NCBI GenBank assembly: GCA_014685065.1
Contig: GCA_014685065.1_3930.1
Origin: a phage
Direction: 5' to 3' (one strand)
Length of the DNA: 64,000 bases
Of this stretch, positions 1 to 64,000 are shown one piece after another. The translations under genes were made by a program, and so were the position numbers. The notes under the pieces are model-generated. The model was not told where the DNA came from, ran no database searches, and saw only the letters and a list, made by a program, of their open reading frames with translations. The number at the start of each line of letters is the position of its first letter. Positions within the stretch are counted from its first letter, which is position 1.

Positions 1-40
1 AAAAAAAAGGTGATGTAAGCCTATCAAGACCCACATCACC
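1..40 (-). terminator. candidate rho-independent terminator downstream of nrdD
   Basis: Inverted repeat ggtgatgt (9-16) / acatcacc (33-40); plus-strand A8 at 1-8 gives a T-run after the hairpin on the minus strand. Loop is long (16 nt). Confidence 0.4.
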
Positions 41-50
41 TTGTCAAGTT

Positions 51-2195
51 TTACATAGAGACTCTATCACGAATCTCAGCGATTTTTGCATCGTTCATTC
101 GGGATTCACCTTTAATCTTAGTCCATCCAAGATACCCACACACCCTGTTAATCACAGAGATATCATGTGAATGGCAAACCTCACATTCTTCAACATCAGC
201 CTTTGGTCTGTTACCACAATGTTCACAGATTGCTAAGTCAAAGTTAAGTCCCTGATAAAAACCTTTCAACATCCCTCTTGTAATACAACTTTTAAGTGCT
301 GTTAAGTTTTCTGGGTTAGCTACCCTTACATACTGGATTCTGCCACCTCTACAGATATGGAAGAATGGCTCTTCTAAGTCCTGCTTCTCAAATGGTGAGA
401 TGTCTGCTGCAACATTCATATGGAAACTGTTTGTAAAGTATTCCTTGTCAGAGACACCTTTAATAACGCCAAACATATCTCTGAACTGTTTTAGCTGAGT
501 TCCACAAAGTGATTCTGCTGGAGTGCCATATACCGCATACAGGAAACCATCTTCGTTCTTAAACTCTTCAGTTTTCATGTTAATGTATGCCAGAACATCG
601 TATGCAAAACTATAGCTTCCAACTTCATGAAGTCGTTTACCTTCAGCAAGAACAGACAGCTCATCAAGAGCAGTAACCCCAAAAGAAGCTGTGAAGGATT
701 TCACAATATCCCAACCAACCCTGTCAGTAGGTTTCTTATTCCCTTTGTACAGACCACCCTGTGTGAATGCAAGAGGGTTAGAACTTGCTGGCATATTAGC
801 AATCATTTCGTAACGTTTCTTGTGGAAGCTGCGAATCATCTCTAGGTACTTATCAAGCTCTTTCCAGAAGTCTAAACCATTCTCTTTAGAATACTGGTAA
901 ATCATTGGTAAGTTCAAAGATACAGCACCAATGTTAGCACGACCAACGTAGAACTCTTCTCCTTCCTCATTAAGATATGGAGACAAGAAAGCTCTGCAAC
1001 CCATCGGTGAAATAACCTTACCAGAACGCTCAAAAGCCTCTGCTACAGCACCATGACCAGATACACTTAAGAAGTCTGGATACATTGCTTTAGAGCAACA
1101 CTCAATAGCTTTACTGTACAGGTGGCCTTGACAGATATTCTCATCGTGTCTCTTCTGGTCATAAATATAAACCAGTTTAGGGAATACAACAGGCTTCTTG
1201 CTCTTACCTTGTCCATTCATACGAACATCTAGGAGAGTACTTGCAATCATGTATTGCAGTCGGTTATCTTCATTGGACATATCTGAGTCAAGTAACCCGA
1301 ATGTCAAAGTTGTGAATGCAAAATCCCCACGACTACAAGGTACAGTGTTTAGTTTCATTTCAAGTGACTGGAAACCCTGAGTCAGTTCAATCTGTAGCTG
1401 CTCCATGACATAATTGTGGTAATGTTCTTTAGGAATACCATAAGATGCTGCTTTCTCAGCATGATAGTGTAGAGACTTCTTAGCATACGGTACAAGTACC
1501 TTATCAATCTCTGCTAAAGTAAAGCCACCAAATTGCTGTGCAGTTGCTGAAAGAACTACATCACCAATAACCTGTAAGGCTGACAGTACAGACTTCGGTT
1601 CACAATATTCGATGCCAGACATTTCAAAGCCACCTTTCAGGACTTTACCAATGTCAAACAGGCAACAGTTGATACCACCAAAAATTAGGTCTCTTAAATC
1701 ATGGATGTAGATAAACCCTTTTTCAATGGCTTCAAGTTCCTCTGGTGTTAAATGGTACTGTTTAAAGATTTCTTTAGTCAGATAACCACGAATAATTGAA
1801 CCTTTTGTAGAAATTAAACTGCTGTCAAAATTAGCGTTTTCTCGGTCACCTAAGAAGAGTGTATCTTTAGTCTTCTGGTAGAGTTCATCCCAATTTTGAG
1901 CAACCTCTTTACGGTAATTTCTATATGTTGAGTAAGACTCATAAATCTCGTGATTGACTTCTGCCAAAGCACCCTCAACAATACTGTGAATATCATTTAC
2001 CGAAATTAGCAAATTATTCTGCTTAGTGGACTTTACCAGAATCCTCATAAATGCTGACTCAAGAGCTTGAGTAACATCTGGTGGAAGCTCTTTATAACCA
2101 ACTCTGTTAGCTGACTTTGTGACTGCTGCTAAAACTTTTTTGATATCAGGTTCCTCAAGTGAGCCATTCTTTTTAATAATCTGTACTTTGTTCAT
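51..2195 (-). CDS. nrdD: anaerobic ribonucleoside-triphosphate reductase (class III RNR)
   Basis: 714 aa; N-terminal ATP-cone-like region, C-terminal glycyl-radical motif RVCGYLG preceded by a Cys cluster (CEHC...CEVC). Confidence 0.9.
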   Translation of the reverse strand: MNKVQIIKKNGSLEEPDIKKVLAAVTKSANRVGYKELPPDVTQALESAFMRILVKSTKQNNLLISVNDIHSIVEGALAEVNHEIYESYSTYRNYRKEVAQNWDELYQKTKDTLFLGDRENANFDSSLISTKGSIIRGYLTKEIFKQYHLTPEELEAIEKGFIYIHDLRDLIFGGINCCLFDIGKVLKGGFEMSGIEYCEPKSVLSALQVIGDVVLSATAQQFGGFTLAEIDKVLVPYAKKSLHYHAEKAASYGIPKEHYHNYVMEQLQIELTQGFQSLEMKLNTVPCSRGDFAFTTLTFGLLDSDMSNEDNRLQYMIASTLLDVRMNGQGKSKKPVVFPKLVYIYDQKRHDENICQGHLYSKAIECCSKAMYPDFLSVSGHGAVAEAFERSGKVISPMGCRAFLSPYLNEEGEEFYVGRANIGAVSLNLPMIYQYSKENGLDFWKELDKYLEMIRSFHKKRYEMIANMPASSNPLAFTQGGLYKGNKKPTDRVGWDIVKSFTASFGVTALDELSVLAEGKRLHEVGSYSFAYDVLAYINMKTEEFKNEDGFLYAVYGTPAESLCGTQLKQFRDMFGVIKGVSDKEYFTNSFHMNVAADISPFEKQDLEEPFFHICRGGRIQYVRVANPENLTALKSCITRGMLKGFYQGLNFDLAICEHCGNRPKADVEECEVCHSHDISVINRVCGYLGWTKIKGESRMNDAKIAEIRDRVSM

Positions 2196-2219
2196 TATTG
2201 CCCCTTTACATGCTAAAAA

Positions 2220-2235
2220 GGTCTCCGAAGAGACC
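2220..2235 (-). terminator. hairpin with tetraloop between small ORF and nrdD (terminator/attenuator candidate)
   Basis: GGTCTC-cgaa-GAGACC; on the minus strand it is followed by TTTTTA. Confidence 0.4.
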
Positions 2236-2243
2236 CTTTCATT

Positions 2244-2450
2244 TTAAATCTTTTTAGAAAACTTCGCAAAGAGTTCTCTTAGTTTTTCAGTGATACCTAA
2301 CTGTATCTCTAATATTTCGAAGATAACCCATAGTAACATGGCTCCAAACAATGAACCTTGTTCAAAGTCAGTAAATAGGTTAACGATAAGCATACCAATC
2401 ACAATAGCTGGTGCATCAACAACCAAACCTTCCCAAATGCGTTTAAGCAT
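2244..2450 (-). CDS. small hydrophobic protein, unknown function
   Basis: 68 aa ORF with a hydrophobic core (AIVIGMLIVNLF...LLWVIF); ATG start, compact spacing with neighbours. Confidence 0.4.
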   Translation of the reverse strand: MLKRIWEGLVVDAPAIVIGMLIVNLFTDFEQGSLFGAMLLWVIFEILEIQLGITEKLRELFAKFSKKI

Positions 2451-2685
2451 TATTCACCTCTGCCATAAAATTCTGTAGCGTACCAACAGGTTTTAGGTTT
2501 TGCCCATCAGTTTTCATGATGAATGGCATCTGACGAACTGGCATCTGTGCAATATCAATCAGGTCTGATAGTTCATAGTCCTGCCCTAACATTCTCACAA
2601 CATGGTCAATACCACGAGCTTTTGCAAAATTCTTTGCAGTCTCGCACTGAGGGCATCCAGTTTTGGAGTAAATTACATAAGTCAT
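2443..2685 (-). CDS. glutaredoxin/thioredoxin-like redoxin (NrdH/NrdC-like)
   Basis: 80 aa with CPQC active-site motif near the N-terminus; located between nrdD and nrdB. Confidence 0.7.
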   Translation of the reverse strand: MTYVIYSKTGCPQCETAKNFAKARGIDHVVRMLGQDYELSDLIDIAQMPVRQMPFIMKTDGQNLKPVGTLQNFMAEVNNA

Positions 2686-3758
2686 TAAGGAACCTCTAAA
2701 AATCCACTATTCAAATCATCTACAACAGTATTCAATAGGTACGCGCCATTCTGTTGTTCCTGATTAGCATTCTGCTCTTTATCAATTTCCATCTTCTTAA
2801 TCATGTACTTCAAAGGTGGTTCTTTAGGAGCTACAAAATCTCTGGGAATGCCAAACATATCATACAGTGGGGCAGCATTATAGTAAACCCACTCATGAAG
2901 AAGCTTTGTATTTAAGCCAACTACAGCACGTCCTTCGGAGAAGATATAATACGACCATTTCTCTTCACTTTCAACTACTTCATCTAAGATTACTTTAATC
3001 TCTGGAAGAATTTGTTGAAAAGCTTTCTGCCACTCATCATCTCTTAAAGTTTCTTTTAAAACTTCAATATCAATTTTAGTGTGAAGGATTTCATCAAGCA
3101 TAATCTTCTGCACAGCTTGAGCAATACCCTGAAATTTATCTTGAGCATCAAGTGCAAAAGTGCATGCAAAGGATGCCATAAAAGATATACCTTCAAGTGC
3201 AGTCACTGCAAACAGCCCTTTCAGAATCACTTTATGGAAGTGTAAAGGGTCTTTGTCCAGAAGTGAATCACGCACATAACTCAGACGATAGTTTATACCT
3301 TCATCCAGTAATTCTTCAAGAACACGATTCACAGTTTTTAATCGGTCTTGCACAGCAACATTCTGGTTAATCTCATCTAAGATTGTTTCAGGGTTTTTAA
3401 TACATTGCCTTACAATCTCTGAGTAAGTAAGGGCATGTAGGTTTTCAATCTCAGACTGCTTCATAATTGCAGTTGCATAGATGTCATCAGAGATAAATGG
3501 TGCAAAGGCAAATGCCAAGCTCTTAGCAACTTGAGTATCTGCTTCCCACTGCCACTTAAGAATCTCAAGCATTACACCTGACATTGATGCTGGGACACTC
3601 TCAAAATCAAGACGTGATTGTTCAAAAGGGAACTCATCTTCTGACCAGTCTTGTGCTTTTTGTTGTTTATAAAGTTCAAAGATTTTTGGGTAGTGTTTAT
3701 TAAGTGAGTCAAAAGTTTTTCTCTCACCACCTAAAAAGATTGGGTGCTGGTTAATCAT
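2685..3758 (-). CDS. nrdB: ribonucleotide reductase class Ia beta subunit
   Basis: Start trimmed to ATG at 3756-3758 (MINQHPIFLGG...), which overlaps the upstream stop as ATGA. Assigned as R2 subunit from overall sequence character and its position beside nrdA. Confidence 0.85.
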   Translation of the reverse strand: MINQHPIFLGGERKTFDSLNKHYPKIFELYKQQKAQDWSEDEFPFEQSRLDFESVPASMSGVMLEILKWQWEADTQVAKSLAFAFAPFISDDIYATAIMKQSEIENLHALTYSEIVRQCIKNPETILDEINQNVAVQDRLKTVNRVLEELLDEGINYRLSYVRDSLLDKDPLHFHKVILKGLFAVTALEGISFMASFACTFALDAQDKFQGIAQAVQKIMLDEILHTKIDIEVLKETLRDDEWQKAFQQILPEIKVILDEVVESEEKWSYYIFSEGRAVVGLNTKLLHEWVYYNAAPLYDMFGIPRDFVAPKEPPLKYMIKKMEIDKEQNANQEQQNGAYLLNTVVDDLNSGFLEVP

Positions 3759-4012
3759 AGTGTGATTTCTCCTTTCTTTATCATTTCTAAGGCTTGTTTT
3801 CTGTCTAAAACTTCCCAATTTTCTTTGTTAAACATCTCATAAGGTCTTGCGTAGATTTTACCATCTGCTGTAGAGATGTAAGAGATACCAGCAACCCATG
3901 AGTCATCATTTTGTTTTATCATCATGTCTGTGCTACTCACATAGTACATCGTTTTCCGAGGCTTGTGGAGCAAGTATATAGGTCGCTCATGTTTTTCTAT
4001 TAAATCTTTCAT
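3755..4012 (-). CDS. hypothetical protein between nrdA and nrdB
   Basis: ORF trimmed to internal ATG (MKDLIEKHERP...) preceded by GGAGAG; the longer upstream extension overlaps the nrdA 3' end. Confidence 0.4.
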   Translation of the reverse strand: MKDLIEKHERPIYLLHKPRKTMYYVSSTDMMIKQNDDSWVAGISYISTADGKIYARPYEMFNKENWEVLDRKQALEMIKKGEITL

Positions 4013-4067
4013 GGTCTCTCCAAAGTTATTTTTAGAGGGTCTTTTACGACCCTCATAGTTGTTAAAA

Positions 4068-6302
4068 CTAAACACCACAACCCTCGCAATAAGCATCTTG
4101 CAGTGCAGATTTACCTACACCAATGCGACTGTTAAGGTAGTACATGGTTTTCATACCTACCGAGTTGGCATAAATCATGTACTTCAAAGCTTGAGCCAAT
4201 GATACCTTCTTAGCTTTTGCGTAGTCAACATAGAAATCTGAAGAGATAGCTTGACCAGTGAACTTTTGAACAATTGCATAACAATCAATCAGGTCAAAGG
4301 TGTCAATACCCCAAGCAATTTCATATACATACTTCAACTCTTCATAATCTGGAACAATAAACAGTACGTTACCAGTTGCAGACTTTTTAGTTAAAATAAA
4401 GTCACGAATTGGATACAAGCCATTTGTCGTATTGGTTGCCAGTGAAGAACTCTCATTAGGCATGTAAGCTTCTAATACAGAGTTTCGGATTCCACCATTT
4501 TCTTTGATACGTTGTGCTAAGTCATCCCAATCATATCGTAGTTTTGCATCATGCTTTTCATCAATCTTCTTGTTAGCTGTCTTTGGAGGAACCCAGCCTT
4601 CGGGATACTTAGTGAACTTCATGTATTCTGGAACGCCACGCTCTTTAGCAAGTCTCAGCGAGGCTTCATGCAGATAGTAAGAGTGCATCTCTGCAAGTTC
4701 ATGAAGTTTCGTTTTACCTGCTCGTGAAGAGTAGTTCACGTAGTTCTTCGCAAGGTAATGAGCCACATTTGTAAGGCCAATCCCAACAGAACGACGCTTC
4801 TGAACATGGTTACGCATCGACGGATACGGATAATCCATAAGGTCAATAACGGAGTCAACCATTGCAAGAGCATAATAAGCAACGTCAGCGTATTCATCTT
4901 CTGAAATTCTCCCTGCAACCAAACTAGCTAGGAAGCAAAGAGCTACCTCACCATCCTCTTTCACAGCATCATCTCTGTAAAGGTCTGTCTCTTTCTCAAA
5001 GCCGTACACTGGCAACACAATTTCCATACAAAGATTTGACATCTTCAAAGGCTCTTTAAATGGTGTATGTGTGTTTGCATTATTCGTGAAGAATGGGTAC
5101 ACACGGCCTGTTGCATAACGCTGCTGGATAAACAGTTTAGCAATTTCACGAGCCTTTACTCGTCTGTGCTTAACACCTGAATGCACTGCGTGACCAACTG
5201 CCATAGCAAACTCATCAGCAGATGCTGTGTAGAACATGTCATAGAGTTTTGGTGCATCTTTGTAAGAGAATAGCAACCAATCTGTATCATACTGAACACA
5301 CTGCCAGAAATAATCGTTTGTGCCGAATGAGTAGTCCATCTCATTAATACGTTTAGAAGGAACCGTTGTAGGGTGCTTCAAACGCAGTAAATCTTCAATC
5401 TGCGGGTCTAGAGCAGTGTAGAAGTTATTAGCTGAACCACCACGACTCTTCTGTTTGTTTGCCTCTACAGATGAGCGTACAAGCTTGTAATAAGGTAGTT
5501 TACCCATGTGCTCAATAGTATTTTGACGGATACCATCACCAATAGTACGAGTCTCCATCAGCATCCCAATGCCAGCTTGCTTTGTAGTCATATCATAAGC
5601 AACCTTTGCAGCAATACCGAGAGATTCGGCAGTGTCATTTGCCTTAATCAAACAGCATGACGCATAACCTGATTTAGTTGCTCTTAAACCGTTTAAATAT
5701 GGCGTAGGCGCGTTAATCTTCAGGTCAGATAGGTAAGTGTACAGCTTGATAACATCTTGCAGTCTACGGTGCTTTGGTTGCTTCTCAAAGGCTTTCATAG
5801 CCATACCCATGAACATAAATTGTGGTGACTCAAAAAGTCTTCCCGTTTTAATATCACGGATACCATACTTGTCTCTGAACTGTTTCAAGACTGCATAACC
5901 GTAAGAGATATCTTTTGAGTGCACAATGTAACCTTGCAGGTATTCAAGCTCTTCCTGTGAGTAGTCCATCTTCTCCCAAAGTCCTGCTCTCTCCATATTT
6001 TTAACGAAGGTAACCAGCGTAGGAACCTTAGTAAAGCCTCCAAAGGCTTCTTTGTAGATAATACCCAAAAGTAGCCGTCCAGCCATATCTGAGTACTCTT
6101 GAGTTTGTTTATCAACACAAACATCAATCATGGCTTGGTGCATCTCTTTTGTAGTGCAACCCTCATAGACACGTTTCATAGCTTCCATAGTGACTTCTGA
6201 CCAGATAATTCCACGTTTATCTGCCCATGATGCCCACTTATTCAGTCTTTCTGGGTCAAAGCTTACTACTGTACCGTTTGATTTTTTAATTGTCTTAATC
6301 AT
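4068..6302 (-). CDS. nrdA: ribonucleotide reductase class Ia alpha subunit
   Basis: 744 aa; N-terminal ATP-cone-like region; C-terminal tail cysteines (CEGCGV). Confidence 0.9.
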   Translation of the reverse strand: MIKTIKKSNGTVVSFDPERLNKWASWADKRGIIWSEVTMEAMKRVYEGCTTKEMHQAMIDVCVDKQTQEYSDMAGRLLLGIIYKEAFGGFTKVPTLVTFVKNMERAGLWEKMDYSQEELEYLQGYIVHSKDISYGYAVLKQFRDKYGIRDIKTGRLFESPQFMFMGMAMKAFEKQPKHRRLQDVIKLYTYLSDLKINAPTPYLNGLRATKSGYASCCLIKANDTAESLGIAAKVAYDMTTKQAGIGMLMETRTIGDGIRQNTIEHMGKLPYYKLVRSSVEANKQKSRGGSANNFYTALDPQIEDLLRLKHPTTVPSKRINEMDYSFGTNDYFWQCVQYDTDWLLFSYKDAPKLYDMFYTASADEFAMAVGHAVHSGVKHRRVKAREIAKLFIQQRYATGRVYPFFTNNANTHTPFKEPLKMSNLCMEIVLPVYGFEKETDLYRDDAVKEDGEVALCFLASLVAGRISEDEYADVAYYALAMVDSVIDLMDYPYPSMRNHVQKRRSVGIGLTNVAHYLAKNYVNYSSRAGKTKLHELAEMHSYYLHEASLRLAKERGVPEYMKFTKYPEGWVPPKTANKKIDEKHDAKLRYDWDDLAQRIKENGGIRNSVLEAYMPNESSSLATNTTNGLYPIRDFILTKKSATGNVLFIVPDYEELKYVYEIAWGIDTFDLIDCYAIVQKFTGQAISSDFYVDYAKAKKVSLAQALKYMIYANSVGMKTMYYLNSRIGVGKSALQDAYCEGCGV

Positions 6303-6310
6303 TTTTGAAT

Positions 6311-6341
6311 CCTACAGATGAAAAGAGCCTCCGAAGAGGCT
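6311..6341 (-). terminator. candidate rho-independent terminator upstream of nrdA
   Basis: GAGCCTC-cgaa-GAGGCTC hairpin followed on the minus strand by TTTTCATC. Confidence 0.4.
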
Positions 6342-6348
6342 CCCTAGT

Positions 6349-6687
6349 TTAAATCTTGAAAATTTGCTCATTCTGCCACATATCGTAAAACTTATCACTT
6401 ACTTTTGTGACTGAAGAAGTGTGCATACAGTTCAGGGAGAACCATGATGATGTATTATCATCCATAAGTGTTTCAAGTTTTTGTGTAACGTTCACATCCA
6501 TGTCTGCAACAACGTAATTGCCTCGCATCTTGCAAACAATTCTTCCAAACAAGATTGCACTTCTACCTCTTCGGTCATCACAGTACATAACTGTGTCCCC
6601 GTGCTTAACATCTTGTCCGAGGCTGTCAACGCCTAACTTAGCACCTGAGACAATATCATCATAAGATAGCTTTTTTGCTTTAGACAC
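6349..6687 (-). CDS. hypothetical protein
   Basis: 112 aa ORF in the minus-strand gene train; no recognisable motif. Confidence 0.45.
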   Translation of the reverse strand: MSKAKKLSYDDIVSGAKLGVDSLGQDVKHGDTVMYCDDRRGRSAILFGRIVCKMRGNYVVADMDVNVTQKLETLMDDNTSSWFSLNCMHTSSVTKVSDKFYDMWQNEQIFKI

Positions 6688-7012
6688 GGTATTTCTCCAA
6701 GTTTCTTTTTAGATATAACCAACCATAGTCAGTCCTTTCTACACCCATAAAGAGTGGAGCCATCACAACTTTACCGAAAGTATTCCTGTGTTGGCAGATT
6801 TCAAAGGAATATTCTTTCTCAATATCAATCCCATATTTGTACAGGACTGCTTTTAAAACTTGTTCATTGTCCAGAAGTGTATCTGGAGTCTCACCATATT
6901 TTTCTAGTAACGGGTCATTCATGAACACCGTCATAGAAATATTGTAGTTTGAGAAGTGGCTCTTCTGAGCCACACCCTCTTTATTAATGTTCTGTGAATC
7001 CATTATAACCAA
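6680..7012 (-). CDS. hypothetical protein
   Basis: 110 aa ORF overlapping neighbours by a few nt (operon-like packing). Confidence 0.45.
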   Translation of the reverse strand: MVIMDSQNINKEGVAQKSHFSNYNISMTVFMNDPLLEKYGETPDTLLDNEQVLKAVLYKYGIDIEKEYSFEICQHRNTFGKVVMAPLFMGVERTDYGWLYLKRNLEKYRV

Positions 7013-7739
7013 CCCCTTTTAACCAGCACTTCAGGTTATTAGCATCATAATTCAGTTTCGGGTATGAGGTTACATGGAACTGCTCACCATCATAATAGAC
7101 AATATCTGCAATCCATAGTCCATTCTCTTTACAGAAGTCTTTATCTGCTTTAGAGGTAATTGGATTAACTTCTACAAAACCATCTACACCCAAATCCTTT
7201 AAACTATCTACAATACCTTTGCAGATAACGCATGTCTCAGATACTACCACAAAAAGTTCTTGGCTTTCAAGTTCTACAATGTATTCACCAAGCTGTACTT
7301 TAGGGAGATTCGATTGCTTCATAATCTTCCCATCTGCTGCACGAACAATGGCATACCACTCTTTACCATCAACTACTGACATTCTGATAATACACTCTTG
7401 ACCAGTACGCTTCTCAATATCTGCAAGACGTTTTAAAGCTTCTTCATAGTCATCTGTGTACTTCAGGTCATTATTACGGCAAACAGCTTTCATAGCACCG
7501 TTATGGTCATGTTGTGACAGGTAAATCAAACCGTCAAGAACATATTGCAAATCTGCCTGAGCATCCAGTGTCTCAATGGGGTCTTTCTCTTCAATTGCTT
7601 TTACAAGCTCTTTTGCTTCTTCCAGCATACACAGAGACTGGGATTTTAAAGATTCCCAATACTCATCACTGTAAGGTTGCTTTTGAGTGTTTCCACAACG
7701 AAGATTCCAGTTTTTTACTGCTTCTCTTGAGTTAAACAT
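6984..7739 (-). CDS. hypothetical protein with possible MazG-like NTP pyrophosphohydrolase N-terminal region
   Basis: 251 aa; N-terminal acidic helix pattern LEEAKELVKAIEEKD...DLQYVLDGL is reminiscent of MazG-type pyrophosphatases. Weak, by eye only. Confidence 0.35.
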   Translation of the reverse strand: MFNSREAVKNWNLRCGNTQKQPYSDEYWESLKSQSLCMLEEAKELVKAIEEKDPIETLDAQADLQYVLDGLIYLSQHDHNGAMKAVCRNNDLKYTDDYEEALKRLADIEKRTGQECIIRMSVVDGKEWYAIVRAADGKIMKQSNLPKVQLGEYIVELESQELFVVVSETCVICKGIVDSLKDLGVDGFVEVNPITSKADKDFCKENGLWIADIVYYDGEQFHVTSYPKLNYDANNLKCWLKGVGYNGFTEH

Positions 7740-7977
7740 TTGGACTCCTTAAAAATCTGTTAACCTTTAGCTCTCGTGTTTCAATATATTCCAGATGCTC
7801 ACGTAGCTCTTGGCGTTTAAGCATTAGATGCTGCATTTGTGATTCAACAGCTTCAACTTCTTTAATTATTGACTCTCTAGCATTTGCAAGAATGCGCTCA
7901 AGTTCTTCAATCTTACTGTCAACTTTTGCTACATGACTCACAGCTTTACTTTTGTTAAACATTTTATTCTCTCTCAA
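7732..7977 (-). CDS. hypothetical coiled-coil protein
   Basis: 81 aa, charged heptad-like sequence. Confidence 0.4.
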   Translation of the reverse strand: MRENKMFNKSKAVSHVAKVDSKIEELERILANARESIIKEVEAVESQMQHLMLKRQELREHLEYIETRELKVNRFLRSPNV

Positions 7978-7983
7978 TAGTTA

Positions 7984-8481
7984 TCAAGCACAATTTGCTT
8001 TCATTACCTTATGGATTCTTTTTTCAGCATCTTCATAAGTTTCTTTAGTAATAAACTTAATTGCTGCAATATTGGCATTGTAGAAGAGTCTGAGCTTCGA
8101 GTCAATCCTTTTTGTCATTACATCGAATTTATGTTGAAGGTTTGCTTCACCATAGACTAGGCCACCTTTTGTGTAGTAGGTTTGGATAATGTAAAAGTCA
8201 AAAAATTCTTTTCCAAAGCTCTCAATATCTTTTTTAATATACTCAGAAGAGGTTTCGTAAGTCATCCAATCACTTTCCTTAGTGACTACCTTCTTCCGAG
8301 TCTTCCCAGCAACTTTTCTTTTGGTCACACTGTTAAGCTGTTTCTTTCCAATATAATATTGTCCAGTCTTCTTACAGTGTACTAAATAGACAAAGCCAAA
8401 ATGTTTAGTGGGGTCAACTTCCCCACATAAAGATACCCAATGACCATAGGTAGGGCAATTGCCAAATCCTTTAATCTTCAT
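7984..8481 (-). CDS. putative GIY-YIG-like nuclease domain protein
   Basis: 165 aa; FVYLVHCKKTGQYYIGKK resembles the GIY-(10-11)-YIG motif; basic C-terminal half. Confidence 0.35.
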   Translation of the reverse strand: MKIKGFGNCPTYGHWVSLCGEVDPTKHFGFVYLVHCKKTGQYYIGKKQLNSVTKRKVAGKTRKKVVTKESDWMTYETSSEYIKKDIESFGKEFFDFYIIQTYYTKGGLVYGEANLQHKFDVMTKRIDSKLRLFYNANIAAIKFITKETYEDAEKRIHKVMKANCA

Positions 8482-9511
8482 TCATACACGGCTCCCAATT
8501 ATATTTCTTAAAAGAGAAATTATCTTTTGGATTTCTCTCTTGATACGCTATCCAGAAATGCTGTTCCATTAACTCTAATGGTGTTTTGGTAACAGTCTGT
8601 CCATCCCATGACACATAGGTATAAGAGTCTTTTTTAGCATAAAGTTCATAGATAGCATCAAGACACTCTTTGTAGGTCTCTTTACCATCTAAAGCATTCA
8701 TCACAGCTACTTTACCAGCCCCTTTTAGGCCGAAGTAGTTGTCTGCATTGTCTCCAGCAACAGCCTGATAACACAAGAATTTAAAACCTACACCAACTGT
8801 TTTTGCAGCTTTTGGTTTTGATTTGATAGGACAATCCCAGATATCACCAACATTATTATCAGCAATAAAAATTAGTGGTGATTTTTCATAAGTCATATCA
8901 ATACAATAAGTTCCTTCAGCTTGTCGAAGGTCTTTGTCAATACTCATAAGAGCAGCTTTCTTACCCATCTTTTCAGCTTTAGCAATTACGATTGAATCGG
9001 CTTCGAATCCTCCCTTTAAGAGTTTGAACTCTGGTCTTGACAGAAGATACTCACGACAAGCAACTAAGTGTGTTGGTGTGACAGCATCTTTACGGTTCCC
9101 TTGATATTGGTGCTCAAGACCTTTAATGTCTTTATGTTTATGCACACCTTTCTCTGTTAAATAGCCTACCCAAGTTCTTTCTTTACCAACAATCTTAAGC
9201 CATTCCTGAAGCACCTGTTGAGTAGCCATGATAGCTTCTTTTTCACTCTTAGCTTCTTTCCAAGTCTGTCTTTCCCATTCATCTTCATCAAATGTCAGGC
9301 CAAGTTCTTCCACAAGGATTCTCTGGTCTGCTAACCATCTTGCAGCATCTTTCGCATTATCAAATGGCTCAGATTCTTCTGCTGTGAGTTTATTGACGTA
9401 TTTATATTTTGATTTCTCAACTACACAAGCACCTTTATAGGCAATACTGTCAGAGTCAATAAAAACATGTGTAACTGAATCGGGAAGTTTTGTTAATGTG
9501 TACTTCTCCAT
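8471..9511 (-). CDS. 5'-3' exonuclease / flap endonuclease (T7 gp6-like)
   Basis: 346 aa; acidic motifs FIDSDSIAY, SIDKDLRQ and GDNADNYFG match the PIN-like 5'-3' exonuclease family. Confidence 0.8.
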   Translation of the reverse strand: MEKYTLTKLPDSVTHVFIDSDSIAYKGACVVEKSKYKYVNKLTAEESEPFDNAKDAARWLADQRILVEELGLTFDEDEWERQTWKEAKSEKEAIMATQQVLQEWLKIVGKERTWVGYLTEKGVHKHKDIKGLEHQYQGNRKDAVTPTHLVACREYLLSRPEFKLLKGGFEADSIVIAKAEKMGKKAALMSIDKDLRQAEGTYCIDMTYEKSPLIFIADNNVGDIWDCPIKSKPKAAKTVGVGFKFLCYQAVAGDNADNYFGLKGAGKVAVMNALDGKETYKECLDAIYELYAKKDSYTYVSWDGQTVTKTPLELMEQHFWIAYQERNPKDNFSFKKYNWEPCMNED

Positions 9512-9527
9512 TATGGCTCTCCATATG

Positions 9528-9556
9528 AAAAAGCCCCATACGGAGTACAGGGCTTT
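9528..9556 (-). terminator. weak terminator candidate between SSB and exonuclease genes
   Basis: GCCC...GGGGC hairpin followed on the minus strand by TTTTT. Confidence 0.3.
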
Positions 9557-9572
9557 AAAGTAACTTTAGAGA

Positions 9573-10430
9573 TTAATCTTCTGTATCGAAGTCTTCATCC
9601 TCTTCGTCATCTGGGTCTGGCAAATCTTCATCATCACCATCATCAGAATCATTCGAAGATTTATGGTCTGTTGCGTCTTCTTCAGTGATTTCACCGTTAT
9701 CTTCGACACCATCAAGACCAAGCATAGCCAGTTCATCTTCATCCAGTTCAGGTTCACCATTAGCACCGTTACCACCAGTGTAAGGTACAAGAGTATCAAT
9801 GATAAACTGTTCCTGAATAGGTTTAGTCAGAACATTGTTCTCAAAAGTGTAGAAGTGAGTAGAAAGAATCACACTACCAAAAGAACCGTTACCAACTGCA
9901 ATATCTGGATGAATTACATCATAGTTCTTATCATCTTCATGCTTATCAGATGCTTGAGCTTTGATTTTCTTCATCGGCTGTTTAACAGCTACACGTTTAC
10001 CGTTTACTTCTTCAATCAGCATTACAGGGAATGACTGTTTAGCTGTCCATACAGCACCATCTTTATAAGCTGCTGCACGACTTACTTTCAAGATGTAGTA
10101 AGTGTCTGCTTCAAAAGGTGGTTTGCAGCCAAACTTCTCTTCGAAGTCATCTGCATCAACTGCTTCAGTAGTAACTTTATCCCAACCCTCTGGGTTCTTC
10201 TTAGACTTAGTAAACTCTTTAAAGAGTTTGTTACCGTCTTCTGCCAGAATTGATACGCTGTAGTTACAATCTTTTCCTGGGAATTTCTTGTCAATAGACT
10301 TACCTTTTCCCGGACGTGGTGAAGTGTTCAGGTAATAAAACCAGACATCTTTCAGCAGGTAACGCAGAGTTTGACGTTCAGTACCGTTGTACTTCTCTAC
10401 CGGAGCTTTCATTTTAACAACTTTAGACAT
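9573..10430 (-). CDS. single-stranded DNA-binding protein (T7 gp2.5-like)
   Basis: 285 aa with a strongly acidic C-terminal tail ending DEEDEDFDTED; sits inside the replication module. Confidence 0.6.
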   Translation of the reverse strand: MSKVVKMKAPVEKYNGTERQTLRYLLKDVWFYYLNTSPRPGKGKSIDKKFPGKDCNYSVSILAEDGNKLFKEFTKSKKNPEGWDKVTTEAVDADDFEEKFGCKPPFEADTYYILKVSRAAAYKDGAVWTAKQSFPVMLIEEVNGKRVAVKQPMKKIKAQASDKHEDDKNYDVIHPDIAVGNGSFGSVILSTHFYTFENNVLTKPIQEQFIIDTLVPYTGGNGANGEPELDEDELAMLGLDGVEDNGEITEEDATDHKSSNDSDDGDDEDLPDPDDEEDEDFDTED

Positions 10431-10466
10431 TATTTAAACCTCTATCTCAATTTATGAAGAGTACCA

Positions 10467-10495
10467 ATTCTAATTTGTTGATACTCTATTGTCAA
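10467..10495 (-). promoter_or_regulatory. sigma70-like promoter for the SSB gene
   Basis: On the minus strand: TTGACA - 17 nt - TAGAAT, about 40 nt upstream of the SSB start. Confidence 0.5.
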
Positions 10496-10502
10496 ATACT
10501 AA

Positions 10503-10652
10503 TTACTGGAAGTTGTGCTTATCTTTAGAAGCTGCTTTACGTGCAGTTTTTCCAGTTCTTACACGTTTTTCTTCATAGTATTTTGCTGGTTTTCCAGCAG
10601 TGGCTTTTAAGGAATCCCCAAAAACTTTTTCAAATGCTTTAGAGTGTTTCAT
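10503..10652 (-). CDS. small basic protein (49 aa), absent from the ORF track
   Basis: ATG at rc of 10650-10652, stop TAA at 10503-10505; MKHSKAFEKVFGDSLKATAGKPAKYYEEKRVRTGKTARKAASKDKHNFQ. Lys/Arg-rich. Confidence 0.3.
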   Translation of the reverse strand: MKHSKAFEKVFGDSLKATAGKPAKYYEEKRVRTGKTARKAASKDKHNFQ

Positions 10653-10942
10653 GATATTCTCCGATATACTTGATATTCAAACACATTTTCTTTCATTATA
10701 AACAGCCAACCAATATTATGCTGAGGCAGTGTAATGATGACTGTAATCATACTTTGATGGAACTGCTGTTCTATTTCAACTTCTCCATCGCATTTCATGT
10801 GGAGCATTCTATAGAACCTATCAATCTTTGTCAAACACTCTTCATGAAATTTATTTAAACTTTTTTCTTCAAATAAGGGTGTGAACCCCCCTCTTTTATA
10901 GCTATCACTCAGTTTCGAACGGGCAGTCATCTGCATCCTCAC
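10649..10942 (-). CDS. hypothetical protein (uncertain)
   Basis: 97 aa ORF overlapping the 3' end of the primase-helicase gene; may be spurious. Confidence 0.3.
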   Translation of the reverse strand: MRMQMTARSKLSDSYKRGGFTPLFEEKSLNKFHEECLTKIDRFYRMLHMKCDGEVEIEQQFHQSMITVIITLPQHNIGWLFIMKENVFEYQVYRRIS

Positions 10943-12896
10943 TTAATACAGGTGGAATCGTTGAGCTTTGACGCTGCTCTTCAGTATAGACTTCACCAGT
11001 CTCACGGTCAAACACTTCATCCTCATAATGTGGCAAAGAGTCATCGTAATGGTCTTCAGCTTCACCAATACCAAACTGTTGGCGAATATTTTCTGCTGCA
11101 CCATCAATGTCAACTCCACAACCAGAGGCTTTAATGAGACGTCCTGTATCTGGATTGTACCAAGTATGACCAGCAATACCTGTTGACTTACCGTGACGAC
11201 GGCATTTAGTTAACTTGATTTTTGTCAAGTTTTTCTTAACAGGGTCTGGGTCAACCTTGTTACGCATTAACAGAATGTTGTTCATAGAAATCTGGAAATA
11301 CGCACCAGAACCTTTAATATCCTCTTCAGAGATATCTCCACCTTCGGAGTTAGCCTTCTGACCACCTGCACTCTTACGAACGTGACAGACGTTCACCTGT
11401 GCATACTGGTAGCGTTTGCAACGACGCAATAGCTCAGATAAAACTTCCTCTTCATCCGTATCTGAACGTGACAGAGCCAACGTAATAGGGTCAAGAATAA
11501 TAATCTTACAGTCTAAGCTGTTAACAAGATAGTCAACAAACTCCAGCAAGTTATCTTGGTCAATTGCCCCTTGATGGTCAACGATGTGGATACGACGACC
11601 TTTAGACAGTTCTGCGTGTGCTCCTTTTAATTCATCCCAATCCCGTTCATCATAAGGAATCTCAGAAATCTGCTTGCTCAGGTGGATTGCACAGAGCATC
11701 TCCATCAACTCTTCATAGGTATCTTCTACAGGAATTACACCGATATTATAATCAGTTTCTTTCCAAGCTGAATAAATCATCTCACGAGTGTAAGCTGACT
11801 TACCTACTGAAGATGGTGCTGCAATAGTTGTAATCTCACCTAAACCGTAACCACCATAAGTCAGCCTGTTCAAATCTCCGAAAGATTCTGGGAAAGGAAT
11901 CAATGGAATCTGACCACGATTCTTCATTGCCTCAAAACCATCTGCAAAGTTCTTGATACCAGCAGGACAGTAACGAGGTGCATTGTAGATACGCTGCTTA
12001 AATCCTTCCAGAACTGTGTCTTTCTCTTTATAGAACTTTGTCCACCACTCGTTAAGGTCTTTTACGCCTTCTGGATACTGGAATAAACGAACCTTCTCAA
12101 TAGGTAGGATACCAGCAGCCTCTTTAGTGGCTTTAGCACCTGCTTCATCGTTATCAAAGCACAAGTAAATCTCATCAAATGATGTAATGTACTGATAGTT
12201 ATCTTTGATAGACTTGATGTTTGCACCTGATGGAACAGATACGTGACAGTAATTCTTACGACGAGATTTATCCTTAATCGCAAGAGAAGTCATATAGATT
12301 GCTGTCGCACATTCCATCTCACCTTCCCAGATGAATAGACGGTTACCACCTTCTGGAGCAATCCATGAACCGAACATTGCCAGTTCACCTTTAATGTCTC
12401 CAACACCACCAGAAAAGTCTTTTAACTTACCTCGTAGGTGTTCTTTTGGATGGTCTTCTGGGTAACGGTGACGAACACGGTAGCCAACATGTTCTAGCTT
12501 ACCATCTTCATTACGTTTGTAAGTTGGATAGAAGTGCGCATCAATTTCACCGTCACTGTCAATATCAACCTTGATACCTAAGCGTTCAAGGACTTTTGCA
12601 GGAATCTTCCTATCTTTCAAGTCCATTGCTTCTAGGTTTTCTTTTACATCGTCTAAATCCATTCCACGGAAAGTACGGTTTTTATTGTCTGAACCAGTAG
12701 AATAAGTGCTCACGATTTGTCCTTTATCAAAATCCCACTCTGGGAAACCTTTGTTACAACTAAAGCAAGTCATTGAATAAGAATCATCGTCATGATGATA
12801 GATTGAACCAGCATCTGATGAACCACAACGTGGACATGCGCAATGACCAACAAACTGACCAGCCTCTTTCAATTTACGACCTTTAGACATTAGCAC
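10905..12896 (-). CDS. bifunctional DNA primase/helicase (T7 gp4-like)
   Basis: 663 aa; N-terminal zinc ribbon (CPRCGS...CFSCN), central primase-like region, C-terminal helicase with Walker A GLGEITTIAAPSSVGKS. Confidence 0.9.
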   Translation of the reverse strand: MLMSKGRKLKEAGQFVGHCACPRCGSSDAGSIYHHDDDSYSMTCFSCNKGFPEWDFDKGQIVSTYSTGSDNKNRTFRGMDLDDVKENLEAMDLKDRKIPAKVLERLGIKVDIDSDGEIDAHFYPTYKRNEDGKLEHVGYRVRHRYPEDHPKEHLRGKLKDFSGGVGDIKGELAMFGSWIAPEGGNRLFIWEGEMECATAIYMTSLAIKDKSRRKNYCHVSVPSGANIKSIKDNYQYITSFDEIYLCFDNDEAGAKATKEAAGILPIEKVRLFQYPEGVKDLNEWWTKFYKEKDTVLEGFKQRIYNAPRYCPAGIKNFADGFEAMKNRGQIPLIPFPESFGDLNRLTYGGYGLGEITTIAAPSSVGKSAYTREMIYSAWKETDYNIGVIPVEDTYEELMEMLCAIHLSKQISEIPYDERDWDELKGAHAELSKGRRIHIVDHQGAIDQDNLLEFVDYLVNSLDCKIIILDPITLALSRSDTDEEEVLSELLRRCKRYQYAQVNVCHVRKSAGGQKANSEGGDISEEDIKGSGAYFQISMNNILLMRNKVDPDPVKKNLTKIKLTKCRRHGKSTGIAGHTWYNPDTGRLIKASGCGVDIDGAAENIRQQFGIGEAEDHYDDSLPHYEDEVFDRETGEVYTEEQRQSSTIPPVLSEDADDCPFETE

Positions 12897-13083
12897 CTCT
12901 TCGTTGTAGTTCTGCCTTCAATCCGTTTTCAATCTTGTCCAGTTCATGAATTTCATCTGCAATCTCTTTCCTTCGTGATTCAACTCTCTTAAGACGTTCA
13001 ATCATTACCTCATTGGAAAGAGATGAGAGTTCCACTAAACGGTGGTCAATAACTTTAAAATTGTCTTTTACTCTCATCTTCAT
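12883..13083 (-). CDS. hypothetical coiled-coil protein
   Basis: 66 aa charged ORF. Confidence 0.4.
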   Translation of the reverse strand: MKMRVKDNFKVIDHRLVELSSLSNEVMIERLKRVESRRKEIADEIHELDKIENGLKAELQRRGANV

Positions 13084-13091
13084 TCTCTCTT

Positions 13092-13835
13092 TTAAACTTT
13101 AATGATGGCTCTTAGCTTGTTCTCAAGGTCTGCAAGAGTACCATTATTATGAATAATGTCACGCTCATATTTTGTAGAAATCCCATTTTCTGAAACATGT
13201 GATGAAACTTTGTCCACATTGTCTCTTTTTACTTCAATAGTTTGGTGTGCAAATCTACTCAGCCATTCAGCTTCAGAGTCAAATCTTAAATCACTGATTA
13301 AGACAAAACCATATTGATTTCTAAGTGAGCACATTTCATGGAATCTAACCATTCTTTTTTCAAGGTCTTTAGACCAGAACTTGTCGCCCATTACTTTACG
13401 GACAACTTCAGTACCCCAAATCTGTTGAATTTGTCTTGATGAGAATTTATACTTTTTACTAAACCCCAGACGTGTCAATAGAGTCGGTTTAGCAACCTTC
13501 TTAAGCTCCATGATTAATCGTCCGGTTAACTCTGACATAAGCTTGGAGTCCATATGGTAACGTTCATCTCTGAAGGTGAACTCCATAGCTTCCGTAACTT
13601 TAAACATCAGTTCAGGATATGATAAGTCAAAAACCTGTGGAGTCTCTTTAGTTTCACCGTACAGGTCATTCCAAGTCAAGTCAAATATCTTTGATGCAGA
13701 TAGTTTAAGGTTGTCTGCAAAGGCCATTACTTCAACATTATAGCCGTATTCATCCTCTAAGATGTTCTTCACAATAGAACATGAGGTGTCTTTTCCAGAA
13801 CGTGCCTTTCCAGTAAATGCAATAATATTACTCAT
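13092..13835 (-). CDS. deoxynucleoside monophosphate kinase-like protein
   Basis: 247 aa; N-terminal P-loop IIAFTGKARSGKDT closely resembles the T4 gp1 dNMP kinase start; similar length. Confidence 0.65.
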   Translation of the reverse strand: MSNIIAFTGKARSGKDTSCSIVKNILEDEYGYNVEVMAFADNLKLSASKIFDLTWNDLYGETKETPQVFDLSYPELMFKVTEAMEFTFRDERYHMDSKLMSELTGRLIMELKKVAKPTLLTRLGFSKKYKFSSRQIQQIWGTEVVRKVMGDKFWSKDLEKRMVRFHEMCSLRNQYGFVLISDLRFDSEAEWLSRFAHQTIEVKRDNVDKVSSHVSENGISTKYERDIIHNNGTLADLENKLRAIIKV

Positions 13836-13896
13836 TTTATCTCCCTTAATTACTAAAAAGCCCCCAACTAAGGAGGCTTGTAAGATTTATAAAGAC

Positions 13897-14697
13897 TTAG
13901 TGCAGTTGGTCAGCATACTCTTTTTCAGCCATAGCTGAGATTTGCTTCACAAAATCATCACCGAAGTTAATGCGTAGCTTCTCTTCAATGATTGAAGCAC
14001 CAATATTCACCAAAACATCATTGATTGCTTGCATACTAACGCCACCAGTCATTTCCTCAATGAACTCAATGCTCACACCCATCATCTGTGACAGTTGGAT
14101 TAGTGCAACGATATTCATCATCGTAGAGATAGCTGGAATCATCAGTGCAACTTTCACCTGAAGTGGTTCAATGTCAGCTACAGAGTCATTTTCAACAGCT
14201 TCTTCCAAAGACTCTTTAGTTTGCTGGATAATCTCTTTGATTCGTGGGTTTAATTCTTCTACGCCCCAATCAAGTTTTTCATATCGTGAAAGTTTCTCTT
14301 CCATACGCTTCTCAAGAACAGCCATAACAGCACTCGTTGATGAGATAAGCGTATCAATAATGAAATCAGTGTCCTTAGTCAGCAACAGTTCCTTATCTTC
14401 GTCTGACATCCTGATATAGTCATTCTTTTGCATTTCATAAAAAATGAACTCAGCAAGTGCATCAACACCAACCGCAATAGATGCCAGAGCAAGTGTAGTG
14501 TCTGTTAACATCATGTTGACCTGTTCTGCAAAAGCACCGTTATCAGACTTGTCTTCAGGCAAGTTATAGCTTGCAGGCATAAACTGTTCTGTGTAGTTGT
14601 TACCACGAAGAATCATAGCCATGCTTTCTACGGCATTGATTAAGAATGCTTCATCAACACCTTTATCTTCAAGCATCTTTTCTACATCGATATTCAT
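13897..14697 (-). CDS. hypothetical acidic protein
   Basis: 266 aa ORF, acidic, no recognised motif. Confidence 0.5.
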   Translation of the reverse strand: MNIDVEKMLEDKGVDEAFLINAVESMAMILRGNNYTEQFMPASYNLPEDKSDNGAFAEQVNMMLTDTTLALASIAVGVDALAEFIFYEMQKNDYIRMSDEDKELLLTKDTDFIIDTLISSTSAVMAVLEKRMEEKLSRYEKLDWGVEELNPRIKEIIQQTKESLEEAVENDSVADIEPLQVKVALMIPAISTMMNIVALIQLSQMMGVSIEFIEEMTGGVSMQAINDVLVNIGASIIEEKLRINFGDDFVKQISAMAEKEYADQLH

Positions 14698-14698
14698 A

Positions 14699-15121
14699 TT
14701 ATTTCTCTCTCAGTTGGTTAAGTTTCTTTCTAGAACATTTTAAGTTTTCGGATGAAGAAAAGTCAAGTGTCTTTTCAGAACGTGGATAATAGTGCCTATC
14801 CCAAGAAGTTTCAACATCGTTAATCAGTGATGCTAGATTACACAGGTCTGTACCACTTTGCAACCTCTTTTTAAGAGAATCTAGTAAAGCAACTGTGTCT
14901 TTAGCTTTACGTCTCGCTGTAGCAACATCTTTCATATGCTCAAATACAGAGCATTTTAAGTCATCTTCATAGTCTTCAGACAACTCTATTTCATGTTGTA
15001 TATCAACCATTCTCCTGTGATGGTGAGCATATTCCCGTTGAGCAGCAATGTCAAGTTCTTCCAACTTCTGCAAAGCTCTAACAAAGTCAGCTATGTCTGG
15101 GTGAACAAACATTTTCTGCAT
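14699..15121 (-). CDS. hypothetical protein
   Basis: 140 aa ORF; first gene of the minus-strand operon beside the divergent intergenic region. Confidence 0.5.
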   Translation of the reverse strand: MQKMFVHPDIADFVRALQKLEELDIAAQREYAHHHRRMVDIQHEIELSEDYEDDLKCSVFEHMKDVATARRKAKDTVALLDSLKKRLQSGTDLCNLASLINDVETSWDRHYYPRSEKTLDFSSSENLKCSRKKLNQLREK

Positions 15122-15296
15122 GTAAGCCTCTTTTAAGTAGCTATTAAGTTTTAATCTTTTATCTTAACGTATTCTATACGTTATACTTTAAAGCTTTTTA
15201 AAAGCTATTAAATAATCTTTTAAGAGTTTTAAAGTATCTGTATAGTTAAACTGTTAAGTAACCTTTTAAGTAAAAACCCACTTCGCAAAGATTAAC

Positions 15297-15320
15297 ACCT
15301 TGTCAAGTGCATTGTCAACT
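15297..15320. promoter_or_regulatory. conserved motif CACCTTGTCAAGT-N3-TTGTCAAC in divergent intergenic region
   Basis: Near-identical 24-nt element also at 57385-57408; partial copy at 37-49. A TATAAT hexamer lies at 15328-15333. Confidence 0.35.
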
Positions 15321-15378
15321 TGCTTTTTATAATTTTTTGCAGTAATGTATGAGGTTAATGATTTTAGAGGGAGTAAAA

Positions 15379-18078
15379 ATGGAAAACGTAGATTTTAAAA
15401 ACTTACATTTAGTTGGTGATACAGAAACTGATGGTTTACTCCTTGAGTTCACTAAAGTGCACGTAATGGCTTTCGCAGACTATAAATCTGATGATGAAGA
15501 GCCACCTGTATGGGTCTTTACAGATGAGCCTATCCTCGGTCACAAGTACACTAAGTACATCAAGGGTGGCTTACGTGAAGGTATTGAGTTTGCGTTAAAG
15601 GCAAAACGTCTTTGCATCCACAACGGTCTCGGTTATGACTGGTGGGTTTTCAATCACATTGCACCTGATTTATGGAACTTTGATAATCCAAAGTGTAAAC
15701 CGTGGAGTAATTTCTTTCAGGATTCTCTTATTCAGTCTCGTGTTCAATGGATGGATAGACCAACTCCAAAAGGCTATAAAGGTGCTCATGGCTTGGCAGC
15801 ATGGGGTGCTCGTGTTGGTGTTCGTAAACCAGAGATTGAACATTGGGGTGTGTGGAATGCAGAAATCTTCACTCGTGTTGTAGAAGATATCCGTATTAAC
15901 GCCAAAACTAAACGGGCACTTGATAACGAGTATCTCAAGCTTAAGAAGTGTGGCATAGACACTTATGAAACCTACATGCGAGCTAAAGAGACATCTTTCT
16001 GGATGAGCCAGCAAGCTATCAATGGTTGGAAAGCTGATAAAGAGCTTATGGAGTTCCATGTAAAGGAACTTGACAAGCTGACTAATGAGCTTGCTTCAGA
16101 GGTTGAACCACATCTACCTCCAACTATTAAGACCAAAGGTAAAGTAACTGGTGAAGAGTTTGCAAAGGCTTGGAATGAGTATGTTGAAACATTTGGTCAT
16201 GCAGATGGGTTGAAGAGAATCACCAAGTATCCTAAGACGAAGTACCGTCAACAGGTGCGTAACGGTGAGATGCAGACATACGAAATCAAACCATTTGGTA
16301 AGCCAACTACAAAGATTTTTAACATTGAAAAGAGAAATTGCTATACGCCAACCAACTCTGTAACTGGTGAAGAGTACAAGGAAGGTTTTGTAGCAATGAA
16401 GGATGCTCGTGCAATTTGCAATGAGTTGAATGCAAAGATTGGTAAGAAATGCAAAGACTGGAAGCCAGTAAAAACAGTTAAGACTGTGAAGTACTATAAC
16501 AGCCATGTTGTTAACCACTTTGAGCTTGAGTCAAGTCGCTACACAGGTTTGATTGATGCACCATATACACCAATCGAGTTCGAAGTTTCTCGTATGACTC
16601 AGGTAGCAGTTGTTAAAGACTACTTGAAATCAGTTGGTTGGATTCCAGATGACTGGAACTATAAGAAAGACTCTGATGGTCGTCCTGTTAAGGTTTGTCG
16701 CTTCAAAGACAACAAAAAGATGATTACAAAGCATCCTAAATGGCAGGAGATGGTTGAACGGTGTGGTTTGAGTTATGTTGAACATGAAGGTGTCCAGTAC
16801 ATTGAGCATAACTGGTCTGTTAAGAAGTACACAGATTTGCTTGAACCTTGCTTAATCCGTACTTCACCAAAACTTACTGAGTCATCTTATGATACGATTG
16901 AAGGTGAGCTTGGACAGAAGATTGCTAAGTACTATACTTTGATGCACCGACGCAGAACTATTGAGAACTCAAAGGATGATGAAAAAGGTTGGTTGAACCA
17001 GATTCGTCCTGATGGTCGCCTTAGTGCTGGTGCAATGGTGTTTGGTACTTCAACTGGACGTATGACACAATATGGTATTGTAAACGTACCGTCTGGTGCT
17101 GCTGTCTATGGGGAACCAATGAGGGCAGTGTGGATTTGTGAAGAGGGAACCAACGTAGTATCTGTAGATATGAACTCAGCCCAGCTAGTTCTTCTTTGTA
17201 ACTTTATGGGTGATAAAGACTTCACCAAAGCGGTAACGCAAGGTAAAGAAGAGATTGAGTTCATTCGTCAAGAAGATGGACGCTATTACTGCAAACATTT
17301 TGATGAGTACCTCAACCCAGAGATTGATAAGTACCTTCGCTATGACTCTGAGAATGACCTGTACGTTGTCTATTCAGGGACTGATGCACATACACTGAAC
17401 AGTATTTACTTTAACTTGAACGATGAGCAGGACATCTTGACTTGTCGAGCTACTCAGGATGAGAATCTTCTTCATGAGATTAGTAAGGGTCGTAAGAAAG
17501 CTAAGAATGGTATCTATGCACTGCTGTTCGGTGCAGGTGATGAGAAGTTTGCTAAGACGATTAAAGCTGCAACTACTCAGGAAGGTGCGCTGACTAAACA
17601 GACTTACTTTATTCGTTTGCCTAAAATTAAAAAGCTGCTAGATGACTTGGAAGCTGACTACAAAGCAACTAAAAAGGCACTTGAAGAGGTATTTGGTAAG
17701 ACTGCTGCAATCTCTAAAGGTGGTTTTGTAAAGGTTGCTGGAGCTTGGTTGTGGTGTAAATCTCCACACAAATTATTGAACTATCTTTTGATGGGTTCAG
17801 AGGCTCAGATTCAAAATGAGGCGATTAACCTTGCTTGTCGTCGTATGATTGACGAAGGCTTGATGAAGTTGAATGGTCGCAAACCAGCTATTGGTGCTCG
17901 TTTACTCTGCGCATATCACGATGAGACGAGTTGGGAATGTCCAGAAAGCATGACGGCAGAGGTGAAAGCGGTTACTGACTGGTATTATGGACAAGCTTCT
18001 AAGAACTTAGGTCTTAAGAAAGAAACACTTGTTACAGGTACTGGTAAGGTTGGTAAAAGCTGGCTTGAGGTTCACTAA
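15379..18078 (+). CDS. DNA polymerase, family A (T7 gp5-like)
   Basis: Start set at ATG 15379 (strong RBS GAGGGAG); exo motif GDTETDG near the N-terminus, motif B-like RKKAKNGIYALLFGAG, motif C-like YHDETSWE. Confidence 0.9.
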   Translation: MENVDFKNLHLVGDTETDGLLLEFTKVHVMAFADYKSDDEEPPVWVFTDEPILGHKYTKYIKGGLREGIEFALKAKRLCIHNGLGYDWWVFNHIAPDLWNFDNPKCKPWSNFFQDSLIQSRVQWMDRPTPKGYKGAHGLAAWGARVGVRKPEIEHWGVWNAEIFTRVVEDIRINAKTKRALDNEYLKLKKCGIDTYETYMRAKETSFWMSQQAINGWKADKELMEFHVKELDKLTNELASEVEPHLPPTIKTKGKVTGEEFAKAWNEYVETFGHADGLKRITKYPKTKYRQQVRNGEMQTYEIKPFGKPTTKIFNIEKRNCYTPTNSVTGEEYKEGFVAMKDARAICNELNAKIGKKCKDWKPVKTVKTVKYYNSHVVNHFELESSRYTGLIDAPYTPIEFEVSRMTQVAVVKDYLKSVGWIPDDWNYKKDSDGRPVKVCRFKDNKKMITKHPKWQEMVERCGLSYVEHEGVQYIEHNWSVKKYTDLLEPCLIRTSPKLTESSYDTIEGELGQKIAKYYTLMHRRRTIENSKDDEKGWLNQIRPDGRLSAGAMVFGTSTGRMTQYGIVNVPSGAAVYGEPMRAVWICEEGTNVVSVDMNSAQLVLLCNFMGDKDFTKAVTQGKEEIEFIRQEDGRYYCKHFDEYLNPEIDKYLRYDSENDLYVVYSGTDAHTLNSIYFNLNDEQDILTCRATQDENLLHEISKGRKKAKNGIYALLFGAGDEKFAKTIKAATTQEGALTKQTYFIRLPKIKKLLDDLEADYKATKKALEEVFGKTAAISKGGFVKVAGAWLWCKSPHKLLNYLLMGSEAQIQNEAINLACRRMIDEGLMKLNGRKPAIGARLLCAYHDETSWECPESMTAEVKAVTDWYYGQASKNLGLKKETLVTGTGKVGKSWLEVH

Positions 18079-18139
18079 TTAGTATTGACAAGGTGCTCAT
18101 GGAAGAGTACCTTATACTGTATCTTGTATAGGAGGTCAC

Positions 18140-18349
18140 ATGACGCTTTCAGAGATTGAAGTTCAGTTGCAATGTGCAGGTTATTCTCAAAAAGAGATTG
18201 AAGACATGCTTATTGTTATTTGCAGTGGTTATAGAGTAAACCCTGAAGCTCTGCGTATAGCAGATATCTTTATTGCTGGAGGGAAAATCGCAAAAGATAA
18301 GACAGGGTACTTAAAAGGTGAACGTGTAGACATCGAGAATTTGCTATGA
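18140..18349 (+). CDS. hypothetical small protein, paralog A
   Basis: 69 aa; C-terminus GKIAKDKTGYLKGERVDIENLL is shared with the ORF at 18552-18770. Confidence 0.5.
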   Translation: MTLSEIEVQLQCAGYSQKEIEDMLIVICSGYRVNPEALRIADIFIAGGKIAKDKTGYLKGERVDIENLL

Positions 18350-18555
18350 GTCACCGTGGAAGAACCCATGCAGCGATGATGAAAGGTGCTTCAAAGGAAA
18401 CTATCAAGAACCGTAAGCAGAAGTTGTTTGAGAGAATGAATAGACTCATTGATAACACTTCCCTGTCTGGTGGTGAGAAAGTTTTCCTTAAAAGTAACCT
18501 TAAAAGCATTGCACAAGAACTTGTAGATATTGAATATTGGAGACATCAAAAATGA
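18346..18555 (+). CDS. hypothetical basic protein
   Basis: 69 aa ORF, ATGA overlap with the upstream gene. Confidence 0.45.
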   Translation: MSHRGRTHAAMMKGASKETIKNRKQKLFERMNRLIDNTSLSGGEKVFLKSNLKSIAQELVDIEYWRHQK

Positions 18556-18770
18556 CACTTGCAGACGTTATTCAGCAACTTCACGACAATTGCTATACTC
18601 CAGAGTTGATTCAGGAGATGTGTATTGTAGTCATGCCTAGCAAGTTCGTAAAAACCTTTAACAGCGACACTTTAAGGTCTACACACATCCTTATCGTTGA
18701 CGGTAAGATTGCAAAAGACCGTACTGGAGTACTCAAAGGTGAACGTATTGATATTCTGGAGTTGCTATGA
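18552..18770 (+). CDS. hypothetical small protein, paralog B
   Basis: Start set at ATG 18552 (RBS GGAGA); C-terminus GKIAKDRTGVLKGERIDILELL. Confidence 0.5.
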   Translation: MTLADVIQQLHDNCYTPELIQEMCIVVMPSKFVKTFNSDTLRSTHILIVDGKIAKDRTGVLKGERIDILELL

Positions 18771-19036
18771 AGAAAATGTACAGTCTCTGGGGAAGTATTA
18801 TGTGGAAAGCAGTAATTGCGCTTGGTGTTGTTTTTCTATCTGGCTGCAACCCTTCTTATGAAGATAAAAATGCTTCTTACAGTCTCCCACCAGAGATGCA
18901 AGATTGCAGAGTATACAAGTTACATGGTGATGCTATAAGCAGAGATATTGTTGTTGTCAGATGTCCAAACTCCCAAACAACAACATCTTATAGCTATGGC
19001 AAAAATGGTCAATCACACACTACGGTTATTGAGTGA
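18767..19036 (+). CDS. putative lipoprotein
   Basis: 89 aa; hydrophobic N-terminus ending in lipobox-like LSGC. Confidence 0.5.
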   Translation: MKKMYSLWGSIMWKAVIALGVVFLSGCNPSYEDKNASYSLPPEMQDCRVYKLHGDAISRDIVVVRCPNSQTTTSYSYGKNGQSHTTVIE

Positions 19037-19046
19037 GGTTTTCACG

Positions 19047-19253
19047 ATGGAAGTCTTAGTAAACTACATCTATTGTTATGATGTTGTTCACTCCACTACA
19101 ACCGTAGCTCAACGTAATCCAATCGTCCCACGAGAAGGTGAGTTGGTTCGCATTGAGGGTTGGACTTACACTGTGGAAAGCATCATTCATAAGTTTGATG
19201 TTGCTGGCGATGTTCAAGTTATCGACGTAGAGATTGGTGGTAAGAGAAAATGA
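19047..19253 (+). CDS. hypothetical protein
   Basis: Trimmed to ATG 19047 after a GAGG RBS; the longer track ORF overlaps the upstream gene. Confidence 0.4.
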   Translation: MEVLVNYIYCYDVVHSTTTVAQRNPIVPREGELVRIEGWTYTVESIIHKFDVAGDVQVIDVEIGGKRK

Positions 19254-19468
19254 CTGTAGAAGATAAATTTAAGAACGCAGTTCTTACAGAAGATGGTGAG
19301 CTTGAAACATTCATTCTTCGTGTTGATGGTAAGCTATTCCGGTGTCGTTGTGGGTCAAACTGTTTCCACAAACCAGATAAAAATGACTTAGAGCTTTACG
19401 CATGTAATGCTTGCAATACTTGGTATCACTCAGAGGTTAAAAATGACAATTCTGTACAAACAAAATAA
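19250..19468 (+). CDS. hypothetical Cys-rich (zinc-ribbon-like) protein
   Basis: 72 aa with CRCGSNC...CNACN. Confidence 0.45.
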   Translation: MTVEDKFKNAVLTEDGELETFILRVDGKLFRCRCGSNCFHKPDKNDLELYACNACNTWYHSEVKNDNSVQTK

Positions 19469-20543
19469 AGATGGTTCCTTCAACGTCTGGTCATGTGTTG
19501 CTGTAGGTGACAAAGTTATTACAACCTATGGTAAAGAAAATGGCAAGATGATGTTTGAAGAGTATACAGCAGAACCTAAAAACATCGGTAAAAAGAATGA
19601 GCGTAACGCTGAACAGCAAGCCCTCTTTGAAGTTGCTGCTAAGTATAAAAAGCAAGTTGACCGCAAAGGTTATGCTTACACAAAAGAGTCTGCACAGAAT
19701 ACTGAGAAGGTAGGTGTACAGCTTGCTCATGATGCTGCAAAGGTTAGTCATGCAAAGTATCTGAAGTTCCCTGCTGATGCTCAACCAAAACTTGATGGTG
19801 TCCGTTGTAGAATTTCAAGAGATGCTGATTTAGTTAGCTTCACGGCTTATTCTCGTGAGAATACTATTTACAACGTCCCAGCAGAACTAATCCCAGATTT
19901 GCTTTTGTTGCTTAAATTGCATCCACAAGTCGAAGACTTTGATGGTGAGATTTATGCTCATGGTTGGGACTTAGAAGATATTGTGTCTATGATTAAAAAT
20001 GCTGACAATCCAGACCGACATCTACTCCAGTTCTACTGGTACGATATCTGTGACAGTACTAAGACGTGGCCTGAGCGTAGAGATATTATTGAGACTTCAC
20101 CATTGAATGACTTTAGAGATGGCTGTAAAGTTATCCCTGTTAAGTCTCGTCGTGTAAATTCTTGGGAAGAGTTTGATGAAGCTCATGATAAGTGGGTTGA
20201 AGCTAAGTTTGAAGGTGCAATGTACCGTTCAATCTCTGAAGAATCTTTCTATGAGTGTGGTCACCGTTCATACTTCTTGATTAAGCACAAGAAGATGCAC
20301 ACTGAAGAGTTTAAAGTGACTGGTGTAAAGACTGATAAGCGTGGTCATGGTAAGTTCGTTGTAGAGACTCTTCCTAACGTCTTTGTAGATGTCTCATGGA
20401 AGACTACTCATGAGAAGAAACAGTATCTTGCTGAACATCCTGAAGAGTTTATCGGGAAACCTTTGACGGTTCAGTTCCAGAAGATGACTCGTAAAGGTTC
20501 TTTACAGTTCCCTGTTGGGTTAGTTATTCGAGACTACGAATAA
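19443..20543 (+). CDS. ATP-dependent DNA ligase
   Basis: Start set at ATG 19443 (RBS GAGG); adenylation motif I KLDGVRC present; about 366 aa. Confidence 0.85.
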   Translation: MTILYKQNKDGSFNVWSCVAVGDKVITTYGKENGKMMFEEYTAEPKNIGKKNERNAEQQALFEVAAKYKKQVDRKGYAYTKESAQNTEKVGVQLAHDAAKVSHAKYLKFPADAQPKLDGVRCRISRDADLVSFTAYSRENTIYNVPAELIPDLLLLLKLHPQVEDFDGEIYAHGWDLEDIVSMIKNADNPDRHLLQFYWYDICDSTKTWPERRDIIETSPLNDFRDGCKVIPVKSRRVNSWEEFDEAHDKWVEAKFEGAMYRSISEESFYECGHRSYFLIKHKKMHTEEFKVTGVKTDKRGHGKFVVETLPNVFVDVSWKTTHEKKQYLAEHPEEFIGKPLTVQFQKMTRKGSLQFPVGLVIRDYE

Positions 20544-20550
20544 AAAGTTG

Positions 20551-20578
20551 TTGACATAGAAAATTTGGTGAGTATACT
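20551..20578 (+). promoter_or_regulatory. sigma70-like promoter
   Basis: TTGACA (20551-20556) - 16 nt - TATACT (20573-20578), upstream of the 20821 operon. Confidence 0.55.
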
Positions 20579-20608
20579 GAGCAGCATAAACCAACGGGTA
20601 CTCACCAG

Positions 20609-20647
20609 CATCACTTAAGGGTCTTCTAAGAGGGTTTTTAAGTGATG
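20609..20647 (+). repeat. conserved 39-nt hairpin element, copy 1
   Basis: CATCACTTAAgggtcttctaagagggtttTTAAGTGATG, 10-bp stem; near-identical copy at 22001-22039. Confidence 0.6.
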
Positions 20648-20718
20648 TTTGGTGTGGTGCGGTGGTGTGGGGTGTAGTTTTGTGTTGTTAGGTGTTGTTA
20701 GGTGAGGTATGGGTGGAT
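20648..20718 (+). repeat. G/T-only low-complexity tract
   Basis: About 70 nt composed almost entirely of G and T (ggtgtggtgcggtggtgtggggtgt...). Confidence 0.6.
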
Positions 20719-20744
20719 GGTAGTAGCCACGTTAAAAATCTACC
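20719..20744 (+). other. hairpin GGTAG-16 nt-CTACC (covarying with 22111-22136)
   Basis: Second copy has GGCAG/CTGCC with the same loop start tagcc...aaaaat. Confidence 0.5.
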
Positions 20745-20802
20745 AAGTTTCTAAAGAGTCTTCTGTTGAGGGTTCTTTACAAACAACTTAACAATCAACT
20801 AA

Positions 20803-21408
<606 letters not shown>

Positions 21409-21410
21409 TT

Positions 21411-21851
21411 ATGAATACAAAAGCATTAGCAGCAAAGTTTAGTTACGGTGACACTGTATCACATTCTGAGATGGACACCTTCTTAGGTATTGTGAAGCCA
21501 ACTTATCAAGGTGACATTGTTAAGTACGAAGATGAAATGAAGGCTTATGCGCTTACACGTCTAAACCGACTTGAAAAGTTTATTGAAAAACTTCTTAAAG
21601 AAGAGAAGATTTATCTGGTTGCTTCAATGGGTGTTGGTTATCGTGTGGTTGAACCTAAGCATCAAGCAACTATTGCAAAACGCAAAATGTCTGGTAAGAT
21701 TGGTCGTGCTTTAAAGCAAGCCACTCAAGCGATTGAGAATGTGAACACTATGGCACTTAGTCATCAAGAACGTTCACGACTGATTGAACAGCAAAATCAC
21801 TTAGCTGCTATGAAAGCTAATATTAACAAGCAACGCAGAAAACCTTTCTAA
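21411..21851 (+). CDS. hypothetical protein
   Basis: 146 aa ORF immediately downstream. Confidence 0.5.
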   Translation: MNTKALAAKFSYGDTVSHSEMDTFLGIVKPTYQGDIVKYEDEMKAYALTRLNRLEKFIEKLLKEEKIYLVASMGVGYRVVEPKHQATIAKRKMSGKIGRALKQATQAIENVNTMALSHQERSRLIEQQNHLAAMKANINKQRRKPF

Positions 21852-21862
21852 GTTGACTAGGT

Positions 21863-21887
21863 AGCCTCTTCGGAGGCTCCTTTTTAA
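21863..21887 (+). terminator. rho-independent terminator
   Basis: AGCCTC-ttcg-GAGGCT hairpin followed by TTTTT. Confidence 0.6.
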
Positions 21888-21904
21888 AAGGTCTTTAAAC
21901 AGGG

Positions 21905-21965
21905 TCTTTTAACAAGGCTTAGCTTGGTTAGGTATGGTAAGGTGGTGTTTGGTGTTGTAAGGTAT
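21905..21965 (+). repeat. G/T-only low-complexity tract
   Basis: gcttggttaggtatggtaaggtggtgtttggtgttgtaaggtatggg. Confidence 0.55.
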
Positions 21966-22000
21966 GGGTAGTTAATCGGAGCTACATAAAAATTCGATTA

Positions 22001-22039
22001 CATCACTTAAGAGTCTTTTAAGAGGGTTTTTAAGTGAGG
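22001..22039 (+). repeat. conserved 39-nt hairpin element, copy 2
   Basis: CATCACTTAAgagtcttttaagagggtttTTAAGTGAGG. Confidence 0.6.
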
Positions 22040-22107
22040 TGTGGCACGGTAATGTTAGGTAGGGTCAGGTCAGGTCAGGTGAGGTAAGGTAAGGTAATGT
22101 ATGGAAG
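22040..22107 (+). repeat. G/T-only low-complexity tract
   Basis: Contains (caggt)x3 and (aaggt)x2 repeats. Confidence 0.55.
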
Positions 22108-22110
22108 GAT

Positions 22111-22136
22111 GGCAGTAGCCTTATAAAAAATCTGCC
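22111..22136 (+). other. hairpin GGCAG-16 nt-CTGCC
   Basis: Compensatory double change relative to 20719-20744. Confidence 0.5.
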
Positions 22137-22228
22137 AAATAAGCTATAAAATCTGTTGACAAGTCAGGTGTTATAGCTTATTTTTATACTCAATGTAATA
22201 CAAAATTTAATATAACTTTGAGGTCATT

Positions 22229-22612
22229 ATGAAAAAGATTTTATTAGCCGCTGCAATGGTTATGGCAATGAACTTACCAGTCAATGCAACAGAACTTCCA
22301 AATGTGGACTTATCAGGTGTTCCAAAAGACACTTGCCAGATTGTTAAAGGTGTTGCTCTGGCTAATGGTGAGCTACTTAAACCAATCTCTGAAGAGTCTT
22401 TGACAGAGATGACTGACAAGGTAACTGACTATCAGTATCGTGTTCTTGCAGAGTATTTCCTGCAATCTGCAAATATTAAAGAGAAGCACCATGATGATAT
22501 TGATGTACAGGCTATGCTCAACCATCGTATTCAGTTTAAAGAAGACTTGATGCAAAAAGCTATGTATGGTGTTGAGTATTTCTTAGAAAACAGAAGCTGC
22601 ACAGGTATTTGA
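22229..22612 (+). CDS. secreted/periplasmic protein with signal peptide
   Basis: 127 aa; N-terminus MKKILLAAAMVMAMNLPVNA is a typical Sec signal. Confidence 0.55.
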   Translation: MKKILLAAAMVMAMNLPVNATELPNVDLSGVPKDTCQIVKGVALANGELLKPISEESLTEMTDKVTDYQYRVLAEYFLQSANIKEKHHDDIDVQAMLNHRIQFKEDLMQKAMYGVEYFLENRSCTGI

Positions 22613-22613
22613 T

Positions 22614-22826
22614 ATGGCTCTTAAAAAGTTACATCCCAGAAGCGGTTATGGTAAGATAATTGATGATACAGACGGCTTTACAGTCTTTACAGTCATCTGT
22701 CAAGATGATTCACAGATTGAAAAGGCTCTTGATGATTACCTTAACGATGAACGTGAAAAGGTTAGGGCTACAAACATAGATTCATTGATTGACACTCCAC
22801 GCAAACGGAGGAAGAAAGATGAATGA
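22614..22826 (+). CDS. hypothetical protein
   Basis: 70 aa ORF with basic C-terminus. Confidence 0.4.
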   Translation: MALKKLHPRSGYGKIIDDTDGFTVFTVICQDDSQIEKALDDYLNDEREKVRATNIDSLIDTPRKRRKKDE

Positions 22827-23118
22827 GGTTTTTGACCCTTATGCTCCACAAGATGATTGGGAGGCTGACAGAGAGGCTGAAATGGAGAGTTATATTTGTC
22901 CAATGGATGTAGACGAAATGAGAGACTTCGTTGCACATCGTTTTAAGAGAGAGATTAAATCCAGAGGTCTTTCTCAAGAGCAAGTTGCTAAAATTTGTGG
23001 TATCTCTCAGGCTCGTGTATCCAACATAATCCACCTCACTGGGAATGTCTCTCTTGAGTATATGTTGGGAGTATGTGAAAAATTCGGTGTTAATTTCAAT
23101 TTAAGGTTGGCAGACTAA
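22819..23118 (+). CDS. putative HTH-type transcriptional regulator
   Basis: Start set at ATG 22819 (RBS GGAGGAAG); helix-turn-helix-like segment LSQEQVAKICGISQARVSNI. Confidence 0.5.
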   Translation: MNEVFDPYAPQDDWEADREAEMESYICPMDVDEMRDFVAHRFKREIKSRGLSQEQVAKICGISQARVSNIIHLTGNVSLEYMLGVCEKFGVNFNLRLAD

Positions 23119-23119
23119 T

Positions 23120-23479
23120 ATGAAACGTGAAAACATTATCCACTCTGAAAACTTTGCATTAGGCTTTTATGGTGTACCTACTCACCTTGAAAAGTATTAT
23201 GGTGTGAAGATTCTCTCCAATCTCATTATGGCTTACAAAGATGGTAAGATTAAGCATACTGAGAAGAAACGTGTCATGGGCTATATGGCTGTAGGTTCAG
23301 CAATCTCGAACATTAAGCTGGAAACAACTAGCAGCCAGATTGTGAAAGACCACTTCATCAAAGAGCTTTACCAGAATCTTGATGGTGTAGATGTTCAGGC
23401 TGTTTGGCTAGATGTTGATGGTCACAACTACACAAGTTTTGTCTTCAAAAACGATGACATTAAGTGCTTGTTCCCATAA
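23120..23479 (+). CDS. hypothetical protein
   Basis: 119 aa ORF. Confidence 0.5.
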   Translation: MKRENIIHSENFALGFYGVPTHLEKYYGVKILSNLIMAYKDGKIKHTEKKRVMGYMAVGSAISNIKLETTSSQIVKDHFIKELYQNLDGVDVQAVWLDVDGHNYTSFVFKNDDIKCLFP

Positions 23480-23492
23480 TAGGTGATTAACT

Positions 23493-24008
23493 ATGATTGA
23501 TATCTACTTACAAGATGCTCATGCAGATTTCCTTAAAGAAATGCTTAAAAAGTTTATGGCTTCACAGTATGAGAATGAAGCATCTTTTAAAATAGTTACA
23601 TGTGGCGACGAAGCTGGTTTTGTTGAGATTGAACATGAAGGTACTGGAAAGACTGTTTGTAAGCTACCTGATAGCATGTTCTCTAAAACGTTCTTAACAA
23701 AGACTAGTATAAATGTTAAGCTTGTTCCTCAGATTGAAACATACTCTGGTACAGATTACCCTAAAGGCTTCAAGTCACTGATGAAACACTTCTTAGATGA
23801 CTTTGTGAGTAATCTTCTAAGTGAGGTAACAGAAAGCCGTACAATATTAACTGTAGAGAATATAGGGAACACTATCAGGGTTACTTCTGACCGATATTCT
23901 ATGAGCCTCTTCGACTTTGTACCTAAGAACTTTGATGGTATTCTGGATGAAGAAGATGACTGTGTAGACTTTATATTGGTTCTTGAACCAGTTTTTGAGG
24001 TTAAATAG
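23493..24008 (+). CDS. hypothetical protein
   Basis: 171 aa ORF. Confidence 0.5.
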   Translation: MIDIYLQDAHADFLKEMLKKFMASQYENEASFKIVTCGDEAGFVEIEHEGTGKTVCKLPDSMFSKTFLTKTSINVKLVPQIETYSGTDYPKGFKSLMKHFLDDFVSNLLSEVTESRTILTVENIGNTIRVTSDRYSMSLFDFVPKNFDGILDEEDDCVDFILVLEPVFEVK

Positions 24009-24269
24009 ATGAAAATTGAACACTGCTATGAGTCTGATGGAACACCTATCCGTTGTCCACATTGCGGGTGTACAGACTTACAAGGTGAGGTAAGTGAAAT
24101 AGTCAACGGTCATATTGCTGAAGAAAGTACCCGATGCACAGGGTGTAATGAAATTATCGCTTTCTGGGCTTATGGTTCATACCAACCCTCTCCACATTTT
24201 ATCTACCATCGTAGTAAAGTTGTGAAGAGTGTTATCAACTGGTTCATTAAGAAAGGATTTACAAAATGA
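24009..24269 (+). CDS. hypothetical Cys-rich protein
   Basis: 86 aa; CPHCGC...CTGC. Confidence 0.45.
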   Translation: MKIEHCYESDGTPIRCPHCGCTDLQGEVSEIVNGHIAEESTRCTGCNEIIAFWAYGSYQPSPHFIYHRSKVVKSVINWFIKKGFTK

Positions 24270-24811
24270 TTAAATTAATCTTTGCAAGTGGTGAAAATGG
24301 TGAGTTTGGTACTCCAACTGGTATGCCGTGGCCTCGACATAAACAGGACATGCAAGAGTTTAAGAGACTCACTAAAAATAACTTAGTAGTGATGGGTAAT
24401 GAGACTTTTAAGACTCTGGGTAGTAAACCTCTACCAGAACGTGCAAACCTAATCTTAACAAATTCTGTACCATACTTAGGCATAGACTTTGGCAAAGATG
24501 ATGTAATGTATGCTAAAGCCAGTAAAGAGTCATTTGGAGCATTTTTGAAGTATCTTGATAGCTCTATTGATGAAGATGTCTTTGTAATTGGTGGTGCAGG
24601 TGTCCTTGTCAATGCTTTACCGTATGCTGGTGTGGTATTCCATACAGTCTTCCATAAAGTTACTGAAGAGGCCACTGTGCATTTACCTTTTGAAAACTTC
24701 TTTGAGAAGCTGTATGATAGCCGTGTATTTGCAAAGGTACAGTCAAGGCCATCGGATGATGGTAAAGCAACCTTTGAAATTTATGTTCCACAAGTAAAAG
24801 GACACTTTTGA
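24266..24811 (+). CDS. frd: dihydrofolate reductase
   Basis: 181 aa; N-terminus MIKLIFASGENGEFG...MPW mirrors DHFR (T4 frd starts MIKLVF); directly upstream of thymidylate synthase. Confidence 0.75.
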   Translation: MIKLIFASGENGEFGTPTGMPWPRHKQDMQEFKRLTKNNLVVMGNETFKTLGSKPLPERANLILTNSVPYLGIDFGKDDVMYAKASKESFGAFLKYLDSSIDEDVFVIGGAGVLVNALPYAGVVFHTVFHKVTEEATVHLPFENFFEKLYDSRVFAKVQSRPSDDGKATFEIYVPQVKGHF

Positions 24812-24812
24812 T

Positions 24813-25712
24813 ATGTCACAAGCTGATTTGAGTTACAAAAATATCCTGAACCATGTTTTATCCGTTGGTGAACTGCGTACTACACGAACTGGAGATGTTA
24901 TCTCTGCATTTGCTCCACCACAGTTTCGTTTTGATATGCGAACTGGTTTCCCACTCTTAACATCTAAACAGGTGTTTACACGGCAAGTTATTGGGGAAGC
25001 TTTATGGTTCCTGAATGGTGAGAATAAACTTGGTGAACTTCGTTACCGTACTTGGGGTGAAAATGATGGGGAACGCTGGACTATCTGGTCAGATGATTTT
25101 AAACGCTGGTTAAGCTCTAATTATTCCTCTGAACAAGACTGGTTAGAGGATGCAGGTGGTAGAATCTACGGGGTTCAGTGGAGAAACTTTGAGGGTCATG
25201 ATGGTTGTGTTGTAGACCAGTTAGAGACCTTAGTAGCGAAGATGAAGGGTGATATCACAGACCGTTACATGCTTGTTAACGCTTGGAATGCAGCAGATAT
25301 TGCAGCAAACTCAATGGCTTTAGCACCTTGTCATGTTCTGTTTCAGATTTATATCACCAACGAGGGTGAAGTTGACTTACAATGGTATCAGCGTTCTGTA
25401 GACACCTTTTTAGGACTTCCGTTTAACATTGCATCTTATGGTTTTATTCTGGAAGTTCTTTGCAAGATGACTGGATACACTCCACGGTACTTGATAGGTG
25501 TCTTTGGAGATACTCAGATTTATCAGAACCATATGAAGCAGGTCTATGAACTGATGAACAATGAAGAGTTCCATGCACCAACTTTTGAGATTGGTATCCC
25601 ACTTAACACTTTAAGTGACCTAAAACATCTCACTGCAAGTGACTTTATCGGTGGAATTAACAACTACCAACATGCAGGAAAGATTGAAGCGCCTTTGTCA
25701 GTAGGTAAGTAA
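24813..25712 (+). CDS. thyA: thymidylate synthase
   Basis: 299 aa; active-site region ALAPCHVLFQ. Confidence 0.9.
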   Translation: MSQADLSYKNILNHVLSVGELRTTRTGDVISAFAPPQFRFDMRTGFPLLTSKQVFTRQVIGEALWFLNGENKLGELRYRTWGENDGERWTIWSDDFKRWLSSNYSSEQDWLEDAGGRIYGVQWRNFEGHDGCVVDQLETLVAKMKGDITDRYMLVNAWNAADIAANSMALAPCHVLFQIYITNEGEVDLQWYQRSVDTFLGLPFNIASYGFILEVLCKMTGYTPRYLIGVFGDTQIYQNHMKQVYELMNNEEFHAPTFEIGIPLNTLSDLKHLTASDFIGGINNYQHAGKIEAPLSVGK

Positions 25713-25720
25713 AAACAAAA

Positions 25721-25745
25721 AAGGCTCCCGTCAAAAGGAGCCTTA
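25721..25745. terminator. bidirectional rho-independent terminator
   Basis: GGCTCC-cgtcaaaa-GGAGCC hairpin flanked by an A-run upstream and T-run downstream; between convergent thyA and the 123-aa minus-strand gene. Confidence 0.6.
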
Positions 25746-25750
25746 AAATT

Positions 25751-26122
25751 TTATTTTTCAGTATTCTTTGTGTTCTTCTCAGTAATAGCTTGGAGGGCTG
25801 ATACTGATTGAGCCAGATTATTCACACTGTCAGAGAATTTATCAAGAGTTTTGGTAAGTTTTGCGTTTTCACCCTTAACATTCTCTAACTGAACTTTCTG
25901 GTTCTCCATCCCTAGCTGAATCAGTCTCATGTCAGACTGTAAATCACGAATAGCTGAATAGTTACTTTTGGAATAATTATCTAGCTGCTGTAACTTTGTT
26001 GTGACAGACACTTCTTGTTTACCACTTGAAACTTGCATAGTGGTATACATCCCAATAACACTAAAAATACCAACTACAATTGCACCAATATTATTTTTAA
26101 AAGCTTCCTCTAGCCACTTCAT
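25751..26122 (-). CDS. membrane-anchored coiled-coil protein (possible lysis or tail-fibre accessory protein)
   Basis: 123 aa; N-terminal TM segment IGAIVVGIFSVIGMYTT then a coiled-coil-like region. Confidence 0.45.
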   Translation of the reverse strand: MKWLEEAFKNNIGAIVVGIFSVIGMYTTMQVSSGKQEVSVTTKLQQLDNYSKSNYSAIRDLQSDMRLIQLGMENQKVQLENVKGENAKLTKTLDKFSDSVNNLAQSVSALQAITEKNTKNTEK

Positions 26123-26317
26123 TTATTTCTCCCCCTTAAAAGCTTTTTCTAAGTTATCTACGAACTCATCATCAATAGGTGTGTCTGTTTTACTCGCAAG
26201 GTATCTTGCAAGCTTAAAGAACACTTTCTCAATCATGTATTCACTTAGAAGGGATAAAATGAGTTTCCAGAAGAAGCTACCTAGATTTTTTAGAAGAATT
26301 GCTAGGATTGTAGGCAT
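26123..26317 (-). CDS. small membrane protein (holin-like candidate)
   Basis: 64 aa, hydrophobic N-terminal half, charged C-terminus; immediately downstream of the tail-fibre genes. Confidence 0.4.
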   Translation of the reverse strand: MPTILAILLKNLGSFFWKLILSLLSEYMIEKVFFKLARYLASKTDTPIDDEFVDNLEKAFKGEK

Positions 26318-26396
26318 TTAATCACCTCATCAGCCAAGATGGTGAGAATACCCATAAAGAATATTAACACCATCTTAACAATCAGTCAACAAGGGA

Positions 26397-28781
26397 TTAA
26401 GCAGTTCTTACCCAAGCCATTAACTTGTAGAACTGGTTAGTAACACTAAATGCTGACCCAGAACCTGTACCACCAGTGTTACCACTGACTGTGTGGCTGT
26501 GAGCACCAATACCTACAGAGTGGGAATGGTCGCCAGCACCGCTTGTAGTACCAGACCATGTATGTGTATGGTTACCAGTTGTGTTAGTGTTAGGGAATTT
26601 ATTGTCCCTTCTGTCAAGCCAGTCAAGTGTTCTAGGGAGACTGTTACCAACTGTTGTATAACCGTACAAAGCATCACCACCATTAACTAATAACAAACCT
26701 AAGTGGTGAGCGTGGTTACCAGCAGCACTTGTTGTACCACTTACAGAGTGAGCATGACCACCAGTACTGTTAGTTCCCTTCGTACCATAATCAAAAGATG
26801 AAGTGGTAGCAGAGAAACTATGGGTGTGTGATGGTAAGTTACCAACAGCTAACGTCACAGAATCTGAACCACCTGTTGTAGCAACATCTGAACCGTTTGC
26901 TGCTGCAATTCTGATAGTTCTACCAACACCATTGTTCAGGTACGTCCAAGTTAACCCAGGAAGTGCTGTATTAGGGTCAACATTGCTGTTAAACCATGTC
27001 ACAATACCTACTGGATAGATTTTATTAAGGTCTGTAGAGTCACTAATTGCTTCTGCAATCTTCTGGTCAGTCTCTGCTTTAGTATATGCACCAAGCTCAT
27101 CAGGGGTTGGTTTCTGAGCTTCGTTGTAAACCTTAGACCATCCAGCCTCAAAACCAAGTCTGTCTCTGGCTGTTCTGTACCACATCCCACCATTTTTGTA
27201 ATCAAACATTAATTGTGCAGCAGGTGTTGATGACAATGAATTAACGAACATGTGCGAAACTAAACGGCTTGCCCCACCACCTTTGATTGTCTCAATATAG
27301 ATTCCTGAAGGTTGATTCCAAGCTACGCCACCATCTTCTTCTCTTACTGTGCCTCTGGCTGCTGACCAGATATACTTCGCATCTGTTGCAGATTGAACGT
27401 AGTATCTAGCATCTAAGTTAGAGAAATCAGATGGTTGAACTTGACCAGTGATAGCAAGACTCTTGTTAGCCACAATTACTGATGGTTCAAGGGCAATTTG
27501 AGTGCCAGAGTAGCTGTTGTTCCAAGTAACCACGTTGGAATTGTTTCCTCCTACACCAATCCACCATCTAGAGGTGTTTGCGGTGTCAACACCACGGATA
27601 TACAAAGGTTGATTTTGTGTTAAATTCTTTACAATCAACCCTTCATTGTTAGCAACAATAGTTTGTGTATTCGTGAAAGTATTAGACACATTAAGTTTAG
27701 GGAGATTACTCAAAGTTCCTGCTGGGATATATCTAGAATCTATATTAGTCCAATCAGACGGTTGAACTTGACCAGTGATTTGGACTGTTCTGCTCATGGC
27801 AATGGTGTTACCTAGTGAGATTTGTGTGTTTGCTAAGTAGTTATAGATGTTTACAGTGTTTTCATCGGTATCATTACCAATATACCACTTACGAGTTCCA
27901 TCTGATTTTTTTGCTTGGATATACAAAGCAGCAGTTGTATCTACATTTTGCAGAGTGATAGCATTAGCATTCTTCTTAACAACAAAGTTAGTGAAAATAT
28001 TAGAGCCACTAAAAGTATTATCACCAGCCAACTGTGCAAATTTCTGATTAGCCACTGTCTGAGTAAAATATCTAGCATCTAAGTTAGAGAAATCCGAAGG
28101 TTGAACTTGACCCATAACTCTCAGTGTCTTATTAAACGATGCTGTTGCATCAAGTGTCAACATTGAGCCAGTGGCGTGATTGTACAAATAAACATTAGTA
28201 TTGTTTGCATTTCCTTGCCCAACATACCAAGTTTGCTGGTTATTAGCATCCCTACCTTGAATATATGAAGCACCTGCATTGGTTGCTTTCTTAAGGGTTA
28301 ACTGCTCACCATCAGTTACAATTGCTTGCCTAATGCTGAAGTTATTTGTAACAGCAAGCCTTGCATATCTTGCATCATTCTCTTCATTAGTTCTCATCCC
28401 AAGCTCATTAGGACTTGGCTTATTCAGAGTGTGGTAAACAGTTGCTGACCTTGAAGCATCTGCAATAGTTAGTTTAAGACCGTTTGCGTTAATTTTAAAA
28501 GTCTTTAAAACATCCCCGATAGTAATCTCAGAAGAACCTGTTGGGTCAAATACTGCCTTACCGCCATAGAGTAACTTAACAATCCCTAAGTCACCTGTCA
28601 TAGTACTACCAGCAATCTGAACAAATCTCTCAAGTTTAAAAGATGCTAAGAAGTCTTGATAGGTCATTCGACGGTCTTCATCACCCAGCATTTCAGGTCT
28701 CTTTTTAACTCTGACATGAAGAAGGTCATCTGAACGGATTGTGTCGATTGAGTTTAATTGACTCAATTTGTAATCTGCCAT
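26397..28781 (-). CDS. tail fiber protein
   Basis: 794 aa; repetitive beta-rich body with recurring QVQPSDxxNxDxRY blocks; C-terminal His-rich HxH repeats ([29 protein letters not shown]). Confidence 0.75.
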
Positions 28782-28827
28782 TATAAATTTTCCTCTTAAA
28801 AGGGGCTATAAAGCCCCTGTAAAGAAA

Positions 28828-30015
28828 TTAAGCTGTTCTCTGCCATACATACAGTACGAAGGATGGCTGTTCAATGTTGAAAGCTTGTCCACCACCAACA
28901 CTGTTCGTGTTTCCACTATGCGTATGCTCAGAAGAAGAAACTGTCACAGTACCATTGTGCGTATGCGAACCAATACCAACTGTGTGACTGTGAGCACCAA
29001 TACCCACCATATGGTTGTGGTCACCAGTTGTGTTAGTGGTAACACTGAAAGAGTGGGTGTGCGCACCAGCGACTTCACAGACAACATCTGCTGAGTACCA
29101 CGATTGGTCATTCCTTGAAGACCAGACCATTGCAGGTCTCTCCGACAGACCACCACCTGCTTCATAAGTCAATCTGTGGTTGTGAGCACCAGCAGCACTT
29201 GTTGACCCACTACCAACGTGATTGTGGTTACCAGTTGTGTTAGTGGTCTTTGTTCCATAGTCAAAAGAGTTGGTAGTCTTAGTTCCATAATCAAAAGCTG
29301 AGATTGAAACAGTTGCATTATGAGTATGACCACCACCACTAAGAGACACAGAGTGTGAGTGTTGAGGCATGTTATTAACTGACAAAGTGACAGTTGAAGC
29401 ACCAAATACAGAACCTGCTGGCCTTGTATCAGAGTCATAACCAACCAACGCCCTACCTTTTGAAACTAACTCCCAAGTACCTCCACAAATTAAGTATGTA
29501 GAAGGGTTTGCAGAGTTCATAGAAAGATGGATAGTACCTACTGGATAAGAAGCCTGAACAGCCTTGTACAAGTTATTTACTGCTCTTGCTGTAGCATACT
29601 TATCTGCATCTTCATTATACAGGTTAGATGTTGTCCAGTTCTGAACATTACTTAAACCAACCTGTGCCTTAGTTGTATTGTGTGGGTTACTCTTGTCCTT
29701 GATATGTTGCTGGACAAGGTTATTAACCTCTTCTGAAGACATAATCTGTAGATTTGCTCTTGCCTCAGCTACATTAACAATATCTGATAAGTTATTTGCA
29801 GCGACTAACTGAAGAGCATTAATAACATTATCTAAACCAATTTGTGTTTTAGTAACACCATGAGGGTTATTTTTTAGGCTTGAGTGTGGGGCAAGTAATT
29901 GCTCAAGAGTACATCTCTTATCCTCAATACCCTGCTTAAGATGGAAGATATCACTAAGGTCAATTGGTAAGGCTGCTTGAGGCAAGGCACTAATTTGAAT
30001 TTCACCTACTGCCAT
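28828..30015 (-). CDS. tail fiber protein (second, shorter)
   Basis: 395 aa; the same C-terminal HxH repeat architecture (QHSHSVS, GGHTHNAT, GNHNHVG, GAHNHRL). Confidence 0.7.
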   Translation of the reverse strand: MAVGEIQISALPQAALPIDLSDIFHLKQGIEDKRCTLEQLLAPHSSLKNNPHGVTKTQIGLDNVINALQLVAANNLSDIVNVAEARANLQIMSSEEVNNLVQQHIKDKSNPHNTTKAQVGLSNVQNWTTSNLYNEDADKYATARAVNNLYKAVQASYPVGTIHLSMNSANPSTYLICGGTWELVSKGRALVGYDSDTRPAGSVFGASTVTLSVNNMPQHSHSVSLSGGGHTHNATVSISAFDYGTKTTNSFDYGTKTTNTTGNHNHVGSGSTSAAGAHNHRLTYEAGGGLSERPAMVWSSRNDQSWYSADVVCEVAGAHTHSFSVTTNTTGDHNHMVGIGAHSHTVGIGSHTHNGTVTVSSSEHTHSGNTNSVGGGQAFNIEQPSFVLYVWQRTA

Positions 30016-30017
30016 TA

Positions 30018-38033
<8,016 letters not shown>

Positions 38034-38034
<1 letters not shown>

Positions 38035-38273
38035 TACATTTTTCCTGCTCTTCTAAGTTCGTTGTAAGCAATTTCCTCTTTATACGACCTCTGAATCTCA
38101 AGAAATTGTCTCAATGATAGTAAATCAGAGAATGTCATAGCAAAGAGTTGGTCAAGTGTTTCTTTACACCCTTCCATACCATAAATAGCAAGCACAAATT
38201 TCATCTCGTCTGCTTCTTCATAGGTTGCCTCTACAGCAGCATCAGTTAGTGGTGTCTGTAGAGTGTTACCCAT
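38034..38273 (-). CDS. putative tail assembly chaperone
   Basis: 79 aa ORF directly upstream of the tape measure gene. Confidence 0.4.
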
Positions 38274-38275
38274 GT

Positions 38276-38674
38276 TTACTGAGAAGTTAGGCTTTTGAAA
38301 ATGCTTGCTTCGAAAAAACTTCCGAAGTTTGCCTCCAGCGCAAATGCTAAGTAATCAATAAATTCACCGTAGTTTGCTTGGAAGTACGTATCAATATTAA
38401 GTGGGAAGTCGTCAACAGTTGCCCCTTGAAATAATAAGGTAGCCATCTCTTCAAGGTTAATTTCTTCAATTCTGTCAAAACAAGCTTCAACAAGCTCTTT
38501 AAATGGAACCATTGGAGCTTCCTTCTTACCCTTGTCAGTCAGACTTGATAGCATCTGTGCAAAGGTTGGAACAACAATTTTACCCAACTTCATAGACATC
38601 TTAATACCATCTCTTGCCCCAAGCAGAACGATATTTACTTTCTTACCATTAATTACTCTAGATTCTGTTTTCAT
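38276..38674 (-). CDS. putative tail assembly chaperone
   Basis: 132 aa ORF between tube and tape measure genes. Confidence 0.4.
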   Translation of the reverse strand: MKTESRVINGKKVNIVLLGARDGIKMSMKLGKIVVPTFAQMLSSLTDKGKKEAPMVPFKELVEACFDRIEEINLEEMATLLFQGATVDDFPLNIDTYFQANYGEFIDYLAFALEANFGSFFEASIFKSLTSQ

Positions 38675-38700
38675 TGTGATTCCTTAATACTTTTAAAAGA

Positions 38701-38736
38701 AACAAAAAAGGGGAAGACCTTTTAAAGTCTCCCCCT
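38701..38736 (-). terminator. rho-independent terminator after tail tube gene
   Basis: On the minus strand GGGGGAGAC-tttaaaag-GTCTTCCCC followed by TTTTTTGTT. Confidence 0.6.
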
Positions 38737-38747
38737 TATAGGATTTA

Positions 38748-39194
38748 TTAAACACTTGACGCTGGAATTGTAGAAGTGTAGTCTAGCTTCTCACAACCAA
38801 AAATCCAAGTTTTAGAGTTCTGGTCACGACCAAGTTCAATCTGTGGTAATTCCTGCAACCAAGCATTAATACCAGTTGCCAGAACAGAGCCTGATGGGTC
38901 GTAGATTACGAAGTTAGAAGAGATATCTTCTTCAAGTTCCATATTGTCTTGTTTAGCTTGAATTGCAGAAAGCATCTGGTTAGAGAGAGAAGTCTGCATT
39001 AACTCAATCTCAATAGTACCTGTCTTGTCTGCATTTCTTGTCAGAGCAACTTGACCACCTGCACCAACAACTGGTGTCACAAGCGGTGATGTTCTCTGTA
39101 GACGCAAGAATGAATCTGGGGCAAAGCCTTCAATGGCAATACCATTCCAGCTACATACAACGTCTTTAGGGGAATATTGCTGATACATAGCCAT
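38748..39194 (-). CDS. putative tail tube protein
   Basis: 148 aa, directly downstream of the sheath-like gene and followed by a strong terminator. Confidence 0.5.
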   Translation of the reverse strand: MAMYQQYSPKDVVCSWNGIAIEGFAPDSFLRLQRTSPLVTPVVGAGGQVALTRNADKTGTIEIELMQTSLSNQMLSAIQAKQDNMELEEDISSNFVIYDPSGSVLATGINAWLQELPQIELGRDQNSKTWIFGCEKLDYTSTIPASSV

Positions 39195-39209
39195 TCCAAT
39201 TTACCTCTA

Positions 39210-40562
39210 TTATTCGTAAGCCACTGTACCTTTCAAGTCAACATCCAAGATAGCCCCTGCTAAGATACCTGCGAAGGTAACATCTTTCAGGATACGAGCT
39301 TTCTTGTCTGCCAAAGCAACTTGAGAGGCTTTAGGAACATTAACTGTGTAAGATGACAGGAAGTTTCTGTTGACTGCTCTTTGTAGAGAGGTTTCAATGA
39401 CTTGACGAATACGGGTAATACCAGTATCATCATAAGTAATCTTACCACCCTTCTGGTTAATTAGCAAGTCTCTCAGAGAAGTTTTCAGGTCTGATTCTAA
39501 CCAGTCAACGCCACGGACGATATCAATCCATTCCCCACCAGAAGTAATCCCTCTACGAACCACTGGAACACCACCATCAAGGTCAATAAAGTTACAGTGA
39601 CGTACATCTAAAGCAGACTTCTGAATACTTGTCAGAGGTCTCTGATTAGATGGTTGTAGAGAAGCTGCTACACCAGTTAGCTGAGCATTACCCCAAGCAA
39701 TTGAACCTGCATCATATGGAGCACCATAAGCAATGTATGCCATCTCTGGGTAGTCTTCTGCTGCTGCGTGATGCCACAAGCAAACTGTACGAGTGTACAT
39801 ACTCTTAGCAAGCTGTGCTGGAACATCATTTGCACTGGCTAATTCTGTACCTTGCAGGGCTGTTACATCGGAGTTAGCTGTAAAGAAGATTTTCTTGCGA
39901 GCCTGAATCTCAGAAGCCATTGCTAAGACAAACTGTTGAGTTCTGTCTTCTGCTGCAATGAAATACCAGTCAGTAGAGTAAGCTTCGATAGCTGCCAGAG
40001 CAGTTGATGCTGTATCGGCAGTTGTACTTGCAATATACACAGTCTGTGCTGTAGTTGTTACTTTCACAAAGTCATTATCACCAGCTTTGGTAATAATCAT
40101 TGTGGCAGAGCCATTGCTACCAGTTACGTTCACAGAAACCTTATCTTTGATTGTTGGGTCAGCTTCAATCTGTGTTTTAAACTGTTGCAACACGTTTTCA
40201 GCAGTGTCTTCAGCTTGCGCTGTATACTGATATGGTTGAGAAATTCCACCGCCAGCAGCTACAGTAATTGAGTAGTCTGTACTTTCAGCAACGGCATTAG
40301 GAATTGATACAGTGTACTGCATAGCACGTCTACCAATATAAAGCTGAGTTACTTTAGGAGTCTGACTCCAAAGTTGTTTAGCAGCCTTATATGCAGCAGA
40401 GTTTTCATCGAAATCTTCAGCAACTTCAGTTAAGGAAGTGTAACCACGGACTCTTTCTTCAAAGTTATCTGTTGAAGCTAAGAATAGTGGCAAACCAAAA
40501 CCTTCTCTTGTAGTTCCTGCGGTGTTCAATGTAATATCTACATTAACAATTGGATTCCACAT
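39210..40562 (-). CDS. putative contractile tail sheath protein
   Basis: 450 aa; size and sheath-tube-chaperone-tape measure gene order; C-terminal GAILDVDLKGTVAYE-type ending. Confidence 0.6.
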   Translation of the reverse strand: MWNPIVNVDITLNTAGTTREGFGLPLFLASTDNFEERVRGYTSLTEVAEDFDENSAAYKAAKQLWSQTPKVTQLYIGRRAMQYTVSIPNAVAESTDYSITVAAGGGISQPYQYTAQAEDTAENVLQQFKTQIEADPTIKDKVSVNVTGSNGSATMIITKAGDNDFVKVTTTAQTVYIASTTADTASTALAAIEAYSTDWYFIAAEDRTQQFVLAMASEIQARKKIFFTANSDVTALQGTELASANDVPAQLAKSMYTRTVCLWHHAAAEDYPEMAYIAYGAPYDAGSIAWGNAQLTGVAASLQPSNQRPLTSIQKSALDVRHCNFIDLDGGVPVVRRGITSGGEWIDIVRGVDWLESDLKTSLRDLLINQKGGKITYDDTGITRIRQVIETSLQRAVNRNFLSSYTVNVPKASQVALADKKARILKDVTFAGILAGAILDVDLKGTVAYE

Positions 40563-41162
40563 TTATTTTACCCCTTTGGAGTCTACATCTAGATGGATAG
40601 TATATTCTGGTGGCTCTTGTCCTTCTTCATAAACCAACTCACCATCAACAATGACACGCTCAATAATACTTCCACGTTCATCTTTCAGGACTGAATTTTT
40701 TACAAGAGTTACAACAAGAGGCGCAGAATTTTCGAAATCTGTATTGAGATAAGTGTAGTCATTTGGGATGGCTCCAGTGTCTAGTACTGTAGCTCCTGTC
40801 TCTTCAAGAATTAAATCCCTGACTGAACTCATCTCTAATCGTTGTTTAAGCTCAAGCATAATACTGTGAGCACCTTTACCATTCACCGTAATTAATACTG
40901 GAATCTGAAAAGCAATTCTGTAGCAAACTACATCATCCTCGACAAACTTATCAAGAACCCAACCATAAGGTGTTGCAGCATCTTGACAATATACGGTAAT
41001 AAATGGCTGGTCAGGTTTTAAACCTTTGTCATTTGAGTTATCAGAAGGGTAAGCTCTAATTACATTCGGTCTATTATTTTTATCACGAGCTAGTCTGTGA
41101 CCAATAACATCCACTAAGGTTCTAACTAGACCTTTTTCAAGTTCTGCTGTTTCTAACTGCAT
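40563..41162 (-). CDS. hypothetical head-tail joining/tail completion protein
   Basis: 199 aa; position between capsid and sheath genes. Confidence 0.35.
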   Translation of the reverse strand: MQLETAELEKGLVRTLVDVIGHRLARDKNNRPNVIRAYPSDNSNDKGLKPDQPFITVYCQDAATPYGWVLDKFVEDDVVCYRIAFQIPVLITVNGKGAHSIMLELKQRLEMSSVRDLILEETGATVLDTGAIPNDYTYLNTDFENSAPLVVTLVKNSVLKDERGSIIERVIVDGELVYEEGQEPPEYTIHLDVDSKGVK

Positions 41163-41538
41163 TCATTTTATCCCTTCTAATAATGATATATTCATAATGG
41201 GACGTATGGGCTAATTGCTGTGACCAATCCATAGTCATAAATACTTCATACTCATGACCATCAATCATAACAATATCAGACTCATTCCACTCTACATCAT
41301 CTGAAGTTCTAAGTTTATATGTGGTATACAGGATTCTTGTATCGGTAAGCCTAATACCTTCCGGTAAAGCAATCTGTGTACCATTCTTTACAGAACCTTT
41401 GATATATGGCTGGATATTACCTTTACAGTTAACCTCTACAATATCTTGTGAAGCTACCCAATCACCATCATCATTGTAATAACCGTCTTCAGAGACTTTA
41501 CGCTTTACTACAAAGCTGTGTCTGTTTAAGAGTCTCAT
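41137..41538 (-). CDS. hypothetical head-tail joining protein
   Basis: 133 aa. Confidence 0.35.
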   Translation of the reverse strand: MRLLNRHSFVVKRKVSEDGYYNDDGDWVASQDIVEVNCKGNIQPYIKGSVKNGTQIALPEGIRLTDTRILYTTYKLRTSDDVEWNESDIVMIDGHEYEVFMTMDWSQQLAHTSHYEYIIIRRDKMNAVRNSRT

Positions 41539-42017
41539 TTCTTAATACCCTTCTTAGTAGAAATTTTATAAGCAAGGTTATCTCTTAAGTCACCTGTCTC
41601 AACAAGAGGTGCGTTAAAGCCTTTTTTCTTGACTGTGGAAGGTGCGTTAGGAGGGAGGATAGCAGAATTACCAAAACCCCTTTTAATTGCCTTTTGAGTA
41701 TTCTTTGCAAATGCTTCTAAGGTATTTGAAGGGTCTGTATTGAGACTGCTAAGTTGCTTATATAGATTCTTCTTAGTCTGCTCTAACAAGGTCTGTTTGT
41801 TTAGCATCATAGTGATTTCAAACAACCTACGATATACTTTACCAGAAGCTGAAGGAACCCCAATAACTTCTTGTAAATACATTAAAGCAGGATAAGAAAA
41901 ACCAGAGCTATGTTGACCTTGTTCTTGAAAATACCCAACTTGAGCATTAGCCGTTTGCAAGTTCTTCATAGCCCCGACTAATTTTGCTCTCGCGGGGTGA
42001 ATAACCCTTTTAACCAT
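41535..42017 (-). CDS. hypothetical head-tail joining protein
   Basis: 160 aa. Confidence 0.35.
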   Translation of the reverse strand: MVKRVIHPARAKLVGAMKNLQTANAQVGYFQEQGQHSSGFSYPALMYLQEVIGVPSASGKVYRRLFEITMMLNKQTLLEQTKKNLYKQLSSLNTDPSNTLEAFAKNTQKAIKRGFGNSAILPPNAPSTVKKKGFNAPLVETGDLRDNLAYKISTKKGIKK

Positions 42018-42466
42018 TATTCATCTCGCTCGATAATAAATACGCCATTAACACGGTTGCAGTAATCTCTGCCTTCGTATCTGGCAGCATCACCATATTC
42101 TGTGTATTTCTTGACAGAGCAAGGATTTTGACGACGCATGTCAATATCACACTGATTAATACCACCTGCATAGGGTAGTCCTGAAACAGAGCTTTTAACA
42201 AGGTCGTCATAAACAGCTTTCAGAGATTTGAATCTGGAAGAGTTACGTAAATAAACACCACCAACCTTCTCATCTCCCATCTTGGCTACTTGAAAGAGTA
42301 AATATTTAAGAGCTTTGATGGCTGCTTTCTTTTCATCCTTTCCAGATTCTAGATAGAACCACTCTAGCACAGACTGTTCAATAAGAATTTCATCATTATT
42401 GGTGTCTGTGCAGAGGATTCTTACTCTATCAAGAGGGTTATTGGCTGGGTCGCCTGTATAACACAT
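42017..42466 (-). CDS. hypothetical head completion protein
   Basis: 149 aa. Confidence 0.35.
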   Translation of the reverse strand: MCYTGDPANNPLDRVRILCTDTNNDEILIEQSVLEWFYLESGKDEKKAAIKALKYLLFQVAKMGDEKVGGVYLRNSSRFKSLKAVYDDLVKSSVSGLPYAGGINQCDIDMRRQNPCSVKKYTEYGDAARYEGRDYCNRVNGVFIIERDE

Positions 42467-42487
42467 TAATAACCCTCCTTAAGAATA

Positions 42488-43591
42488 TTAGCCTTGAGCG
42501 TCAGCACGAACATCTACCAGCAACTGAGGACGAGTACAGTATGGCAGCATGTAAGAGTGAGCTTCGAAGTCAATACCTTCGTCACGGTCTTTTTCGTATT
42601 CGAATACGTATAGTTCCTGACCAAGTGTATTTGCATAACCCATCTTAGGACATGGGCCGTATGCAACTTCAAAGATGTTGTTAGCTTCACCCAACATAGA
42701 TACGTTAGGGAAAGCGTGCCCTACACCAACGTCTGCACCAGCACCATCAATGCTAACCAGAGTATGAACCTTACCACGCTTGTCTTTAAACTTACCGTTA
42801 TACTGGACAAACTTAACGCCACCGTAGTAGAAAGTGTTCATGTGAGCCTGAACGCCGTCGGCACCACCAGTTCTCAGAGAACCAGTAATCTGTTGCCAAG
42901 CCAGCGGAGTCTGCTGTGCAAGATAAGCATCACGAATCTTAGGGTGCTTAGTCAGTTTGCTGAAGAATACACGGTCAACAACTACGTGAATTTCTTCACC
43001 GTTGATTACAGTGCCAGTCTTAGCTTCATCTTCCATGTGCATACGCAGTTCTTCAATAGAAGCGTCGATGTCAGCATTAGGGTTGTCAAGGTCGAAGTAA
43101 ATAGTCTTCTTCTCAACGTCGAACTGCTTGTACAGGTCAGCGTACAGAGTACCACGAGCATCAACAACTTTACCCTTCAGAGCTTGCATAAACAGGAACT
43201 CACGAGTAATATCGAACTTGGTACGAATCTTCATCAGCTTCTTGGCACGTACTACAGCTTCAGTAGTCAGTTCGTTTGCAGTGCCTGGCTGACGTACACC
43301 CTGAATCTCATCAGGAGTAATGCTTTCAACTTCTTTGAAGTACATCATTGGGAAGCTGATTTGACGAACACGCTCAGGTGCGCTAGTCTCTGCTTTACGG
43401 CTATCACGGTCTACCGCATCAAGCAAGCTAACATCCCAATCAGTCAAGTCCATAAGGAAAGTAGTTTGGGTGATTGGTGCTGAACGGAATAGACCTAAGT
43501 TGGAAATATACCCATAAGTATTTGGAATAGACTGGACTTCACCAGTCAGGTCAGCAAGGAAAAATCTGCTTTTTTCAGAATTAGTCAACAT
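42488..43591 (-). CDS. major capsid protein (lambda gpE-like)
   Basis: 367 aa; C-terminal region FEAHSYMLPYCTRPQLLVDVRADAQG resembles the lambda E-family C-terminus; preceded by D-like and protease genes. Confidence 0.8.
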   Translation of the reverse strand: MLTNSEKSRFFLADLTGEVQSIPNTYGYISNLGLFRSAPITQTTFLMDLTDWDVSLLDAVDRDSRKAETSAPERVRQISFPMMYFKEVESITPDEIQGVRQPGTANELTTEAVVRAKKLMKIRTKFDITREFLFMQALKGKVVDARGTLYADLYKQFDVEKKTIYFDLDNPNADIDASIEELRMHMEDEAKTGTVINGEEIHVVVDRVFFSKLTKHPKIRDAYLAQQTPLAWQQITGSLRTGGADGVQAHMNTFYYGGVKFVQYNGKFKDKRGKVHTLVSIDGAGADVGVGHAFPNVSMLGEANNIFEVAYGPCPKMGYANTLGQELYVFEYEKDRDEGIDFEAHSYMLPYCTRPQLLVDVRADAQG

Positions 43592-43624
43592 TGTAAAATT
43601 CTCCAGAATGTCTTATTATTGTTA

Positions 43625-44002
43625 TTACAGGCCAGTTGGTACGAAATCAATACCTTTAGCAGCCAGAGCTGTCTTGACTGCATCAGCATCAACACCTGAT
43701 TCAAGAGTAAGCAGGTCTTTTAGTTCTGCGTCACGGTAAATACCAACAACTTTCAACTGACCGTGGTAAGACAGTTGTAGGTCTGCGTAAAAGTTAACGA
43801 TACATACAGAATCAGCCTGAGCTTCTTCCCCTGCTGCAACTTTAGTACCATCTGCTTTCAGGACTTCACCTACACGGTATTCTATTGAAGCAACTGGAGT
43901 GTACTCTTTGCGAGAGTGACCTGTTGGGGTAACCTGTTCCCAAAGAATGATATCATTCAGAGGTTCTCTTTTACCTAAGTGAGTAAAACCTTCATATGCC
44001 AT
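43625..44002 (-). CDS. putative head decoration protein (lambda gpD-like)
   Basis: 125 aa immediately upstream of the major capsid gene. Confidence 0.45.
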   Translation of the reverse strand: MAYEGFTHLGKREPLNDIILWEQVTPTGHSRKEYTPVASIEYRVGEVLKADGTKVAAGEEAQADSVCIVNFYADLQLSYHGQLKVVGIYRDAELKDLLTLESGVDADAVKTALAAKGIDFVPTGL

Positions 44003-44013
44003 TATTGTGTTCC

Positions 44014-45360
44014 TTATTTGATAAGAGATTTTAGAGCATTCTGGAGAGCCAGTTTGCGTTGTTCAGCGGTGTCTTCGGAAGCATTCTTAGCTGGTTCTTT
44101 TTCTTCTTCAACCAAATCAGCTTCGCCGTCATTACCCATTTCTTCCATAGCATTAGAATGTTCAAGAACAGCACCAGCAGTTTCTTTCAGCTTGGTAATT
44201 TCTGATTCTTTTTCTTCCATTGCAGAAGCATGGGACGCGATAGTTTCATTAAGTTTCTGGTTAGCACCTTCCATAGCATTCATAAACAGAACGCTCAGAG
44301 GGTTATCAAGACCAGCACCTAAAATAGTCGTTGCAGCTTCTTTTGCATCAAACCCAAAAGCTTCAGCAGAAGCAGAAATCTTATTAGTCAAATCTGACAA
44401 AGCAGCTTCCTGTTCTTTAGCTTTCATTTGAGCAACCTGAAGACGCAAAGCTTCTAGTTCTTGCTTTTCTTGTTCAGTCATTTCTTCACCTGAATTGTTA
44501 ACGTTTAAACTTACAGGAGCCTCTTCAGAACCTTGTAAGTAATTTAAGAAATCATCTTGAGACATGATTGAGTTAATTAAACCAAGTTCAAGAGCTTCCT
44601 GAGCAGAATAAACATTCGCCTCAGTATTCTTTACAGCTTCTTCAGAGAGATTACGAGATTCAGCTACAAAACCTGTAAAGGTTGCGTAGGTATCATTAAT
44701 TCTCTTTTGAAGTCTTTCTTTGCTTTCTTCTGAAAGTGCTTGGAATGGTGAACCCATACCTTTAAACTCACCAGCTTTGATGACGTTAATTGTTACGCCA
44801 TTCTTTTCAAATGCCTTAGTTAATTCCTGATGAACCATGATTACACCAATAGAACCAACATCTGCATCTGGTGATGCAATAATTTCTTCAGCAGAAGATG
44901 CAAGAGCGTATGCAGCGGAACAAGCGAACTCATCTACATAAGCAATAATTTTCTTTTGGCCTCTTGAAGCCATAATGTGACGTGCTAATTCAAAGCAACC
45001 TGAAGCTTCACCACCACCAGAATCGATGTGCAGAACAATAGTCTTGATTGACTCATCTGCTAAAGCTTCGTCAAAGCCTCTACGCAAACCTTCATAAGAG
45101 CTTAATCCACCTGTACACATTGCATCAATGAATGTCATACGATGGGTTAAACCACCCATAATAGGGATAATAGCAATGTCATCTTTCACTTTTAAAAGAC
45201 TTCTTGCTTCACCTTTGGGTTTATCAAAGTTTACTGCTGCTTGGACATCACCCAGCAATCTGTTATTCACATAAGTTGCTGCTGAGTGAGCTAATGATTC
45301 AGTGGCTAGTAAAGGTTGGTTGAATAATCTATCAGCAAGTCTGAAGATATTCGAACTCAT
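44014..45360 (-). CDS. prohead protease (S49/SppA family) fused to scaffold-like C-terminal region
   Basis: 448 aa; N-terminal half has S49-like segments (IVLHIDSGGGEASG, FACSAAYALASSA); C-terminal half is a charged coiled coil. Confidence 0.8.
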   Translation of the reverse strand: MSSNIFRLADRLFNQPLLATESLAHSAATYVNNRLLGDVQAAVNFDKPKGEARSLLKVKDDIAIIPIMGGLTHRMTFIDAMCTGGLSSYEGLRRGFDEALADESIKTIVLHIDSGGGEASGCFELARHIMASRGQKKIIAYVDEFACSAAYALASSAEEIIASPDADVGSIGVIMVHQELTKAFEKNGVTINVIKAGEFKGMGSPFQALSEESKERLQKRINDTYATFTGFVAESRNLSEEAVKNTEANVYSAQEALELGLINSIMSQDDFLNYLQGSEEAPVSLNVNNSGEEMTEQEKQELEALRLQVAQMKAKEQEAALSDLTNKISASAEAFGFDAKEAATTILGAGLDNPLSVLFMNAMEGANQKLNETIASHASAMEEKESEITKLKETAGAVLEHSNAMEEMGNDGEADLVEEEKEPAKNASEDTAEQRKLALQNALKSLIK

Positions 45361-45371
45361 TTTTACTCACC

Positions 45372-45704
45372 CTATTTGTTTAAATCTACAGAGACTGAAG
45401 AGATAACATAGATACCTTCTTCAGCGAAGAATTGAGGTTTGCTAAGAGCACCAGTTGCCACGCATTTATCGTTAGCATCCCACAAGCTATAGTGTGAGAC
45501 CGTTGCAGAAGCTGGAACAGTAATATTAACTGTATCTTCTGAGGCAATTAAGCCATTATCCGGTTCAGAAAAATAAATAGCCACTGGCTGAGTAACCTTA
45601 TTTGCTGTAGGGTCTGCCGTTGGGTCTACATTGTGTAAAATAATAGTCGTTGGGGTTAGCGTGGCGAGGATTTTATTCTTACCATCAATAGTTAATGTTC
45701 CCAT
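45372..45704 (-). CDS. hypothetical protein
   Basis: 110 aa. Confidence 0.4.
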   Translation of the reverse strand: MGTLTIDGKNKILATLTPTTIILHNVDPTADPTANKVTQPVAIYFSEPDNGLIASEDTVNITVPASATVSHYSLWDANDKCVATGALSKPQFFAEEGIYVISSVSVDLNK

Positions 45705-46204
45705 TAATTAAACCTTACTTTTTGTTTAAGGACTGTTGAATGGTTACCAGATTCATCTACCACATTTACAATCATATCATATACTTTGCCTTTGACAAGT
45801 ACTTTGTAATCATTTTGTGAAAAAATGTATTCAAGTCTGTTTGTTTCTTTATTAACTGTCATTGGAGATTGAAATGCAGTGTCGAGGGTAATGAAAGCGG
45901 CTTCAATGCTATTAACATTGATACGTTTATTCTCGCAGTTATATAACTTTACACCCAAAAGGCATGAACTGTCAAATGGAATTTTAACAATTTCACTACA
46001 ATTTCCTAAAATAAACGGTTTTCCACTCATTGGTGCATCAAGTAACCTGCAAATAGTGAAAACGTCAGAGGTTCCACCATCACTTACATAACCTGAAAGG
46101 CTGACCCTTGAGCCAGCCTCTACAGATAATTTGTCAGTGATAATAAGAACACCTCTATACGAATGCACTCGTGTAGCATTTGAAATAGAGATAACTTCAG
46201 CCAT
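45704..46204 (-). CDS. hypothetical head-associated protein
   Basis: 166 aa between portal and protease genes. Confidence 0.4.
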   Translation of the reverse strand: MAEVISISNATRVHSYRGVLIITDKLSVEAGSRVSLSGYVSDGGTSDVFTICRLLDAPMSGKPFILGNCSEIVKIPFDSSCLLGVKLYNCENKRINVNSIEAAFITLDTAFQSPMTVNKETNRLEYIFSQNDYKVLVKGKVYDMIVNVVDESGNHSTVLKQKVRFN

Positions 46205-47670
46205 TATTTATTTGCCTTATTTGCTGTGCTTGGGTCTTTCGCTGAAGGTGTCTTTGCAGTACCTTCTCCAGCGGTCTTATAACCATCTCCTGAACGGCTT
46301 TGACTATTTGGAGAAAGCTTTTCAGATACTGGCTGAGACTCATCAGCAGGAGGAAGACCAATATGCTCTCTAAGCTTGTTAGATAGCTCTTTGTCAACTT
46401 CCAAAGCACCTACTGCAACAGTCTTCTGGATATAAGAACCAATTGCTTCAAGGTCTGGAGTTTCGATATCATCATATGTGATTTGTACATGTTCTTCATC
46501 ATCCCACATATTAAGAGCATAAGTCTGTGCAACTAAATCACGGTTAATTACGTTCTTAATTTGCTTCAGCAGAATATCCACTGACATTGCTAGTAAGCTT
46601 GTCTTAGAATCTGCAAGAGAGAATGAACCGTATTTTGACTGACCCATAGCAAGAACATCTGACATGAATGCCATCATAATCTGCTTGGAATATCTGTCAA
46701 TAATAGAACCTGTATCATATGCTTTAGCACCCTGTCTAGAAACTAATGAGAACTCGAAAATATCCTCTTTAGTATCTGGGTCGATATATCTAGGCCAGAT
46801 TAAACCTGCTCTATCATTAGCAATCATATCGTTAACAACAGTTTTGCAGTATTGTACGAAAGCTTTCTTTTCAGGTTCTGCATTTTCATCCAGATAATCT
46901 GGTGGTAAACCAATCTTTGGCATACCTACCAAGTCTCTTGAAACACCAACGGCTTCGTACTCTTCAATCTGAACTTTATACTTCCACGGTACATAGGCAT
47001 TAAGTAATGGTGAACGACCTTCTGGGTTTCCATATTCATCATCATACTTAAACAGCATGAATTTAGCTCGTGGAAGTTTTCTTGTTAGTGGCCTTTCTCC
47101 GAGATTAATTGCCCCAGCAATATGTGAAACATTTCTCAGATTCTGTCTAACACCAGTAACTTTTCTAAAGTCTTCGTCAAAATACCACTTATCAAGTGTT
47201 GATTGGTTTCTGATTGGTAATTTAGCCCATCCAATTAGACCATCATCAAATTTTGACTGGTACTTTCCTTTTTTACCCTGTCGCTTCTTATAAACTTTCT
47301 CGTTAACACAGAACCCATAAGTGCAGAATGACATTACAGAATTAATAAAATCTGCCCAATCATGCTCCATGTCATCCATTAAAGAATTAAAGAAGTCTGC
47401 TCTTTCAAGCATTTTAGGGTCTTGCTCTTTTCCCTTTGGAGGTACGAATCTCCAGTTGACTTTTCTGACAAACATCTTAATAATATTTACAGATGCTGCT
47501 ACAGCAGGGTCACGCATCATTAATTGGAAAGTTTTAATACTTTCAGGGAACCTTAGTGCCTGACGAGGTTCTTCATAGATTCTTCCATTCTTAACCTTCA
47601 GACCCAAAGAACCTACTTCACCCATTCTAAATGGTGGTAAGCTTTCTTGTGTTTCTGTAATATCTGCCAT
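46204..47670 (-). CDS. portal protein
   Basis: Start trimmed to ATG at 47668-47670 (RBS AGGTGAG); about 488 aa; directly downstream of the terminase large subunit gene. Confidence 0.75.
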   Translation of the reverse strand: MADITETQESLPPFRMGEVGSLGLKVKNGRIYEEPRQALRFPESIKTFQLMMRDPAVAASVNIIKMFVRKVNWRFVPPKGKEQDPKMLERADFFNSLMDDMEHDWADFINSVMSFCTYGFCVNEKVYKKRQGKKGKYQSKFDDGLIGWAKLPIRNQSTLDKWYFDEDFRKVTGVRQNLRNVSHIAGAINLGERPLTRKLPRAKFMLFKYDDEYGNPEGRSPLLNAYVPWKYKVQIEEYEAVGVSRDLVGMPKIGLPPDYLDENAEPEKKAFVQYCKTVVNDMIANDRAGLIWPRYIDPDTKEDIFEFSLVSRQGAKAYDTGSIIDRYSKQIMMAFMSDVLAMGQSKYGSFSLADSKTSLLAMSVDILLKQIKNVINRDLVAQTYALNMWDDEEHVQITYDDIETPDLEAIGSYIQKTVAVGALEVDKELSNKLREHIGLPPADESQPVSEKLSPNSQSRSGDGYKTAGEGTAKTPSAKDPSTANKANK

Positions 47671-47686
47671 TCTTCTCACCTAGCTA

Positions 47687-49288
47687 TCAACGTCTAAGCC
47701 CCTCATATGGGTTTCCTCTCACTAAATCTGTGTGAGCACCCATTGATGGTGGCTTGAATAATTTAACTTCGTTAAGACTGTTGAAAGCATCACTGGTAGC
47801 ATCCACTTGGTCATCTTTAGTTTTACCGTCACCACAAAAGCCTTCAAGTTCTTGAAAGTAAGCTTCATTCCAACTACCTCTCAAGACTTTTACAAGTCCA
47901 GCTTCAGAAGCAGCAGAAAATCCCGCAAAGCGGGTAACTTTATCTTTATTTGTTGGTTTGGCTCTTGCTCGATAACCTTTCTCGGCAAGTTTCCTGATGA
48001 GGGATGTTGCGTAGGATTTACCAGCAGCGCCTGGGTCTTGAGGGATAAAAATACCAGTTCGCTTACCGTCACTTTCAGCAGTCAAATTAATTTGTGTTTC
48101 GACTCCAGAGGGTCTATCTCTAAATCTTACTACATCAATGATATAATAGCAACCGTCTTTTTTAGATTTACCCATCTTAACACCTGCTGTCCAGTCTGGA
48201 TTAGGGTTAATCTCAGATGGTAAAGTTGCTGCTAAGTCCCATGCTCTAACATCAAATACATCTTCTGGGAGTGAATCAACAATTTCACACCATTGTCTTT
48301 GCCAATAGTTTGAACCTTCTGCACGAGCCTTCCAGTTACCGAAACGAAGTCTTGCAACGTTTACAGGAGTGTTGTTTTCCAACTTACCACGGTACTTAGG
48401 CTCTAAGAAGTCAAGGATTGGGTTATCATCAATCGTACCAGAAATAAAGGTGTATGTTTGAGGAATCTCAAGGGGGAACATTTCAAGAATCTTGTCTCTC
48501 TCCCAATCAGAAACCATCACGCCATCGTGCATTACATACCAACGAATACGACCACATTTTTCAGGGTCTGGGTAGCCTTCTTCATCTAAGAATGGCTCTA
48601 CCCAATCGTAAATAAAGTGGTCTCTGTCTGGGTTCATGGAAATCTTCATGTATGAATCGCCTTCAGCACCAGAACGTAGACGGGTTTGTAGGTATGAAAT
48701 CTGTGAAGCAGAGAAGTGTGTACCTTCGTCAAAGTAAATAGCTGAGTATTCAATACCCTGATGACCTTCAGCGTGCTTTTCAAGTTCTAGGTAGGTAAAC
48801 TTGATAGTTGCCCCAGAAGGGAATGTGATAGTCATTTTCTGCTCGTGAGGAATCCCACCAAACTTACCAAATAGTTTCTTTGCAGCAGGCCATAAACCAC
48901 CTTGTAACTGTGTTGTATTTCGACGGAAATATACAGCATTATAGTTAGGGTCTTCAATAAATCTTAAAGAGTCCATTAACAATGCGGCAGTCTTACCAGC
49001 ACCAGCAGCACCACCATAGAGAACCAAGTCAGCATTAGTATTTAAAAAGACCTCTTGAGAACCCGGCTGAGGGGCTACATAGTTCTTATCAGTCATCAAT
49101 TTAAAGATAAGGCGAACTTGGTCTGGTGTGTATCTTAATAAAGTCAGAATTTGAGTTGGAAGGAATTTAGAGGGGTCTTTACCGAATGATTTAATAATTT
49201 CTTTTACTTCATCAGAAAGCCCCAACTCTCCAGCTAGGACTTTCCTAACATCTTCCACTCGCTTCTGCTTAACAGCATTTAAGTCCAT
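47687..49288 (-). CDS. terminase large subunit
   Basis: Start set at ATG 49286-49288 behind a GGAGG RBS (track start is TTG); Walker A GGAAGAGKTAA; about 533 aa. Confidence 0.85.
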   Translation of the reverse strand: MDLNAVKQKRVEDVRKVLAGELGLSDEVKEIIKSFGKDPSKFLPTQILTLLRYTPDQVRLIFKLMTDKNYVAPQPGSQEVFLNTNADLVLYGGAAGAGKTAALLMDSLRFIEDPNYNAVYFRRNTTQLQGGLWPAAKKLFGKFGGIPHEQKMTITFPSGATIKFTYLELEKHAEGHQGIEYSAIYFDEGTHFSASQISYLQTRLRSGAEGDSYMKISMNPDRDHFIYDWVEPFLDEEGYPDPEKCGRIRWYVMHDGVMVSDWERDKILEMFPLEIPQTYTFISGTIDDNPILDFLEPKYRGKLENNTPVNVARLRFGNWKARAEGSNYWQRQWCEIVDSLPEDVFDVRAWDLAATLPSEINPNPDWTAGVKMGKSKKDGCYYIIDVVRFRDRPSGVETQINLTAESDGKRTGIFIPQDPGAAGKSYATSLIRKLAEKGYRARAKPTNKDKVTRFAGFSAASEAGLVKVLRGSWNEAYFQELEGFCGDGKTKDDQVDATSDAFNSLNEVKLFKPPSMGAHTDLVRGNPYEGLRR

Positions 49289-49309
49289 TAAGCGCCTCCG
49301 CAAATAGAA

Positions 49310-49510
49310 TTATTCAGAGTCTGTAGCAGTCTCTTCTTTCTTAACTTCGAATTTAGCATCAACAGCATCAAGAAGTGCATCCATAGATGCCTCTTTAATA
49401 TCAATACCTGTTGCTACAGATAATCTGTCTGCAATTGCCATGATAGTGTTCTGCATAAATTCCAGCTTTTTGTTAGCTTCATAAAGTTCTTTATAAACGG
49501 TCTCGCTCAT
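49310..49510 (-). CDS. hypothetical small protein upstream of terminase
   Basis: 66 aa; too small for a typical small terminase, function unknown. Confidence 0.35.
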   Translation of the reverse strand: MSETVYKELYEANKKLEFMQNTIMAIADRLSVATGIDIKEASMDALLDAVDAKFEVKKEETATDSE

Positions 49511-49634
49511 TATGTTTTCTCCAAATAATTAACCATGTTTCCCCTTAAAAAAGACGGCACAGAGACCGTCAAGGAGAAACCACAATGTACGTCAGAGACA
49601 TACTGTATAAGTCTTCCTATAAAGTATAACTCTG

Positions 49635-49694
49635 TAAAAAAGCCCTGTCTAAAAATACTCTTCGGTAGCGAAAGGAAGAATACTTATAGCAGGG
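49635..49694 (-). terminator. compound hairpin + T-run, candidate terminator of the tRNA operon
   Basis: GCCCTG (49641-46) / CAGGGC (49689-94) with a nested TCTTC/GAAGA stem; on the minus strand followed by TTTTTT (A6 at 49635-40). Confidence 0.4.
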
Positions 49695-49732
49695 CATTAT
49701 TATTATTTTAATTGAGAGAGAGTAAAATAACT

Positions 49733-49808
49733 TGGAGAATCCGAAGGGACTCGAACCCTTATAAACCTGTTTTGCAGACAGGCACATAGCCATTTCTGTC
49801 ACGGATTC
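49733..49808 (-). tRNA. tRNA-Cys (anticodon GCA)
   Basis: Hand fold: acceptor GAATCCG/CGGATTC, T-arm GGGTTCGAGTCCC, anticodon loop CTGCAAA, CCA encoded. Confidence 0.6.
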
Positions 49809-49812
49809 AAAT

Positions 49813-49905
49813 TGGAGGAAGATACCAGACTTGAACTGGTACACCGATTTCTCAGCTACTGGCAGTTTAGCAAACTGCTCCCTTACCTTTTAGGGTTAAT
49901 CTTCC
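49813..49905 (-). tRNA. tRNA-Ser (anticodon GCT), class II
   Basis: 93 nt; acceptor GGAAGAT/ATCTTCC, anticodon stem GCAGT/ACTGC with loop TTGCTAA, long variable arm. Confidence 0.55.
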
Positions 49906-49906
49906 A

Positions 49907-50641
49907 TTATTTCTGTAATGCGTTCTTCATTTCTGGTGTTGCAATAGTGTCAATTACACCAGTTTTACAGGCATCATCAAACCAGTCTGGTAAGATACCT
50001 GCTAAGAACCCATTGATATTCGTTTTAAGGTACTCTGCAATAAGGGCAGCTTCTTCTTCAATCATCTGCACAACTTCATCTGCATAAGCTGTAATCTTTG
50101 AGATACCTTCATTAATCTTACTGACAGCTTGGTTAGCTAAATCAGAAACAGTATCAAGACCCTTGTCAATAGCGTCTTGTAAGTCACTTAATACATCGTT
50201 AACACTCTCTAGTGTACTGTTAATCGTATCAATAGCTTTTTGACCATATTCTGTAGCAACACCCATAATACCACTGAACGGTGTACAACCAACTTGTTCT
50301 CCTGCTGCACCCATAACATTGGAATATCCATTTGCTACCTGCATACGTGATGAAAACTCATCAATAGATTTTTGACCGTAGTCTGTCAGGGTCTTAGTAG
50401 TTGCTGTAGTGCTTGTAAGGCTTGTTGTAAAGCTGTTTAGAAGGACTGTTGTAAGTCCAGCAGCAACAAGTTTCTCCTGCATTGTAGGGTCTGTTACAGA
50501 ACTAATAGAGCTTACAAGTGATGTAGAAGCAGCTACGGTTCCACCGAGAACTGCTGCACCAGTAATAAGTGGGTTAGAAAACCCTTTACCGGTTTTTAAG
50601 AGATTAAAAATCTCCTTACCTTGTTCTGTCATCTCTTTCAT
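49907..50641 (-). CDS. hypothetical Ser/Thr/Ala-rich protein embedded in the tRNA array
   Basis: Track ORF trimmed to an internal ATG so it does not overlap the tRNA at 50660-50734; about 244 aa. Confidence 0.4.
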   Translation of the reverse strand: MKEMTEQGKEIFNLLKTGKGFSNPLITGAAVLGGTVAASTSLVSSISSVTDPTMQEKLVAAGLTTVLLNSFTTSLTSTTATTKTLTDYGQKSIDEFSSRMQVANGYSNVMGAAGEQVGCTPFSGIMGVATEYGQKAIDTINSTLESVNDVLSDLQDAIDKGLDTVSDLANQAVSKINEGISKITAYADEVVQMIEEEAALIAEYLKTNINGFLAGILPDWFDDACKTGVIDTIATPEMKNALQK

Positions 50642-50659
50642 TAAGCACCTTTGAAATTG

Positions 50660-50734
50660 GTAGTCCAGTGGGATTTGAACCCTCTTCTCATGTTTTTCAG
50701 ACACGCGCTTTAACCATATAAGCTACTTGGACTA
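50660..50734 (-). tRNA. tRNA-Phe (anticodon GAA)
   Basis: Acceptor TAGTCCA/TGGACTA, T-loop TTCAAAT, anticodon stem CGTGT/ACATG with loop CTGAAAA. Confidence 0.5.
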
Positions 50735-50739
50735 TAAAT

Positions 50740-50815
50740 TGGGGTGACCTACGGGATTTGAACCCGTATAGACCATGTTCACAGCATGGGTCATTGCCAT
50801 TTATGATAAGGCCAC
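50740..50815 (-). tRNA. tRNA-His (anticodon GTG)
   Basis: Anticodon stem CCATG/CATGG, loop CTGTGAA; T-arm ACGGGTTCAAATCCCGT. Confidence 0.6.
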
Positions 50816-50846
50816 ATTTAAGGACTCTCGTAAGAACCCTTAGAAG

Positions 50847-50922
50847 TGGCAGCGGCATAAGGATTTGAACCTTAATAGGACAGCTTCAGAGACTGTTGCA
50901 TTGCCAGTTATGCTATACCGCT
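50847..50922 (-). tRNA. tRNA-Gln (anticodon CTG)
   Basis: D-stem GCAT/ATGC, anticodon loop CTCTGAA, T-arm TAAGGTTCAAATCCTTA. Confidence 0.55.
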
Positions 50923-50927
50923 AAATT

Positions 50928-51006
50928 TGGTACTCCATATCGGATTCGAACCGATACATAACACAGATTTTAAGTCTGGCCTCTCTGCCAATTGGAGTAA
51001 TGGAGC
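50928..51006 (-). tRNA. tRNA with Leu anticodon TAA but short variable arm (class I-like)
   Basis: Acceptor GCTCCAT/ATGGAGT, discriminator A, D-loop AATTGGCA, anticodon loop CTTAAAA, T-arm ATCGGTTCGAATCCGAT; aligns with the tRNAs at 51751 and 52329. Confidence 0.45.
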
Positions 51007-51008
51007 AT

Positions 51009-51084
51009 TGGCGGGGGATGTTGGAATTGAACCAACTTCTTCGATTTCAAAGACCGAGGTTTTAACCTTGTAAACTAATCCCCT
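51009..51084 (-). tRNA. tRNA-Gln (anticodon TTG)
   Basis: Anticodon stem TCGGT/ATCGA, loop CTTTGAA; T-arm GTTGGTTCAATTCCAAC. Confidence 0.55.
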
Positions 51085-51092
51085 TTAAATCT

Positions 51093-51650
51093 TTACTTTC
51101 TCAGTGGATGAATAAAGAATGCCAACATAACTCTTTCCCTTGAGAATGCTCTTTCTTCTGGGACAACACTTTTTAGTTTCCATCCAATATAAATTCTCCA
51201 GTAAAACTGTTTACCAAAGACTTTAATTGATGGGATAAAAGCGAATAATCCCCAAGCATTACTGTTCCACATTAGGAGATAACCTGTCTGATTATCTTCA
51301 GGGTCAGAACTTACGTTGATATTACCTTTCCACTTAGTAACATCTTTTACATCTCTTCCTAATACATGGTAAGAGAAGTTATAAGCTTTGTTTCTCCAGA
51401 GCCATCCGACTCTCTGCATGTAGACACCCAGCTTACCAATCTTTCTAATCTTAGCCCATCGTTCGATATGACCTTCGTCACCATCAATTGGATTGTCATA
51501 TGTCTCCATCCATCTAAATCCGAAAGGTAAGTGGCCTTTCTTCTCACTGTAAAATGGAACTACGAAAGGTGCTAAGATAACTGCTAAGGTTGCTGCTAAT
51601 GGTTCTAGCAAAGCTAGGAAAATCCATGAAGCATATTTTAAATATCTCAT
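51093..51650 (-). CDS. hypothetical membrane protein embedded in the tRNA array
   Basis: 185 aa; N-terminal TM segment (WIFLALLEPLAATLAVILAPFVV), Trp-rich body. Confidence 0.5.
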   Translation of the reverse strand: MRYLKYASWIFLALLEPLAATLAVILAPFVVPFYSEKKGHLPFGFRWMETYDNPIDGDEGHIERWAKIRKIGKLGVYMQRVGWLWRNKAYNFSYHVLGRDVKDVTKWKGNINVSSDPEDNQTGYLLMWNSNAWGLFAFIPSIKVFGKQFYWRIYIGWKLKSVVPEERAFSRERVMLAFFIHPLRK

Positions 51651-51669
51651 CTAAATAGCCTCTTTAAAT

Positions 51670-51745
51670 TGGCGCAGGATAAGGGATTCGAACCCCTATT
51701 AACAGCTTCGTAGACTGTTGCTCTATCCATTTGAACTAATCCTGC
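51670..51745 (-). tRNA. tRNA-Arg (anticodon ACG)
   Basis: D-arm GTTC...GAGC, anticodon stem ACAGT/GCTGT with loop CTACGAA. Confidence 0.55.
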
Positions 51746-51750
51746 AAAAT

Positions 51751-51828
51751 TGGTGTTCCAAGACGGATTCGAACCGTCACTAGTACAAGGTTTGAGCTTG
51801 CATCCTCTGCCAATTGGGATACTGGAAC
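51751..51828 (-). tRNA. tRNA with Leu anticodon CAA but short variable arm (class I-like)
   Basis: Acceptor GTTCCAG/TTGGAAC, discriminator A, D-loop AATTGGCA, anticodon stem GCAAG/CTTGT with loop CTCAAAC. Confidence 0.45.
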
Positions 51829-51829
51829 A

Positions 51830-51904
51830 TGGTACTCACTAAAGGACTTGAACCTTTTTCTTCATCTTGTAAGGGTGGTGTTTTACCATATAAACTAAGC
51901 GAGT
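51830..51904 (-). tRNA. tRNA-Val (anticodon TAC), tentative
   Basis: Good acceptor, D-arm (GTTT/AAAC) and T-arm (AAAGGTTCAAGTCCTTT); anticodon stem is weak, loop read as CTTACAA. Confidence 0.4.
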
Positions 51905-51910
51905 ATGAAA

Positions 51911-51992
51911 GAGGTCTGAAGTTGTGCCGCTAACTCAACTCCGTGGAATTTGTTACGGTCTTCAGTTGACACCAGCGGTCTTTCACTTGACC
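51911..51992. other. tRNA-sized structured element without canonical T-loop
   Basis: Terminal inverted repeat GAGGTC / GACCTC about 80 nt apart with internal hairpins (CCGT...ACGG); no GTTCRA motif on either strand. Confidence 0.35.
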
Positions 51993-51999
51993 TCTGAAT

Positions 52000-52076
52000 T
52001 GGTGCTGCTCACAGGACTCGAACCTGCATTTCCATCCTTACAAGGGATGTGTAATAGCCAATTATACGAAAGCAGC
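52000..52076 (-). tRNA. tRNA-Thr (anticodon TGT)
   Basis: Perfect anticodon stem CATCC/GGATG, loop CTTGTAA. Confidence 0.6.
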
Positions 52077-52082
52077 ATTGTT

Positions 52083-52157
52083 TGGAGCATCCAGAGGGAA
52101 TCGAACCCTCAACCTCAGTTTGGAAGACTGTAATTTTCCCGTTTAAACTATGGATGC
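52083..52157 (-). tRNA. tRNA-Gly (anticodon TCC)
   Basis: Acceptor GCATCCA/TGGATGC, anticodon loop CTTCCAA, T-arm GAGGGTTCGATTCCCTC. Confidence 0.55.
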
Positions 52158-52163
52158 ACTAAT

Positions 52164-52240
52164 TGGTGGAGAAGCAGGGAATTGAACCCTGTACTTAAGT
52201 TTGCAAAACTTATGTTTTAACCATGTAAACTACATCCCCA
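52164..52240 (-). tRNA. tRNA-Ala (anticodon TGC)
   Basis: D-stem GTTT/AAAC, anticodon stem TAAGT/ACTTA with loop TTTGCAA. Confidence 0.6.
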
Positions 52241-52245
52241 ATGTT

Positions 52246-52321
52246 TGGTACAGGTGGAGGGAATTGAACCCATCGTCTTACTGATTAAGAGTCAGCCGCA
52301 TAACCATTTTGCTACACCTGC
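52246..52321 (-). tRNA. tRNA-Lys (anticodon CTT)
   Basis: Anticodon loop CTCTTAA; paralogous in sequence to the Lys(TTT) tRNA at 53966. Confidence 0.5.
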
Positions 52322-52328
52322 ATTAATT

Positions 52329-52405
52329 TGGTACACCTAGAGAGATTCGAACTCACACTGAGCAGATTCTAAGTCTGCTGCCTCTACCAATTGGGCTATA
52401 GGTGC
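52329..52405 (-). tRNA. tRNA with Leu anticodon TAG but short variable arm (class I-like)
   Basis: Acceptor GCACCTA/TAGGTGT, discriminator A, D-loop AATTGGTA, perfect anticodon stem GCAGA/TCTGC with loop CTTAGAA, variable region only about 5 nt. Confidence 0.5.
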
Positions 52406-52663
52406 ATTAAATCTTTTTAGAGAACTTCTAAGAACCTAAGCAACAAGGTTCCACAACAAGCTGTAATAACCTTAGAAGCCCTCTAAAAAGACCTAATTTG
52501 GTCTTTGCATAGTCTTGTTTAATCCGGTGACTAGAACCTTTGGAGAGCTTGATATTATCTCTTCTCCGTGACACCTACTAGGTGCTTTACTGTGCGTGTA
52601 CGACAATACACGAGGGATACCAAAGCAACATCCGAATGAAGCTTGGCTTTAAATCTTATTAGG
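52406..52663 (-). ncRNA. structured non-coding spacer within the tRNA array (candidate small stable RNA)
   Basis: No ORF and no tRNA; several hairpins (CTTCTAAG...CTTAGAAG 8 bp; AGACC-taattt-GGTCT; CGTGTA-cgacaa-TACACG). Confidence 0.3.
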
Positions 52664-52751
52664 CGGTAAGTAAAGGAGTCGAACCCTCACCGTATCTCTA
52701 CAGTGGCAACTGTTTTCAAGACAGTTTGGCTACCATTAGCCGCTACCTACC
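52664..52751 (-). tRNA. tRNA-Ser (anticodon TGA), class II
   Basis: 88 nt; perfect anticodon stem ACTGT/ACAGT with loop CTTGAAA; long variable arm; CCA not encoded. Confidence 0.55.
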
Positions 52752-52764
52752 CCTAATAAGACTT

Positions 52765-52847
52765 TGGCATGGGACGGAGGAGTTGAACCACTTTGAAACG
52801 GTTTTGGAGGCCGTTGCTCATGCCTTAGAGTCTTAACATCGTCCCAC
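52765..52847 (-). tRNA. tRNA-Trp (anticodon CCA), atypical
   Basis: 83 nt; acceptor GTGGGAC/GTCCCAT, anticodon region ACGGC-CTCCAAA-ACCGT; T-stem imperfect. Confidence 0.4.
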
Positions 52848-52989
52848 ACTATAATTCGAAGCTTACCGTATTTTCACAACACTGTAAAGCCCCTTCTCAG
52901 ATTATTTACATGTTCTGGAAAACATGAGATACAGACCACCTCCTTACACGGAGACCCGATAAGGTCGTCTAAGCAATCTGCTAACTATT

Positions 52990-53066
52990 TGGCACACCCT
53001 ACAGGATTCGAACCTGTAACTAACGATTTAGAAGACCGTTGCTCTATCCAATTGAACTAAGGGTGC
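52990..53066 (-). tRNA. tRNA-Arg (anticodon TCT)
   Basis: Anticodon stem ACGGT/ATCGT, loop CTTCTAA; T-arm ACAGGTTCGAATCCTGT. Confidence 0.55.
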
Positions 53067-53313
53067 ATTAATCTTTAAAGACTCTCTTAGAAAGCCCTTA
53101 AAGATGCCCACCTTATTAATCATACCGTGGGCGAGTACGCCAAATTCTTTGATGAGGGATTGGAAGACCTCACTGGTGTTTAGCCTATCAAGCTACTGCC
53201 AGAAAAACATTGTCGTTTGCATTTATTTTAAATTTGCAAAATAGACGCTACGCAACGAAAACTAAGGTTACTATAAAGTGGTCACATCTCAATGTCAACA
53301 ACTTTATTGAAAT

Positions 53314-53389
53314 TGGTACTGTGAGAAGGATTCGAACCTTCTGCCTTTCGGTTATCAGCCGAATGCACATCCATATGTGCTTTCACAGC
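53314..53389 (-). tRNA. tRNA-Ile (anticodon GAT)
   Basis: Perfect anticodon stem TTCGG/CCGAA, loop CTGATAA. Confidence 0.6.
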
Positions 53390-53868
53390 ATTGTTACCCC
53401 TTCGTGTACCTCTCTGTGGCAATTTGCACACAGTAATACACACTTATCAACTTCAGACTTCATTACCTCTATAGAGAAGTGTTTTTGTCCTACTGTGAAG
53501 TCCTTTGTATTAGGGTCTAAGTGGTGAAACTCTAAAGCCTTTATGCACTTATTGTATCCACAAATTGAGCAACAACCACCTTTGTAATCAACTAAAACCC
53601 TCTTAAGTTTGTCACGAGACTTTTTAACGTGTTGTGACTTCGCTTTCTTTTCTTCATCGGGGTTTTTGTATTGTTTCAGAATACCATTTGAAATACATTC
53701 ATCACAATACTTTCTTGATTTTGGTGTTTGTTTTCCACATGAATGACAAGAGCCTTCTTGTCTTCTTTTTGGATGACTCTTGTTGTTTACCCTTGCAGCA
53801 CAAGAGCGTGAACAATATTTTCCGCCTTTAACGGCTTTGTTGTCACAATCTTTATTAGCACAAAACAT
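53383..53868 (-). CDS. HNH homing endonuclease
   Basis: Trimmed to ATG 53866-53868 (RBS GGTGA) so it does not overlap tRNAs; Cys-rich N-terminal region; C-terminal HNH motif EFHHLDPNTKD...CANCHREVH. Confidence 0.7.
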   Translation of the reverse strand: MFCANKDCDNKAVKGGKYCSRSCAARVNNKSHPKRRQEGSCHSCGKQTPKSRKYCDECISNGILKQYKNPDEEKKAKSQHVKKSRDKLKRVLVDYKGGCCSICGYNKCIKALEFHHLDPNTKDFTVGQKHFSIEVMKSEVDKCVLLCANCHREVHEGVTML

Positions 53869-53884
53869 AATATCACCAACGAAT

Positions 53885-53961
53885 TGGAGGTTCAGATGGG
53901 AATCGAACCCACATTCATAGGGCTTATGAGACCCCTGCATTACCTTATCTGCGACTGAACC
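53885..53961 (-). tRNA. tRNA-Met (anticodon CAT)
   Basis: Acceptor GGTTCAG/CTGAACC perfect; anticodon stem GGGGT/GCCCT, loop CTCATAA. Confidence 0.55.
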
Positions 53962-53965
53962 ATAT

Positions 53966-54041
53966 TGGTAGAAGTGGAGGGATTCGAACCCATCGCCTGT
54001 CAGATTAAAAGTCTGCCGCATCACCATTCTGCTACACTTCC
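53966..54041 (-). tRNA. tRNA-Lys (anticodon TTT)
   Basis: Anticodon loop CTTTTAA; T-arm ATGGGTTCGAATCCCTC. Confidence 0.5.
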
Positions 54042-54045
54042 ATTA

Positions 54046-54181
54046 AAATTATCTTTGTAGATAAGCTATCCAGACTTGCTTAAGGTCTGTAGCGATGTGC
54101 CTTGTTGGGTTTAAATCTAGAATTTACCCTTTCACTCTTTGTGGTCGCATACTCACAGGTAAGCTTAATAACTTATCTACA
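54046..54181. repeat. 19-bp perfect inverted repeat flanking a ~98-nt spacer
   Basis: aattatctttgtagataag (54046-54064) is the exact reverse complement of cttatctacaaagataatt (54163-54181); inner CAGAC...GTCTG hairpin. Confidence 0.55.
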
Positions 54182-54241
54182 AAGATAATTACCAGACCGT
54201 TGTTTATCATCTTAAGTGCTACCATTACACCAACTCGACAT

Positions 54242-54266
54242 CTGCCGAGTGAAGGAATCGAACCTT
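54242..54266 (-). other. tRNA 3'-half-like fragment (T-arm plus acceptor 3' strand only)
   Basis: Canonical GAAGGTTCGATTCCTTC T-arm followed by ACTCGGC-A, but no complementary 5' acceptor strand found within 120 nt. Confidence 0.3.
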
Positions 54267-54497
54267 CGCCTTTTCTTTACCGGAGAAATAGATTGTTTAA
54301 GTTTTGCTGTAAACGGTCTTCTGTAAATTTGTTGAGCCAGACCAAGTTTTAAATTTTCAAAATTAAATTGGCTTGAAATTTCATACATTCTTGCTGTATT
54401 TGGTCTTCTGCTCCTTTAAAGAATACTCGTAAGAACCCTTTAAGGGAGGGGCTAAATAGCCCTCTCAAAACATCATCTTGAAATACTTATTATAATT

Positions 54498-54574
54498 TGG
54501 CGGTTACGAAGGGATTTGAACCCTCATCATCTCCCGTGACAGGGGAGTATTTTAACCAGTTAAACTACATAACC
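54498..54574 (-). tRNA. tRNA-Asp (anticodon GTC)
   Basis: Perfect anticodon stem CTCCC/GGGAG, loop CTGTCAC; D-stem GTTT/AAAT. Confidence 0.6.
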
Positions 54575-54580
54575 TTTATT

Positions 54581-54668
54581 TGGTGTGCCGTGTAGGAGTC
54601 GAACCTACCGAGTCTCAATGACAAGGGATTTACAGTCCCCACCGCTACCATCTACGGGATAACGACAC
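54581..54668 (-). tRNA. tRNA-Tyr (anticodon GTA), class II
   Basis: 88 nt; anticodon stem GGGGA/TCCCT, loop CTGTAAA; long variable arm. Confidence 0.5.
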
Positions 54669-54737
54669 ATTTAATTTCTATTCAGGCTAAGGACTTGCAC
54701 CTTACAAATCGGTGAGCAATCGCTTCTCTCCTAAATT

Positions 54738-54814
54738 TGGCGGTTAGTCAGGGATTCGAACCCTGTGCCATTCGCTTAACAGGCGACCGCACATACCTTA
54801 TGTGCTTCCTAACC
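54738..54814 (-). tRNA. tRNA-Asn (anticodon GTT)
   Basis: Anticodon loop CTGTTAA; T-arm CAGGGTTCGAATCCCTG. Confidence 0.5.
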
Positions 54815-54891
54815 TTAATACATTGCCAGACCGTGTTTTTTCTTTTATCCGCAAAAAGTATTTTGTTGCTGAATACGGTCTTCTGCAAAAT

Positions 54892-54968
54892 TGGAGGCGG
54901 GTGCAGGAGTCGAACCTGCCGATACCATGCTAATGAGACATGTGAGACGCCCTTTCTCTATACCCGCA
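54892..54968 (-). tRNA. tRNA with anticodon CAT (Met or Ile2), tentative
   Basis: Anticodon stem CATGT/GCATG, loop CTCATTA (position 37 is T, unusual); 1-72 mismatch in acceptor. Confidence 0.4.
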
Positions 54969-55059
54969 ATTCTTAATGACCAGACCAAATCTCTTCTTTG
55001 TCCGATTTACCTTCAGATGAATAAGATTAAGTTTGCTGTAATTGGTCTTCTGTCAAAAC

Positions 55060-55137
55060 TGGCGTTCCAGAAGGGATTTGAACCCTCAAATATCCACTTT
55101 GAAAGAGTGGTGACTTTACCATTTTGTCTACTGGAAC
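55060..55137 (-). tRNA. tRNA-Glu (anticodon TTC)
   Basis: Perfect acceptor GTTCCAG/CTGGAAC and anticodon stem CCACT/AGTGG, loop CTTTCAA. Confidence 0.6.
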
Positions 55138-55144
55138 ATTAATT

Positions 55145-55224
55145 TGGTCTCCGTTGAAGGATTTGAACCCTCGACCCCTTGCTCCCAAAGCAAGTGCTGC
55201 TAAACCAAACTGAGCTAAACGGAG
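55145..55224 (-). tRNA. tRNA-Pro (anticodon TGG)
   Basis: Perfect acceptor CTCCGTT/AACGGAG and anticodon stem CTTGC/GCAAG, loop TTTGGGA with G37. Confidence 0.6.
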
Positions 55225-55342
55225 ATAAACTTTTCAAACTCTATGTAACCACTTTAACATTATTTTTTAGTGGTTGTCAAGAACTTTTTTAAAATATTTT
55301 TCAGTATCTTAGAAAAGCTCTCATTTCGTTTCTATGTAGAAC

Positions 55343-55371
55343 ATATTAAAGGGTATCAAACACATTGTCAA
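55343..55371 (-). promoter_or_regulatory. sigma70-like promoter reading into the tRNA array
   Basis: On the minus strand: TTGACA - 17 nt - TAATAT; lies inside a GGGTAT...ATACCC hairpin just downstream of the vWA gene stop. Confidence 0.55.
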
Positions 55372-55389
55372 TACCCTTTTTAAAACTTT

Positions 55390-56805
55390 TTACCAGATGT
55401 AACGGTCAATCATTACTGCTTTGAGCATTACGCTGATTGGGTCAAACTTCTCACCACCAAGCAGAGCTTTTAAAGTGGCTGGAGAGAACCCTGATACCAT
55501 TGCTACACCATTATCCTTAACAGATACTTCGCAAGTACCATTACGGTTTGCTAAGTACCAGAATACCAGTTGTGGCATTTTGTATCCAGCTTTTTTGTAC
55601 TTACTACGAATCGCTTCAAAGTTTGTACGACCATTAGCTCCATCAACCTGATTGAACTCCATATCAGAGAAGATAATAAGCTTACTTGGCATATCTTTCT
55701 GAGTCAAGTTGTTTCTCTTACCTGTTTCAAGAATGCGGTCAAAAGCTGCTTGTAAGTTAGTTGAGCCATATTCAACGTGTCGCATCACCTGACGATGACG
55801 GTTTCGTAAATCACCACTCAGTTCGATGAAGTGAGGGTTTGTCGAATAAACCATCAACTCATTCTTAAAGCAACCTGTATTGCGTTCTGCTACATACAAG
55901 GCAAGTGATACACCAATATCCAGAGCAGTAATGGAGCCAAAATTCACCCAAGACATTGAACTTGATACATCAGACATACACAAGATGTTTTCACCTTCTG
56001 CCATCCAGTTTGGTAGTGCTTTCCACTGCTCATTAGCAACATCTGCATTACCATACTTGACAGATTTAATCACATCGTATGGGTAAACAGCACCAGCGTT
56101 AATCTTAGTCTCACCTTTTGATAAGGACTCGATGTAAGCTTTGTAACGCTCTCCATCTTTACGGTTAAACAGTTTTTGGTAACGTGCAGCAGCAAGTGAA
56201 GGAATCTTACTGTAGTCAATCTTACCAAACTCATTAGCAGAGATTTTTTGCTCAACTGTATCAGATAGTGCAGACAACAGTGTGCGATACTCTTTCTCAC
56301 TCAAGTTTGCAAACTTGCAGAAACGTTTTACAAACTGTTTGTGACGTGGTTTTACTCGTGGTAACCACTTAGCTGCTAAACCTGCTGTTGCAGGGTCTAG
56401 TAAAGCTGCTTCTAAATGTTTGAAGGCATCTGTCTCGAAACGAGTACCTACAAAGATTTTGAAGTCATCAAAGCGACCAAGCTCTGCAATCTTATCCATA
56501 ATGCGAAGAACCTGCGTAGGCTCTAAAACTTTATCTTCAATCGCTTGAAGTAAAACAGTTCGGAAAGCTTTACGCTCACCCATACCTTCTCGTACATCTC
56601 GCATATGCAGTAAAATACGAACTGCAACATCAACATCCTCATGCAAAGCTTTGTAGAACAAGTCTGGTAAGATTTCTACATTGCTACGGCTGGAACCAGC
56701 AGCTTTGTAAAAGTCCACAAGAGCAGACATTGATGAAGTATGGTTTACAGCACCATTTTCAGTTCGACCTGCATGAAGGTGCGCATGTTTAAATAATTCG
56801 CTCAT
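55390..56805 (-). CDS. von Willebrand factor A (vWA) domain protein, possibly Ro60/TROVE-like
   Basis: 471 aa; C-terminal region has a MIDAS-like DxSxS motif (MSDVSSSMS) and later LIIFSDMEF; N-terminal half is helical. Adjacent to the tRNA array. Confidence 0.5.
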   Translation of the reverse strand: MSELFKHAHLHAGRTENGAVNHTSSMSALVDFYKAAGSSRSNVEILPDLFYKALHEDVDVAVRILLHMRDVREGMGERKAFRTVLLQAIEDKVLEPTQVLRIMDKIAELGRFDDFKIFVGTRFETDAFKHLEAALLDPATAGLAAKWLPRVKPRHKQFVKRFCKFANLSEKEYRTLLSALSDTVEQKISANEFGKIDYSKIPSLAAARYQKLFNRKDGERYKAYIESLSKGETKINAGAVYPYDVIKSVKYGNADVANEQWKALPNWMAEGENILCMSDVSSSMSWVNFGSITALDIGVSLALYVAERNTGCFKNELMVYSTNPHFIELSGDLRNRHRQVMRHVEYGSTNLQAAFDRILETGKRNNLTQKDMPSKLIIFSDMEFNQVDGANGRTNFEAIRSKYKKAGYKMPQLVFWYLANRNGTCEVSVKDNGVAMVSGFSPATLKALLGGEKFDPISVMLKAVMIDRYIW

Positions 56806-56885
56806 ATTTTACTCTCTTCTCTCATTGTTGTTTGATGTGACAGACTTTAGAGCAACTTTATAGAGTCTGTCAACACCTTTTAAAA

Positions 56886-57257
56886 TTATTTTTTGAGGGT
56901 TGCAACAGCAGAGAACGTTGGTTTGTTATCTGTCTGAGACTGACCGCCGTTATCAGGGGTCTTCTTAGTGTCTGCTGCAATTGCTTTCATCTCACCTGCT
57001 GAGTGAGTCATGATAGTTTTACCGACCTCAATCATACTCTTGATGGTTACGTCATCTGTGTTTAACCCGAACTCTGCAAGCTTAGCCGCGTCCCTTGTAA
57101 CAATCGCCTCAAACAGCTTTGCAGCGAACTCAGCAGAATTATCAATGGTCAGTTGAGCTTTTACGAGTGAGCTTTTGTTACGAGAGCCTTTTGGTCTTCC
57201 AGATGGGTTTCCAGACTGGCCTTTTTTAAACTGGCCTTTGTTTGTTCTGTTTTTCAT
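56886..57257 (-). CDS. small basic protein with AT-hook-like GRP motif
   Basis: 123 aa; N-terminus KGQFKKGQSGNPSGRPKGSRNK. Confidence 0.45.
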   Translation of the reverse strand: MKNRTNKGQFKKGQSGNPSGRPKGSRNKSSLVKAQLTIDNSAEFAAKLFEAIVTRDAAKLAEFGLNTDDVTIKSMIEVGKTIMTHSAGEMKAIAADTKKTPDNGGQSQTDNKPTFSAVATLKK

Positions 57258-57384
57258 TGGTATGCCTCTTATAAGACCTCTTAAAAGGCTTTTAAGATAA
57301 AAGATAGATATCCAGAAAGATATCTGTTTAAATAGCCTTTTTAGAGGAACCTTTTAAGTTATCTTCTAAGTATTTATAAGCCTA

Positions 57385-57408
57385 CACCTTGTCAAGTACT
57401 TTGTCAAC
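57385..57408. promoter_or_regulatory. second copy of CACCTTGTCAAGT-N3-TTGTCAAC motif
   Basis: Near-identical to 15297-15320; sits in the divergent intergenic region between the 56886 (minus) and 57507 (plus) operons. Confidence 0.35.
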
Positions 57409-57506
57409 AACTTTTTTAACTTGCAATAGTTCTTGACTTGTTGTATGGATTACTGTACCATCTTACTTAAAGCTGTAGGTCTGCCTTGTTCTACAAAGGA
57501 GACTTA

Positions 57507-57668
57507 ATGAGAAAATCAAATAAACCGAAGAAAGGTAAGAATACCAATCACTGTAAGGAATCAAAAAGGGTAGAATTAATCTACTATTCGTCCTCTGAAA
57601 TTGGTCTGTACCTGTTCTTTCAAAATTACAGAAGACAAGAGGATTATCTATGTGTAGTTCCCAATTAG
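57507..57668 (+). CDS. hypothetical small basic protein
   Basis: Start set at ATG 57507 behind AAGGAGA; 53 aa. Confidence 0.4.
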   Translation: MRKSNKPKKGKNTNHCKESKRVELIYYSSSEIGLYLFFQNYRRQEDYLCVVPN

Positions 57669-57883
57669 AAATCGCAGATATTATAGATTTATATCAAACT
57701 GCAAAGAGTCATGGCTATATAACCTCAATTGGAAAGAATAGTCACTATGATGCTTTGACTGGAATGTATTTCAGGGCAATGGCTCAATCTAGTGAACAAC
57801 ACTTAATGGTTTCTTCCAGTGAGTTTACTTCGTTTCTCTATTGCAGCAAAATTATAAACCGCAGGAGAACTGAAAAATGTTAA
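57650..57883 (+). CDS. hypothetical protein
   Basis: 77 aa. Confidence 0.4.
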   Translation: MCSSQLEIADIIDLYQTAKSHGYITSIGKNSHYDALTGMYFRAMAQSSEQHLMVSSSEFTSFLYCSKIINRRRTEKC

Positions 57884-58467
57884 CAGTAAGTTTTAATTAC
57901 AATAGTGATGGCTCTGTATCAATTAATTCACCATATGCAAATGACCTGCTTAAAGAGCTAGTCAATCAGTGTGATAGAGGTCTTCACTATGTTCAAAATT
58001 CTTTTAAACAGAAGACTATTGCTAATAACTTGATGCGTGTAACAGTAACGGCATCGAATCAAAATTATGACTTTGATAGTGAAAGTCCGTACTCATTAGT
58101 TGCGCTTGGAGAGAGCAGCCAATTCAAACTTGTTTGCCACGACTCAGAAACATTCCTTAAGGTATTTTCCAACCTTATCCATAATAATAAGTACAGCTAC
58201 GTTGATGGTAGTGTAAATTTCTATCCAGCAAACTATACATGTTTGTTGGTTGATAATATGAGAAAAAGTAAGCAAGAGCCTACGGAAATTTCATTTGATG
58301 TGAACTCTAGTCCAGACGCAGAAACAAGTAAGAACTTTGATATGAGTTACGCATTGTCACTCAGTAAGAAATCCGAGTTCATTGATTATGTCAATGGATT
58401 TGGTTTTAAGTTTGATGAGAGTATGAATCTTAAAAAACTTAAGAACCTACTTAAGACCAAAGCTTAA
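57877..58467 (+). CDS. hypothetical protein
   Basis: 196 aa. Confidence 0.5.
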   Translation: MLTVSFNYNSDGSVSINSPYANDLLKELVNQCDRGLHYVQNSFKQKTIANNLMRVTVTASNQNYDFDSESPYSLVALGESSQFKLVCHDSETFLKVFSNLIHNNKYSYVDGSVNFYPANYTCLLVDNMRKSKQEPTEISFDVNSSPDAETSKNFDMSYALSLSKKSEFIDYVNGFGFKFDESMNLKKLKNLLKTKA

Positions 58468-58514
58468 GTGTGAATAGGGGCTGATGCCCCTTTAACTATT
58501 TATAAGGATATTTA

Positions 58515-58886
58515 ATGAAAGCTAAGAGTGCAAAAGACTTTTATTGCTTCCTACAATCCTATATCAATTCCGTGCAAAATGGTGAAAGATACAACCTTAA
58601 TGATGTTATCCCAACACCTTTGACATGGAGACTCAGTAAATGGCCTGAAGAAGACATTACACCAACAAGCAAACAACACACCTACAAACCTGAAATCAAT
58701 ATTCCAGACTCTGAGAACCTATTATATCCAATGTTCCATATTGTTGGTCTTGGGAGATTCCTTATGGATATTCAGTATGTAATTGGTAAAGGTTATAAGG
58801 TTAAAGGCATTGTTGTTGGTGATGTATCTCCACACCACAAAGGTTATTTTAGACTAAACGCACATTTAGAGGCTAAAAAGAAATGA
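58515..58886 (+). CDS. hypothetical protein, paralog of N-terminal domain of next gene
   Basis: 123 aa; shares KAKxxxDFxxFxxxxIxxVxxGxRY...W(P)EEDI...YKP...LLY...FxMDxQYxI with 58883-59767. Confidence 0.5.
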   Translation: MKAKSAKDFYCFLQSYINSVQNGERYNLNDVIPTPLTWRLSKWPEEDITPTSKQHTYKPEINIPDSENLLYPMFHIVGLGRFLMDIQYVIGKGYKVKGIVVGDVSPHHKGYFRLNAHLEAKKK

Positions 58887-59767
58887 TTAAAGCAAAGACT
58901 TACCCAGACTTTAAAGAGTTTGTGAAGGGCTTCATTGCAAACGTAAAGGCTGGTAAGAGATATGATTTTAGAACATATCAAGAGGCTATTTTACCACTTA
59001 CCTATAGTTCATATTGGCCTGAAGCTGATATTGCAGAAGTTGAGAAGTTTGACTATAAACCAGACTACAAAGTTCCATTTAGTGATGAATTGCTTTACAG
59101 TGTTGGTGCACAGATGAGAACTGCTGATTTCTTCATGGATTTGCAGTATGCAATCATCAATGGTAAAGATGTTGACACAATTTACTGTGAATGGTTGGCA
59201 AGAGTTAAGCCGTTCTCAATGTTGAATGCTAAGTTGAAAGATGTCATCACACCACCATCAATCACTCAGCAACCAACAAACCAAACAGTTAATGAGGGTG
59301 ATACACTCACTCTAAGTGTTCTCGCAACTAACGCCACTGGATATCAGTGGAAGAAGGATGATGAGGATATCTCAAGTGCCACTTCTGCAACTTACACAAA
59401 ACAGTCAGTAGCACCTTCTGATGCTGGCTCATACACTTGTGTTGTATCTGGAGAGGCTGGAACAAGTGTTACCTCAGATGCGGCAACAGTTACTGTGAAT
59501 GCACTTCCAGTAATCACTCAACAGCCAGCAAATCAAGAAATCACTGAAGGTGAGACCTTAACGCTGAATGTTGTGGCTACTGGTGCAACAGGTTATCAGT
59601 GGAAGAAAGGTGAGGAAGTCATCCCAGACGCAACTGCTGCAACTTACACCAAAGAAGGTGCAACCGCTGCTGATGCAGGAAGCTACACCTGTGTAGTTAC
59701 TGGTGCAGGTGGCTCTGTAACATCTAATGCAGCAACAGTTACTGTTAACCCAGCAGGGGAGGCATAA
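58883..59767 (+). CDS. protein with N-terminal paralogous domain and two C-terminal Ig-like repeats
   Basis: 294 aa; two tandem ~90-aa repeats with ITQQP..N...EG.TLTL.V.AT.ATGYQWKK......AT.ATYTK.....DAGSYTCVV.G..GSVTS.AATVTV. Confidence 0.55.
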   Translation: MIKAKTYPDFKEFVKGFIANVKAGKRYDFRTYQEAILPLTYSSYWPEADIAEVEKFDYKPDYKVPFSDELLYSVGAQMRTADFFMDLQYAIINGKDVDTIYCEWLARVKPFSMLNAKLKDVITPPSITQQPTNQTVNEGDTLTLSVLATNATGYQWKKDDEDISSATSATYTKQSVAPSDAGSYTCVVSGEAGTSVTSDAATVTVNALPVITQQPANQEITEGETLTLNVVATGATGYQWKKGEEVIPDATAATYTKEGATAADAGSYTCVVTGAGGSVTSNAATVTVNPAGEA

Positions 59768-60231
59768 TGCAACTCTCAAGAAAAGGTTTAGAAGCTATTA
59801 AGTTCTTTGAAGGTCTGAAGTTAGAGGCTTACGAAGACTCTGCCGGAATCCCAACAATCGGGTATGGTACAATCCGTATTGACGGAAAACCTGTTAAGAT
59901 GGGTATGAAAATTACTGCTGAACAAGCTGAACAGTATCTTCTTGCAGATGTTGAAAAATTCGTTGCAGCAGTGAATAAAGCCATCAAGGTTCCAACTTCT
60001 CAGAACGAGTTTGATGCACTTGTAAGTGAAACATACAACATTGGTATCACAGCTATGCAGGACTCTACATTTATCAAGCGCCACAACGCTGGTAATAAGG
60101 TAGGTTGTGCAGAAGCTATGCAGTGGTGGAACAAGGTTACAGTCAAAGGTCAGAAGGTCACTTCAAACGGCCTGAAAAACAGACGTAGAATGGAAGCTGA
60201 CATTTATCTTGACAGTGTATATCCAAAGTAA
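59767..60231 (+). CDS. endolysin, lysozyme/muramidase (GH24-like)
   Basis: 154 aa; N-terminal catalytic motif GLKLEAYEDSAGIPTIGYG typical of phage lysozymes. Confidence 0.85.
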   Translation: MQLSRKGLEAIKFFEGLKLEAYEDSAGIPTIGYGTIRIDGKPVKMGMKITAEQAEQYLLADVEKFVAAVNKAIKVPTSQNEFDALVSETYNIGITAMQDSTFIKRHNAGNKVGCAEAMQWWNKVTVKGQKVTSNGLKNRRRMEADIYLDSVYPK

Positions 60232-60241
60232 TATCTTCATA

Positions 60242-60266
60242 GGCTCCTTCGGGAGCCTTTTTTATT
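60242..60266 (+). terminator. rho-independent terminator after endolysin
   Basis: GGCTCC-ttcg-GGAGCC followed by TTTTTTATTTT. Confidence 0.65.
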
Positions 60267-60282
60267 TTCTAAGGAGAAAACT

Positions 60283-60681
60283 ATGAAACTTTGGGCTAGT
60301 GACTTTGGAACTTTTAAGTACACTCGTAATGGCTCGCTTGTACGCATTGTCGGAAACAATGTGGTTTCAAGAGGTGACAAGGTGTATACACGGTTTACTG
60401 TAGAGCTTGTTGAGCTGTCTCCTATTGAGTCTGTTAACAATGGTCTGTTCAAGTTTGAGACTTACAATGTCAATGAACATGGACAATTCAACCCTCTTGG
60501 TGAAAGTGGACTTGATATTATTTCAGAACACCCATTGACAAAAGAGCAACTTGCAGGTTACTATAAAACTGTTCTGGAAAGGCAGTTAGCAACACATGAA
60601 CAAGAAGCTAACTACCATCTACATCATTGCGAAACTTTAAGAGCAAAAATCGAACAAGCAGAGAGAGGTTTTTATGAATAA
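60283..60681 (+). CDS. hypothetical protein
   Basis: 132 aa; RBS AAGGAGA upstream. Confidence 0.5.
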   Translation: MKLWASDFGTFKYTRNGSLVRIVGNNVVSRGDKVYTRFTVELVELSPIESVNNGLFKFETYNVNEHGQFNPLGESGLDIISEHPLTKEQLAGYYKTVLERQLATHEQEANYHLHHCETLRAKIEQAERGFYE

Positions 60682-61072
60682 AGATGTTAGAGATATCCAA
60701 GTAAAAGTTGACACGTTTGGCCATGATGGTCGAGAAGATATAGGTTTTGCCGATGCAGTAATATACAAGTGCAACGGAGATTTATTCCTTCAGTTTACAG
60801 GGTCTGGAAGCACACTTCATCGAGTACGAGATGATGAAGATGGTTGTCCTGTATTTGGTTGGTTTGACAGGGAGTTCCCTCTTTACGCAATCCACTACCC
60901 AGATGGTGGAGAAGACTGGACAACCCAATCCATCTTTGATGAGCTTAATGGTGTTCCAGTTGAGCAAGAAGAGCAAGAGCCTGTTGAACTTACCTTCACT
61001 TTTATCAAAGAAGAGAAAGTAGGTGACTTGTCAGTAACTGAAGCAATTCAAGTCTCACAGGTGATTCGTTAA
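60674..61072 (+). CDS. hypothetical protein
   Basis: 132 aa. Confidence 0.5.
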   Translation: MNKDVRDIQVKVDTFGHDGREDIGFADAVIYKCNGDLFLQFTGSGSTLHRVRDDEDGCPVFGWFDREFPLYAIHYPDGGEDWTTQSIFDELNGVPVEQEEQEPVELTFTFIKEEKVGDLSVTEAIQVSQVIR

Positions 61073-61365
61073 TGAGTAAAGTGCAGGTTATTTTCCCTAT
61101 TTGTGACTTCTCACTAGAGCGTGAACTTGACCTGTACGAAGAGATTACTGACGAAATTATCTGGTCGGTTGTAGAAGAGGCTATCAAGAAACTGTATGGT
61201 GGCCTATTAAATCCATCAAGTAAAAAGCTCACTACTAAGCAAGTAGCTGATACGTACACTTCATATGATGCCTACAACAAGCCTTTTGAGAACACCTGCT
61301 TTGACCTTATGGTAGGTAATAATAAAGTCAACTATTTCTTCGTCAGAGAGTTTAACGATGAGTAA
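61072..61365 (+). CDS. hypothetical protein
   Basis: 97 aa. Confidence 0.45.
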   Translation: MSKVQVIFPICDFSLERELDLYEEITDEIIWSVVEEAIKKLYGGLLNPSSKKLTTKQVADTYTSYDAYNKPFENTCFDLMVGNNKVNYFFVREFNDE

Positions 61366-61702
61366 GCTCCACGTCATAGTGTACAAAAACTTCTCAGATA
61401 TCAAAGAGTCTTTAACAAATAAGCTTGACATGCAACGGAAAAGACTCTTTTTAATGTACGATATCGACAACTACGACCATCCTAAAGAGTTTAACTACAA
61501 AGATGGTACAAAGGTTGTTGAGTTTGAAGACTCTGTAACGGTGTATGTCAAGCATGACTTACCAGCAAAGTATATAGGGATGTTAGAGTACTACATATTC
61601 AAACATACTGGTATGCGTGGTGAATCTGTTAAGATATCTTCTATAGAAGTTTTTGAGAAACCTAACACACAACTTAAAAAGTATTTAATGAGGAAACTGT
61701 AA
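61358..61702 (+). CDS. hypothetical protein
   Basis: 114 aa. Confidence 0.45.
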   Translation: MSKLHVIVYKNFSDIKESLTNKLDMQRKRLFLMYDIDNYDHPKEFNYKDGTKVVEFEDSVTVYVKHDLPAKYIGMLEYYIFKHTGMRGESVKISSIEVFEKPNTQLKKYLMRKL

Positions 61703-62283
61703 TGTCCGAAGAGCAACAGAATATCACTCCACAAGTTACACTAGTCCAACACTTTGGAAACATTGAAGGGTGTGTTGCACTTTTTCAACCAAGTATCAAC
61801 TCTCCTGCAAAAGTTTGTAAGTTGACTATGAATATCAACAATATCAGTGTTTGTCTTGTTGATGAAGTTCAGTACTTCAAGTTCAATGACAGAGAAGTTG
61901 ATGCAGCTTTGTTGAAGTATCGTGCAAATCTCGAAAAAGACATTGACCACAAAGAGCTTGTAACACTGTTTGGTGACCTTCACAAGCTTCTTGAAAAGGT
62001 TATGAAACGAACATACTACATGAACAATGGTTCAATCATCACCACTTTGATTTCACCATGTATTTCAGAGCCAATTTTAACTGATGACGGTGGATACTAC
62101 GTGGTAGCATCAGCAGATTCTGATTGGTGGATGAAGAACACAGCACTTAAAACAGTGATTGAGGCTATCCGCGAACATATCCCTTCATTCAGCCCGTGGA
62201 AAGGTAAAAGTGATGATTTCATTGCACTGTTGAGTGAAGAGAGTAACAAGCGCAGTGCATTGCTGCCTAAAAAATACTCTTGA
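61702..62283 (+). CDS. hypothetical protein
   Basis: 193 aa. Confidence 0.5.
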   Translation: MSEEQQNITPQVTLVQHFGNIEGCVALFQPSINSPAKVCKLTMNINNISVCLVDEVQYFKFNDREVDAALLKYRANLEKDIDHKELVTLFGDLHKLLEKVMKRTYYMNNGSIITTLISPCISEPILTDDGGYYVVASADSDWWMKNTALKTVIEAIREHIPSFSPWKGKSDDFIALLSEESNKRSALLPKKYS

Positions 62284-62366
62284 CCAAGTATACAACACTT
62301 ATTATGATGGGAGCTATCGAGAGGTAGTTCCCTTTTTAGTTTCTAGATAAGAGACATGGTGAAAGA

Positions 62367-62585
62367 ATGAAAAAGTTAACTACAGTTGAAGATTACTACA
62401 AACTATCCCTGTTAGAGCAGTATCGCAGAAGCCAGAGTATCAGAAAATGCTATGGTAAAAACGCTGAAGGTGACTTTTACCGTTGCTATGATGCAGATTT
62501 AAATGGTGTAACACCTAGAGGGAAAGTCCTGCAAAGACTTGTTGACCTTGAGTGGAACAAAAGATTGAGAGGGGTTGGGAAATGA
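62367..62585 (+). CDS. hypothetical protein
   Basis: 72 aa. Confidence 0.4.
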   Translation: MKKLTTVEDYYKLSLLEQYRRSQSIRKCYGKNAEGDFYRCYDADLNGVTPRGKVLQRLVDLEWNKRLRGVGK

Positions 62586-63085
62586 TTTACGAAGAAAGAT
62601 ACAAGATAGATTTTCAGGATACTCGCCATCACACTTCTTTAAGAGTGACGAAACCAAATGGAGAGACTGGTATCATAGCACATTTCGGTGGTGATTATTG
62701 GTATGGTACAGGCTGCTTTGAAGGCTACACTCAAGAATACTTGAAAGCTTTCTACAGAGACTTTACAAATGACTACAACAGGGTTGTTGACGAAAAGAAT
62801 AAGTGCATTAAGCATGAACACCATGCCAGAGGTTGTTTAAGTACGGTAATGGTACTGGCATTTTTCCTAGCAACATTACTAGCTGTATCAACAATCAGTT
62901 CCATAGCTCAAGACTTAACCATTACACAGATTAATGCAAAGGTATATGATGTTTGGTACTTGTATGCTGTTCCTTTAGCTGGTATCATTATCTCACTACT
63001 AAGATTCAGAGTTCATAAGAAACGACTTAAGGACTCGGAGATTAAACTTGAAGAGGTAAGTAAAGAATGCAACCTACAATTATAG
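62583..63085 (+). CDS. hypothetical membrane protein
   Basis: Start set at ATG 62583; C-terminal region has two hydrophobic segments (VMVLAFFLATLLAVSTISSIA, YLYAVPLAGIIISLL). Confidence 0.45.
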
Positions 63086-63161
63086 CTGTATGTGTTCGTT
63101 TTGCAATCGCTGAAATGATTAACAAGGCAATCTTGAAAGATGCCTATGGAGAGACTAAGTA

Positions 63162-63386
63162 ATGATTAAGACACCTGTACCAATTTTTGGATTTCCTTCT
63201 ATTGAAGAGTTCAAAGTTTATCTTGACAAAAACTTCTACAATGAGCAACCTGTTACTCTGCTGAAGAGTGATTTATCAGAGCTTCTTGATATGGTTATCA
63301 AGGCAACTTCTGAGAAGGAACCTGAGCAGAAAGCTGAGAAGAAGACTAGTAAGAAATCCGATAAGAAGACTGAAAAGTCTGAGTAG
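63162..63386 (+). CDS. hypothetical protein
   Basis: 74 aa, Lys-rich C-terminus. Confidence 0.4.
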   Translation: MIKTPVPIFGFPSIEEFKVYLDKNFYNEQPVTLLKSDLSELLDMVIKATSEKEPEQKAEKKTSKKSDKKTEKSE

Positions 63387-63439
63387 TAGCTTGAGGGGTT
63401 ACTTGATAGCCCCTTTGTAGAAACTTAGAAGGTAGCGAA

Positions 63440-63868
63440 ATGAAAGAACTTATAGGTAAAGAGCTTGACGTTGTAGATGCAAAGACACAGAGGTATATAG
63501 CTACTGTTAAGTTTCTTGGAATGAATGATGCAAGTGATGATTACCCTCTCAACTGCATAGTTTTAGATAAGTTTAAGGTTTGTGGTATTAATTTTAATGA
63601 GGATAACTTTATAAGCTTTGATAAGGACGGTTTCTGGCGTGGTAAGAACCATCCTCAAGCAAATGAGTTTGATATGCGTCTAGTGATACCACAAAAAGGT
63701 AAATCACAAAATGTAAAAGATATCCTTGTAGAAGCCTATGCAGAAGGTATAATAGATGTTGTGCATGATGTTGAAAAAGCTTTAAAGCTTGTTATGCCAC
63801 ATTTAGAATCTGGAAAGCTGACTTTAGAGATGCTTAATAGGGTTATTCGGAGAGCTTATGAAAATTAA
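63440..63868 (+). CDS. hypothetical protein
   Basis: 142 aa. Confidence 0.45.
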   Translation: MKELIGKELDVVDAKTQRYIATVKFLGMNDASDDYPLNCIVLDKFKVCGINFNEDNFISFDKDGFWRGKNHPQANEFDMRLVIPQKGKSQNVKDILVEAYAEGIIDVVHDVEKALKLVMPHLESGKLTLEMLNRVIRRAYEN

Positions 63869-64000
63869 AGAAGTAGTGCAAAGAGCAATGCTTGACAACT
63901 CAACTAAAGATGAGATGTACAAAGAGATTTGTGATAAGTTGAATTGCTCAAGACATGCTGCTAAGGTTCTTGTACATTGTTTTATCTGGGAATGCTCAGA
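63858..64000 (+). CDS. hypothetical protein (5' partial, runs off window end)
   Basis: ATG at 63858 (MKIKEVVQRAMLDN...), open to the end of the window. Confidence 0.35.
   Translation, partial: MKIKEVVQRAMLDNSTKDEMYKEICDKLNCSRHAAKVLVHCFIWECS

Follow-up and report, generated by a model that had tools for sequence, protein, structure and literature searches.

The tmRNA-SmpB system is the universal bacterial machinery of ribosome rescue and protein tagging. Phage T4 carries two non-tRNA RNAs in its tRNA cluster, species 1 and 2 (rnaC and rnaD), which are presumably matured by tRNA-processing enzymes. The phage-borne relatives of tmRNA described so far are either complete tmRNAs or a form reduced to the tRNA-like domain. 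The latter, from mycobacteriophage DS6A, has been reported to inhibit the endogenous tmRNA (PMC4131195, PMC11915505), and we group the CDS-less plastid tmRNA forms with it as close known forms without a tag. In true two-piece tmRNAs, the coding piece (RF01849-51, RF04321) carries the tag template on an RNA without a CCA end; its 5' end is the 5' strand of the acceptor stem, and it is cut together with the acceptor piece from one precursor.

The window analyzed here, a stretch of 64,000 nt, belongs to a phage of the genus Felixounavirus; its tRNA genes form an array on the minus strand (Table 1). A sequence-only reading of this DNA had proposed that three hairpin-rich spacers of the array are candidate small stable RNAs like those of T4. 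Its coordinates are correct for all three spacers, and the tRNA that it implied does exist, as a tRNA-like sequence, at 52765-52847. ARAGORN and an Rfam scan made zero tRNA calls within the three spacers, in agreement with that reading, and the Rfam scan that it had suggested as a check brought no family to threshold in any of them. The stable hairpins that it described hold up, since each spacer folds better than dinucleotide shuffles, with MFE z-scores of -3.30 for spacer 1 (1/200 shuffles equally good), -2.26 for spacer 2 (5/200) and -4.64 for the transcribed part of spacer 3 (0/200). Conservation in relatives was also borne out: spacers 1, 2 and 3 are 87%, 88% and 91% identical between Felixounavirus and Mooglevirus, compared with a baseline of 63% in the adjacent vWFA gene (third codon positions) and with 95-97% for tRNA-Arg, tRNA-Ser and tRNA-Leu. 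All three spacers are under constraint, being conserved beyond the neutral baseline. The analogy with T4 survives in part. The spacers are conserved, structured, non-tRNA and embedded in a phage tRNA cluster, and spacer 3 is an RNA gene with a promoter, but no sequence homology to rnaC or rnaD was found by blastn (65-70% sensitivity), which matches T4-like phages only at tRNA-Arg; a closer likeness to the T4 RNAs was rejected on this ground. From sequence, we infer that the spacer RNAs are stable as transcripts.

Table 1. Features of the tRNA array and its spacers in the window, from upstream to downstream on the minus strand; RNA features are predicted
Feature	Position	Strand	Remarks
tRNA-Ile	53389-53314	-	directly 5' of spacer 3
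Spacer 3	53067-53313	-	between tRNA-Ile and tRNA-Arg(tct)
Sigma-70-type promoter of spacer-3 RNA	53270..53298	-	TTGACA 53298-53293, 17 nt, TATAGT 53275-53270
Spacer-3 RNA, ~197 nt	53067..53263	-	apparently tmRNA-derived, without tRNA-like domain
5' arm AGUUUUCGUUGCGUAGCGUCUAUUUUGCA, 29 nt	53235..53263	-	complementary to E. coli tmRNA nt 76-106
Resume context and tag ORF	53185..53226	-	AUAAAU, then start-less 10-codon frame
Helix-5-like hairpin CUGG...CCAG	53173..53202	-	both stop codons in loop
Pseudoknot A	53140..53172	-	hairpin UGAGG/CCUCA 53172-53153; loop CCAA 53163-53160 with UUGG 53143-53140
Pseudoknot B	53106..53139	-	
Pseudoknot B, stem 1	53139-53134 with 53126-53121	-	CGUACU with GGUAUG
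Pseudoknot B, stem 2	53132-53127 with 53111-53106	-	GCCCAC with GUGGGC; encloses conserved loop GUAUGAUUAAUAA
Terminal hairpin	53071..53105	-	inverted repeat I19; stops 4 nt (UAAU) short of tRNA-Arg +1
tRNA-Arg(tct)	53066-52990	-	between spacers 3 and 2
Spacer 2	52848-52989	-	between tRNA-Arg(tct) and tRNA-Trp-like element
Spacer 2, conserved structured segment	52850..52989; hairpins 52969-52953, 52926-52909	-	motif UAAGGAGGUGGUC 52946-52934
tRNA-Trp(CCA)-like element, 83 nt	52765..52847	-	CCA anticodon loop, acceptor stem, G73-CCA end
tRNA-Ser(tga)	52751-52662	-	between tRNA-Trp-like element and spacer 1
Spacer 1	52406-52663; segment free of tRNA 52406..52661	-	between tRNA-Ser(tga) and tRNA-Leu(tag)
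Spacer 1, variable hairpin	52649-52619	-	3' of tRNA-Ser
Spacer 1, core	52588-52500	-	near-invariant, with small hairpins
Spacer 1, long hairpin	52494-52409	-	ends 3 nt short of tRNA-Leu +1
tRNA-Leu(tag)	52405-52329	-	directly 3' of spacer 1

The spacers hold no convincing ORF, as the sequence-only reading had stated: those present reach 37-48 aa at most. A few GenBank records nevertheless annotate hypothetical proteins here (RPN213 ORF019-021 and FelixO1 ORF46), and these would have to be small protein genes on either strand of the spacers. We find this hardly credible. The ORF antisense to the tmRNA-like element of spacer 3 shifts frame and gains stops between lineages, indels of 1-3 nt break the spacer-1 and spacer-2 ORFs in relatives, and the compensatory base-pair changes described below are unexpected for coding DNA; small ORFs on either strand were rejected because their frames vary between relatives. 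Decayed homing-endonuclease genes were rejected as well, because tblastn with five endonuclease or neighbouring proteins of relatives matched no spacer and revealed no remnant, its sole match in the window being an intact HNH ORF (53868-53386).

Both spacer 1 and spacer 2 are structured RNA segments that have been conserved. The core of spacer 1 shows 2-4 changes per ~90 nt between genera while its flanks diverge, and pairing in the long hairpin survives one compensatory change, several wobbles and a 12-nt apical deletion; nhmmer finds spacer 1 only in Felixounavirus and Mooglevirus-type phages. The core of spacer 2 was detected in Kolesnikvirus as well (nhmmer, E 5e-4); the sequence of the second hairpin is wholly different there, CCUGAC/GUCAGG. 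Its motif UAAGGAGGUGGUC is what we take to be a 13-nt complement of the 3' end of 16S rRNA, and AAGGAGGTG, found once in 64 kb, is this motif; spacer 2 would then expose or sequester the presumed complement. Either spacer as an antisense RNA to tmRNA was unconvincing (z -2.35 for the variable part of spacer 1, -0.6 for spacer 2). The adjacent tRNA-Trp-like element is atypical: its D arm is aberrant, and the T stem contains a U.U mismatch in the window. It escapes ARAGORN, Rfam places it below gathering (tRNA-Sec model, 21 bits, E 0.66), and it shows 71% similarity to tRNA-Arg over 42 nt (repeat D10); VpaE1_ev78 has a canonical tRNA-Trp and a homing endonuclease gene in its place. Spacers 1 and 2 may be structured RNAs or leaders excised from common precursors, and all three spacers would be functional RNA segments within polycistronic tRNA transcripts.

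Spacer 3 has a far more specific identity than a stable RNA without an assigned role. Its promoter matches the consensus at 11 of 12 positions and is the best site within 49500-55500, with a predicted transcription start near 53263. In five or more further phage lineages, a separate -35/-10 pair ends 7-9 nt upstream of a shared motif, AGUUUUCG. The predicted transcript starts at AGUUUUCG right behind its own promoter in six lineages or independent sequence contexts. The element occurs once in the window (nhmmer, 53275-53103, E 2e-42). Rfam tmRNA models match it weakly but consistently: in the window, RF00023 gives 15.9 bits at 53067-53256 and RF04321 gives 20.3 bits, against a gathering score of 47, and the best homologue (IME11) reaches 33.1 bits with RF04321. 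The consensus of RF04321 near the resume codon, UAAAUGCAAACGAUAAC, is almost identical to the spacer-3 RNA. As in tmRNA (SsrA, RF00023), a resume context of the form ...UAnnn/GCA AAC GA.. precedes a 10-codon tag of the ssrA-like pattern AND(E/D/N)x(F/Y/V)L(A/M)(A/V)A, a helix-5-like loop holds the stops, and H-type pseudoknots follow directly downstream, two here compared with three in tmRNA. Unlike tmRNA, the RNA is ~200 nt long and phage-encoded with its own promoter, carries an extra 5' arm antisense to tmRNA, and has no acceptor stem, T arm, CCA, helix 2 or PK1; a tRNA-like domain (7-bp acceptor stem with G3.U70, T arm, 3' (A)CCA) is absent between 53270 and 53066. An overlooked complete tmRNA was rejected because ARAGORN and Rfam were negative. 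In tmRNA mode, ARAGORN made no call in the window and one among 139 sequences scanned (L012), a "permuted tmRNA" that proved to join part of a tRNA-Lys with an unrelated T arm lying 570 nt upstream. As far as sequence comparison can tell, these data show spacer 3 to be a distinct RNA gene derived from tmRNA, in which the mRNA-like part has been kept and the tRNA-like domain lost, and it is very probably functional.

The tag frame of the window, GCA AAC GAC AAU GUU UUU CUG GCA GUA GCU UGA UAG, encodes ANDNVFLAVA followed by two stops; no in-frame start codon lies upstream, and the tmRNA-type resume context, with U(-5) and A(-4), is kept. The 10-codon frame closed by a stop is found in all 131 family instances taken from phages. 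Among 132 pattern matches, mostly loci obtained with an exact pattern in which codons 1-3 are fixed, every frame ends in a stop and all but one have a 10-codon tag; the one match of another length comes from a bacterial MAG (L136), and a genuine one-piece tmRNA cluster (L058) accounts for three of the 10-codon tags. The tags comprise 40 nucleotide variants and 13 peptides, the latter following the pattern AN(D/E)x..L(A/M/I)(A/V)A, and the remaining two reading frames are interrupted. Entropy reaches 0.85 at third codon positions, compared with 0.41 at first and 0.40 at second positions, although RNA structure also constrains the tag, because it partly overlaps helix 5. The phage tags diverge from the host tag precisely at the codons complementary to the invariant AGUUUUCG motif. 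None of the five commonest tag peptides is mentioned in the library of papers searched, and genome announcements of Felixounavirus and Kuttervirus report zero tmRNAs.

The covariation in related phages that the sequence-only reading had named as a check is found in spacer 3, whose helices and pseudoknots pair through compensatory changes across unrelated phage families. In the family alignment, 93.6% of cells are paired compared with 33-45% in slid controls, and its covariation score was matched by 0/500 shuffles. The helix-5-like hairpin (columns 111-114/137-140 of alignment A2) is 100% paired, with G-C replaced by A-U in 25 sequences. Stem 1 of pseudoknot A is 99.7% paired, two pairs being changed on both sides in 27 sequences; in its stem 2, pairing is 100% and double changes number 22 and 3. 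For stem 1 of pseudoknot B, pairing is 99.8% and double changes number 12 and 15, and its stem 2 occurs in five unrelated sequence versions. Kolesnikvirus, left out when the alignment was built, satisfies all helices with new sequences, pseudoknot A covarying anew. A helix AGUUU/AAACU in the 5' region was rejected, being only 72% paired in an unreliable alignment register. Covariation also rejected a closing stem in non-Felix versions (5' AGUGCUCUUUCC with 3' GGUAAGAGCAUU); both strands belong to separate variable-loop hairpins that flank the element (L041).

The 3' end of the spacer-3 RNA would be generated by RNase P cleavage at tRNA-Arg +1 (53066). The terminal hairpin has no U-tract and is therefore not an intrinsic terminator; it probably becomes a protective 3' end once RNase P has cut. 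Paralogues of it lie at 50817-50841 and 54416-54440 (repeats D17/D20), and it is also found 3' of the Kolesnikvirus homologue. Because an intrinsic terminator is absent after the spacer-3 RNA, the promoter may mainly serve the downstream tRNAs.

Homologues of spacer 3 were found in 656 phage records, which span three or more classified virus lineages. Of 5426 complete E. coli genomes, 209 (about 4%) carry one in a prophage, and hardly any of these homologues has been annotated. The Felixounavirus phages HY02 and EC6 match the window without a difference over 53100-53262. The carriers, all phages of Enterobacterales, are Ounavirinae, Ackermannviridae, Schitoviridae, lambdoid prophages and 45-50-kb phages of Klebsiella, E. 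coli and Salmonella, which are unclassified in the records checked. The element lies in tRNA clusters, always in the orientation of the adjacent tRNA genes, or in the late leader of a prophage, and its flanks represent 34 different contexts. This distribution bears on a reading in which the spacers hold cis-acting signals only (a promoter, RNase P/E/III punctuation and 3' hairpins) and the tmRNA-like part is a decaying ssrA relic. It is true that tRNA-Leu and tRNA-Arg are each closely preceded by a hairpin, that the spacer-3 RNA is not followed by a terminator, and that homing endonuclease genes have landed in the spacers of relatives. A relic, however, would not be expected, in as many as 34 contexts, to retain an intact frame and a conserved arm or to show compensatory changes in four helices, and beyond the first tag codons, the only part that resembles it, the element is unlike E. 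coli ssrA. Integrating elements duplicate the 3' end of ssrA, whereas this element corresponds to the middle of tmRNA and occurs in lytic phages, so an attachment-site relic was rejected. We regard the cis-signal reading as highly improbable.

The 5' arm would connect this RNA to the tmRNA of the host, for which E. coli K-12 tmRNA was used in all tests. Its predicted seed at the extreme 5' end pairs AGUUUUCGUUG with CGACGAAAACU over 11 bp (10 Watson-Crick pairs and one U.G), and its predicted target spans codons 1-6 of the tag together with the resume codon and the single-stranded linker. The family profile matches the reverse strand of E. coli ssrA at nt 67-106 (nhmmer). RNAduplex gives -26.0 kcal/mol for the arm of the window at tmRNA nt 76-106 compared with -13.4 with its own tag region; by energy alone, this duplex is not significant (z -1.5, 6/60 shuffles as good), and discrimination from an unrelated tmRNA is weak (-22.4 kcal/mol). 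Full-length cofolding of the window RNA keeps the intermolecular pairs with a net gain of only -4.9 kcal/mol. In 11 non-Ounavirinae lineages, the same site gives -40 to -51 kcal/mol (z -3.1 to -5.5, 0/40 shuffles), and the Kolesnikvirus duplex reaches z -3.7. Trimmed arms give -26 to -35 kcal/mol with host tmRNA compared with -13 to -23 for their own tag region and -21 to -30 for unrelated tmRNA. The heteroduplex is retained upon full-length cofolding in 8 of 8 lineages, and pairing of the longer arms would require partial opening of host PK1. All lineages tested share the target site (upper end nt 105-109, lower end nt 54-79), although this agreement is not independent evidence because the lineages are homologous. 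Arm columns predicted to pair with tmRNA have an entropy of 0.29 compared with 0.65 in the others, and the variable spacer of the arm coincides with the predicted internal loop of the duplex. Overall, complementarity to one tmRNA site is conserved and stronger than in self and foreign-tmRNA controls, with an energy z of only -1.5 in the window, and we consider it fairly probable that the spacer-3 RNA acts on host trans-translation. Like antisense sRNAs, it has its own promoter and an extreme 5'-end seed against a single-stranded region of a host RNA. It differs from them in that the target is tmRNA rather than an mRNA, a second, template-like module is present, and the 3' end would arise by RNase P cleavage rather than at a terminator.

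The RNA shares with two-piece coding pieces a tag template without a CCA end. On another reading, it is the coding half of a phage split tmRNA that pairs with a separate phage tRNA-like RNA as acceptor. In several lineages, the surroundings of the element do contain non-canonical tRNA-like modules. The window has a circularly permuted cloverleaf (54319-54194), whose closed acceptor hairpin exists in three fully covarying versions; Kolesnikvirus has a 175-nt piece, immediately 5' of the promoter of the element, with 5' GGGUGAUUCUG and a 3' T arm AUCACUC-G-CCA; and other phages have long tRNA-like RNAs with ACCA ends 200-600 nt downstream. However, the alanine identity pair G3.U70 is absent from every candidate, no conserved pairing of these modules with the element was found, and degenerate tRNA-like sequences are common anyway in phage tRNA regions. 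The permuted cloverleaf has no CCA, a tetraloop closing its acceptor, and its pairing with the 5' arm was rejected because it is not conserved. Rfam finds neither tmRNA nor tRNA in the Kolesnikvirus piece, which folds no better than shuffles (z -0.8), and its tmRNA-like motif GGGUGAUUCUG, limited to that genus, was rejected as a general partner motif. An acceptor 3' strand complementary to the 5' end of the element was not found; this 5' end is an antisense arm rather than an acceptor strand, and no cognate acceptor is demonstrable. A split tmRNA thus appears rather improbable.

We therefore favour, tentatively and with a probability of about 0.45, an anti-tmRNA that would tether itself to host tmRNA and block or replace its tag template. 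Its own sigma-70 promoter would drive the RNA, and RNase P cutting at the downstream tRNA-Arg would free its 3' end. The 5' arm would anneal to host tmRNA, masking the host tag template and tethering the phage template to the host alanyl-tRNA-like domain and SmpB, and rescued ribosomes would resume on ANDNVFLAVA instead of ANDENYALAA, or rescue would merely be blocked. A template swap, in which the phage tag is decoded on host alanyl-tmRNA-SmpB after silencing of the host tag, is the more doubtful part of this proposal. To our knowledge, a trans-acting swap of a translation template is without precedent, and we know of no demonstration that a tethered foreign template is loaded in trans-translation. 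If it is true, rescued proteins would end in ...LAVA or ...LMAA instead of ...ALAA in cells infected by Felixounavirus, Kuttervirus, N4-like and 45-50-kb phages or carrying lambdoid prophages of Enterobacterales. Alternatively, the RNA may be only an antisense or decoy inhibitor whose own tag is never decoded, which would block host trans-translation by masking the tmRNA template or by titrating binding partners of the tag-pseudoknot region (S1, the SmpB tail or RNase R); as such, it would be functionally equivalent to the DS6A form. The complementarity to tmRNA nt 72-106 across all lineages and the lack of a tRNA-like domain in cis agree with such an inhibitor, and DS6A offers a precedent of a phage inhibiting tmRNA (PMC4131195, PMC11915505). 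We still hold it unlikely, as it leaves unexplained the start-less 10-codon frame with its stop and ssrA-like pattern in 40 of 40 nucleotide variants, the third-position bias, and the retention of U(-5) and A(-4); overlap with structure could account for only part of this.

Taken together, we describe a reciprocal tmRNA half with a putative antisense arm, unannotated in 656 phage genomes. Like DS6A, these phages carry half a tmRNA; DS6A keeps the tRNA-like domain without a tag, whereas the spacer-3 RNA keeps the tag without a tRNA-like domain. The finding suggests that many enterobacterial phages interfere with ribosome rescue, and Felixounavirus and Kuttervirus, among the carriers, are genera used in typing and therapy. 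If this is true, interference by phages with the fate of proteins from stalled ribosomes, whether by reprogramming or by disabling it, would be routine, which would bear on abortive-infection toxins that create non-stop mRNAs, on the stability of phage proteins and on tmRNA as an antibiotic target. At a minimum, the spacer-3 RNA represents a widespread new family of structured phage RNAs that can be defined for annotation pipelines.

Spacer 3 of the tRNA array encodes a conserved and structured RNA with its own promoter; this RNA is a homologue of tmRNA's template half and has complementarity to the tmRNA of the host. The window is that of a Felixounavirus, a FelixO1-like myovirus, and 279 phage records, the best from Escherichia phages, match positions 52300-53400 at 80-99% identity. 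ARAGORN called 26 tRNA genes in the window (49733-55224), every one on the minus strand, and Rfam at gathering scores returned tRNAs and no other family across the whole window. The sequence-only reading had proposed three non-coding, hairpin-rich spacers; ARAGORN and sequence reading confirmed their positions and tRNA neighbours, the longest ORF within them is at most 48 aa, and their minimum free energies beat dinucleotide shuffles (z -3.30, -2.26 and -4.64 for spacers 1, 2 and 3). The conservation it proposed to check was also found: the spacers are 87-91% identical to those of Mooglevirus Sf14, against 63% at third codon positions of the adjacent vWFA gene and 95-97% for tRNA-Arg, tRNA-Ser and tRNA-Leu. 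By this comparison, all three spacers are judged to be under selection. Features are described 5' to 3' on the minus strand.

Coordinates of the features in the window and in relatives' loci (L-numbers)
Feature	Position	Strand	Remark
Spacer 1	52406-52661	-	tRNA-Ser(tga) to tRNA-Leu(tag)
tRNA-Trp(CCA)-like element	52847-52765	-	83 nt
Spacer 2	52850-52989	-	tRNA-Arg to tRNA-Trp-like element
Motif UAAGGAGGUGGUC	52934-52946	-	spacer 2
Spacer 3	53067-53313	-	tRNA-Ile to tRNA-Arg(tct)
Promoter TTGACA-17-TATAGT	53298-53270	-	11/12 consensus matches, best site in region
Predicted transcript start AGUUUUCG	53263	-	position after promoter
Resume context AUAAAU	53226	-	then tag ORF
Tag ORF	after AUAAAU	-	GCA AAC GAC AAU GUU UUU CUG GCA GUA GCU UGA UAG (ANDNVFLAVA, two stops)
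Hairpin	3' of tag	-	both stop codons in loop
Two H-type pseudoknots	3' of stop-codon hairpin	-	
35-nt terminal hairpin	ends 4 nt (UAAU) before tRNA-Arg +1	-	no U-tract
Hairpin family	50817-50841, 53074-53098, 54416-54440		UUUAAGGGyUyUUAnGAGAGUCyUUAAA
HNH endonuclease gene	53386-53868	-	161 aa, intact
Permuted tRNA-like cloverleaf	54194-54319	-	
D13 direct-repeat modules	54304-54331, 54391-54418, 54866-54893, 55033-55060		CAGAAGACCnnUUACAGCAA ... nnGGUCUGG
Kolesnikvirus 175-nt piece	L141 2288-2461		Erwinia phage Tian
tRNA-like RNA 3' of element	L055 +200..+330		
tRNA-like RNA 3' of element	L043 +330..+470		
tRNA-like RNAs 3' of element	L029 +215..+350, +470..+610		
tRNA-like RNAs 3' of element	L024/L026/L030		
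tRNA-Cys(GCA)-like sequence	L023 about 2150-2215	-	phage IME11
Q-holin gap with element	L144 3198-4271		E. coli O26:H11 strain 11368

The layout of the spacer-3 RNA is that of the mRNA-like domain of tmRNA. Its 5' end is predicted at AGUUUUCG because a promoter lies directly before this motif in six lineages, and since the terminal hairpin lacks a U-tract, the 3' end is predicted to be made by RNase P. The tag frame has no start codon. Rfam backs tmRNA identity weakly (RF00023, 15.9 bits, E 0.0014; RF04321, 20.3 bits; gathering score 47), and the tmRNA mode of ARAGORN was negative apart from one mosaic call. The RNA lacks an acceptor stem, a T arm and CCA in cis, and without this defining tRNA-like domain it does not qualify as a member of the tmRNA family. 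Its template half is clearly homologous to tmRNA. The hairpin family listed in the table occurs twice just 5' of a tRNA (tRNA-His, tRNA-Arg) and once in the tRNA-Asp/tRNA-Lys spacer, and it also follows the Kolesnikvirus tmRNA-like RNA; these hairpins are possibly processing or 3'-protection signals.

In an alignment of 77 element sequences, analyzed with RNAalifold and explicit pair counts, 93.6% of cells pair over all helices, versus 33-45% in slid controls, and the covariation score was reached by none of 500 shuffles. Helix 5 is paired in 100% of cells (G-C to A-U in 25), the first hairpin in 99.7% (both sides changed at two pairs, in 27), the pseudoknot between the first-hairpin loop and a downstream UUGG in 100% (22 and 3 double changes), and CGCACU with GGUGUG in 99.8% (12 and 15 double changes). 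The stem around the conserved loop GUGUGAUUAAUAA exists in five unrelated sequence versions, and Kolesnikvirus fits all helices with further compensatory changes. An antisense ORF annotated in some records was rejected, as it is not conserved.

The reading frame of the tag is likewise maintained. Pattern retrieval gave 132 matches, including one bacterial MAG without such a tag and one three-member cluster of genuine one-piece tmRNAs; every phage instance has a 10-codon frame closed by a stop (for example ANDDVVLMAA, ANDNVFLAVA, ANEEMYLAVA and ANDEQFLAVA). Codon-position entropy among 40 distinct nucleotide versions is 0.41, 0.40 and 0.85 at positions 1, 2 and 3, where the pattern itself fixed the first three tag codons and a helix overlaps codons 7-10. 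All four codons are used for the terminal Ala, and the other two frames are interrupted by stops at differing places. The Kolesnikvirus tag (GCA AAU GAU GCU CAA UUU CUG GCA GUG GCG UAA UAG, ANDAQFLAVA) was missed by the pattern.

The element extends far beyond the relatives of the window. Blastn with the spacers gave unexpected matches to unrelated phages at 53105-53230, and a dedicated search found homologues in 656 phage records. Carriers include Ounavirinae (Felixounavirus, Mooglevirus, Kolesnikvirus and phage SUSP2), Ackermannviridae (Kuttervirus), 156-167-kb Klebsiella phages, Schitoviridae (IME11 and, presumably, FSL SP-076), and 45-50-kb Klebsiella, E. coli and Salmonella phages that are unclassified in the records checked. 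The exact gapped pattern hit more than 120 IMG/VR contigs among the matches listed and only 3 of 185,579 species-representative bacterial genomes. Retrieved instances occupy 34 different flanking contexts, always in the orientation of neighbouring tRNA genes, and nearly all of 60 sampled rows have no annotation under the match. Of 5426 complete E. coli genomes, 209 contain one subtype, which PGAP leaves unannotated; in O26:H11 strain 11368 it lies between the Q antiterminator and holin genes of a lambdoid prophage, where a 1-kb gap forms a late-operon leader filled with unannotated structured RNA modules.

In an exhaustive 2014 survey, mycobacteriophages were the only members of the phage set found to have ssrA; Bacillus phage G and mycobacteriophage DS6A, which did not belong to the set, were also named (PMC4131195). 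The 2025 tmRNA database paper includes forms with the tRNA-like domain only, such as the tmRNA inhibitor of DS6A, rejects truncations, and describes no template-half-only form (PMC11915505). DS6A has a tRNA-like domain alone, whereas the spacer-3 RNA is a template half without one. Genome announcements for these phage genera state zero tmRNAs, and none of the five commonest tag peptides was found in the literature searched.

Comparison with E. coli K-12 ssrA offered an explanation for the invariant 5' motif of the element. The family profile gave the expected sense match at the tag, and its 5' domain matched the reverse complement of tmRNA nt 67-106 (E-values are rough for short duplexes). RNAduplex placed the best duplex of every lineage tested at one common site, comprising the 3' part of PK1, the A-rich linker, the resume codon and tag codons 1-6. 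The 60-nt domains of 11 non-Ounavirinae lineages reach -40 to -51 kcal/mol (z -3.1 to -5.5, 0 of 40 shuffles) and the Kolesnikvirus arm -28.7 kcal/mol (z -3.7); the window arm gives -26.0 kcal/mol at nt 76-106 with z only -1.5, and its 11-bp seed at the extreme 5' end consists of 10 Watson-Crick pairs and one U.G. Trimmed 5' arms give predicted duplexes of -26 to -35 kcal/mol with host tmRNA; the tag region of the phage itself gives -13 to -23, and an unrelated marine tmRNA, as control, -21 to -30. Predicted-paired columns are more conserved (entropy 0.29 versus 0.65), with a length-variable spacer in the predicted internal loop, and when full-length RNAs were cofolded, all 8 lineages examined retained the heteroduplex, the net gain being -3.7 to -16.6 kcal/mol (window -4.9). 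The codons at which phage tags depart from ANDENYALAA (GAA AAC UA) are exactly those complementary to AGUUUUCG, so self-annealing would be prevented. Common descent, and not function alone, contributes to the agreement among lineages.

Besides masking or replacement of the host tag template, a third possibility is a phage-encoded tRNA-like partner. Odd tRNA-like modules do lie near the element, but all of them lack G3.U70. The permuted cloverleaf in the window (closing stem AGACCGUU/AACGGUCU, extra hairpin, T arm, D arm) has the topology of an unprocessed permuted tmRNA tRNA-like domain except for this pair; its acceptor hairpin, ACUCGGC-AGAU-GUCGAGU, is closed by a tetraloop, and relatives show three fully covarying acceptor versions, one with GCCA in the loop (L010, L012). 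Each of the four paralogous D13 modules forms a stem that encloses a variable insert, and this cloverleaf lies within one of them. Directly upstream of the Kolesnikvirus tmRNA-like RNA, a 175-nt piece identical in L142, L008 and L016, with 5' GGGUGAUUCUG (compare tmRNA GGGGCUGAUUCUGG) and a 3' T arm plus AUCACUC-G-CCA, folds like a tmRNA tRNA-like domain (acceptor stem, long helix, T arm) but has G2.U71 instead; it is Rfam-negative, with fold z -0.8. In lambdoid and other 45-50-kb phages, covarying hairpins (GGUAAGAGCAUU, variable loop, AGUGCUCUUUCC) flank the element, and downstream lie 125-140-nt tRNA-like RNAs with acceptor stem GUUGUGG/CCACAAC, a D arm, an expanded centre and a T arm or kissing loops; CCA follows the discriminator in L043, L041 and L030, and ARAGORN calls none of them. 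The IME11 tRNA-Cys-like sequence, with no D arm, a T arm and an ACCA end, lies about 330 nt downstream of the element in a 2-kb unannotated gap.

Spacers 1 and 2 have no homologues outside Ounavirinae by blastn and nhmmer. In spacer 1, tRNA-Ser is followed by a hairpin of variable sequence (three versions) and then by a 90-nt core that hardly changes and contains small hairpins. A long hairpin comes last and stops 3 nt short of tRNA-Leu; its pairing is preserved through wobble changes, compensatory changes and an apical deletion of 12 nt. In spacer 2, two hairpins accompany the motif UAAGGAGGUGGUC; its 13 nt are complementary, allowing one G.U pair, to what we take to be the 16S rRNA 3' end, GAUCACCUCCUUA. 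The motif is unique in the 64 kb, carries the window's only AAGGAGGTG, has no conserved ORF behind it, and is kept in Kolesnikvirus, where the adjacent hairpin is wholly different in sequence. Endonuclease remnants were sought in both spacers and none was found. Both spacers are structured RNA segments under selection, presumably freed by tRNA processing.

The tRNA-Trp-like element combines a CUCCAAA anticodon loop in a good anticodon arm with an acceptor stem of 7 bp and a G73-CCA end. An aberrant D arm and a T stem weakened by a U.U mismatch explain why neither ARAGORN nor Rfam calls it, in the window or in phage skuden. VpaE1_ev78 instead has a canonical 71-nt tRNA-Trp beside an inserted endonuclease-like gene. 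The HNH homing endonuclease of the window, 82% identical to FelixO1 ORF44, is inserted between tRNA-Met and tRNA-Ile, which adjoin each other in skuden and Sf14. Quick global alignment gives the neighbouring tRNA-Ile an identity of only 65% with its Sf14 allele (95-97% for other tRNAs), which suggests an allele replacement linked to the endonuclease. Equivalents of 52988-53104 and 52764-52847 in relatives (L139, L140, L003) likewise have endonuclease genes in or beside them, with swapped tRNA alleles. Two insertions are present in VpaE1_ev78 and ORF45 in FelixO1, and in pSJ21 a 150-aa gene lies immediately 5' of tRNA-Leu; in FelixO1 and some others, a 90-bp insertion separates the spacer-3 promoter from the RNA start.

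Taken together, we infer that the spacer-3 RNA anneals to host tmRNA. Annealing may only mask the host tag template, or the phage template may also be presented to the ribosome via the host tRNA-like domain and SmpB. Decoding is favoured by the retained U(-5) and A(-4), by an intact frame that lacks a start codon and by a peptide pattern like that of ssrA, whereas a mechanism with no known precedent and the weak energetics in the window caution against a firm claim. In ssrA-tag recognition, ClpX reads the C-terminal LAA and SspB reads AANDxxY. Phage tags retain the SspB-like part and alter the ClpX part, which, speculatively, could change the fate of tagged proteins.

Follow-up and report, generated by a model that had tools for sequence, protein, structure and literature searches.

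How an HNH-type gene came to stand inside the tRNA array of a FelixO1-like phage, and whether it behaves there as a mobile element, are the questions raised by the window, the stretch of 64,000 nucleotides analyzed here. The window phage is a Felixounavirus, and ARAGORN assigns 26 tRNA genes, all on the minus strand, to its tRNA array (49733-55224). Within this array, an open reading frame (ORF; 53383-53868, minus strand) extends from an ATG at 53868-53866 to a TGA at 53385-53383 and encodes a protein of 161 residues, whose translation includes ALEFHHLDPNTKDF and, further on, CVLLCANCHREVH. It is preceded by tRNA-Met(CAT), located directly upstream on the same strand (53885-53961, ARAGORN and Rfam), and followed by tRNA-Ile(GAT) (53314-53389, minus strand, ARAGORN), which is the position that the earlier note on this DNA had given it. 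The Rfam tRNA model places tRNA-Ile at 53317-53389 (60 bits, for a gathering score of 29), and both programs agree on 53389 as its 5' end. Rfam analysis of the region 52350-54600 reports only tRNAs above the gathering score, and no RNA element within the ORF. The program-made ORF list starts the frame earlier, at an ATG at 54027 inside tRNA-Lys. The ATG at 53868 is to be preferred because the upstream part is tRNA, and because both allele groups of the gene described below keep this ATG together with its Shine-Dalgarno sequence. This has consequences for annotation, as gene callers run the ORF through two tRNA genes and return a model of 212-214 residues.

Profile searches bear out the reading of the product as an HNH endonuclease, which had been proposed from its motif. 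The protein matches PHROG 2255, 'HNH endonuclease' (E-value 1.6e-33), as well as six more HNH PHROGs. Taken alone, it scores 14.1 bits with Pfam PF01844, under the cut-off of 21.4, and neither Pfam nor PHROGs return a GIY-YIG domain match. Its homologues in a large protein database number 2,495 (E-value ≤1e-3), and many of them carry PF01844. Among 32 full-length relatives of 40-80% identity, aligned to represent the family, PF01844 is matched by 12 members (best E-value 1.2e-5) and the treble-clef domain DUF2116 by 10. Residues C100, C103, H115, H116, C147, C150 and H151 are invariant across these 32 sequences, and N149 and H155 are nearly so; the resulting CxxC...HH...CxxCH arrangement is the pattern of zinc-bound HNH domains. 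The protein can be divided into an N-terminal part (residues 3-58) with eight invariant cysteines, forming two CxxC...C...C zinc-ribbon or treble-clef modules, a long helix (residues 70-95) and a zinc-bound HNH ββα-metal domain (residues 100-156) bearing C100, C103, H115, H116, C147, C150, H151 and H155. The AlphaFold (AF2) model, built on the 32-sequence alignment, has a mean pLDDT of 91.9 and exhibits two strands (residues 112-116 and 143-147) followed by a helix (residues 148-156). Foldseek analysis of this model against the PDB reports HNH domains as top matches, with the Cap5 HNH domain (probability up to 0.97), and, at lower ranks (probability ~0.2-0.5), the Gme HNH nicking endonuclease, T4 endonuclease VII and the Cas9 HNH domain, interleaved with zinc-finger proteins; these matches cover the C-terminal ~77 residues, with weak E-values of 0.03-1. 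Sequence searches of the PDB return only hits at E-values of 0.06-0.5 for the single protein (a group II intron maturase HNH and McrA), and nothing at E-values ≤0.01 for the 32-sequence profile. The PHROG matches, the invariant residues and the predicted structure agree with each other and support the prediction that the protein is a member of the HNH endonuclease family. It shares the CxxC...HH...CxxCH core of the zinc HNH or His-Me finger nucleases gathered in PF01844 (McrA, Gme HNH, endonuclease VII, Cap5 and Cas9), from which it differs by the double zinc-ribbon N-terminus and the long helix, both specific to its phage family. The ORF is not a chance one, given these homologues and a dN/dS of 0.16-0.19 when compared with the allele of the FelixO1 group (83-85% nucleotide identity), which also indicates that the protein is kept by selection.

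Comparison with related phages reveals a precise insertion site. The 1.7 kb around the ORF match 317 phage records, nearly all of them Ounavirinae, with Escherichia phage KEP3 as the best match (98.4%) and FelixO1-like phages next in rank. The ORF is found at full length in 11 phage records, always at the Met/Ile junction, while one further record holds a truncated version. The junction is empty in 35 records having the same tRNA-Ile allele (type A), and about 110 more, which carry a different tRNA-Ile allele (type B), are devoid of the gene as well. An exact-pattern scan of IMG/VR adds 16 Felixounavirus-like loci, 1 occupied and 15 empty, too few for frequencies to be drawn from them. In the relatives devoid of the gene, tRNA-Met and tRNA-Ile lie 1-2 nt apart. 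In BPS17L1, skuden and IME338, the empty junction is CTCCA-AT-GCTGTGA, and in REP5 and Tf it is CTCCA-AA-GCTGTGA, whereas occupied ones read CTCCA-AT-TCGTTGG...ACA-AT-GCTGTGA. Since the inter-tRNA spacer measures 495 nt in the window (53390-53884, minus strand) and 2 nt (AT or AA) in empty sites, the net insertion amounts to 493 nt, with AT at both ends. It consists of a leader containing the Shine-Dalgarno sequence and of the ORF without a stop codon of its own, and its boundaries are the CCA end of tRNA-Met and the first nucleotide of tRNA-Ile, both tRNAs being left intact. The gene is thus polymorphic at a single site, with junctions exact to the nucleotide between 11 occupied records and 35 empty ones of the same allele, and not fixed in all relatives; fixation at a conserved position would have spoken against mobility. 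As empty type A sites exceed occupied ones by 3 to 1, the element is not sweeping through these phages.

Both edges of the insertion are tightly fitted to the neighboring tRNAs. The 16-nt leader (53869-53884, minus strand) between the 3' CCA of tRNA-Met and the ATG, where the earlier note had counted about 17 nt, has the sequence ATTCGTTGGTGATATT. It holds a GGTGAT (53877-53872) that ends 3 nt before the ATG. This hexamer, complementary to the 3' end of 16S rRNA, reads as a Shine-Dalgarno site, and the leader is conserved in the FelixO1/garuso allele as GGTGATACTTATG. At the other edge, the overlap between the ORF and tRNA-Ile that had been noticed before does exist, yet measures 7 nt (53383-53389, GCUGUGA) rather than 6. 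Nucleotides 1-7 of tRNA-Ile supply the G of the Met160 codon, the Leu161 codon and the TGA stop, the latter being nucleotides 5-7 of the tRNA. The first two letters of the Met160 codon are the AT repeat that closes the insertion.

The counterpart in FelixO1, the reference phage of the genus, is ORF44 (Felix01p085, NP_944863.2, 'HNH endonuclease'), which occupies the same Met/Ile site. Similar to the window gene, it encodes 161 residues, overlaps an identical tRNA-Ile by 7 nt and is preceded by a GGTGAT leader. However, it belongs to another allele lineage (80% amino acid identity, 85% nucleotide identity, dS 0.53), the window allele being of the KEP3/Henu11 type; the annotation of the Henu11 product is 'hypothetical protein'. 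Between the two allele groups, dS of the HNH gene amounts to 0.53-0.67, as compared with 0.19-0.22 for the neighboring vWA-like gene in the same genome pairs, and by these values the groups are old. The backbones of FelixO1 and garuso are 95-96% identical to that of the window, while their HNH genes are only 83-85% identical to the window gene. The reverse holds for Shigella phage Henu11, from the sister genus Mooglevirus: its backbone is 74-90% identical to the window (80% for the vWA gene and ~83% for the adjacent spacers), whereas it carries a window-type ORF at 97.5% nucleotide identity. The similarity extends over a tract of ~850 bp (53113-53963), ~97% identical to Henu11, that spans tRNA-Met, the HNH gene and tRNA-Ile and continues for another ~200 nt; the tract was defined by pairwise comparisons, as binned mismatches from the multiple alignment are noisy owing to indels in the array. 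It is likely a transferred or co-converted segment, judging from this identity profile. Being more diverged than the backbone within the genus and far less so between genera, the HNH gene has a history of its own, discordant with that of the genome in both Henu11 and FelixO1, and its flanks were probably transferred with it. A short island with common flanks is the trace that homing with co-conversion leaves, although recombination of the ordinary kind during co-infection, with no part played by the nuclease, could also have produced the Henu11 tract. At 97.5% identity, the exchange with Henu11 is much younger than the split between Felixounavirus and Mooglevirus. The proposal of a recent mobile insertion, put forward in the earlier note, therefore holds for mobility, which both the site polymorphism and the Henu11 discordance favor, and half holds for recency: the allele groups are old, and the exchange with Henu11 is younger than the genus split.

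The tRNA-Ile gene that closes the insertion is itself variable. At least three highly divergent tRNA-Ile(GAT) alleles occupy this slot: type A, that of the window, in 46-47 records, type B in the ~110 records mentioned above, and type C in VpaE1-like phages. Type A is identical in the window, FelixO1, garuso, KEP3 and Henu11, while its identity is ~64% with type B (ekra) and 67% with type C (VpaE1). The HNH gene is found with type A only, a restriction that could reflect ancestry rather than target specificity. As the tRNA-Ile of ekra, devoid of the gene, is only ~64% identical, the idea arose that the gene travels as a cassette with its own cleavage-resistant tRNA-Ile. Such a cassette is not required, since 35 type A records are empty, and the idea is further weakened by other tRNA slots being dimorphic without an HNH gene. 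Divergent alleles are indeed found at single Felixounavirus tRNA slots for Leu(TAG) (identity 0.58), Ile (0.64), Ala (0.76), Pro (0.78) and Thr (0.79), as against identities of at least 0.97 for the neighboring tRNAs.

Association with tRNA genes is a habit of the whole family. FelixO1 ORF45, FelixO1 ORF47 and BPS17L1 gp106 are paralogues of the window protein (36-46% identity, E-values 1e-19 to 1e-21), and they occupy other inter-tRNA slots. FelixO1 ORF47 starts 14 nt after tRNA-Gly, with a leader similar to that of the window gene and reading AAGGTGTGAT-ATG, and its stop lies 1 nt short of tRNA-Thr; a spacer of 6 nt separates the same tRNA-Gly and tRNA-Thr in the window. Of the 80 IMG/VR relatives ranked best, a tRNA is present within 4 kb in 78 and within 100 nt in 67. 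In 37 of 74 HNH ORFs, the stop codon falls within the 5' end of a tRNA on the same strand, as against 8 of the 480 other ORFs of at least 100 residues in the same loci. Clustering at 70% identity leaves 38 lineages, of which 13 end within a tRNA of the same strand or at most 10 nt before one. The commonest overlap is 10 nt, with U8-A9-G10 of the tRNA read as a UAG stop. Three of the four Logan homologues examined are embedded in tRNA arrays, and GenBank matches in other phages often lie under or beside tRNA annotations. Homologues (E-values 1e-16 to 1e-18) also sit beside tRNA-Ala in the 112-121-kb records NBSal005 and AmPh_EK80, presumed from their size to be T5-like. Regarding the identity of the flanking tRNAs, tRNA-Asn(GUU) makes up 55 of 111, as compared with 23 of 602 for the rest (Fisher odds ratio 25, p ~1e-32, a calculation that ignores relatedness). 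The family may, although this is less likely than not, be a dedicated lineage of homing endonucleases targeting tRNA genes, characterized by insertion at their 5' boundaries, a borrowed stop codon, an output tied to RNase P, a preference for tRNA-Asn and a role in driving the replacement of tRNA alleles. Our literature search found no description of such a family-wide 5'-boundary and borrowed-stop habit for an HNH family, the only published parallel it brought up being that of the unrelated SegB family, and this habit, together with the tRNA-Asn bias, may be new.

Knowledge of homing endonucleases in tRNA clusters dates back to the studies of phages T4 and T5. [quoted passage not shown] 2004, as cited in PMC2330249 and PMC10644984). 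T5 resembles the window in having HNH-superfamily genes among its tRNA genes. Furthermore, the T5 genes hegC and hegD run 14 and 23 nt, respectively, into the tRNA annotated next to them downstream (14-24 nt when T5.069 is included), and the heg genes are variable between T5-like phages. The location in the tRNA region and the overlap with tRNAs are thus common to both systems, but homology to the heg products is not: a tblastn search of T5 positions 24-52 kb returned no close homologue of the window protein, the best hit being the HNH motif of hegA (E-value 0.18). The hegC and hegD products exhibit the motif EVDHKDRN, different from that of the window protein, and we take them to be I-HmuI/HNH_3-like.

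A functional parallel is provided by T4 SegB, a GIY-YIG free-standing homing endonuclease encoded in the T4 tRNA gene cluster (PMC2330249, PMC13096335). Like the window gene, segB stands free in a tRNA cluster, and its ORF ends right at the 5' end of the tRNA that follows; SegB spreads with flanking tRNA genes, and the family is statistically tRNA-associated. In contrast, SegB has a GIY-YIG domain, unrelated in fold to a zinc-bound HNH domain, and its activity, cleavage sites and homing have been shown. The window gene probably parallels SegB in function and, having no GIY-YIG domain, does not belong to the SegB family. It has been proposed that maturation of tRNA-Arg severs the T4 segB mRNA behind its last sense codon and ahead of the stop, and a similar brake by tRNA processing has been suggested for the T5 enzymes (PMC2330249). 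HNH genes have also been noted in mycobacteriophage tRNA clusters (PMC6409571). Within the genus itself, the FelixO1 genome paper lists six genes resembling those of HNH homing endonucleases, ORF44 being one of them, with no analysis of their sites (Whichard et al. 2010, PMC3185647), and a comparative study of Felixounavirus reports homing endonucleases as variable, again without site analysis (PMC8300805). The window gene is, in this sense, a known kind of element, whose FelixO1 counterpart is already annotated.

Its expression probably depends on the tRNA array. Pattern matching identifies a promoter-like site (TTGACA-18-TAAAGT with TG; 55251-55280, minus strand) just upstream of tRNA-Pro (55145-55224, minus strand), the first tRNA of the array block, and a second one, also upstream of tRNA-Pro, at 55371-55343. 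The same pattern scan finds no terminator-like site on the minus strand between these and the ORF, and the two sites are the likely source of its transcript, as read from their position and sequence. A further promoter-like site (TTGACA-17-TATAGT, 11 of 12 matches; 53270-53298, minus strand) lies directly downstream of tRNA-Ile, in a spacer conserved in relatives. Because the total counts of the promoter and terminator scan are no higher than those of shuffled sequences, we infer, rather than assert, that the ORF is co-transcribed with the array, as the earlier note had proposed, and rides on the tRNA precursor.

By analogy with characterized free-standing homing endonucleases, a model of cleavage and homing can be proposed. 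The ORF would be transcribed within the tRNA precursor and translated from its GGTGAT-N3-ATG start. In a mixed infection, the enzyme would nick or cut the DNA of a relative at or near the empty Met/Ile junction, and recombinational repair off the genome carrying the gene would copy it together with flanking sequence of a few hundred bp. The insertion would split or alter the target, making the carrier immune. Cleavage by RNase P at position +1 of tRNA-Ile would strip one and a half sense codons, along with the stop codon, off the end of the message, leaving a transcript that ends ...ACA-AU, a non-stop mRNA, and the level of the nuclease would thereby be kept low, by just the kind of brake put forward for T4 segB.

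Three other accounts of the gene have to be weighed against this model. It might be ancestral, not actively mobile, and repeatedly lost in most lineages. All carriers do share the site and the tRNA-Ile allele, the allele groups are old, and the AT repeat bordering the element offers a possible substrate for deletion. Yet this repeat counts just 2 nt, and it would have had to drive 35 nucleotide-exact losses. Moreover, members of the family are dispersed among many different inter-tRNA sites in phages unrelated to one another, and the relationships of Henu11 and FelixO1 contradict an HNH tree congruent with the core genome. The HNH gene diverges 2.5-3.5 times as much as the neighboring gene within the genus and is nevertheless 97.5% identical across genera; taken together, this divergence and this island exclude vertical descent with loss as the source of the pattern, and we regard the account as a whole as quite improbable.

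Slightly better placed, although still unlikely, is a co-opted helper, in which the nuclease promotes recombination or amplification of the tRNA block against tRNA-cleaving defenses of the host, possibly beside homing. SegB of T4/T6 gives a precedent, as it was recently shown to amplify tRNA-Tyr, whereby the phage escapes Septu, and to be widely linked to tRNAs (PMC13096335). The purifying selection on the HNH protein and the discrete divergent alleles at single Felixounavirus tRNA slots are compatible with such a role. However, with ~10 carriers among ~250 Felixounavirus records the gene is dispensable, dimorphic tRNA alleles are also found at slots with no HNH gene close by in the genomes examined, and the window displays single tRNA copies with no amplification. 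Finally, a packaging-associated HNH protein, acting as a terminase cofactor as in HK97-like cos phages, would have in its favor a terminase-like ORF (large terminase, 47687-49303) located ~4 kb away on the same strand. Seventeen tRNA genes separate the two, the relatives of the HNH gene are tied to tRNA genes rather than to terminases, and the great majority of near-identical, viable phages lack the gene; its absence from most relatives led us to drop this reading, whose probability we consider negligible. Altogether, the window gene is probably a free-standing homing endonuclease gene, from a family combining zinc ribbons with an HNH domain and specialized in phage tRNA arrays.

For the window alone, the significance of this assignment is small, as it concerns a recognized selfish element whose same-site counterpart is annotated in FelixO1, the reference of the genus. 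The family as a whole offers more. Its naturally empty and occupied alleles, with at least three tRNA-Ile alleles at a single slot, provide a test of how HNH endonucleases choose tRNA genes as targets, and its borrowed stop codons a test of whether tRNA processing throttles the expression of a nuclease. It likewise offers a test of the role of HNH endonucleases in the turnover of phage tRNA genes, which are now known to counter tRNA-cleaving defenses of the host.

The tRNA array of FelixO1 (locus L003) contains two further HNH genes that are paralogous to the one found between tRNA-Met and tRNA-Ile in the window. ORF47 (L003 255-668) is flanked by tRNA-Gly and tRNA-Thr, and ORF45 (L003 1586-1978) by tRNA-Ser and tRNA-Ile. 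The window has no HNH gene at either site (52076-52083 and 52751-53314, respectively): at the ORF47 site, tRNA-Thr and tRNA-Gly are spaced by 6 nt, and the ORF45 site houses an intact tRNA-Arg(TCT) (52990-53066), which ARAGORN did not find between tRNA-Ser and tRNA-Ile of FelixO1. Among the 80 best IMG/VR loci encoding relatives of the window HNH protein (L033-L112), half of the flanking tRNAs are reported as tRNA-Asn(GUU), and in several loci the HNH gene has a tRNA-Asn on either side. Many of these calls span 87-90 nt and combine a long variable arm with a D arm and anticodon stem that are Tyr/Ser-like (GCAGACUGUUAAUCUGC), as exemplified by L047 3734-3820, L079 3374-3461, L037 3814-3902, and L112 3459-3547. 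ARAGORN may have miscalled them, or they may be unusual class-II-like tRNAs that carry an Asn anticodon. Gene callers also stretch the HNH ORF across tRNA-Met and tRNA-Lys, or assign a separate "hypothetical protein" there (window 53869-54027). Such calls, exemplified by a 214-aa ORF of the window, a 212-aa database representative (protein cluster P0001), and garuso_98 of phage garuso (L002 2463-2636), are annotation artefacts. Two other protein-coding ORFs lie within the array on the tRNA strand (minus), one of 265 residues (49907-50704) and a hydrophobic-looking one of 185 residues (51093-51650), the latter being poorly conserved in the Mooglevirus Henu11.

The spacer between tRNA-Met and tRNA-Lys(TTT) measures 4 nt in the window (53962-53965) and comprises ~76-83 extra nucleotides in Henu11 (L114 3081-3163) and KEP3 (L115); these could be either a remnant or a further small element. 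A 457-nt stretch of the array (54042-54497) is devoid of any called tRNA and holds a hairpin (GTGAAGGAATCGAACCTTCGC, plus-strand sequence, 54249-54269) whose complement resembles a tRNA T-arm. At the equivalent place, the record of REP5, a type A relative with an empty HNH site, carries an odd 131-nt "tRNA-Thr" annotation; this stretch is possibly a decayed tRNA. Pattern scanning, in which promoter-like totals are no higher than in shuffled sequences, reports the region's best sigma-70-like match (TTGACA-17-TATAGT, 11/12) on the minus strand at 53270-53298. This top match sits directly after tRNA-Ile, in a spacer kept across all relatives, and suggests that the array is read as several transcription units, one of them ending with the HNH gene.

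The tRNA-Ile(GAT) slot next to the HNH gene is occupied by one of at least three divergent alleles. In type A, that of the window, position 8, which is U in almost all tRNAs, is an A (GCUGUGA-AA-GCAC; window 53382-53389 for nucleotides 1-8), and G1 and U72 form a wobble pair. The type B allele possesses the usual U8-A9-G10; an HNH insertion beside it would read ...AUG CUG GUA UAG, its stop likewise falling within the tRNA. A tRNA-Met/tRNA-Ile junction that matches the empty type A site of Felixounavirus at 98.7-100% identity is also present in MG065664.1 (792-946), a 70.7-kb record named "Campylobacter phage A132". Such a junction is unexpected in a Campylobacter phage, and the record is possibly mislabelled or contaminated.

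Comparison of the window array (49733-55224) with loci L001-L008, L012, L016, L020, and L024 reveals discrete, very divergent alleles at single slots amid near-identical neighbouring tRNAs and spacers. Identity is 0.58-0.62 for Leu(TAG), 0.64-0.67 for Ile(GAT), 0.68-0.88 for Asp, 0.76 for Ala(TGC), 0.78 for Pro(TGG), and 0.79 for Thr(TGT), and at least 0.97 for Lys, Tyr, Gly, Ser, Met, Phe, and Gln. The pattern looks like slot-by-slot replacement of tRNA genes, which could be driven by nuclease-mediated exchange or could reflect escape from host tRNA-cleaving defences.

Follow-up and report, generated by a model that had tools for sequence, protein, structure and literature searches.

A conserved structured RNA closed by a long helix directly upstream of tRNA-Lys(UUU) in Felix O1-like phages

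The inverted repeat and its setting in the tRNA cluster

The DNA analysed here (the window, 64 kb in full) belongs to a Felixounavirus and is, by BLAST, 97-99% identical to many Felix O1-like phages of E. coli and Salmonella; phages of this group are classic in typing and therapy. A 26-gene tRNA cluster occupies its minus strand from 49.7 to 55.2 kb, and an inverted repeat, referred to below together with the sequence it encloses as the element, is embedded in this cluster. The features that surround it are as follows.

53966..54041, minus strand: tRNA-Lys(UUU), in every case the next gene 3' of the element
54043..54191, minus strand: the whole structured RNA, ~149 nt, in which helix P1 encloses P2, P3 and P4 (covariance model R1, consensus folds)
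54191..54325, minus strand: putative YrlA-like tRNA-mimic Y RNA (architecture compared with Chen et al. 2014)
54335..54413, minus strand: module M1, with stem AGAAGACCAAA / UUGGUCUGG and motif UACAGCAA (repeat family D4)
54822..54887, minus strand: module M3, with an M1-type stem and motif UUCAGCAA, between tRNA-Met and tRNA-Asn (repeat comparison)
54975..55055, minus strand: module M4, with an M1-type stem and motif UACAGCAA, between tRNA-Glu and tRNA-Met (repeat comparison)
55251..55371, minus strand: two candidate sigma-70-like promoters upstream of the tRNA/non-coding RNA cluster, which they would drive (consensus matches only)
55390..56805, minus strand: gene of a 471-aa protein, predicted to be Ro60-like (TROVE ring plus vWA; Pfam DUF2828 and DUF7788)

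Besides the Ro60-like gene, which lies 1.2 kb from the element, the ORFs scanned within ~3 kb comprise an HNH gene and a DUF5681 gene, and the remainder of this interval consists of tRNA genes. A reverse-transcriptase gene, which a retron msr/msd would have at its side, is not among these ORFs. The HNH homing-endonuclease ORF is listed at 53383-54027 (minus strand) and there overruns into tRNA-Met and tRNA-Lys; the real gene spans about 53400-53870, between tRNA-Ile and tRNA-Met. REP7, wV8 and other phages lack it and have just 2 nt between these two tRNAs. Farther along the cluster, weak Rfam matches to tmRNA and permuted tmRNA, which reach at most 31 bits (E about 0.002) and stay under the gathering score, fall at 53067-53256 (minus strand), between tRNA-Ile and tRNA-Arg(UCU), and recur consistently across phages (L006, L007, L009).

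The perfect arms of the repeat are 19 nt long and occupy 54047-54065 and 54172-54190. The original prediction had recognised such a perfect 19-bp repeat, but its left arm (given as 54046-54064) was 1 nt off and its right arm (54163-54181) 9 nt off. If one T·G position is admitted, the arms grow to 23 nt (54047-54069 and 54168-54190) and enclose 98 nt; at the RNA level, 24 pairs join 54047-54070 with 54167-54190. When inverted repeats of 16 nt or more are sought within 400 nt, the 64-kb window yields just two, the longer of which is this one, and the longest perfect repeat in 40 mononucleotide shuffles of the window measured 12-16 nt. The repeat is thus far beyond chance, as had been supposed. 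The folding z-score of the region is -6.1 on the minus strand and -5.6 on the plus strand, with 0 of 200 shuffles equally stable. Two further details of the prediction also held: the enclosed CAGAC/GTCTG hairpin is present at 54071-54089, and the repeat does sit between tRNA-Lys(UUU) and a tRNA-like piece, the latter corresponding to the T arm of the YrlA-like mimic.

A conserved minus-strand RNA closed by a 24-bp helix

To follow the repeat through its relatives, the interval from tRNA-Asp to tRNA-Lys was aligned for Felixounavirus, Suspvirus and Mooglevirus genomes (21 distinct sequences). The helices discussed below are located in the window as follows.

54167..54190, minus strand: 5' arm of P1, RNA AAUUAUCUUUGUAGAUAAGUUAUU, the right arm of the repeat; 24 pairs in the window, 22 Watson-Crick and 2 G·U
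54047..54070, minus strand: 3' arm of P1, RNA GAUAGCUUAUCUACAAAGAUAAUU, the left arm of the repeat; compensatory changes
54140..54157, minus strand: tentative P2 hairpin, UGUGAGU-AUGCG-ACCACA (RNAalifold on type A plus L100/L107)
54107..54129, minus strand: P3 hairpin, GGGUAAAU-UCUAG-AUUUAAACCC; pairs 73-75/81-83 paired in 100% of cells
54071..54089, minus strand: P4 hairpin, CAGAC-CUUAAGCAA-GUCUG; covarying stem, 9-nt loop

Across the 21 sequences P1 is paired in 98% of cells, with at most one unpaired position per sequence, against 27-45% for control structures slid by 1-3 columns. Four of its pairs change on both sides (UA to CG, CG to UA, CG to GC and GC to UG), and among these close relatives one base pair has been gained or lost on both arms together. 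The DNA symmetry in relatives drops to 3-5 mismatches, with the minus-strand RNA helix left nearly intact: the 2-4 non-Watson-Crick positions per sequence are almost all G·U in minus-strand RNA, and would be A·C in plus-strand RNA. That the mismatches are G·U on one RNA strand argues for selection on the RNA and not on the duplex DNA. Covariance model R1, built from this close-relative alignment, gives the minus strand of the window 132.6 bits (E 6e-28) and the plus strand 34.8 bits. The conserved RNA is the predicted minus-strand transcript.

Consensus folds, a check that had been proposed along with the prediction, show P1 enclosing P2, P3 and P4. The repeat is therefore the 24-bp closing stem of an undescribed, conserved structured RNA of ~150 nt directly upstream of tRNA-Lys(UUU), with its 3' end 1-5 nt before the tRNA in the window. 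Of the candidates put forward earlier, the stable small RNA fits this picture, the repeat being the covariation-supported closing helix of a conserved minus-strand RNA whose stability is presumed. Rfam 15 returned no match on the element at E up to 10 for the window and up to 5 for four type-B relatives (see below), and the long-stem element is described neither in the Bas63 preprint nor in the Felix O1 genome paper.

The element is present in 246 of 253 related phage genomes, with one copy in the window and one in nearly every record; in the BLAST comparison, which had likewise been proposed as a check on its presence as a unit, it is never missing alone. The only genome without it is that of the Salmonella phage FG1m (L108), in which a deletion of ~0.8 kb also takes the flanking tRNAs. 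This deletion (L108 2426-2578) joins tRNA-Asn to tRNA-Lys sequence and removes tRNA-Tyr, tRNA-Asp, module M1, the YrlA-like RNA, the long-stem RNA and tRNA-Lys(UUU). Since FG1m is viable, the whole block is dispensable for propagation.

The interior exists in two versions, type A (that of the window, in ~190 phage records) and type B (in 60), which have P1, the P3 loop and P4 in common. Type A also occurs in the more distant contigs L100 and L107, indicating that both versions are old. The P3 block AUUCUAGAUU, with its pentaloop UCUAG, is found in either type. P4 abuts the P1 3' arm with zero spacer; its stem reads CAGAC, CAGACC, CAAACC, CAGUC, GUUC or AAAGUC in different lineages, and its 9-nt loop, of consensus CYUWAGCAA, is kept or nearly so in most of them. 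In type B the hairpin is CAGACC-CUUUAGCAA-GGUCUG. The P2 pairs 35/52 and 37/50 change on both sides relative to L100/L107, and an alternative GCGA/UCGC pairing may tentatively take the place of this hairpin.

Three other readings of the sequence were considered and rejected. A hammerhead-like reading of the type-B interior (CCGAUGA...GAC) misfits the core as judged by eye, and the short interior reading frame MRPQRVKG*, considered as a small peptide or a tmRNA-like tag, is not conserved, since EC6 has it frameshifted and type B lacks it. An 85-aa antisense ORF at 54095-54352 (plus strand), a 'hypothetical protein' in the annotations of wV8 and Felix O1, runs across the structured RNAs; it is open in type-A phages only, is broken in type-B, Suspvirus and Mooglevirus genomes and has no Pfam match, and is hence probably spurious.

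A more distant set comprised Yersinia phage P778 together with eight metagenomic contigs, selected for Ro60-like proteins that share 52-63% identity with that of the window. In P778 and six of these metagenomic Felix-like contigs, for which this identity is 53-63%, the best R1 match (E 1e-11 to 6e-3) always ends 3-8 nt before tRNA-Lys(UUU). Of the 12 elements folded, 11 have a P1 of 22-25 pairs, 2-4 of them G·U, with no more than one mismatch; the exception is L101, whose 12 bp are continued by a further 7-bp helix. In a comparison of seven lineages, with arm identities of 32-82%, pairing holds in 148 of 154 cells, and both-side changes are seen at 18 of 22 positions. The arm sequence has thus been largely replaced with pairing kept, the opposite of the loss of inverted symmetry in homologous phages by which the original prediction was to be judged wrong. 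P4 is found in the same place in most of these lineages.

The gene downstream of the element is tRNA-Lys(UUU) in every case, and the upstream neighbour varies, being the YrlA-like RNA, tRNA-Ala or another tRNA. In three distant lineages tRNA-Ala lies between the YrlA-like RNA and the element, by which we dismissed the idea that the two form one composite RNA. R1 found no significant match outside Felix-like genomes among 75 loci of diverse phages with a Ro60-like (DUF2828) gene, so that the co-occurrence of the element with the Ro60-like gene is inseparable from shared ancestry.

The Ro60-like gene, the YrlA-like RNA and related stem modules

The protein encoded at 55390-56805 carries the PHROG label 'RNA-binding protein' and shares 31-34% identity with the 'Ro-like RNA binding proteins' of mycobacteriophages. 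The ten best PDB matches of its AlphaFold model (pLDDT 86) are all Ro60, from Thermus phage phiLo, Xenopus, human and Deinococcus, and the DUF2828/DUF7788 protein is accordingly predicted to have a Ro60-like fold. Its gene is the homologue of gp130 of Bas63, another Felixounavirus; a preprint reports gp130 as Ro60-like and as countering the ppl defence, and suggests that some annotated tRNAs may be Y RNAs. A DUF5681 gene at 56886-57257 is the conserved upstream partner of the Ro60-like gene in all Felix-like contigs.

YrlA RNAs are defined by the order T arm, closed acceptor stem-loop and D arm, and have been reported from mycobacteriophages with a Ro60 orthologue of their own (Chen et al. 2014, PMC4201824). 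The RNA at 54191-54325 has a T arm at 54252-54268, a closed acceptor hairpin at 54233-54250 and a D arm at 54216-54230, together with a closing stem (CAGAAGACCGUU / AACGGUCUGG) and a V arm, and from the match of this architecture to the published description it appears to be YrlA-like. Three covarying versions of its acceptor hairpin exist, the T and D arms hardly change beyond variants at single bases, and conservation does not extend to the 'anticodon' loop. The variable 'anticodon' loop and the closed acceptor end argue for a YrlA-like mimic and led us to reject a permuted, functional tRNA-Thr(GGU) at this position. The equivalent of 54191-54325 is annotated in REP7 as a 131-nt 'tRNA-Thr(GGT)' and elsewhere not at all or under 'hypothetical protein'. 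The comparison would correct several such records, which have a 'hypothetical protein' or an intron-containing 'tRNA-Thr' across the region.

The YrlA-like closing stem shares the sequence AGAAGACC-N3-UWCAGCAA ... GGUCUGG with M1, M3 and M4 (four stems), and these three modules are candidates for additional Y-like RNAs. P4, particularly in its type-B form, reads like a minimal copy of the same stem motif. L016 and Yersinia phage P778 have analogous modules with other stem sequences and the same UNCAGCAA motif. Upstream of M1, at 54414-54468 (minus strand), lie two strongly conserved hairpins, GAGAGGGCUAUUUAGCCCCUC and CCUUAAAGGG...CUUUAAAGG.

Possible roles of the long-stem RNA

By analogy, the element works most like a Y RNA or like the stable RNAs of the phage T4 tRNA cluster. 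The latter, known as 'species 1' and 'species 2' (rnaC and rnaD), are structured non-tRNA molecules of ~120-140 nt that are co-transcribed and co-processed with the phage tRNAs. The element resembles them by description, as a non-tRNA structured RNA in a phage tRNA cluster; the T4 cluster is not known to have a Ro60-like gene beside it.

The likeness to Y RNAs extends over several features. As with YrlA-type Y RNAs (PMC4201824) and Yrl1/Yrl2 of phiLo (PMC12135203), a Ro60-like gene lies close by, the ~1.2 kb observed here falling within the about 4 kb in which a YrlA-type RNA is expected to have a Ro60 orthologue. The 5' and 3' ends of Y RNAs pair into a stem around a large interior, as P1 does; the element is one among several small RNAs at its locus, as at YrlA/Yrl loci, and its ~150 nt are similar to the ~147 nt of M. 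smegmatis YrlA. However, the tRNA-like domain of YrlA is missing from the element, the T arm, acceptor hairpin and D arm being those of the adjoining RNA at 54191-54325: no T-loop/D-loop motif was found in 54043-54191, nor any tRNA match there at E up to 10. The conserved sequence is the hairpin loop CYUWAGCAA, unlike the GNCGAAN0-1G of YrlA, a motif of the 5' strand that contacts Ro60. Neither GNCGAAN0-1G nor CGAA occurs in the window-type element; type B has the near-match GCCGAUG, and GCCGAAG is seen in Sf19 only. Moreover, P1 is an uninterrupted 24-bp helix whereas these YrlA/Yrl RNAs have a bulged one, and the putative partner protein belongs to the DUF2828 branch and not to canonical Pfam TROVE. 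With the YrlA-defining features missing and no Rfam family matching, we do not file the element as a YrlA member.

We nevertheless favour the reading that the element is a processed, stable, Y-like non-coding RNA of a phage Ro60/Y-RNA system, and give it an even chance of being correct. In this model the element would be transcribed within a polycistronic tRNA/Y-RNA precursor starting just downstream of the Ro60-like gene, and its 3' end would be made by the RNase P cut at the 5' end of tRNA-Lys(UUU), 5 nt on. The product would be a long exonuclease-resistant helix with a short 3' tail, in which P1 may confer stability and hold the multi-branched interior of P2, P3 and P4, with P4 stacking directly on P1. 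The P4 loop CYUWAGCAA would be a miniature of the stem-plus-UWCAGCAA motif of the YrlA-like basal stem and the three sister modules. Lacking a tRNA-like domain, the element might then join the Ro60-like ribonucleoprotein as an extra Y-like RNA, with P4, placed analogously to the Ro-binding motif of YrlA, as a putative protein-recognition element. Binding of the Ro60-like protein through the UWCAGCAA/P4 motif is suggested by position and analogy; the repeat, the conserved RNA fold, its strand, the synteny with tRNA-Lys(UUU) and the Ro60-like/YrlA-like context are observed. Counting against a Y-like RNA are the element's lack of a T or D arm, the empty Rfam search and the viability of FG1m without the block.

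The YrlA-like mimic, the sister stem modules and the long-stem RNA are candidate RNA partners of the Ro60-like protein, and the questions of which RNAs a phage Ro60-like protein uses, and for what purpose, become directly testable. The long-stem RNA has unusually strong comparative support and yet stands outside every described family.

A second reading, which we hold to be possible but appreciably less probable, has the element act in cis, on the processing or the stability of the tRNA-Lys(UUU) precursor. Here P1 would part the upstream RNAs from tRNA-Lys(UUU), serving as a putative host RNase III cleavage site or as a block to 3' exonucleases and thereby setting tRNA maturation or level, and the interior would have no function in trans. 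RNase III needs about two helical turns (22-25 bp), and P1 is held at just this length while its sequence turns over; typical substrates consist of ~20-22 bp or more of mostly uninterrupted double-stranded RNA, and P1 falls in this range. The RNase III stems of the 16S/23S rRNA operon and the T7 and lambda sites are likewise stems of at least 22 bp that flank structured RNA in a polycistronic precursor, but the element encloses only ~100 nt, with conserved motifs of its own. The 1981 work of Pragai and Apirion is said to have RNase III taking part in the processing of the phage T4 tRNA cluster, which would be a precedent. The element lies 3-8 nt 5' of tRNA-Lys(UUU) whatever stands upstream, and with tRNA-Ala interposed in three lineages this tRNA is the sole invariant neighbour, so that a cis role for tRNA-Lys fits equally well. 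Furthermore, a second long stem with a base similar to P1 (UCUUUGUAGAU) is found directly 5' of tRNA-Leu(UAG) in the window and in L100, suggesting that long stems before particular tRNAs are a recurring device. On the other hand, a cis role leaves the conserved ~100-nt interior unexplained (the covarying P4 and its loop, the P3 block and P2), and most other tRNAs of the cluster have no such stem. The Y-like RNA and the cis-acting RNase III or stability element are compatible with each other.

The constant association with tRNA-Lys(UUU) could also be read as protection. In its more elaborate form, which we think improbable, the element would be an RNA guard travelling with tRNA-Lys(UUU), an anticodon-arm look-alike (P4) on a rigid 24-bp rod that during infection is loaded onto the Ro60-like anti-defence protein, or acts together with it, and absorbs or misdirects host nucleases attacking tRNA-Lys or other RNAs; if true, phages would encode a previously unrecognised class of RNA decoys, linked to Ro60. 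In a plainer form, to which we give still less credence, P4 would imitate the anticodon arm and titrate a host anticodon nuclease or modification enzyme. A decoy role would explain the invariant adjacency to tRNA-Lys(UUU), and the P4 loop (CUUUAGCAA or CUUAAGCAA) does resemble CUUUUAA: it starts with C, usually CUU, and ends in AA, like anticodon-loop positions 32-34 and 37-38, and the stem CAGAC of the window resembles the anticodon stem GCAGA. Yet this loop has 9 nt and not 7, the AGCAA motif is also present in modules unrelated to tRNA-Lys, and the P4 stem does not track the tRNA-Lys anticodon stem (AAAGUC versus ACUGU in P778, CAGACC versus CCUGA in L104). As the two stems do not co-vary across lineages, we rejected P4 as a copy of the tRNA-Lys anticodon arm.

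An element acting at the DNA level, whether as the ends of a small MITE-like insertion, as a site of homing or recombination, or as a palindrome or cruciform bound by a protein, is very unlikely. The 19-bp symmetry is perfect in the window and the HNH homing-endonuclease gene lies ~100 nt away, but REP7 and wV8, which lack this gene, carry the same repeat, and the mismatches of relatives are almost all G·U on one RNA strand. The several copies, presence/absence polymorphism and target-site duplication of MITEs are not seen: each genome has a single copy, the unit is never lost except within the larger deletion of FG1m, and no direct repeats flank the inverted repeat at the locus. The other two of the earlier candidates, a site of recombination or homing and the ends of a small insertion, are therefore not supported. 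Least credible of all is an intrinsic terminator or attenuator inside the cluster, for although UUUUAAU does follow a long minus-strand hairpin, this hairpin has an A/U-rich stem base instead of a G+C-rich one, the U run is 3-4 nt instead of a U tract, a scan found no terminator-like site on the minus strand here, and twenty more tRNA genes follow downstream on the same strand with no promoter-like site in the scanned 53850-55500 except those upstream of the cluster.

The second long stem spans 52406-52497 (minus strand; L100 7407-7494), measures ~23-27 bp and has a z-score of about -5; the resemblance of its base to P1 is closest in L100. The inner loop of this stem, UUGUUGCU, complements the module motif AGCAACAA exactly and the P4 loop over 6-7 nt. 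In L101, L102, L104 and L105, within the ~110 nt 5' of tRNA-Leu(UAG), the long hairpin of the Felix O1 group is replaced by YrlB-like modules, in which a closing stem goes together with a CAGCAA/CUGCAAA motif and a hairpin resembling a T arm. Yersinia phage P778 (L099) contains T-arm-containing, tRNA-like sequences at 8010-8165 and ~8300-8400 that ARAGORN did not call, one of which resembles a tRNA with an insertion of ~80 nt.

Follow-up and report, generated by a model that had tools for sequence, protein, structure and literature searches.

What is the role of the four structured elements, E1 to E4, that lie among the minus-strand tRNA genes of this Felix O1-like phage? An earlier note on the same DNA had described them as long-range hairpins, with stem bases that differ between the copies and stay complementary, and it had offered a processing signal, a small RNA and a miniature mobile element as explanations. 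The first reading had passed over the minus strand, the covarying outer helix, the box as an RNA motif, the tRNA-like interior of E1 and the Ro60-like neighbour gene.

Structure, strand and covariation of the elements

The four arm pairs claimed earlier are all present, 0-5 nt from where they had been placed (Table 1), and the elements share a common plan. An outer 4-bp helix is followed by an AGA/G internal loop and a stem of 7-8 bp, AGACC.../...GGUCU. The 5' arm of this stem leads into a single-stranded (U/A)U(A/U)CAGCAA box and a variable interior, and the 3' end reads ...CUG, with GGUCUG as the terminus in 4/4 copies. The closing helix of the 5' and 3' ends, the single-stranded box and the 3' ...CUG together constitute what is here called the handle. 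The elements occupy the inter-tRNA spacers, each to within 4-9 nt, and the outer helix is formed by the nucleotides that adjoin the flanking tRNAs.

Table 1. Positions and parts of the elements and of neighbouring features
Feature	Position	Strand	Description	Basis
E1, long form	54189-54326	minus	Outer UUAC/GUAA, AGA/G internal loop, inner stem AGACCGUU/AACGGUCU; box UACAGCAA, tRNA-like interior, 3' ...CUG	Fold, descriptor scan, orthologue alignment; RNAalifold of 13 long forms
E1 arms	54194-54201 / 54312-54319	plus	AGACCGTT / AACGGTCT	
E1 variable-arm-like hairpin	54272-54288	minus	UUUCU-CCGGUAA-AGAAA	MFE fold
E1 T-arm mimic	54251-54267	minus	GAAGG-UUCGAUU-CCUUC	
E1 acceptor-like hairpin, loop-closed	54233-54250	minus	ACUCGGC-AGAU-GUCGAGU	
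E1 D-arm mimic	54216-54230	minus	GUGU-AAUGGUA-GCAC; GG of D loop present	
E2, short form	54334-54413	minus	Outer GAGC/GCUC, AGA/G loop, AGACCAA/UUGGUCU; box AUACAGCAA; interior hairpin UUUCAAGCC...UUUUGAAA	Fold, orthologues
E2 arms	54339-54345 / 54400-54406	plus	AGACCAA / TTGGTCT	
E3, short form	54823-54888	minus	Outer UUGC/GCAA, AGA/G loop, AGACCGU/ACGGUCU, box AUUCAGCAA	Fold
E3 arms	54828-54834 / 54875-54881	plus	AGACCGT / ACGGTCT	
E4, short form	54977-55055	minus	Outer UGAC/GUCA, AGA/G loop, AGACCAA/UUGGUCU, box UUACAGCAA	Fold
E4 arms	54982-54988 / 55042-55048	plus	AGACCAA / TTGGTCT	
Element X	54043-54191	minus	150-nt RNA, closing stem of ~24 bp	Fold, z-score -6.6
Element X mini hairpin, handle-like	54071-54089	minus	CAGAC-CUUAAGCAA-GUCUG	
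Promoter-like site ahead of tRNA-Pro	55251-55280	minus	TTGACA-18-TAAAGT	Consensus match only
Ro60-like protein gene, 471 aa	55390-56805	minus	Pfam DUF2828 + DUF7788; PHROG 850 'RNA-binding protein'	
Promoter-like site ahead of Ro60-like gene	56844-56873	minus	Same hexamers, TTGACA-18-TAAAGT	Consensus match only

The window, i.e., the whole 64-kb stretch of DNA that was analysed, was scanned on both strands with a descriptor that combines AGACC...GGTCT, at least two further pairs and the 4-bp outer helix, and just the sites of E1 to E4 were returned. Rfam at gathering thresholds finds nothing but tRNAs in the window. The plus-strand box TTGCTGTA-NNN-GGTCTTCTG, in which the 3' arm had been said always to lie, is exact in three copies, while E3 reads TTGCTGAA; the exact form of GGTCTTCTG occurs five times in the 64 kb, with 4/5 of the occurrences inside 740 nt. 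Read as RNA, TTGCTGTA corresponds to the single-stranded UACAGCAA motif that immediately follows the 5' arm.

The functional strand is the tRNA-sense strand, because orthologues contain G.U pairs, as in AGGCC/GGUCU and AGACUGU/ACGGUCU, that are paired on the minus strand alone; the minus strand is the one that corresponds to the RNA, and the earlier description had used the wrong one.

The proposal that pairing rather than sequence is conserved, and that a structure is therefore under selection, is borne out by formal tests. The covariation set consisted of 22 orthologous or paralogous copies, which were picked by homology and not by pairing. In this set all 242 of 242 stem cells are paired, and two-sided changes occur in 5 of the 11 pairs; the search for significant paired columns, on which the earlier note had made its proposal depend, gave a score reached by 0 of 500 shuffles. 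Pair counts on the model-based alignments are biased upward, since a pairing descriptor had served to choose the seed elements of the models. The outer 4-bp helix covaries among the four copies as well (sequences in Table 1), and in E3 a G-C pair of this helix is replaced by A-U in orthologues. Among the Felix subgroups the interior of E4 is replaced wholesale with the arms kept, and the element copies are syntenic across genera.

A 58-aa open reading frame at 54212-54388, which shares sequence with both E2 and E1 and which some records annotate as a "hypothetical protein", was judged non-coding: orthologues carry non-triplet indels in it and keep the RNA pairing. A plus-strand promoter, TTGCTG...TAAATT, was dropped, since 14 nt separate its two hexamers and the structure belongs to the RNA of the opposite strand. 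A kink-turn was rejected for the AGA/G loop, which has no G.A tandem on the non-bulged strand.

The tRNA-like interior of E1

The interior of E1 contains, in this order, a T arm, a closed acceptor-like hairpin and a D arm, i.e., a permuted tRNA-like module. Among the 13 long forms, which come from distant phages, the T-loop always reads GUUCGA and the stem below it covaries, and the acceptor-like hairpin exists in three wholly different, fully paired versions among orthologues. The variable-arm-like hairpin is kept in Felix-like and Susp-like phages and replaced in Moogle.

The Ro60-like neighbour gene

The gene listed in Table 1 starts 165 nt upstream of the cluster, and its 471-aa product is predicted to fold like Ro60. 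When an AF2 model of the protein (pLDDT 86) was compared with the PDB by Foldseek, each of the 12 best matches was a Ro60 structure (TM up to 0.65); they come from Xenopus, Deinococcus and Thermus phage phiLo, and phiRo60 (PDB 9kop) ranks first. The matches are full-length and include both the HEAT-repeat ring and the vWA domain. A sequence search of the PDB with the same protein gave nothing, and the relation to Ro60 is visible at the level of the fold alone. In Pfam, TROVE (PF05731) is matched neither by the window protein nor by five distant homologues, to which just DUF2828 and DUF7788 correspond. Homologues of the gene are present in 710 of the 50,697 deposited phage genomes that were searched. 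A homologue of the 471-aa protein, Bas63 gp130, has been described in a 2024 preprint (PMC11482910) as Ro60-like by structure, encoded directly upstream of a tRNA stretch and able to counter the Ppl defence, and the same preprint speculates that Y RNAs may be hidden among the Bas63 tRNAs.

Linkage between the handle and the gene family

In the search of other phages for the box that the earlier note had proposed, the handle was found to recur beside Ro60-like genes in hundreds of very different phages. Covariance model R2, which was trained on 30 elements with zero Felix-like sequences among them, finds E4 in the window at 37.7 bits (E = 1.9e-7), E3 at 37.0 bits (E = 2.9e-7) and E2 at 32.0 bits (E = 6.2e-6). 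Model R1, part of whose training elements were taken from these loci themselves, was applied to 75 IMG/VR loci with homologues of 38-47% identity and gave 60 matches at E<0.01 in 45 loci; 60/60 are on the gene strand, and 55/60 lie at most 1 kb away, a distance that corresponds to 27% of the searched space. Out of sample, in 80 loci of bacterial assemblies, 71 matches at E<=0.1 were obtained in 48 loci, 70 of them on the gene strand. When both sets of loci are taken together, the strand is fixed relative to the gene family in 130 of 131 significant matches. About 40% of the homologous loci lack a short-form match, and several of these have long forms.

The position of the handle relative to the homologous gene varies. 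To exemplify, three copies follow directly after the gene in Mycobacterium phage Lolly9, the handle flanks the gene in Aeromonas phage 4_4572, and it precedes the gene in Campylobacter phage F368. In no fewer than 17 divergent loci the ...CUG end of an element directly precedes the Shine-Dalgarno sequence and start codon (ATG) of the Ro60-like gene, the arrangement that an autoregulatory operator has; a search of the leader of the corresponding gene in the window yielded no handle. In tRNA-framed versions the handle is circularly permuted, so that the stem is loop-closed with the box still next to it, and a handle that survives circular permutation fits a protein recognition unit. The linkage could in part be to tRNA genes and not to the protein, the gene often lying beside tRNA clusters.

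Comparison with known Ro60 and Y RNA systems

In the YrlA-type Y RNAs (RF02553) a T arm, an acceptor-like stem-loop and a D arm follow one another in this order, and their motif is defined as GNCGAA(N0-1)G or CGAA near the 5' end (Chen et al. 2014, PMC4201824). Like them, the phage RNAs are encoded beside the gene of a Ro60-fold protein, their 5' and 3' ends are paired as a closing stem, the 5' strand bears a conserved motif that is single-stranded, and one RNA per genome, here E1, carries a tRNA mimic. There are also several RNAs per locus, long and short, and E2 to E4 lack a tRNA-like domain, as does the shorter YrlB. Unlike YrlA, the phage RNAs are embedded in a tRNA operon, their proposed partner has DUF2828 and DUF7788 and not Pfam TROVE, and their motif is UUACAGCAA instead of GNCGAA(N)G, with (U/A)U(A/U)CAGCAA at that position in all copies. 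E1 does not match the Rfam YrlA model RF02553 even at E<=10; related long forms match it with E from 2e-6 to 0.02 and 25-39 bits, and no relative reaches its gathering score of 69 bits.

With metazoan Y RNAs the phage elements share small size, a terminal bulged helix that docks on the Ro60 ring in the metazoan case, a variable loop and, in Felix-like copies, the layout helix-internal loop-helix. Metazoan Y RNAs differ in having the motif GGUCCGA where the phage RNAs have UUACAGCAA, and in being transcribed by pol III and bound by La; at the sequence level, neither the RNAs nor the proteins of the two systems are homologous. A phage parallel is Thermus phage phiLo with phiRo60, Yrl1 and Yrl2 (PMC12135203), in which a Ro60-fold protein is likewise encoded with adjacent small RNAs. 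The phiLo RNAs are bound by phiRo60. They differ from the present case in having been recognised through the canonical CGAA motif, and phiRo60, which its depositors call a TROVE-domain structure, is 17% identical to the 471-aa protein.

RNAs C and D of phage T4 (species 1 and 2) are also small RNAs co-encoded with phage tRNAs; they are stable and of unknown function, and the 3' part of rnaC is T-arm-like. As relatives of E1 to E4, rnaC and rnaD were rejected, since they have no handle and R1 and R2 match nothing there. A DUF2828 gene is absent from the T4 stretch examined.

Among 4227 Rfam families, the Dictyostelium Class I RNAs (RF01414) are the sole family that repeatedly matches the short forms, with 12 matches of 20-31 bits, all exactly on elements. 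E3 scores 24.0 bits, E4 19.7 bits and the best relative 30.7 bits; the cut-off of 41.5 bits is passed by none, those of 15 loci included. Class I RNAs (Kjellin et al. 2021, PMC7919456) have almost the same design as the phage elements, with a short covarying closing stem that starts with G, of 6 bp in Dictyostelium versus 7-8 bp in the phage, a box (C)CUUACAGCAA directly past the 5' arm and unpaired, an A-rich variable interior and a 3' ...CUG. The 11-nt Class I motif CCUUACAGCAA is matched at 9 positions in E4 (UUACAGCAA), at 8 in E1 and E2 (UACAGCAA) and at 7 in E3 (UUCAGCAA). The cores of the short forms measure 55 nt (E3), 68 nt (E4) and 69 nt (E2), against 42-65 nt for Class I RNAs, and the core of E1 is 127 nt. 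Class I RNAs differ in being separate eukaryotic genes with a DUSE promoter ~60 nt upstream, whereas the phage RNAs belong to an operon with sigma-70-like promoters. They have been reported as unique to Dictyostelia, with the RRM protein Rnp1A as the only shown direct binder (PMC7919456). Conserved DUF2828 peptide motifs are absent from the ~5% of the D. discoideum proteome in a file of that paper, which is too little to inform.

Proposed function

The explanation favoured here, with a probability of about two in three, is that E1 to E4 are genes for small non-coding RNAs, Y-RNA-like partners of a second Ro60-like lineage, that are co-transcribed with the tRNAs. It finds its basis in the covarying structure, the strand, the family-wide linkage to the gene and the predicted Ro60 fold of the protein, and among the options of the earlier note it is the small RNA that gains support. 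The linkage suggests direct binding and the formation of an RNP. Against a Y-RNA reading stand the lack of a Pfam TROVE match, the lack of GNCGAA or CGAA and the lack of a YrlA match for E1.

According to this proposal, E1 to E4 would share a minus-strand transcript with the phage tRNAs and be processed as RNAs, and their ends would probably be cut by tRNA-processing enzymes, since the elements fill the inter-tRNA spacers so closely. The handle would be the binding site of the Ro60-like ring protein encoded immediately upstream and would dock the RNA on it, while the variable interior would be a "cargo" that recruits or mimics something else: a YrlA-type tRNA mimic in E1, and a short A-rich or hairpin segment in E2 to E4. 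The downstream role may plausibly be RNA surveillance, tRNA protection or counter-defence during infection. The promoter-like site ahead of tRNA-Pro, judged by its hexamers, is likely to be the start of the tRNA/small-RNA transcript. In the literature on DUF2828, on Ro-like proteins and on the box sequence, no description of these RNAs was found.

Alternative explanations

Suppose instead that the elements are cis-acting spacer structures of the polycistronic tRNA precursor, which make it more stable or help RNase P, RNase E or RNase III to cut it at the right place or time, and are functionless after excision. The near-exact filling of the spacers, the pairing of nucleotides beside the flanking tRNAs in the outer helix and the structure in other spacers of the cluster are what such a role would lead one to expect. 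However, the same handle occurs with no adjacent tRNA, both in the Lolly9 copies and in copies that lie in the mRNA leaders of genes of the Ro60-like family and end at the ribosome-binding site, so that the processing signal of the earlier note is unlikely as the whole story. A 7-nt single-stranded box that is kept from Campylobacter to Mycobacterium phages is, furthermore, unexpected for a mere cleavage scaffold, and the T4 tRNA cluster is without the handle; a purely cis-acting role is therefore considered improbable. Equally improbable is that the RNAs act in trans with the handle bound by another factor, a host protein or a phage RRM-type binder like Rnp1A, and that the gene linkage reflects a shared pathway only. 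The look-alike Class I RNA is indeed bound directly by Rnp1A (PMC7919456), and the CGAA motif known to bind Ro60 is missing from the handle, but the linkage is strand-locked and sub-kilobase across proteins of 33-47% identity and very different phage types, and copies that abut the ribosome-binding site of the gene are most simply explained by direct recognition.

That the elements are degenerate or unconventional tRNA genes, permuted tRNAs or pseudogenes, is very improbable. The earlier note had named unrecognised tRNA genes as an outcome that would overturn its proposal, and this concern is touched half-way: E1 has the T, acceptor and D modules, related long forms have N-CCA after the acceptor 3' strand, and true tRNA frames carry the handle in other phages. 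Yet ARAGORN calls no tRNA between 54041 and 54498, nor at E3 or E4, and the Rfam tRNA model gives on E1 a partial match of 22 bits against a cut-off of 29. An anticodon arm is absent from all elements, E2 to E4 have no tRNA features, and the acceptor loop of E1 (AGAU) lacks CCA. The chance is slighter still that E1 to E4 are miniature mobile elements, or relics of these, with CAGAAGACC / GGTCTGG as terminal inverted repeats, which came to occupy several tRNA spacers. In favour are the multiple copies, whose ends are inverted repeats and whose interiors are unrelated, and the homing-endonuclease-like ORFs in the tRNA cluster; but the arms differ among copies and nevertheless remain complementary, G.U pairs included, the copies are syntenic across genera, target-site duplications were not observed, the elements keep one strand with respect to a single gene family, and it is the interior of the repeats, not their tips, that holds the conserved box. 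The mobile element of the earlier note is thus not supported.

Implications and further features of the locus

Ro60-Y RNA particles are a classic RNA-surveillance system that is still poorly understood. If E1 to E4 are Y-RNA-like partners, the second Ro60-fold lineage (DUF2828/DUF7788, PHROG 850) gains a candidate RNA partner with a simple recognition motif, and the anti-Ppl counter-defence reported for the Bas63 homologue gains concrete candidate RNAs. The proposal would also account for unannotated spacers and spurious "hypothetical protein" calls in hundreds of genomes of Felix O1-like phages, which are used for phage therapy and typing.

A more tentative extension, which we regard as possible but somewhat doubtful, is that the handle RNAs of phages form one family with the Class I RNAs, in which the stem, the UUACAGCAA box and the CUG end dock DUF2828-type Ro60-like proteins. 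If so, the role of Class I RNAs would be that of "Y RNAs" in a second Ro-like lineage, which spans phages and eukaryotes (the few papers to mention DUF2828 concern plants), and one protein handle would carry interchangeable cargos, be it a tRNA mimic, an entire tRNA frame or another module. The Dictyostelium link would then suggest how an abundant eukaryotic class of RNAs works, and with which protein, their function having been open since 2004.

Further spacers in the tRNA cluster are likewise structured, and homing-endonuclease-like ORFs are found within the same tRNA cluster as E1 to E4. The stem and the mini hairpin of element X (Table 1) both covary between Felix-like and Moogle-like phages, and element X is possibly a fifth, divergent member of the handle RNAs.

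Setting and Architecture of the Elements

E1 to E4, one long and three short hairpin elements, occupy spacers within the tRNA cluster of a Felix O1-like phage that is 94–98% identical to Escherichia phages SP22, JH2, and many Felixounavirus records. ARAGORN finds 26 tRNA genes at 49733–55224, every one on the minus strand, and on this strand the elements share the layout 5'-outer helix (4 nt)-AGA-AGACC(N2-3)-(U/A)U(A/U)CAGCAA-variable interior-(N2-3)GGUCU-G-outer helix-3'. Both the arm pairs and the box of the earlier note were confirmed, to within a few nt; the outer helix, absent from that note, is UUAC/GUAA, GAGC/GCUC, UUGC/GCAA, or UGAC/GUCA, its sequence varying among the copies with complementarity kept. 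When the whole 64 kb is scanned, this descriptor is satisfied at E1–E4 only, and of five exact copies of GGTCTTCTG four are confined to 740 nt. The closing stem, the single-stranded CAGCAA-type box, and the 3' end ...CUG are together called the handle.

In nearly all GenBank records E1–E4 lack annotation or are covered by 'hypothetical protein' calls. The 58-aa ORF listed in the table is probably not a gene: orthologues show indels of non-triplet length and covary at the RNA level. Elsewhere in the cluster, a Cys/His-rich ORF of about 161 aa (from MFCANKDC...), between tRNA-Met and tRNA-Ile, looks like an HNH-type homing endonuclease and has no Pfam match at E ≤ 0.01. In the record of Citrobacter phage Moogle (L003, NC_027293, 8582–12341), all tRNAs are annotated on the strand opposite to the ARAGORN and Rfam calls, probably an annotation error.

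Covariation and Strand

Orthologous spacers from Moogle, Mordin, KPS64, SUSP2, and five IMG/VR Felix-like contigs were chosen by sequence similarity, not by pairing. In the resulting 22 copies of E2–E4, standard pairs occupy 242 of the 242 cells of the 11 proposed pairs, 5 of these 11 pairs are altered on both sides, and the covariation score is reached by none of 500 shuffles, all of which upholds the earlier claim that pairing rather than sequence is conserved. When the partner is shifted by one column, pairing falls to 35–46%. To exemplify, the outer helix of E3 changes from UUGC/GCAA to UUAC/GUAA in orthologues, and G·U replacements in Moogle give AGGCC/GGUCU and AGACUGU/ACGGUCU. Since these G·U pairs would become A·C mismatches on the opposite strand, the structure is that of an RNA with the same sense as the tRNAs, and the strand used in the earlier note must be exchanged for the minus strand. 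The interiors are much less constrained than the stems, that of E4 existing in two unrelated versions. E1–E4 form a real, strongly conserved family of structured RNAs.

The Ro60-Like Neighbor

The neighboring gene (55390–56805, minus strand) encodes a 471-aa protein with Pfam DUF2828 and DUF7788, assigned to PHROG 850 ('RNA-binding protein'); it has no Pfam TROVE match, and no PDB entry is found by sequence. The 12 best Foldseek PDB matches of its AlphaFold2 model, built with 35 homologues (pLDDT 86, pTM 0.86), are all Ro60, with full-length alignments and a TM of 0.65 at most; they include Thermus phage phiLo (9kop, 9l5y), Xenopus (2i91, 1yvr, 1yvp), Deinococcus (2nvo), and three cryo-EM Ro60 complexes (9nfa, 9nep, 9nf8). 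As judged from this predicted structure, the protein is Ro60-like, in agreement with the assignment of gp130 of Bas63 (Felixounavirus), which lies directly upstream of tRNAs, is called structurally Ro60-like, and counters the Ppl defence (2024 preprint, PMC11482910). The authors of that preprint surmised that Y RNAs could be among the 'tRNA genes', and identified none. Homologues occur in 710 phage records, with hosts among Escherichia, Salmonella, Vibrio, Aeromonas, Campylobacter, Listeria, Staphylococcus, Enterococcus, Bacillus, and Mycobacterium, those of Mycobacterium phages being annotated 'Ro-like RNA binding protein'. Among the papers searched, mentions of DUF2828 are few: plant papers and one tardigrade genome study.

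Linkage of Handle and Gene

When the flanks of distant homologues' genes are read, stem and box are found there also. Yersinia phage P778 has three handle copies (stems GGACUGU/ACAGUCC and similar), and Mycobacterium phage Lolly9 has three directly after the gene, the middle one with T, acceptor-like, and D arms; further handles occur in Cronobacter S13, Campylobacter F368, and Aeromonas 4_4572. R1, a covariance model from 34 short elements, gives 98 matches at E ≤ 1 in 782 kb of sequence, and all those with E < 0.1 are on the gene strand. Across 75 IMG/VR loci, with proteins 38–47% identical, it gives 60 matches at E < 0.01 in 45 loci, 60 of 60 on the gene strand and 55 of them less than 1 kb from the gene, a zone that makes up 27% of the searched space.

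To remove circularity, a second model (R2) was built from 30 elements with Felix-like sequences left out. It recovers E4 (E 1.9e-7), E3 (2.9e-7), and E2 (6.2e-6); every other Ounavirinae genome examined yields three copies, and the T4 tRNA cluster none. Out of sample, in 80 loci from bacterial assemblies unused in model building, there are 71 R2 matches at E ≤ 0.1 in 48 loci, 70 of them on the gene strand and mostly at most 500 nt upstream of the gene; their stem cells are 99.4% paired in an alignment that is fitted to the model. The handle travels with the Ro60-like gene family.

A handle-like UGGCUG...UUCAGCAA...CAGCCAG elsewhere in the window (R2 18.9 bits, E 0.019) lies within a 119-aa ORF (23120–23479) on the strand opposite to the tRNA cluster, and may be a chance match. 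On one MAG contig a 'freshwater-1' RNA (Rfam RF02979, 82.7 bits, above cut-off), situated about 270 nt upstream of a DUF2828 gene, adjoins two handle elements.

Leader Copies, tRNA-Like Forms, and Cargo

Very short handle copies (33–66 nt), seen in at least 17 divergent loci, end ...CUG right before the Shine-Dalgarno and ATG of the Ro60-like gene. This layout is that of a translational operator and, from its sequence, suggests translational autoregulation; the window's own Ro60-like gene has no handle copy upstream.

Inside its handle E1 folds into the arms given in the table. A variable arm comes first, then the T arm, the closed acceptor-like stem, and the D arm, as described for the bacterial Y RNA YrlA (PMC4201824); E1 is a YrlA-type tRNA mimic. 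Its acceptor-like hairpin occurs in three wholly different, fully paired versions (Felix-like, Susp/KPS64-like, and Moogle-like phages). The closing stem and a T arm recur in 13 long forms from distant phages, where compensatory changes are many and the GUUCGA loop is invariant. That the elements are parts of unrecognized tRNA genes, as the earlier note had allowed, does not hold for E1, where ARAGORN makes no call and the Rfam tRNA match is partial (22 bits). The loop that closes the acceptor-like stem starts N-CCA (GCCA or ACCA) in many long forms, like an encoded tRNA 3' end; in E1 it reads AGAU.

Many loci also contain tRNA-framed RNAs of 109–124 nt, clustered upstream of DUF2828 genes, in which acceptor stem, D arm, and T arm are normal, CCA is encoded in some, and the anticodon arm is replaced by a hairpin followed directly by (U/C)(A/U)ACAGCAA; in Cronobacter phage S13 they are annotated tRNA-Ser or tRNA-OTHER. 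They are circular permutations of the long form. Circular permutation is tolerated, and thus helix and adjacent box are kept whichever way the chain is connected. Together with the leader copies, this points to recognition of the handle by a protein, as far as sequences can tell. The interior, or cargo, is modular: besides the tRNA mimic, three or more further recurrent modules are found within the same handle, one example being GAACCUUUCUGGAGGGGAAAGCAAAAACUCGCC.

Positions of elements and related features (window coordinates, or coordinates local to each examined locus, L)
Feature	Position	Strand	Remark
E1	54189–54326	−	long form
E2	54334–54413	−	short form
E3	54823–54888	−	short form
E4	54977–55055	−	short form
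E1 hairpin UUUCU-CCGGUAA-AGAAA	inside handle	−	fold
E1 T arm GAAGG-UUCGAUU-CCUUC	inside handle	−	fold
E1 7-bp hairpin ACUCGGC-AGAU-GUCGAGU	inside handle	−	fold
E1 D arm GUGU-AAUGGUA-GCAC	inside handle	−	fold; preceded by UG
58-aa ORF	54212–54388	−	across E2 and E1; hypothetical proteins annotated there in some GenBank records
Cys/His-rich ORF	53383–53870	−	
Element X	54043–54191	−	
Element X mini hairpin	54071–54089	−	
Thr/Val spacer hairpin	51905–51999	−	
Repeated spacer hairpins	about 54413–54445, 50815–50845, 53068–53105, 52440–52495	−	
Handle-like match	23286–23338	+	
Freshwater-1 RNA	L124 1007–1068		
Leader copies before DUF2828 gene	L014 3954–3987, L019 1764–1796, L022 2859–2891, L035 3950–3986, L055 3906–3946, L062 3907–3944, L069 2150–2190, L017 3946–3987, L002 4908–4958		among others
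tRNA-framed RNAs	L005 4895–5018, 5025–5140; L002 2494–2613; L127 1710–1823, 1911–2027, 2409–2526, 2756–2874		also L130, L118, L148, L157
Other cargo modules	L014 3276–3371, L015 3133–3233, L019 149–281, L022 1265–1374; L055, L062, L069, L083; L079, L080		
N-CCA loops, long forms	L003 9466–9489, L005 5221–5245, L074 5860–5882, L059 5580–5600, L057 5478–5499		approximate

Relation to Known RNA Families

The Rfam YrlA model RF02553 matches related long forms (25–39 bits, E 2e-6 to 0.02) in the tRNA-like part only, with the lower stem mismatched, and does not match E1; the canonical GNCGAA/CGAA motif of bacterial Y RNAs is absent from the phage handle RNAs. Because the search of Chen et al. (PMC4201824) was restricted to genomes with TROVE-domain proteins, the DUF2828 Ro60-like lineage was probably outside that study. 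The handle RNA family is apparently undescribed so far, and is best seen as a variant of the Ro60–Y RNA theme.

The short forms are matched by one Rfam family only, RF01414 (Dictyostelium Class I RNAs), with 24.0 bits for E3 and 19.7 for E4; seven other loci give 10 matches of 23–31 bits, exactly on elements and nowhere else. The reported Rfam E-values are multiplied by 4227 families, and for RF01414 alone, pre-stated, they would be about 2e-5 to 2e-3 each. Published D. discoideum Class I sequences read GUUGAC-CUU-ACAGCAA...GUCAAC-UG, and have in common with the phage short forms a G-started covarying stem, the box, an A-rich interior, the CUG end, and size. Since every RF01414 score is below the 41.5-bit cut-off, the elements are not filed as Class I members. 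Class I RNAs were reported as unique to Dictyostelia, with mechanism unknown (Kjellin et al.), and the lead from phage to Dictyostelium is unexpected and testable.

Proposed Mechanism

Transcription may start at a promoter-like site, TTGACA-18-TAAAGT (55280–55251), the hexamers of which also precede the Ro60-like gene. Small RNAs would be cut from the spacers by RNase P and tRNA 3'-end enzymes and would dock on the Ro60-like ring through the handle, with the cargo serving to tether a substrate or to mimic one, in the case of E1 presumably something that recognizes tRNA shape. The output could be the Ppl counter-defence already reported, the protection or repair of tRNAs, or a decoy effect against tRNA-directed defences.

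Other Structured Spacers

Element X, 150 nt between E1 and tRNA-Lys (z-score of the fold −6.6), is closed by a stem of about 24 bp that covaries between Felix-like and Moogle-like phages. Its inner mini hairpin is CAGAC-CUUAAGCAA-GUCUG, in Moogle CAAACC-CUUUAGCAA-GGUUUG, with a loop that resembles the handle box, and element X may be a fifth, divergent family member. A long-range hairpin between tRNA-Thr and tRNA-Val (z-score −2.9) contains CUGAAGACCGUAACA, resembling the handle 5' arm, and is without box and CUG end. A hairpin with the pattern CUUAAAGGGUUCUUACGAG(A/U)(G/A)U(C/U)CUUUAAAG recurs in several tRNA spacers of the window; it resembles one in Yersinia phage P778 and may be a processing or termination signal.
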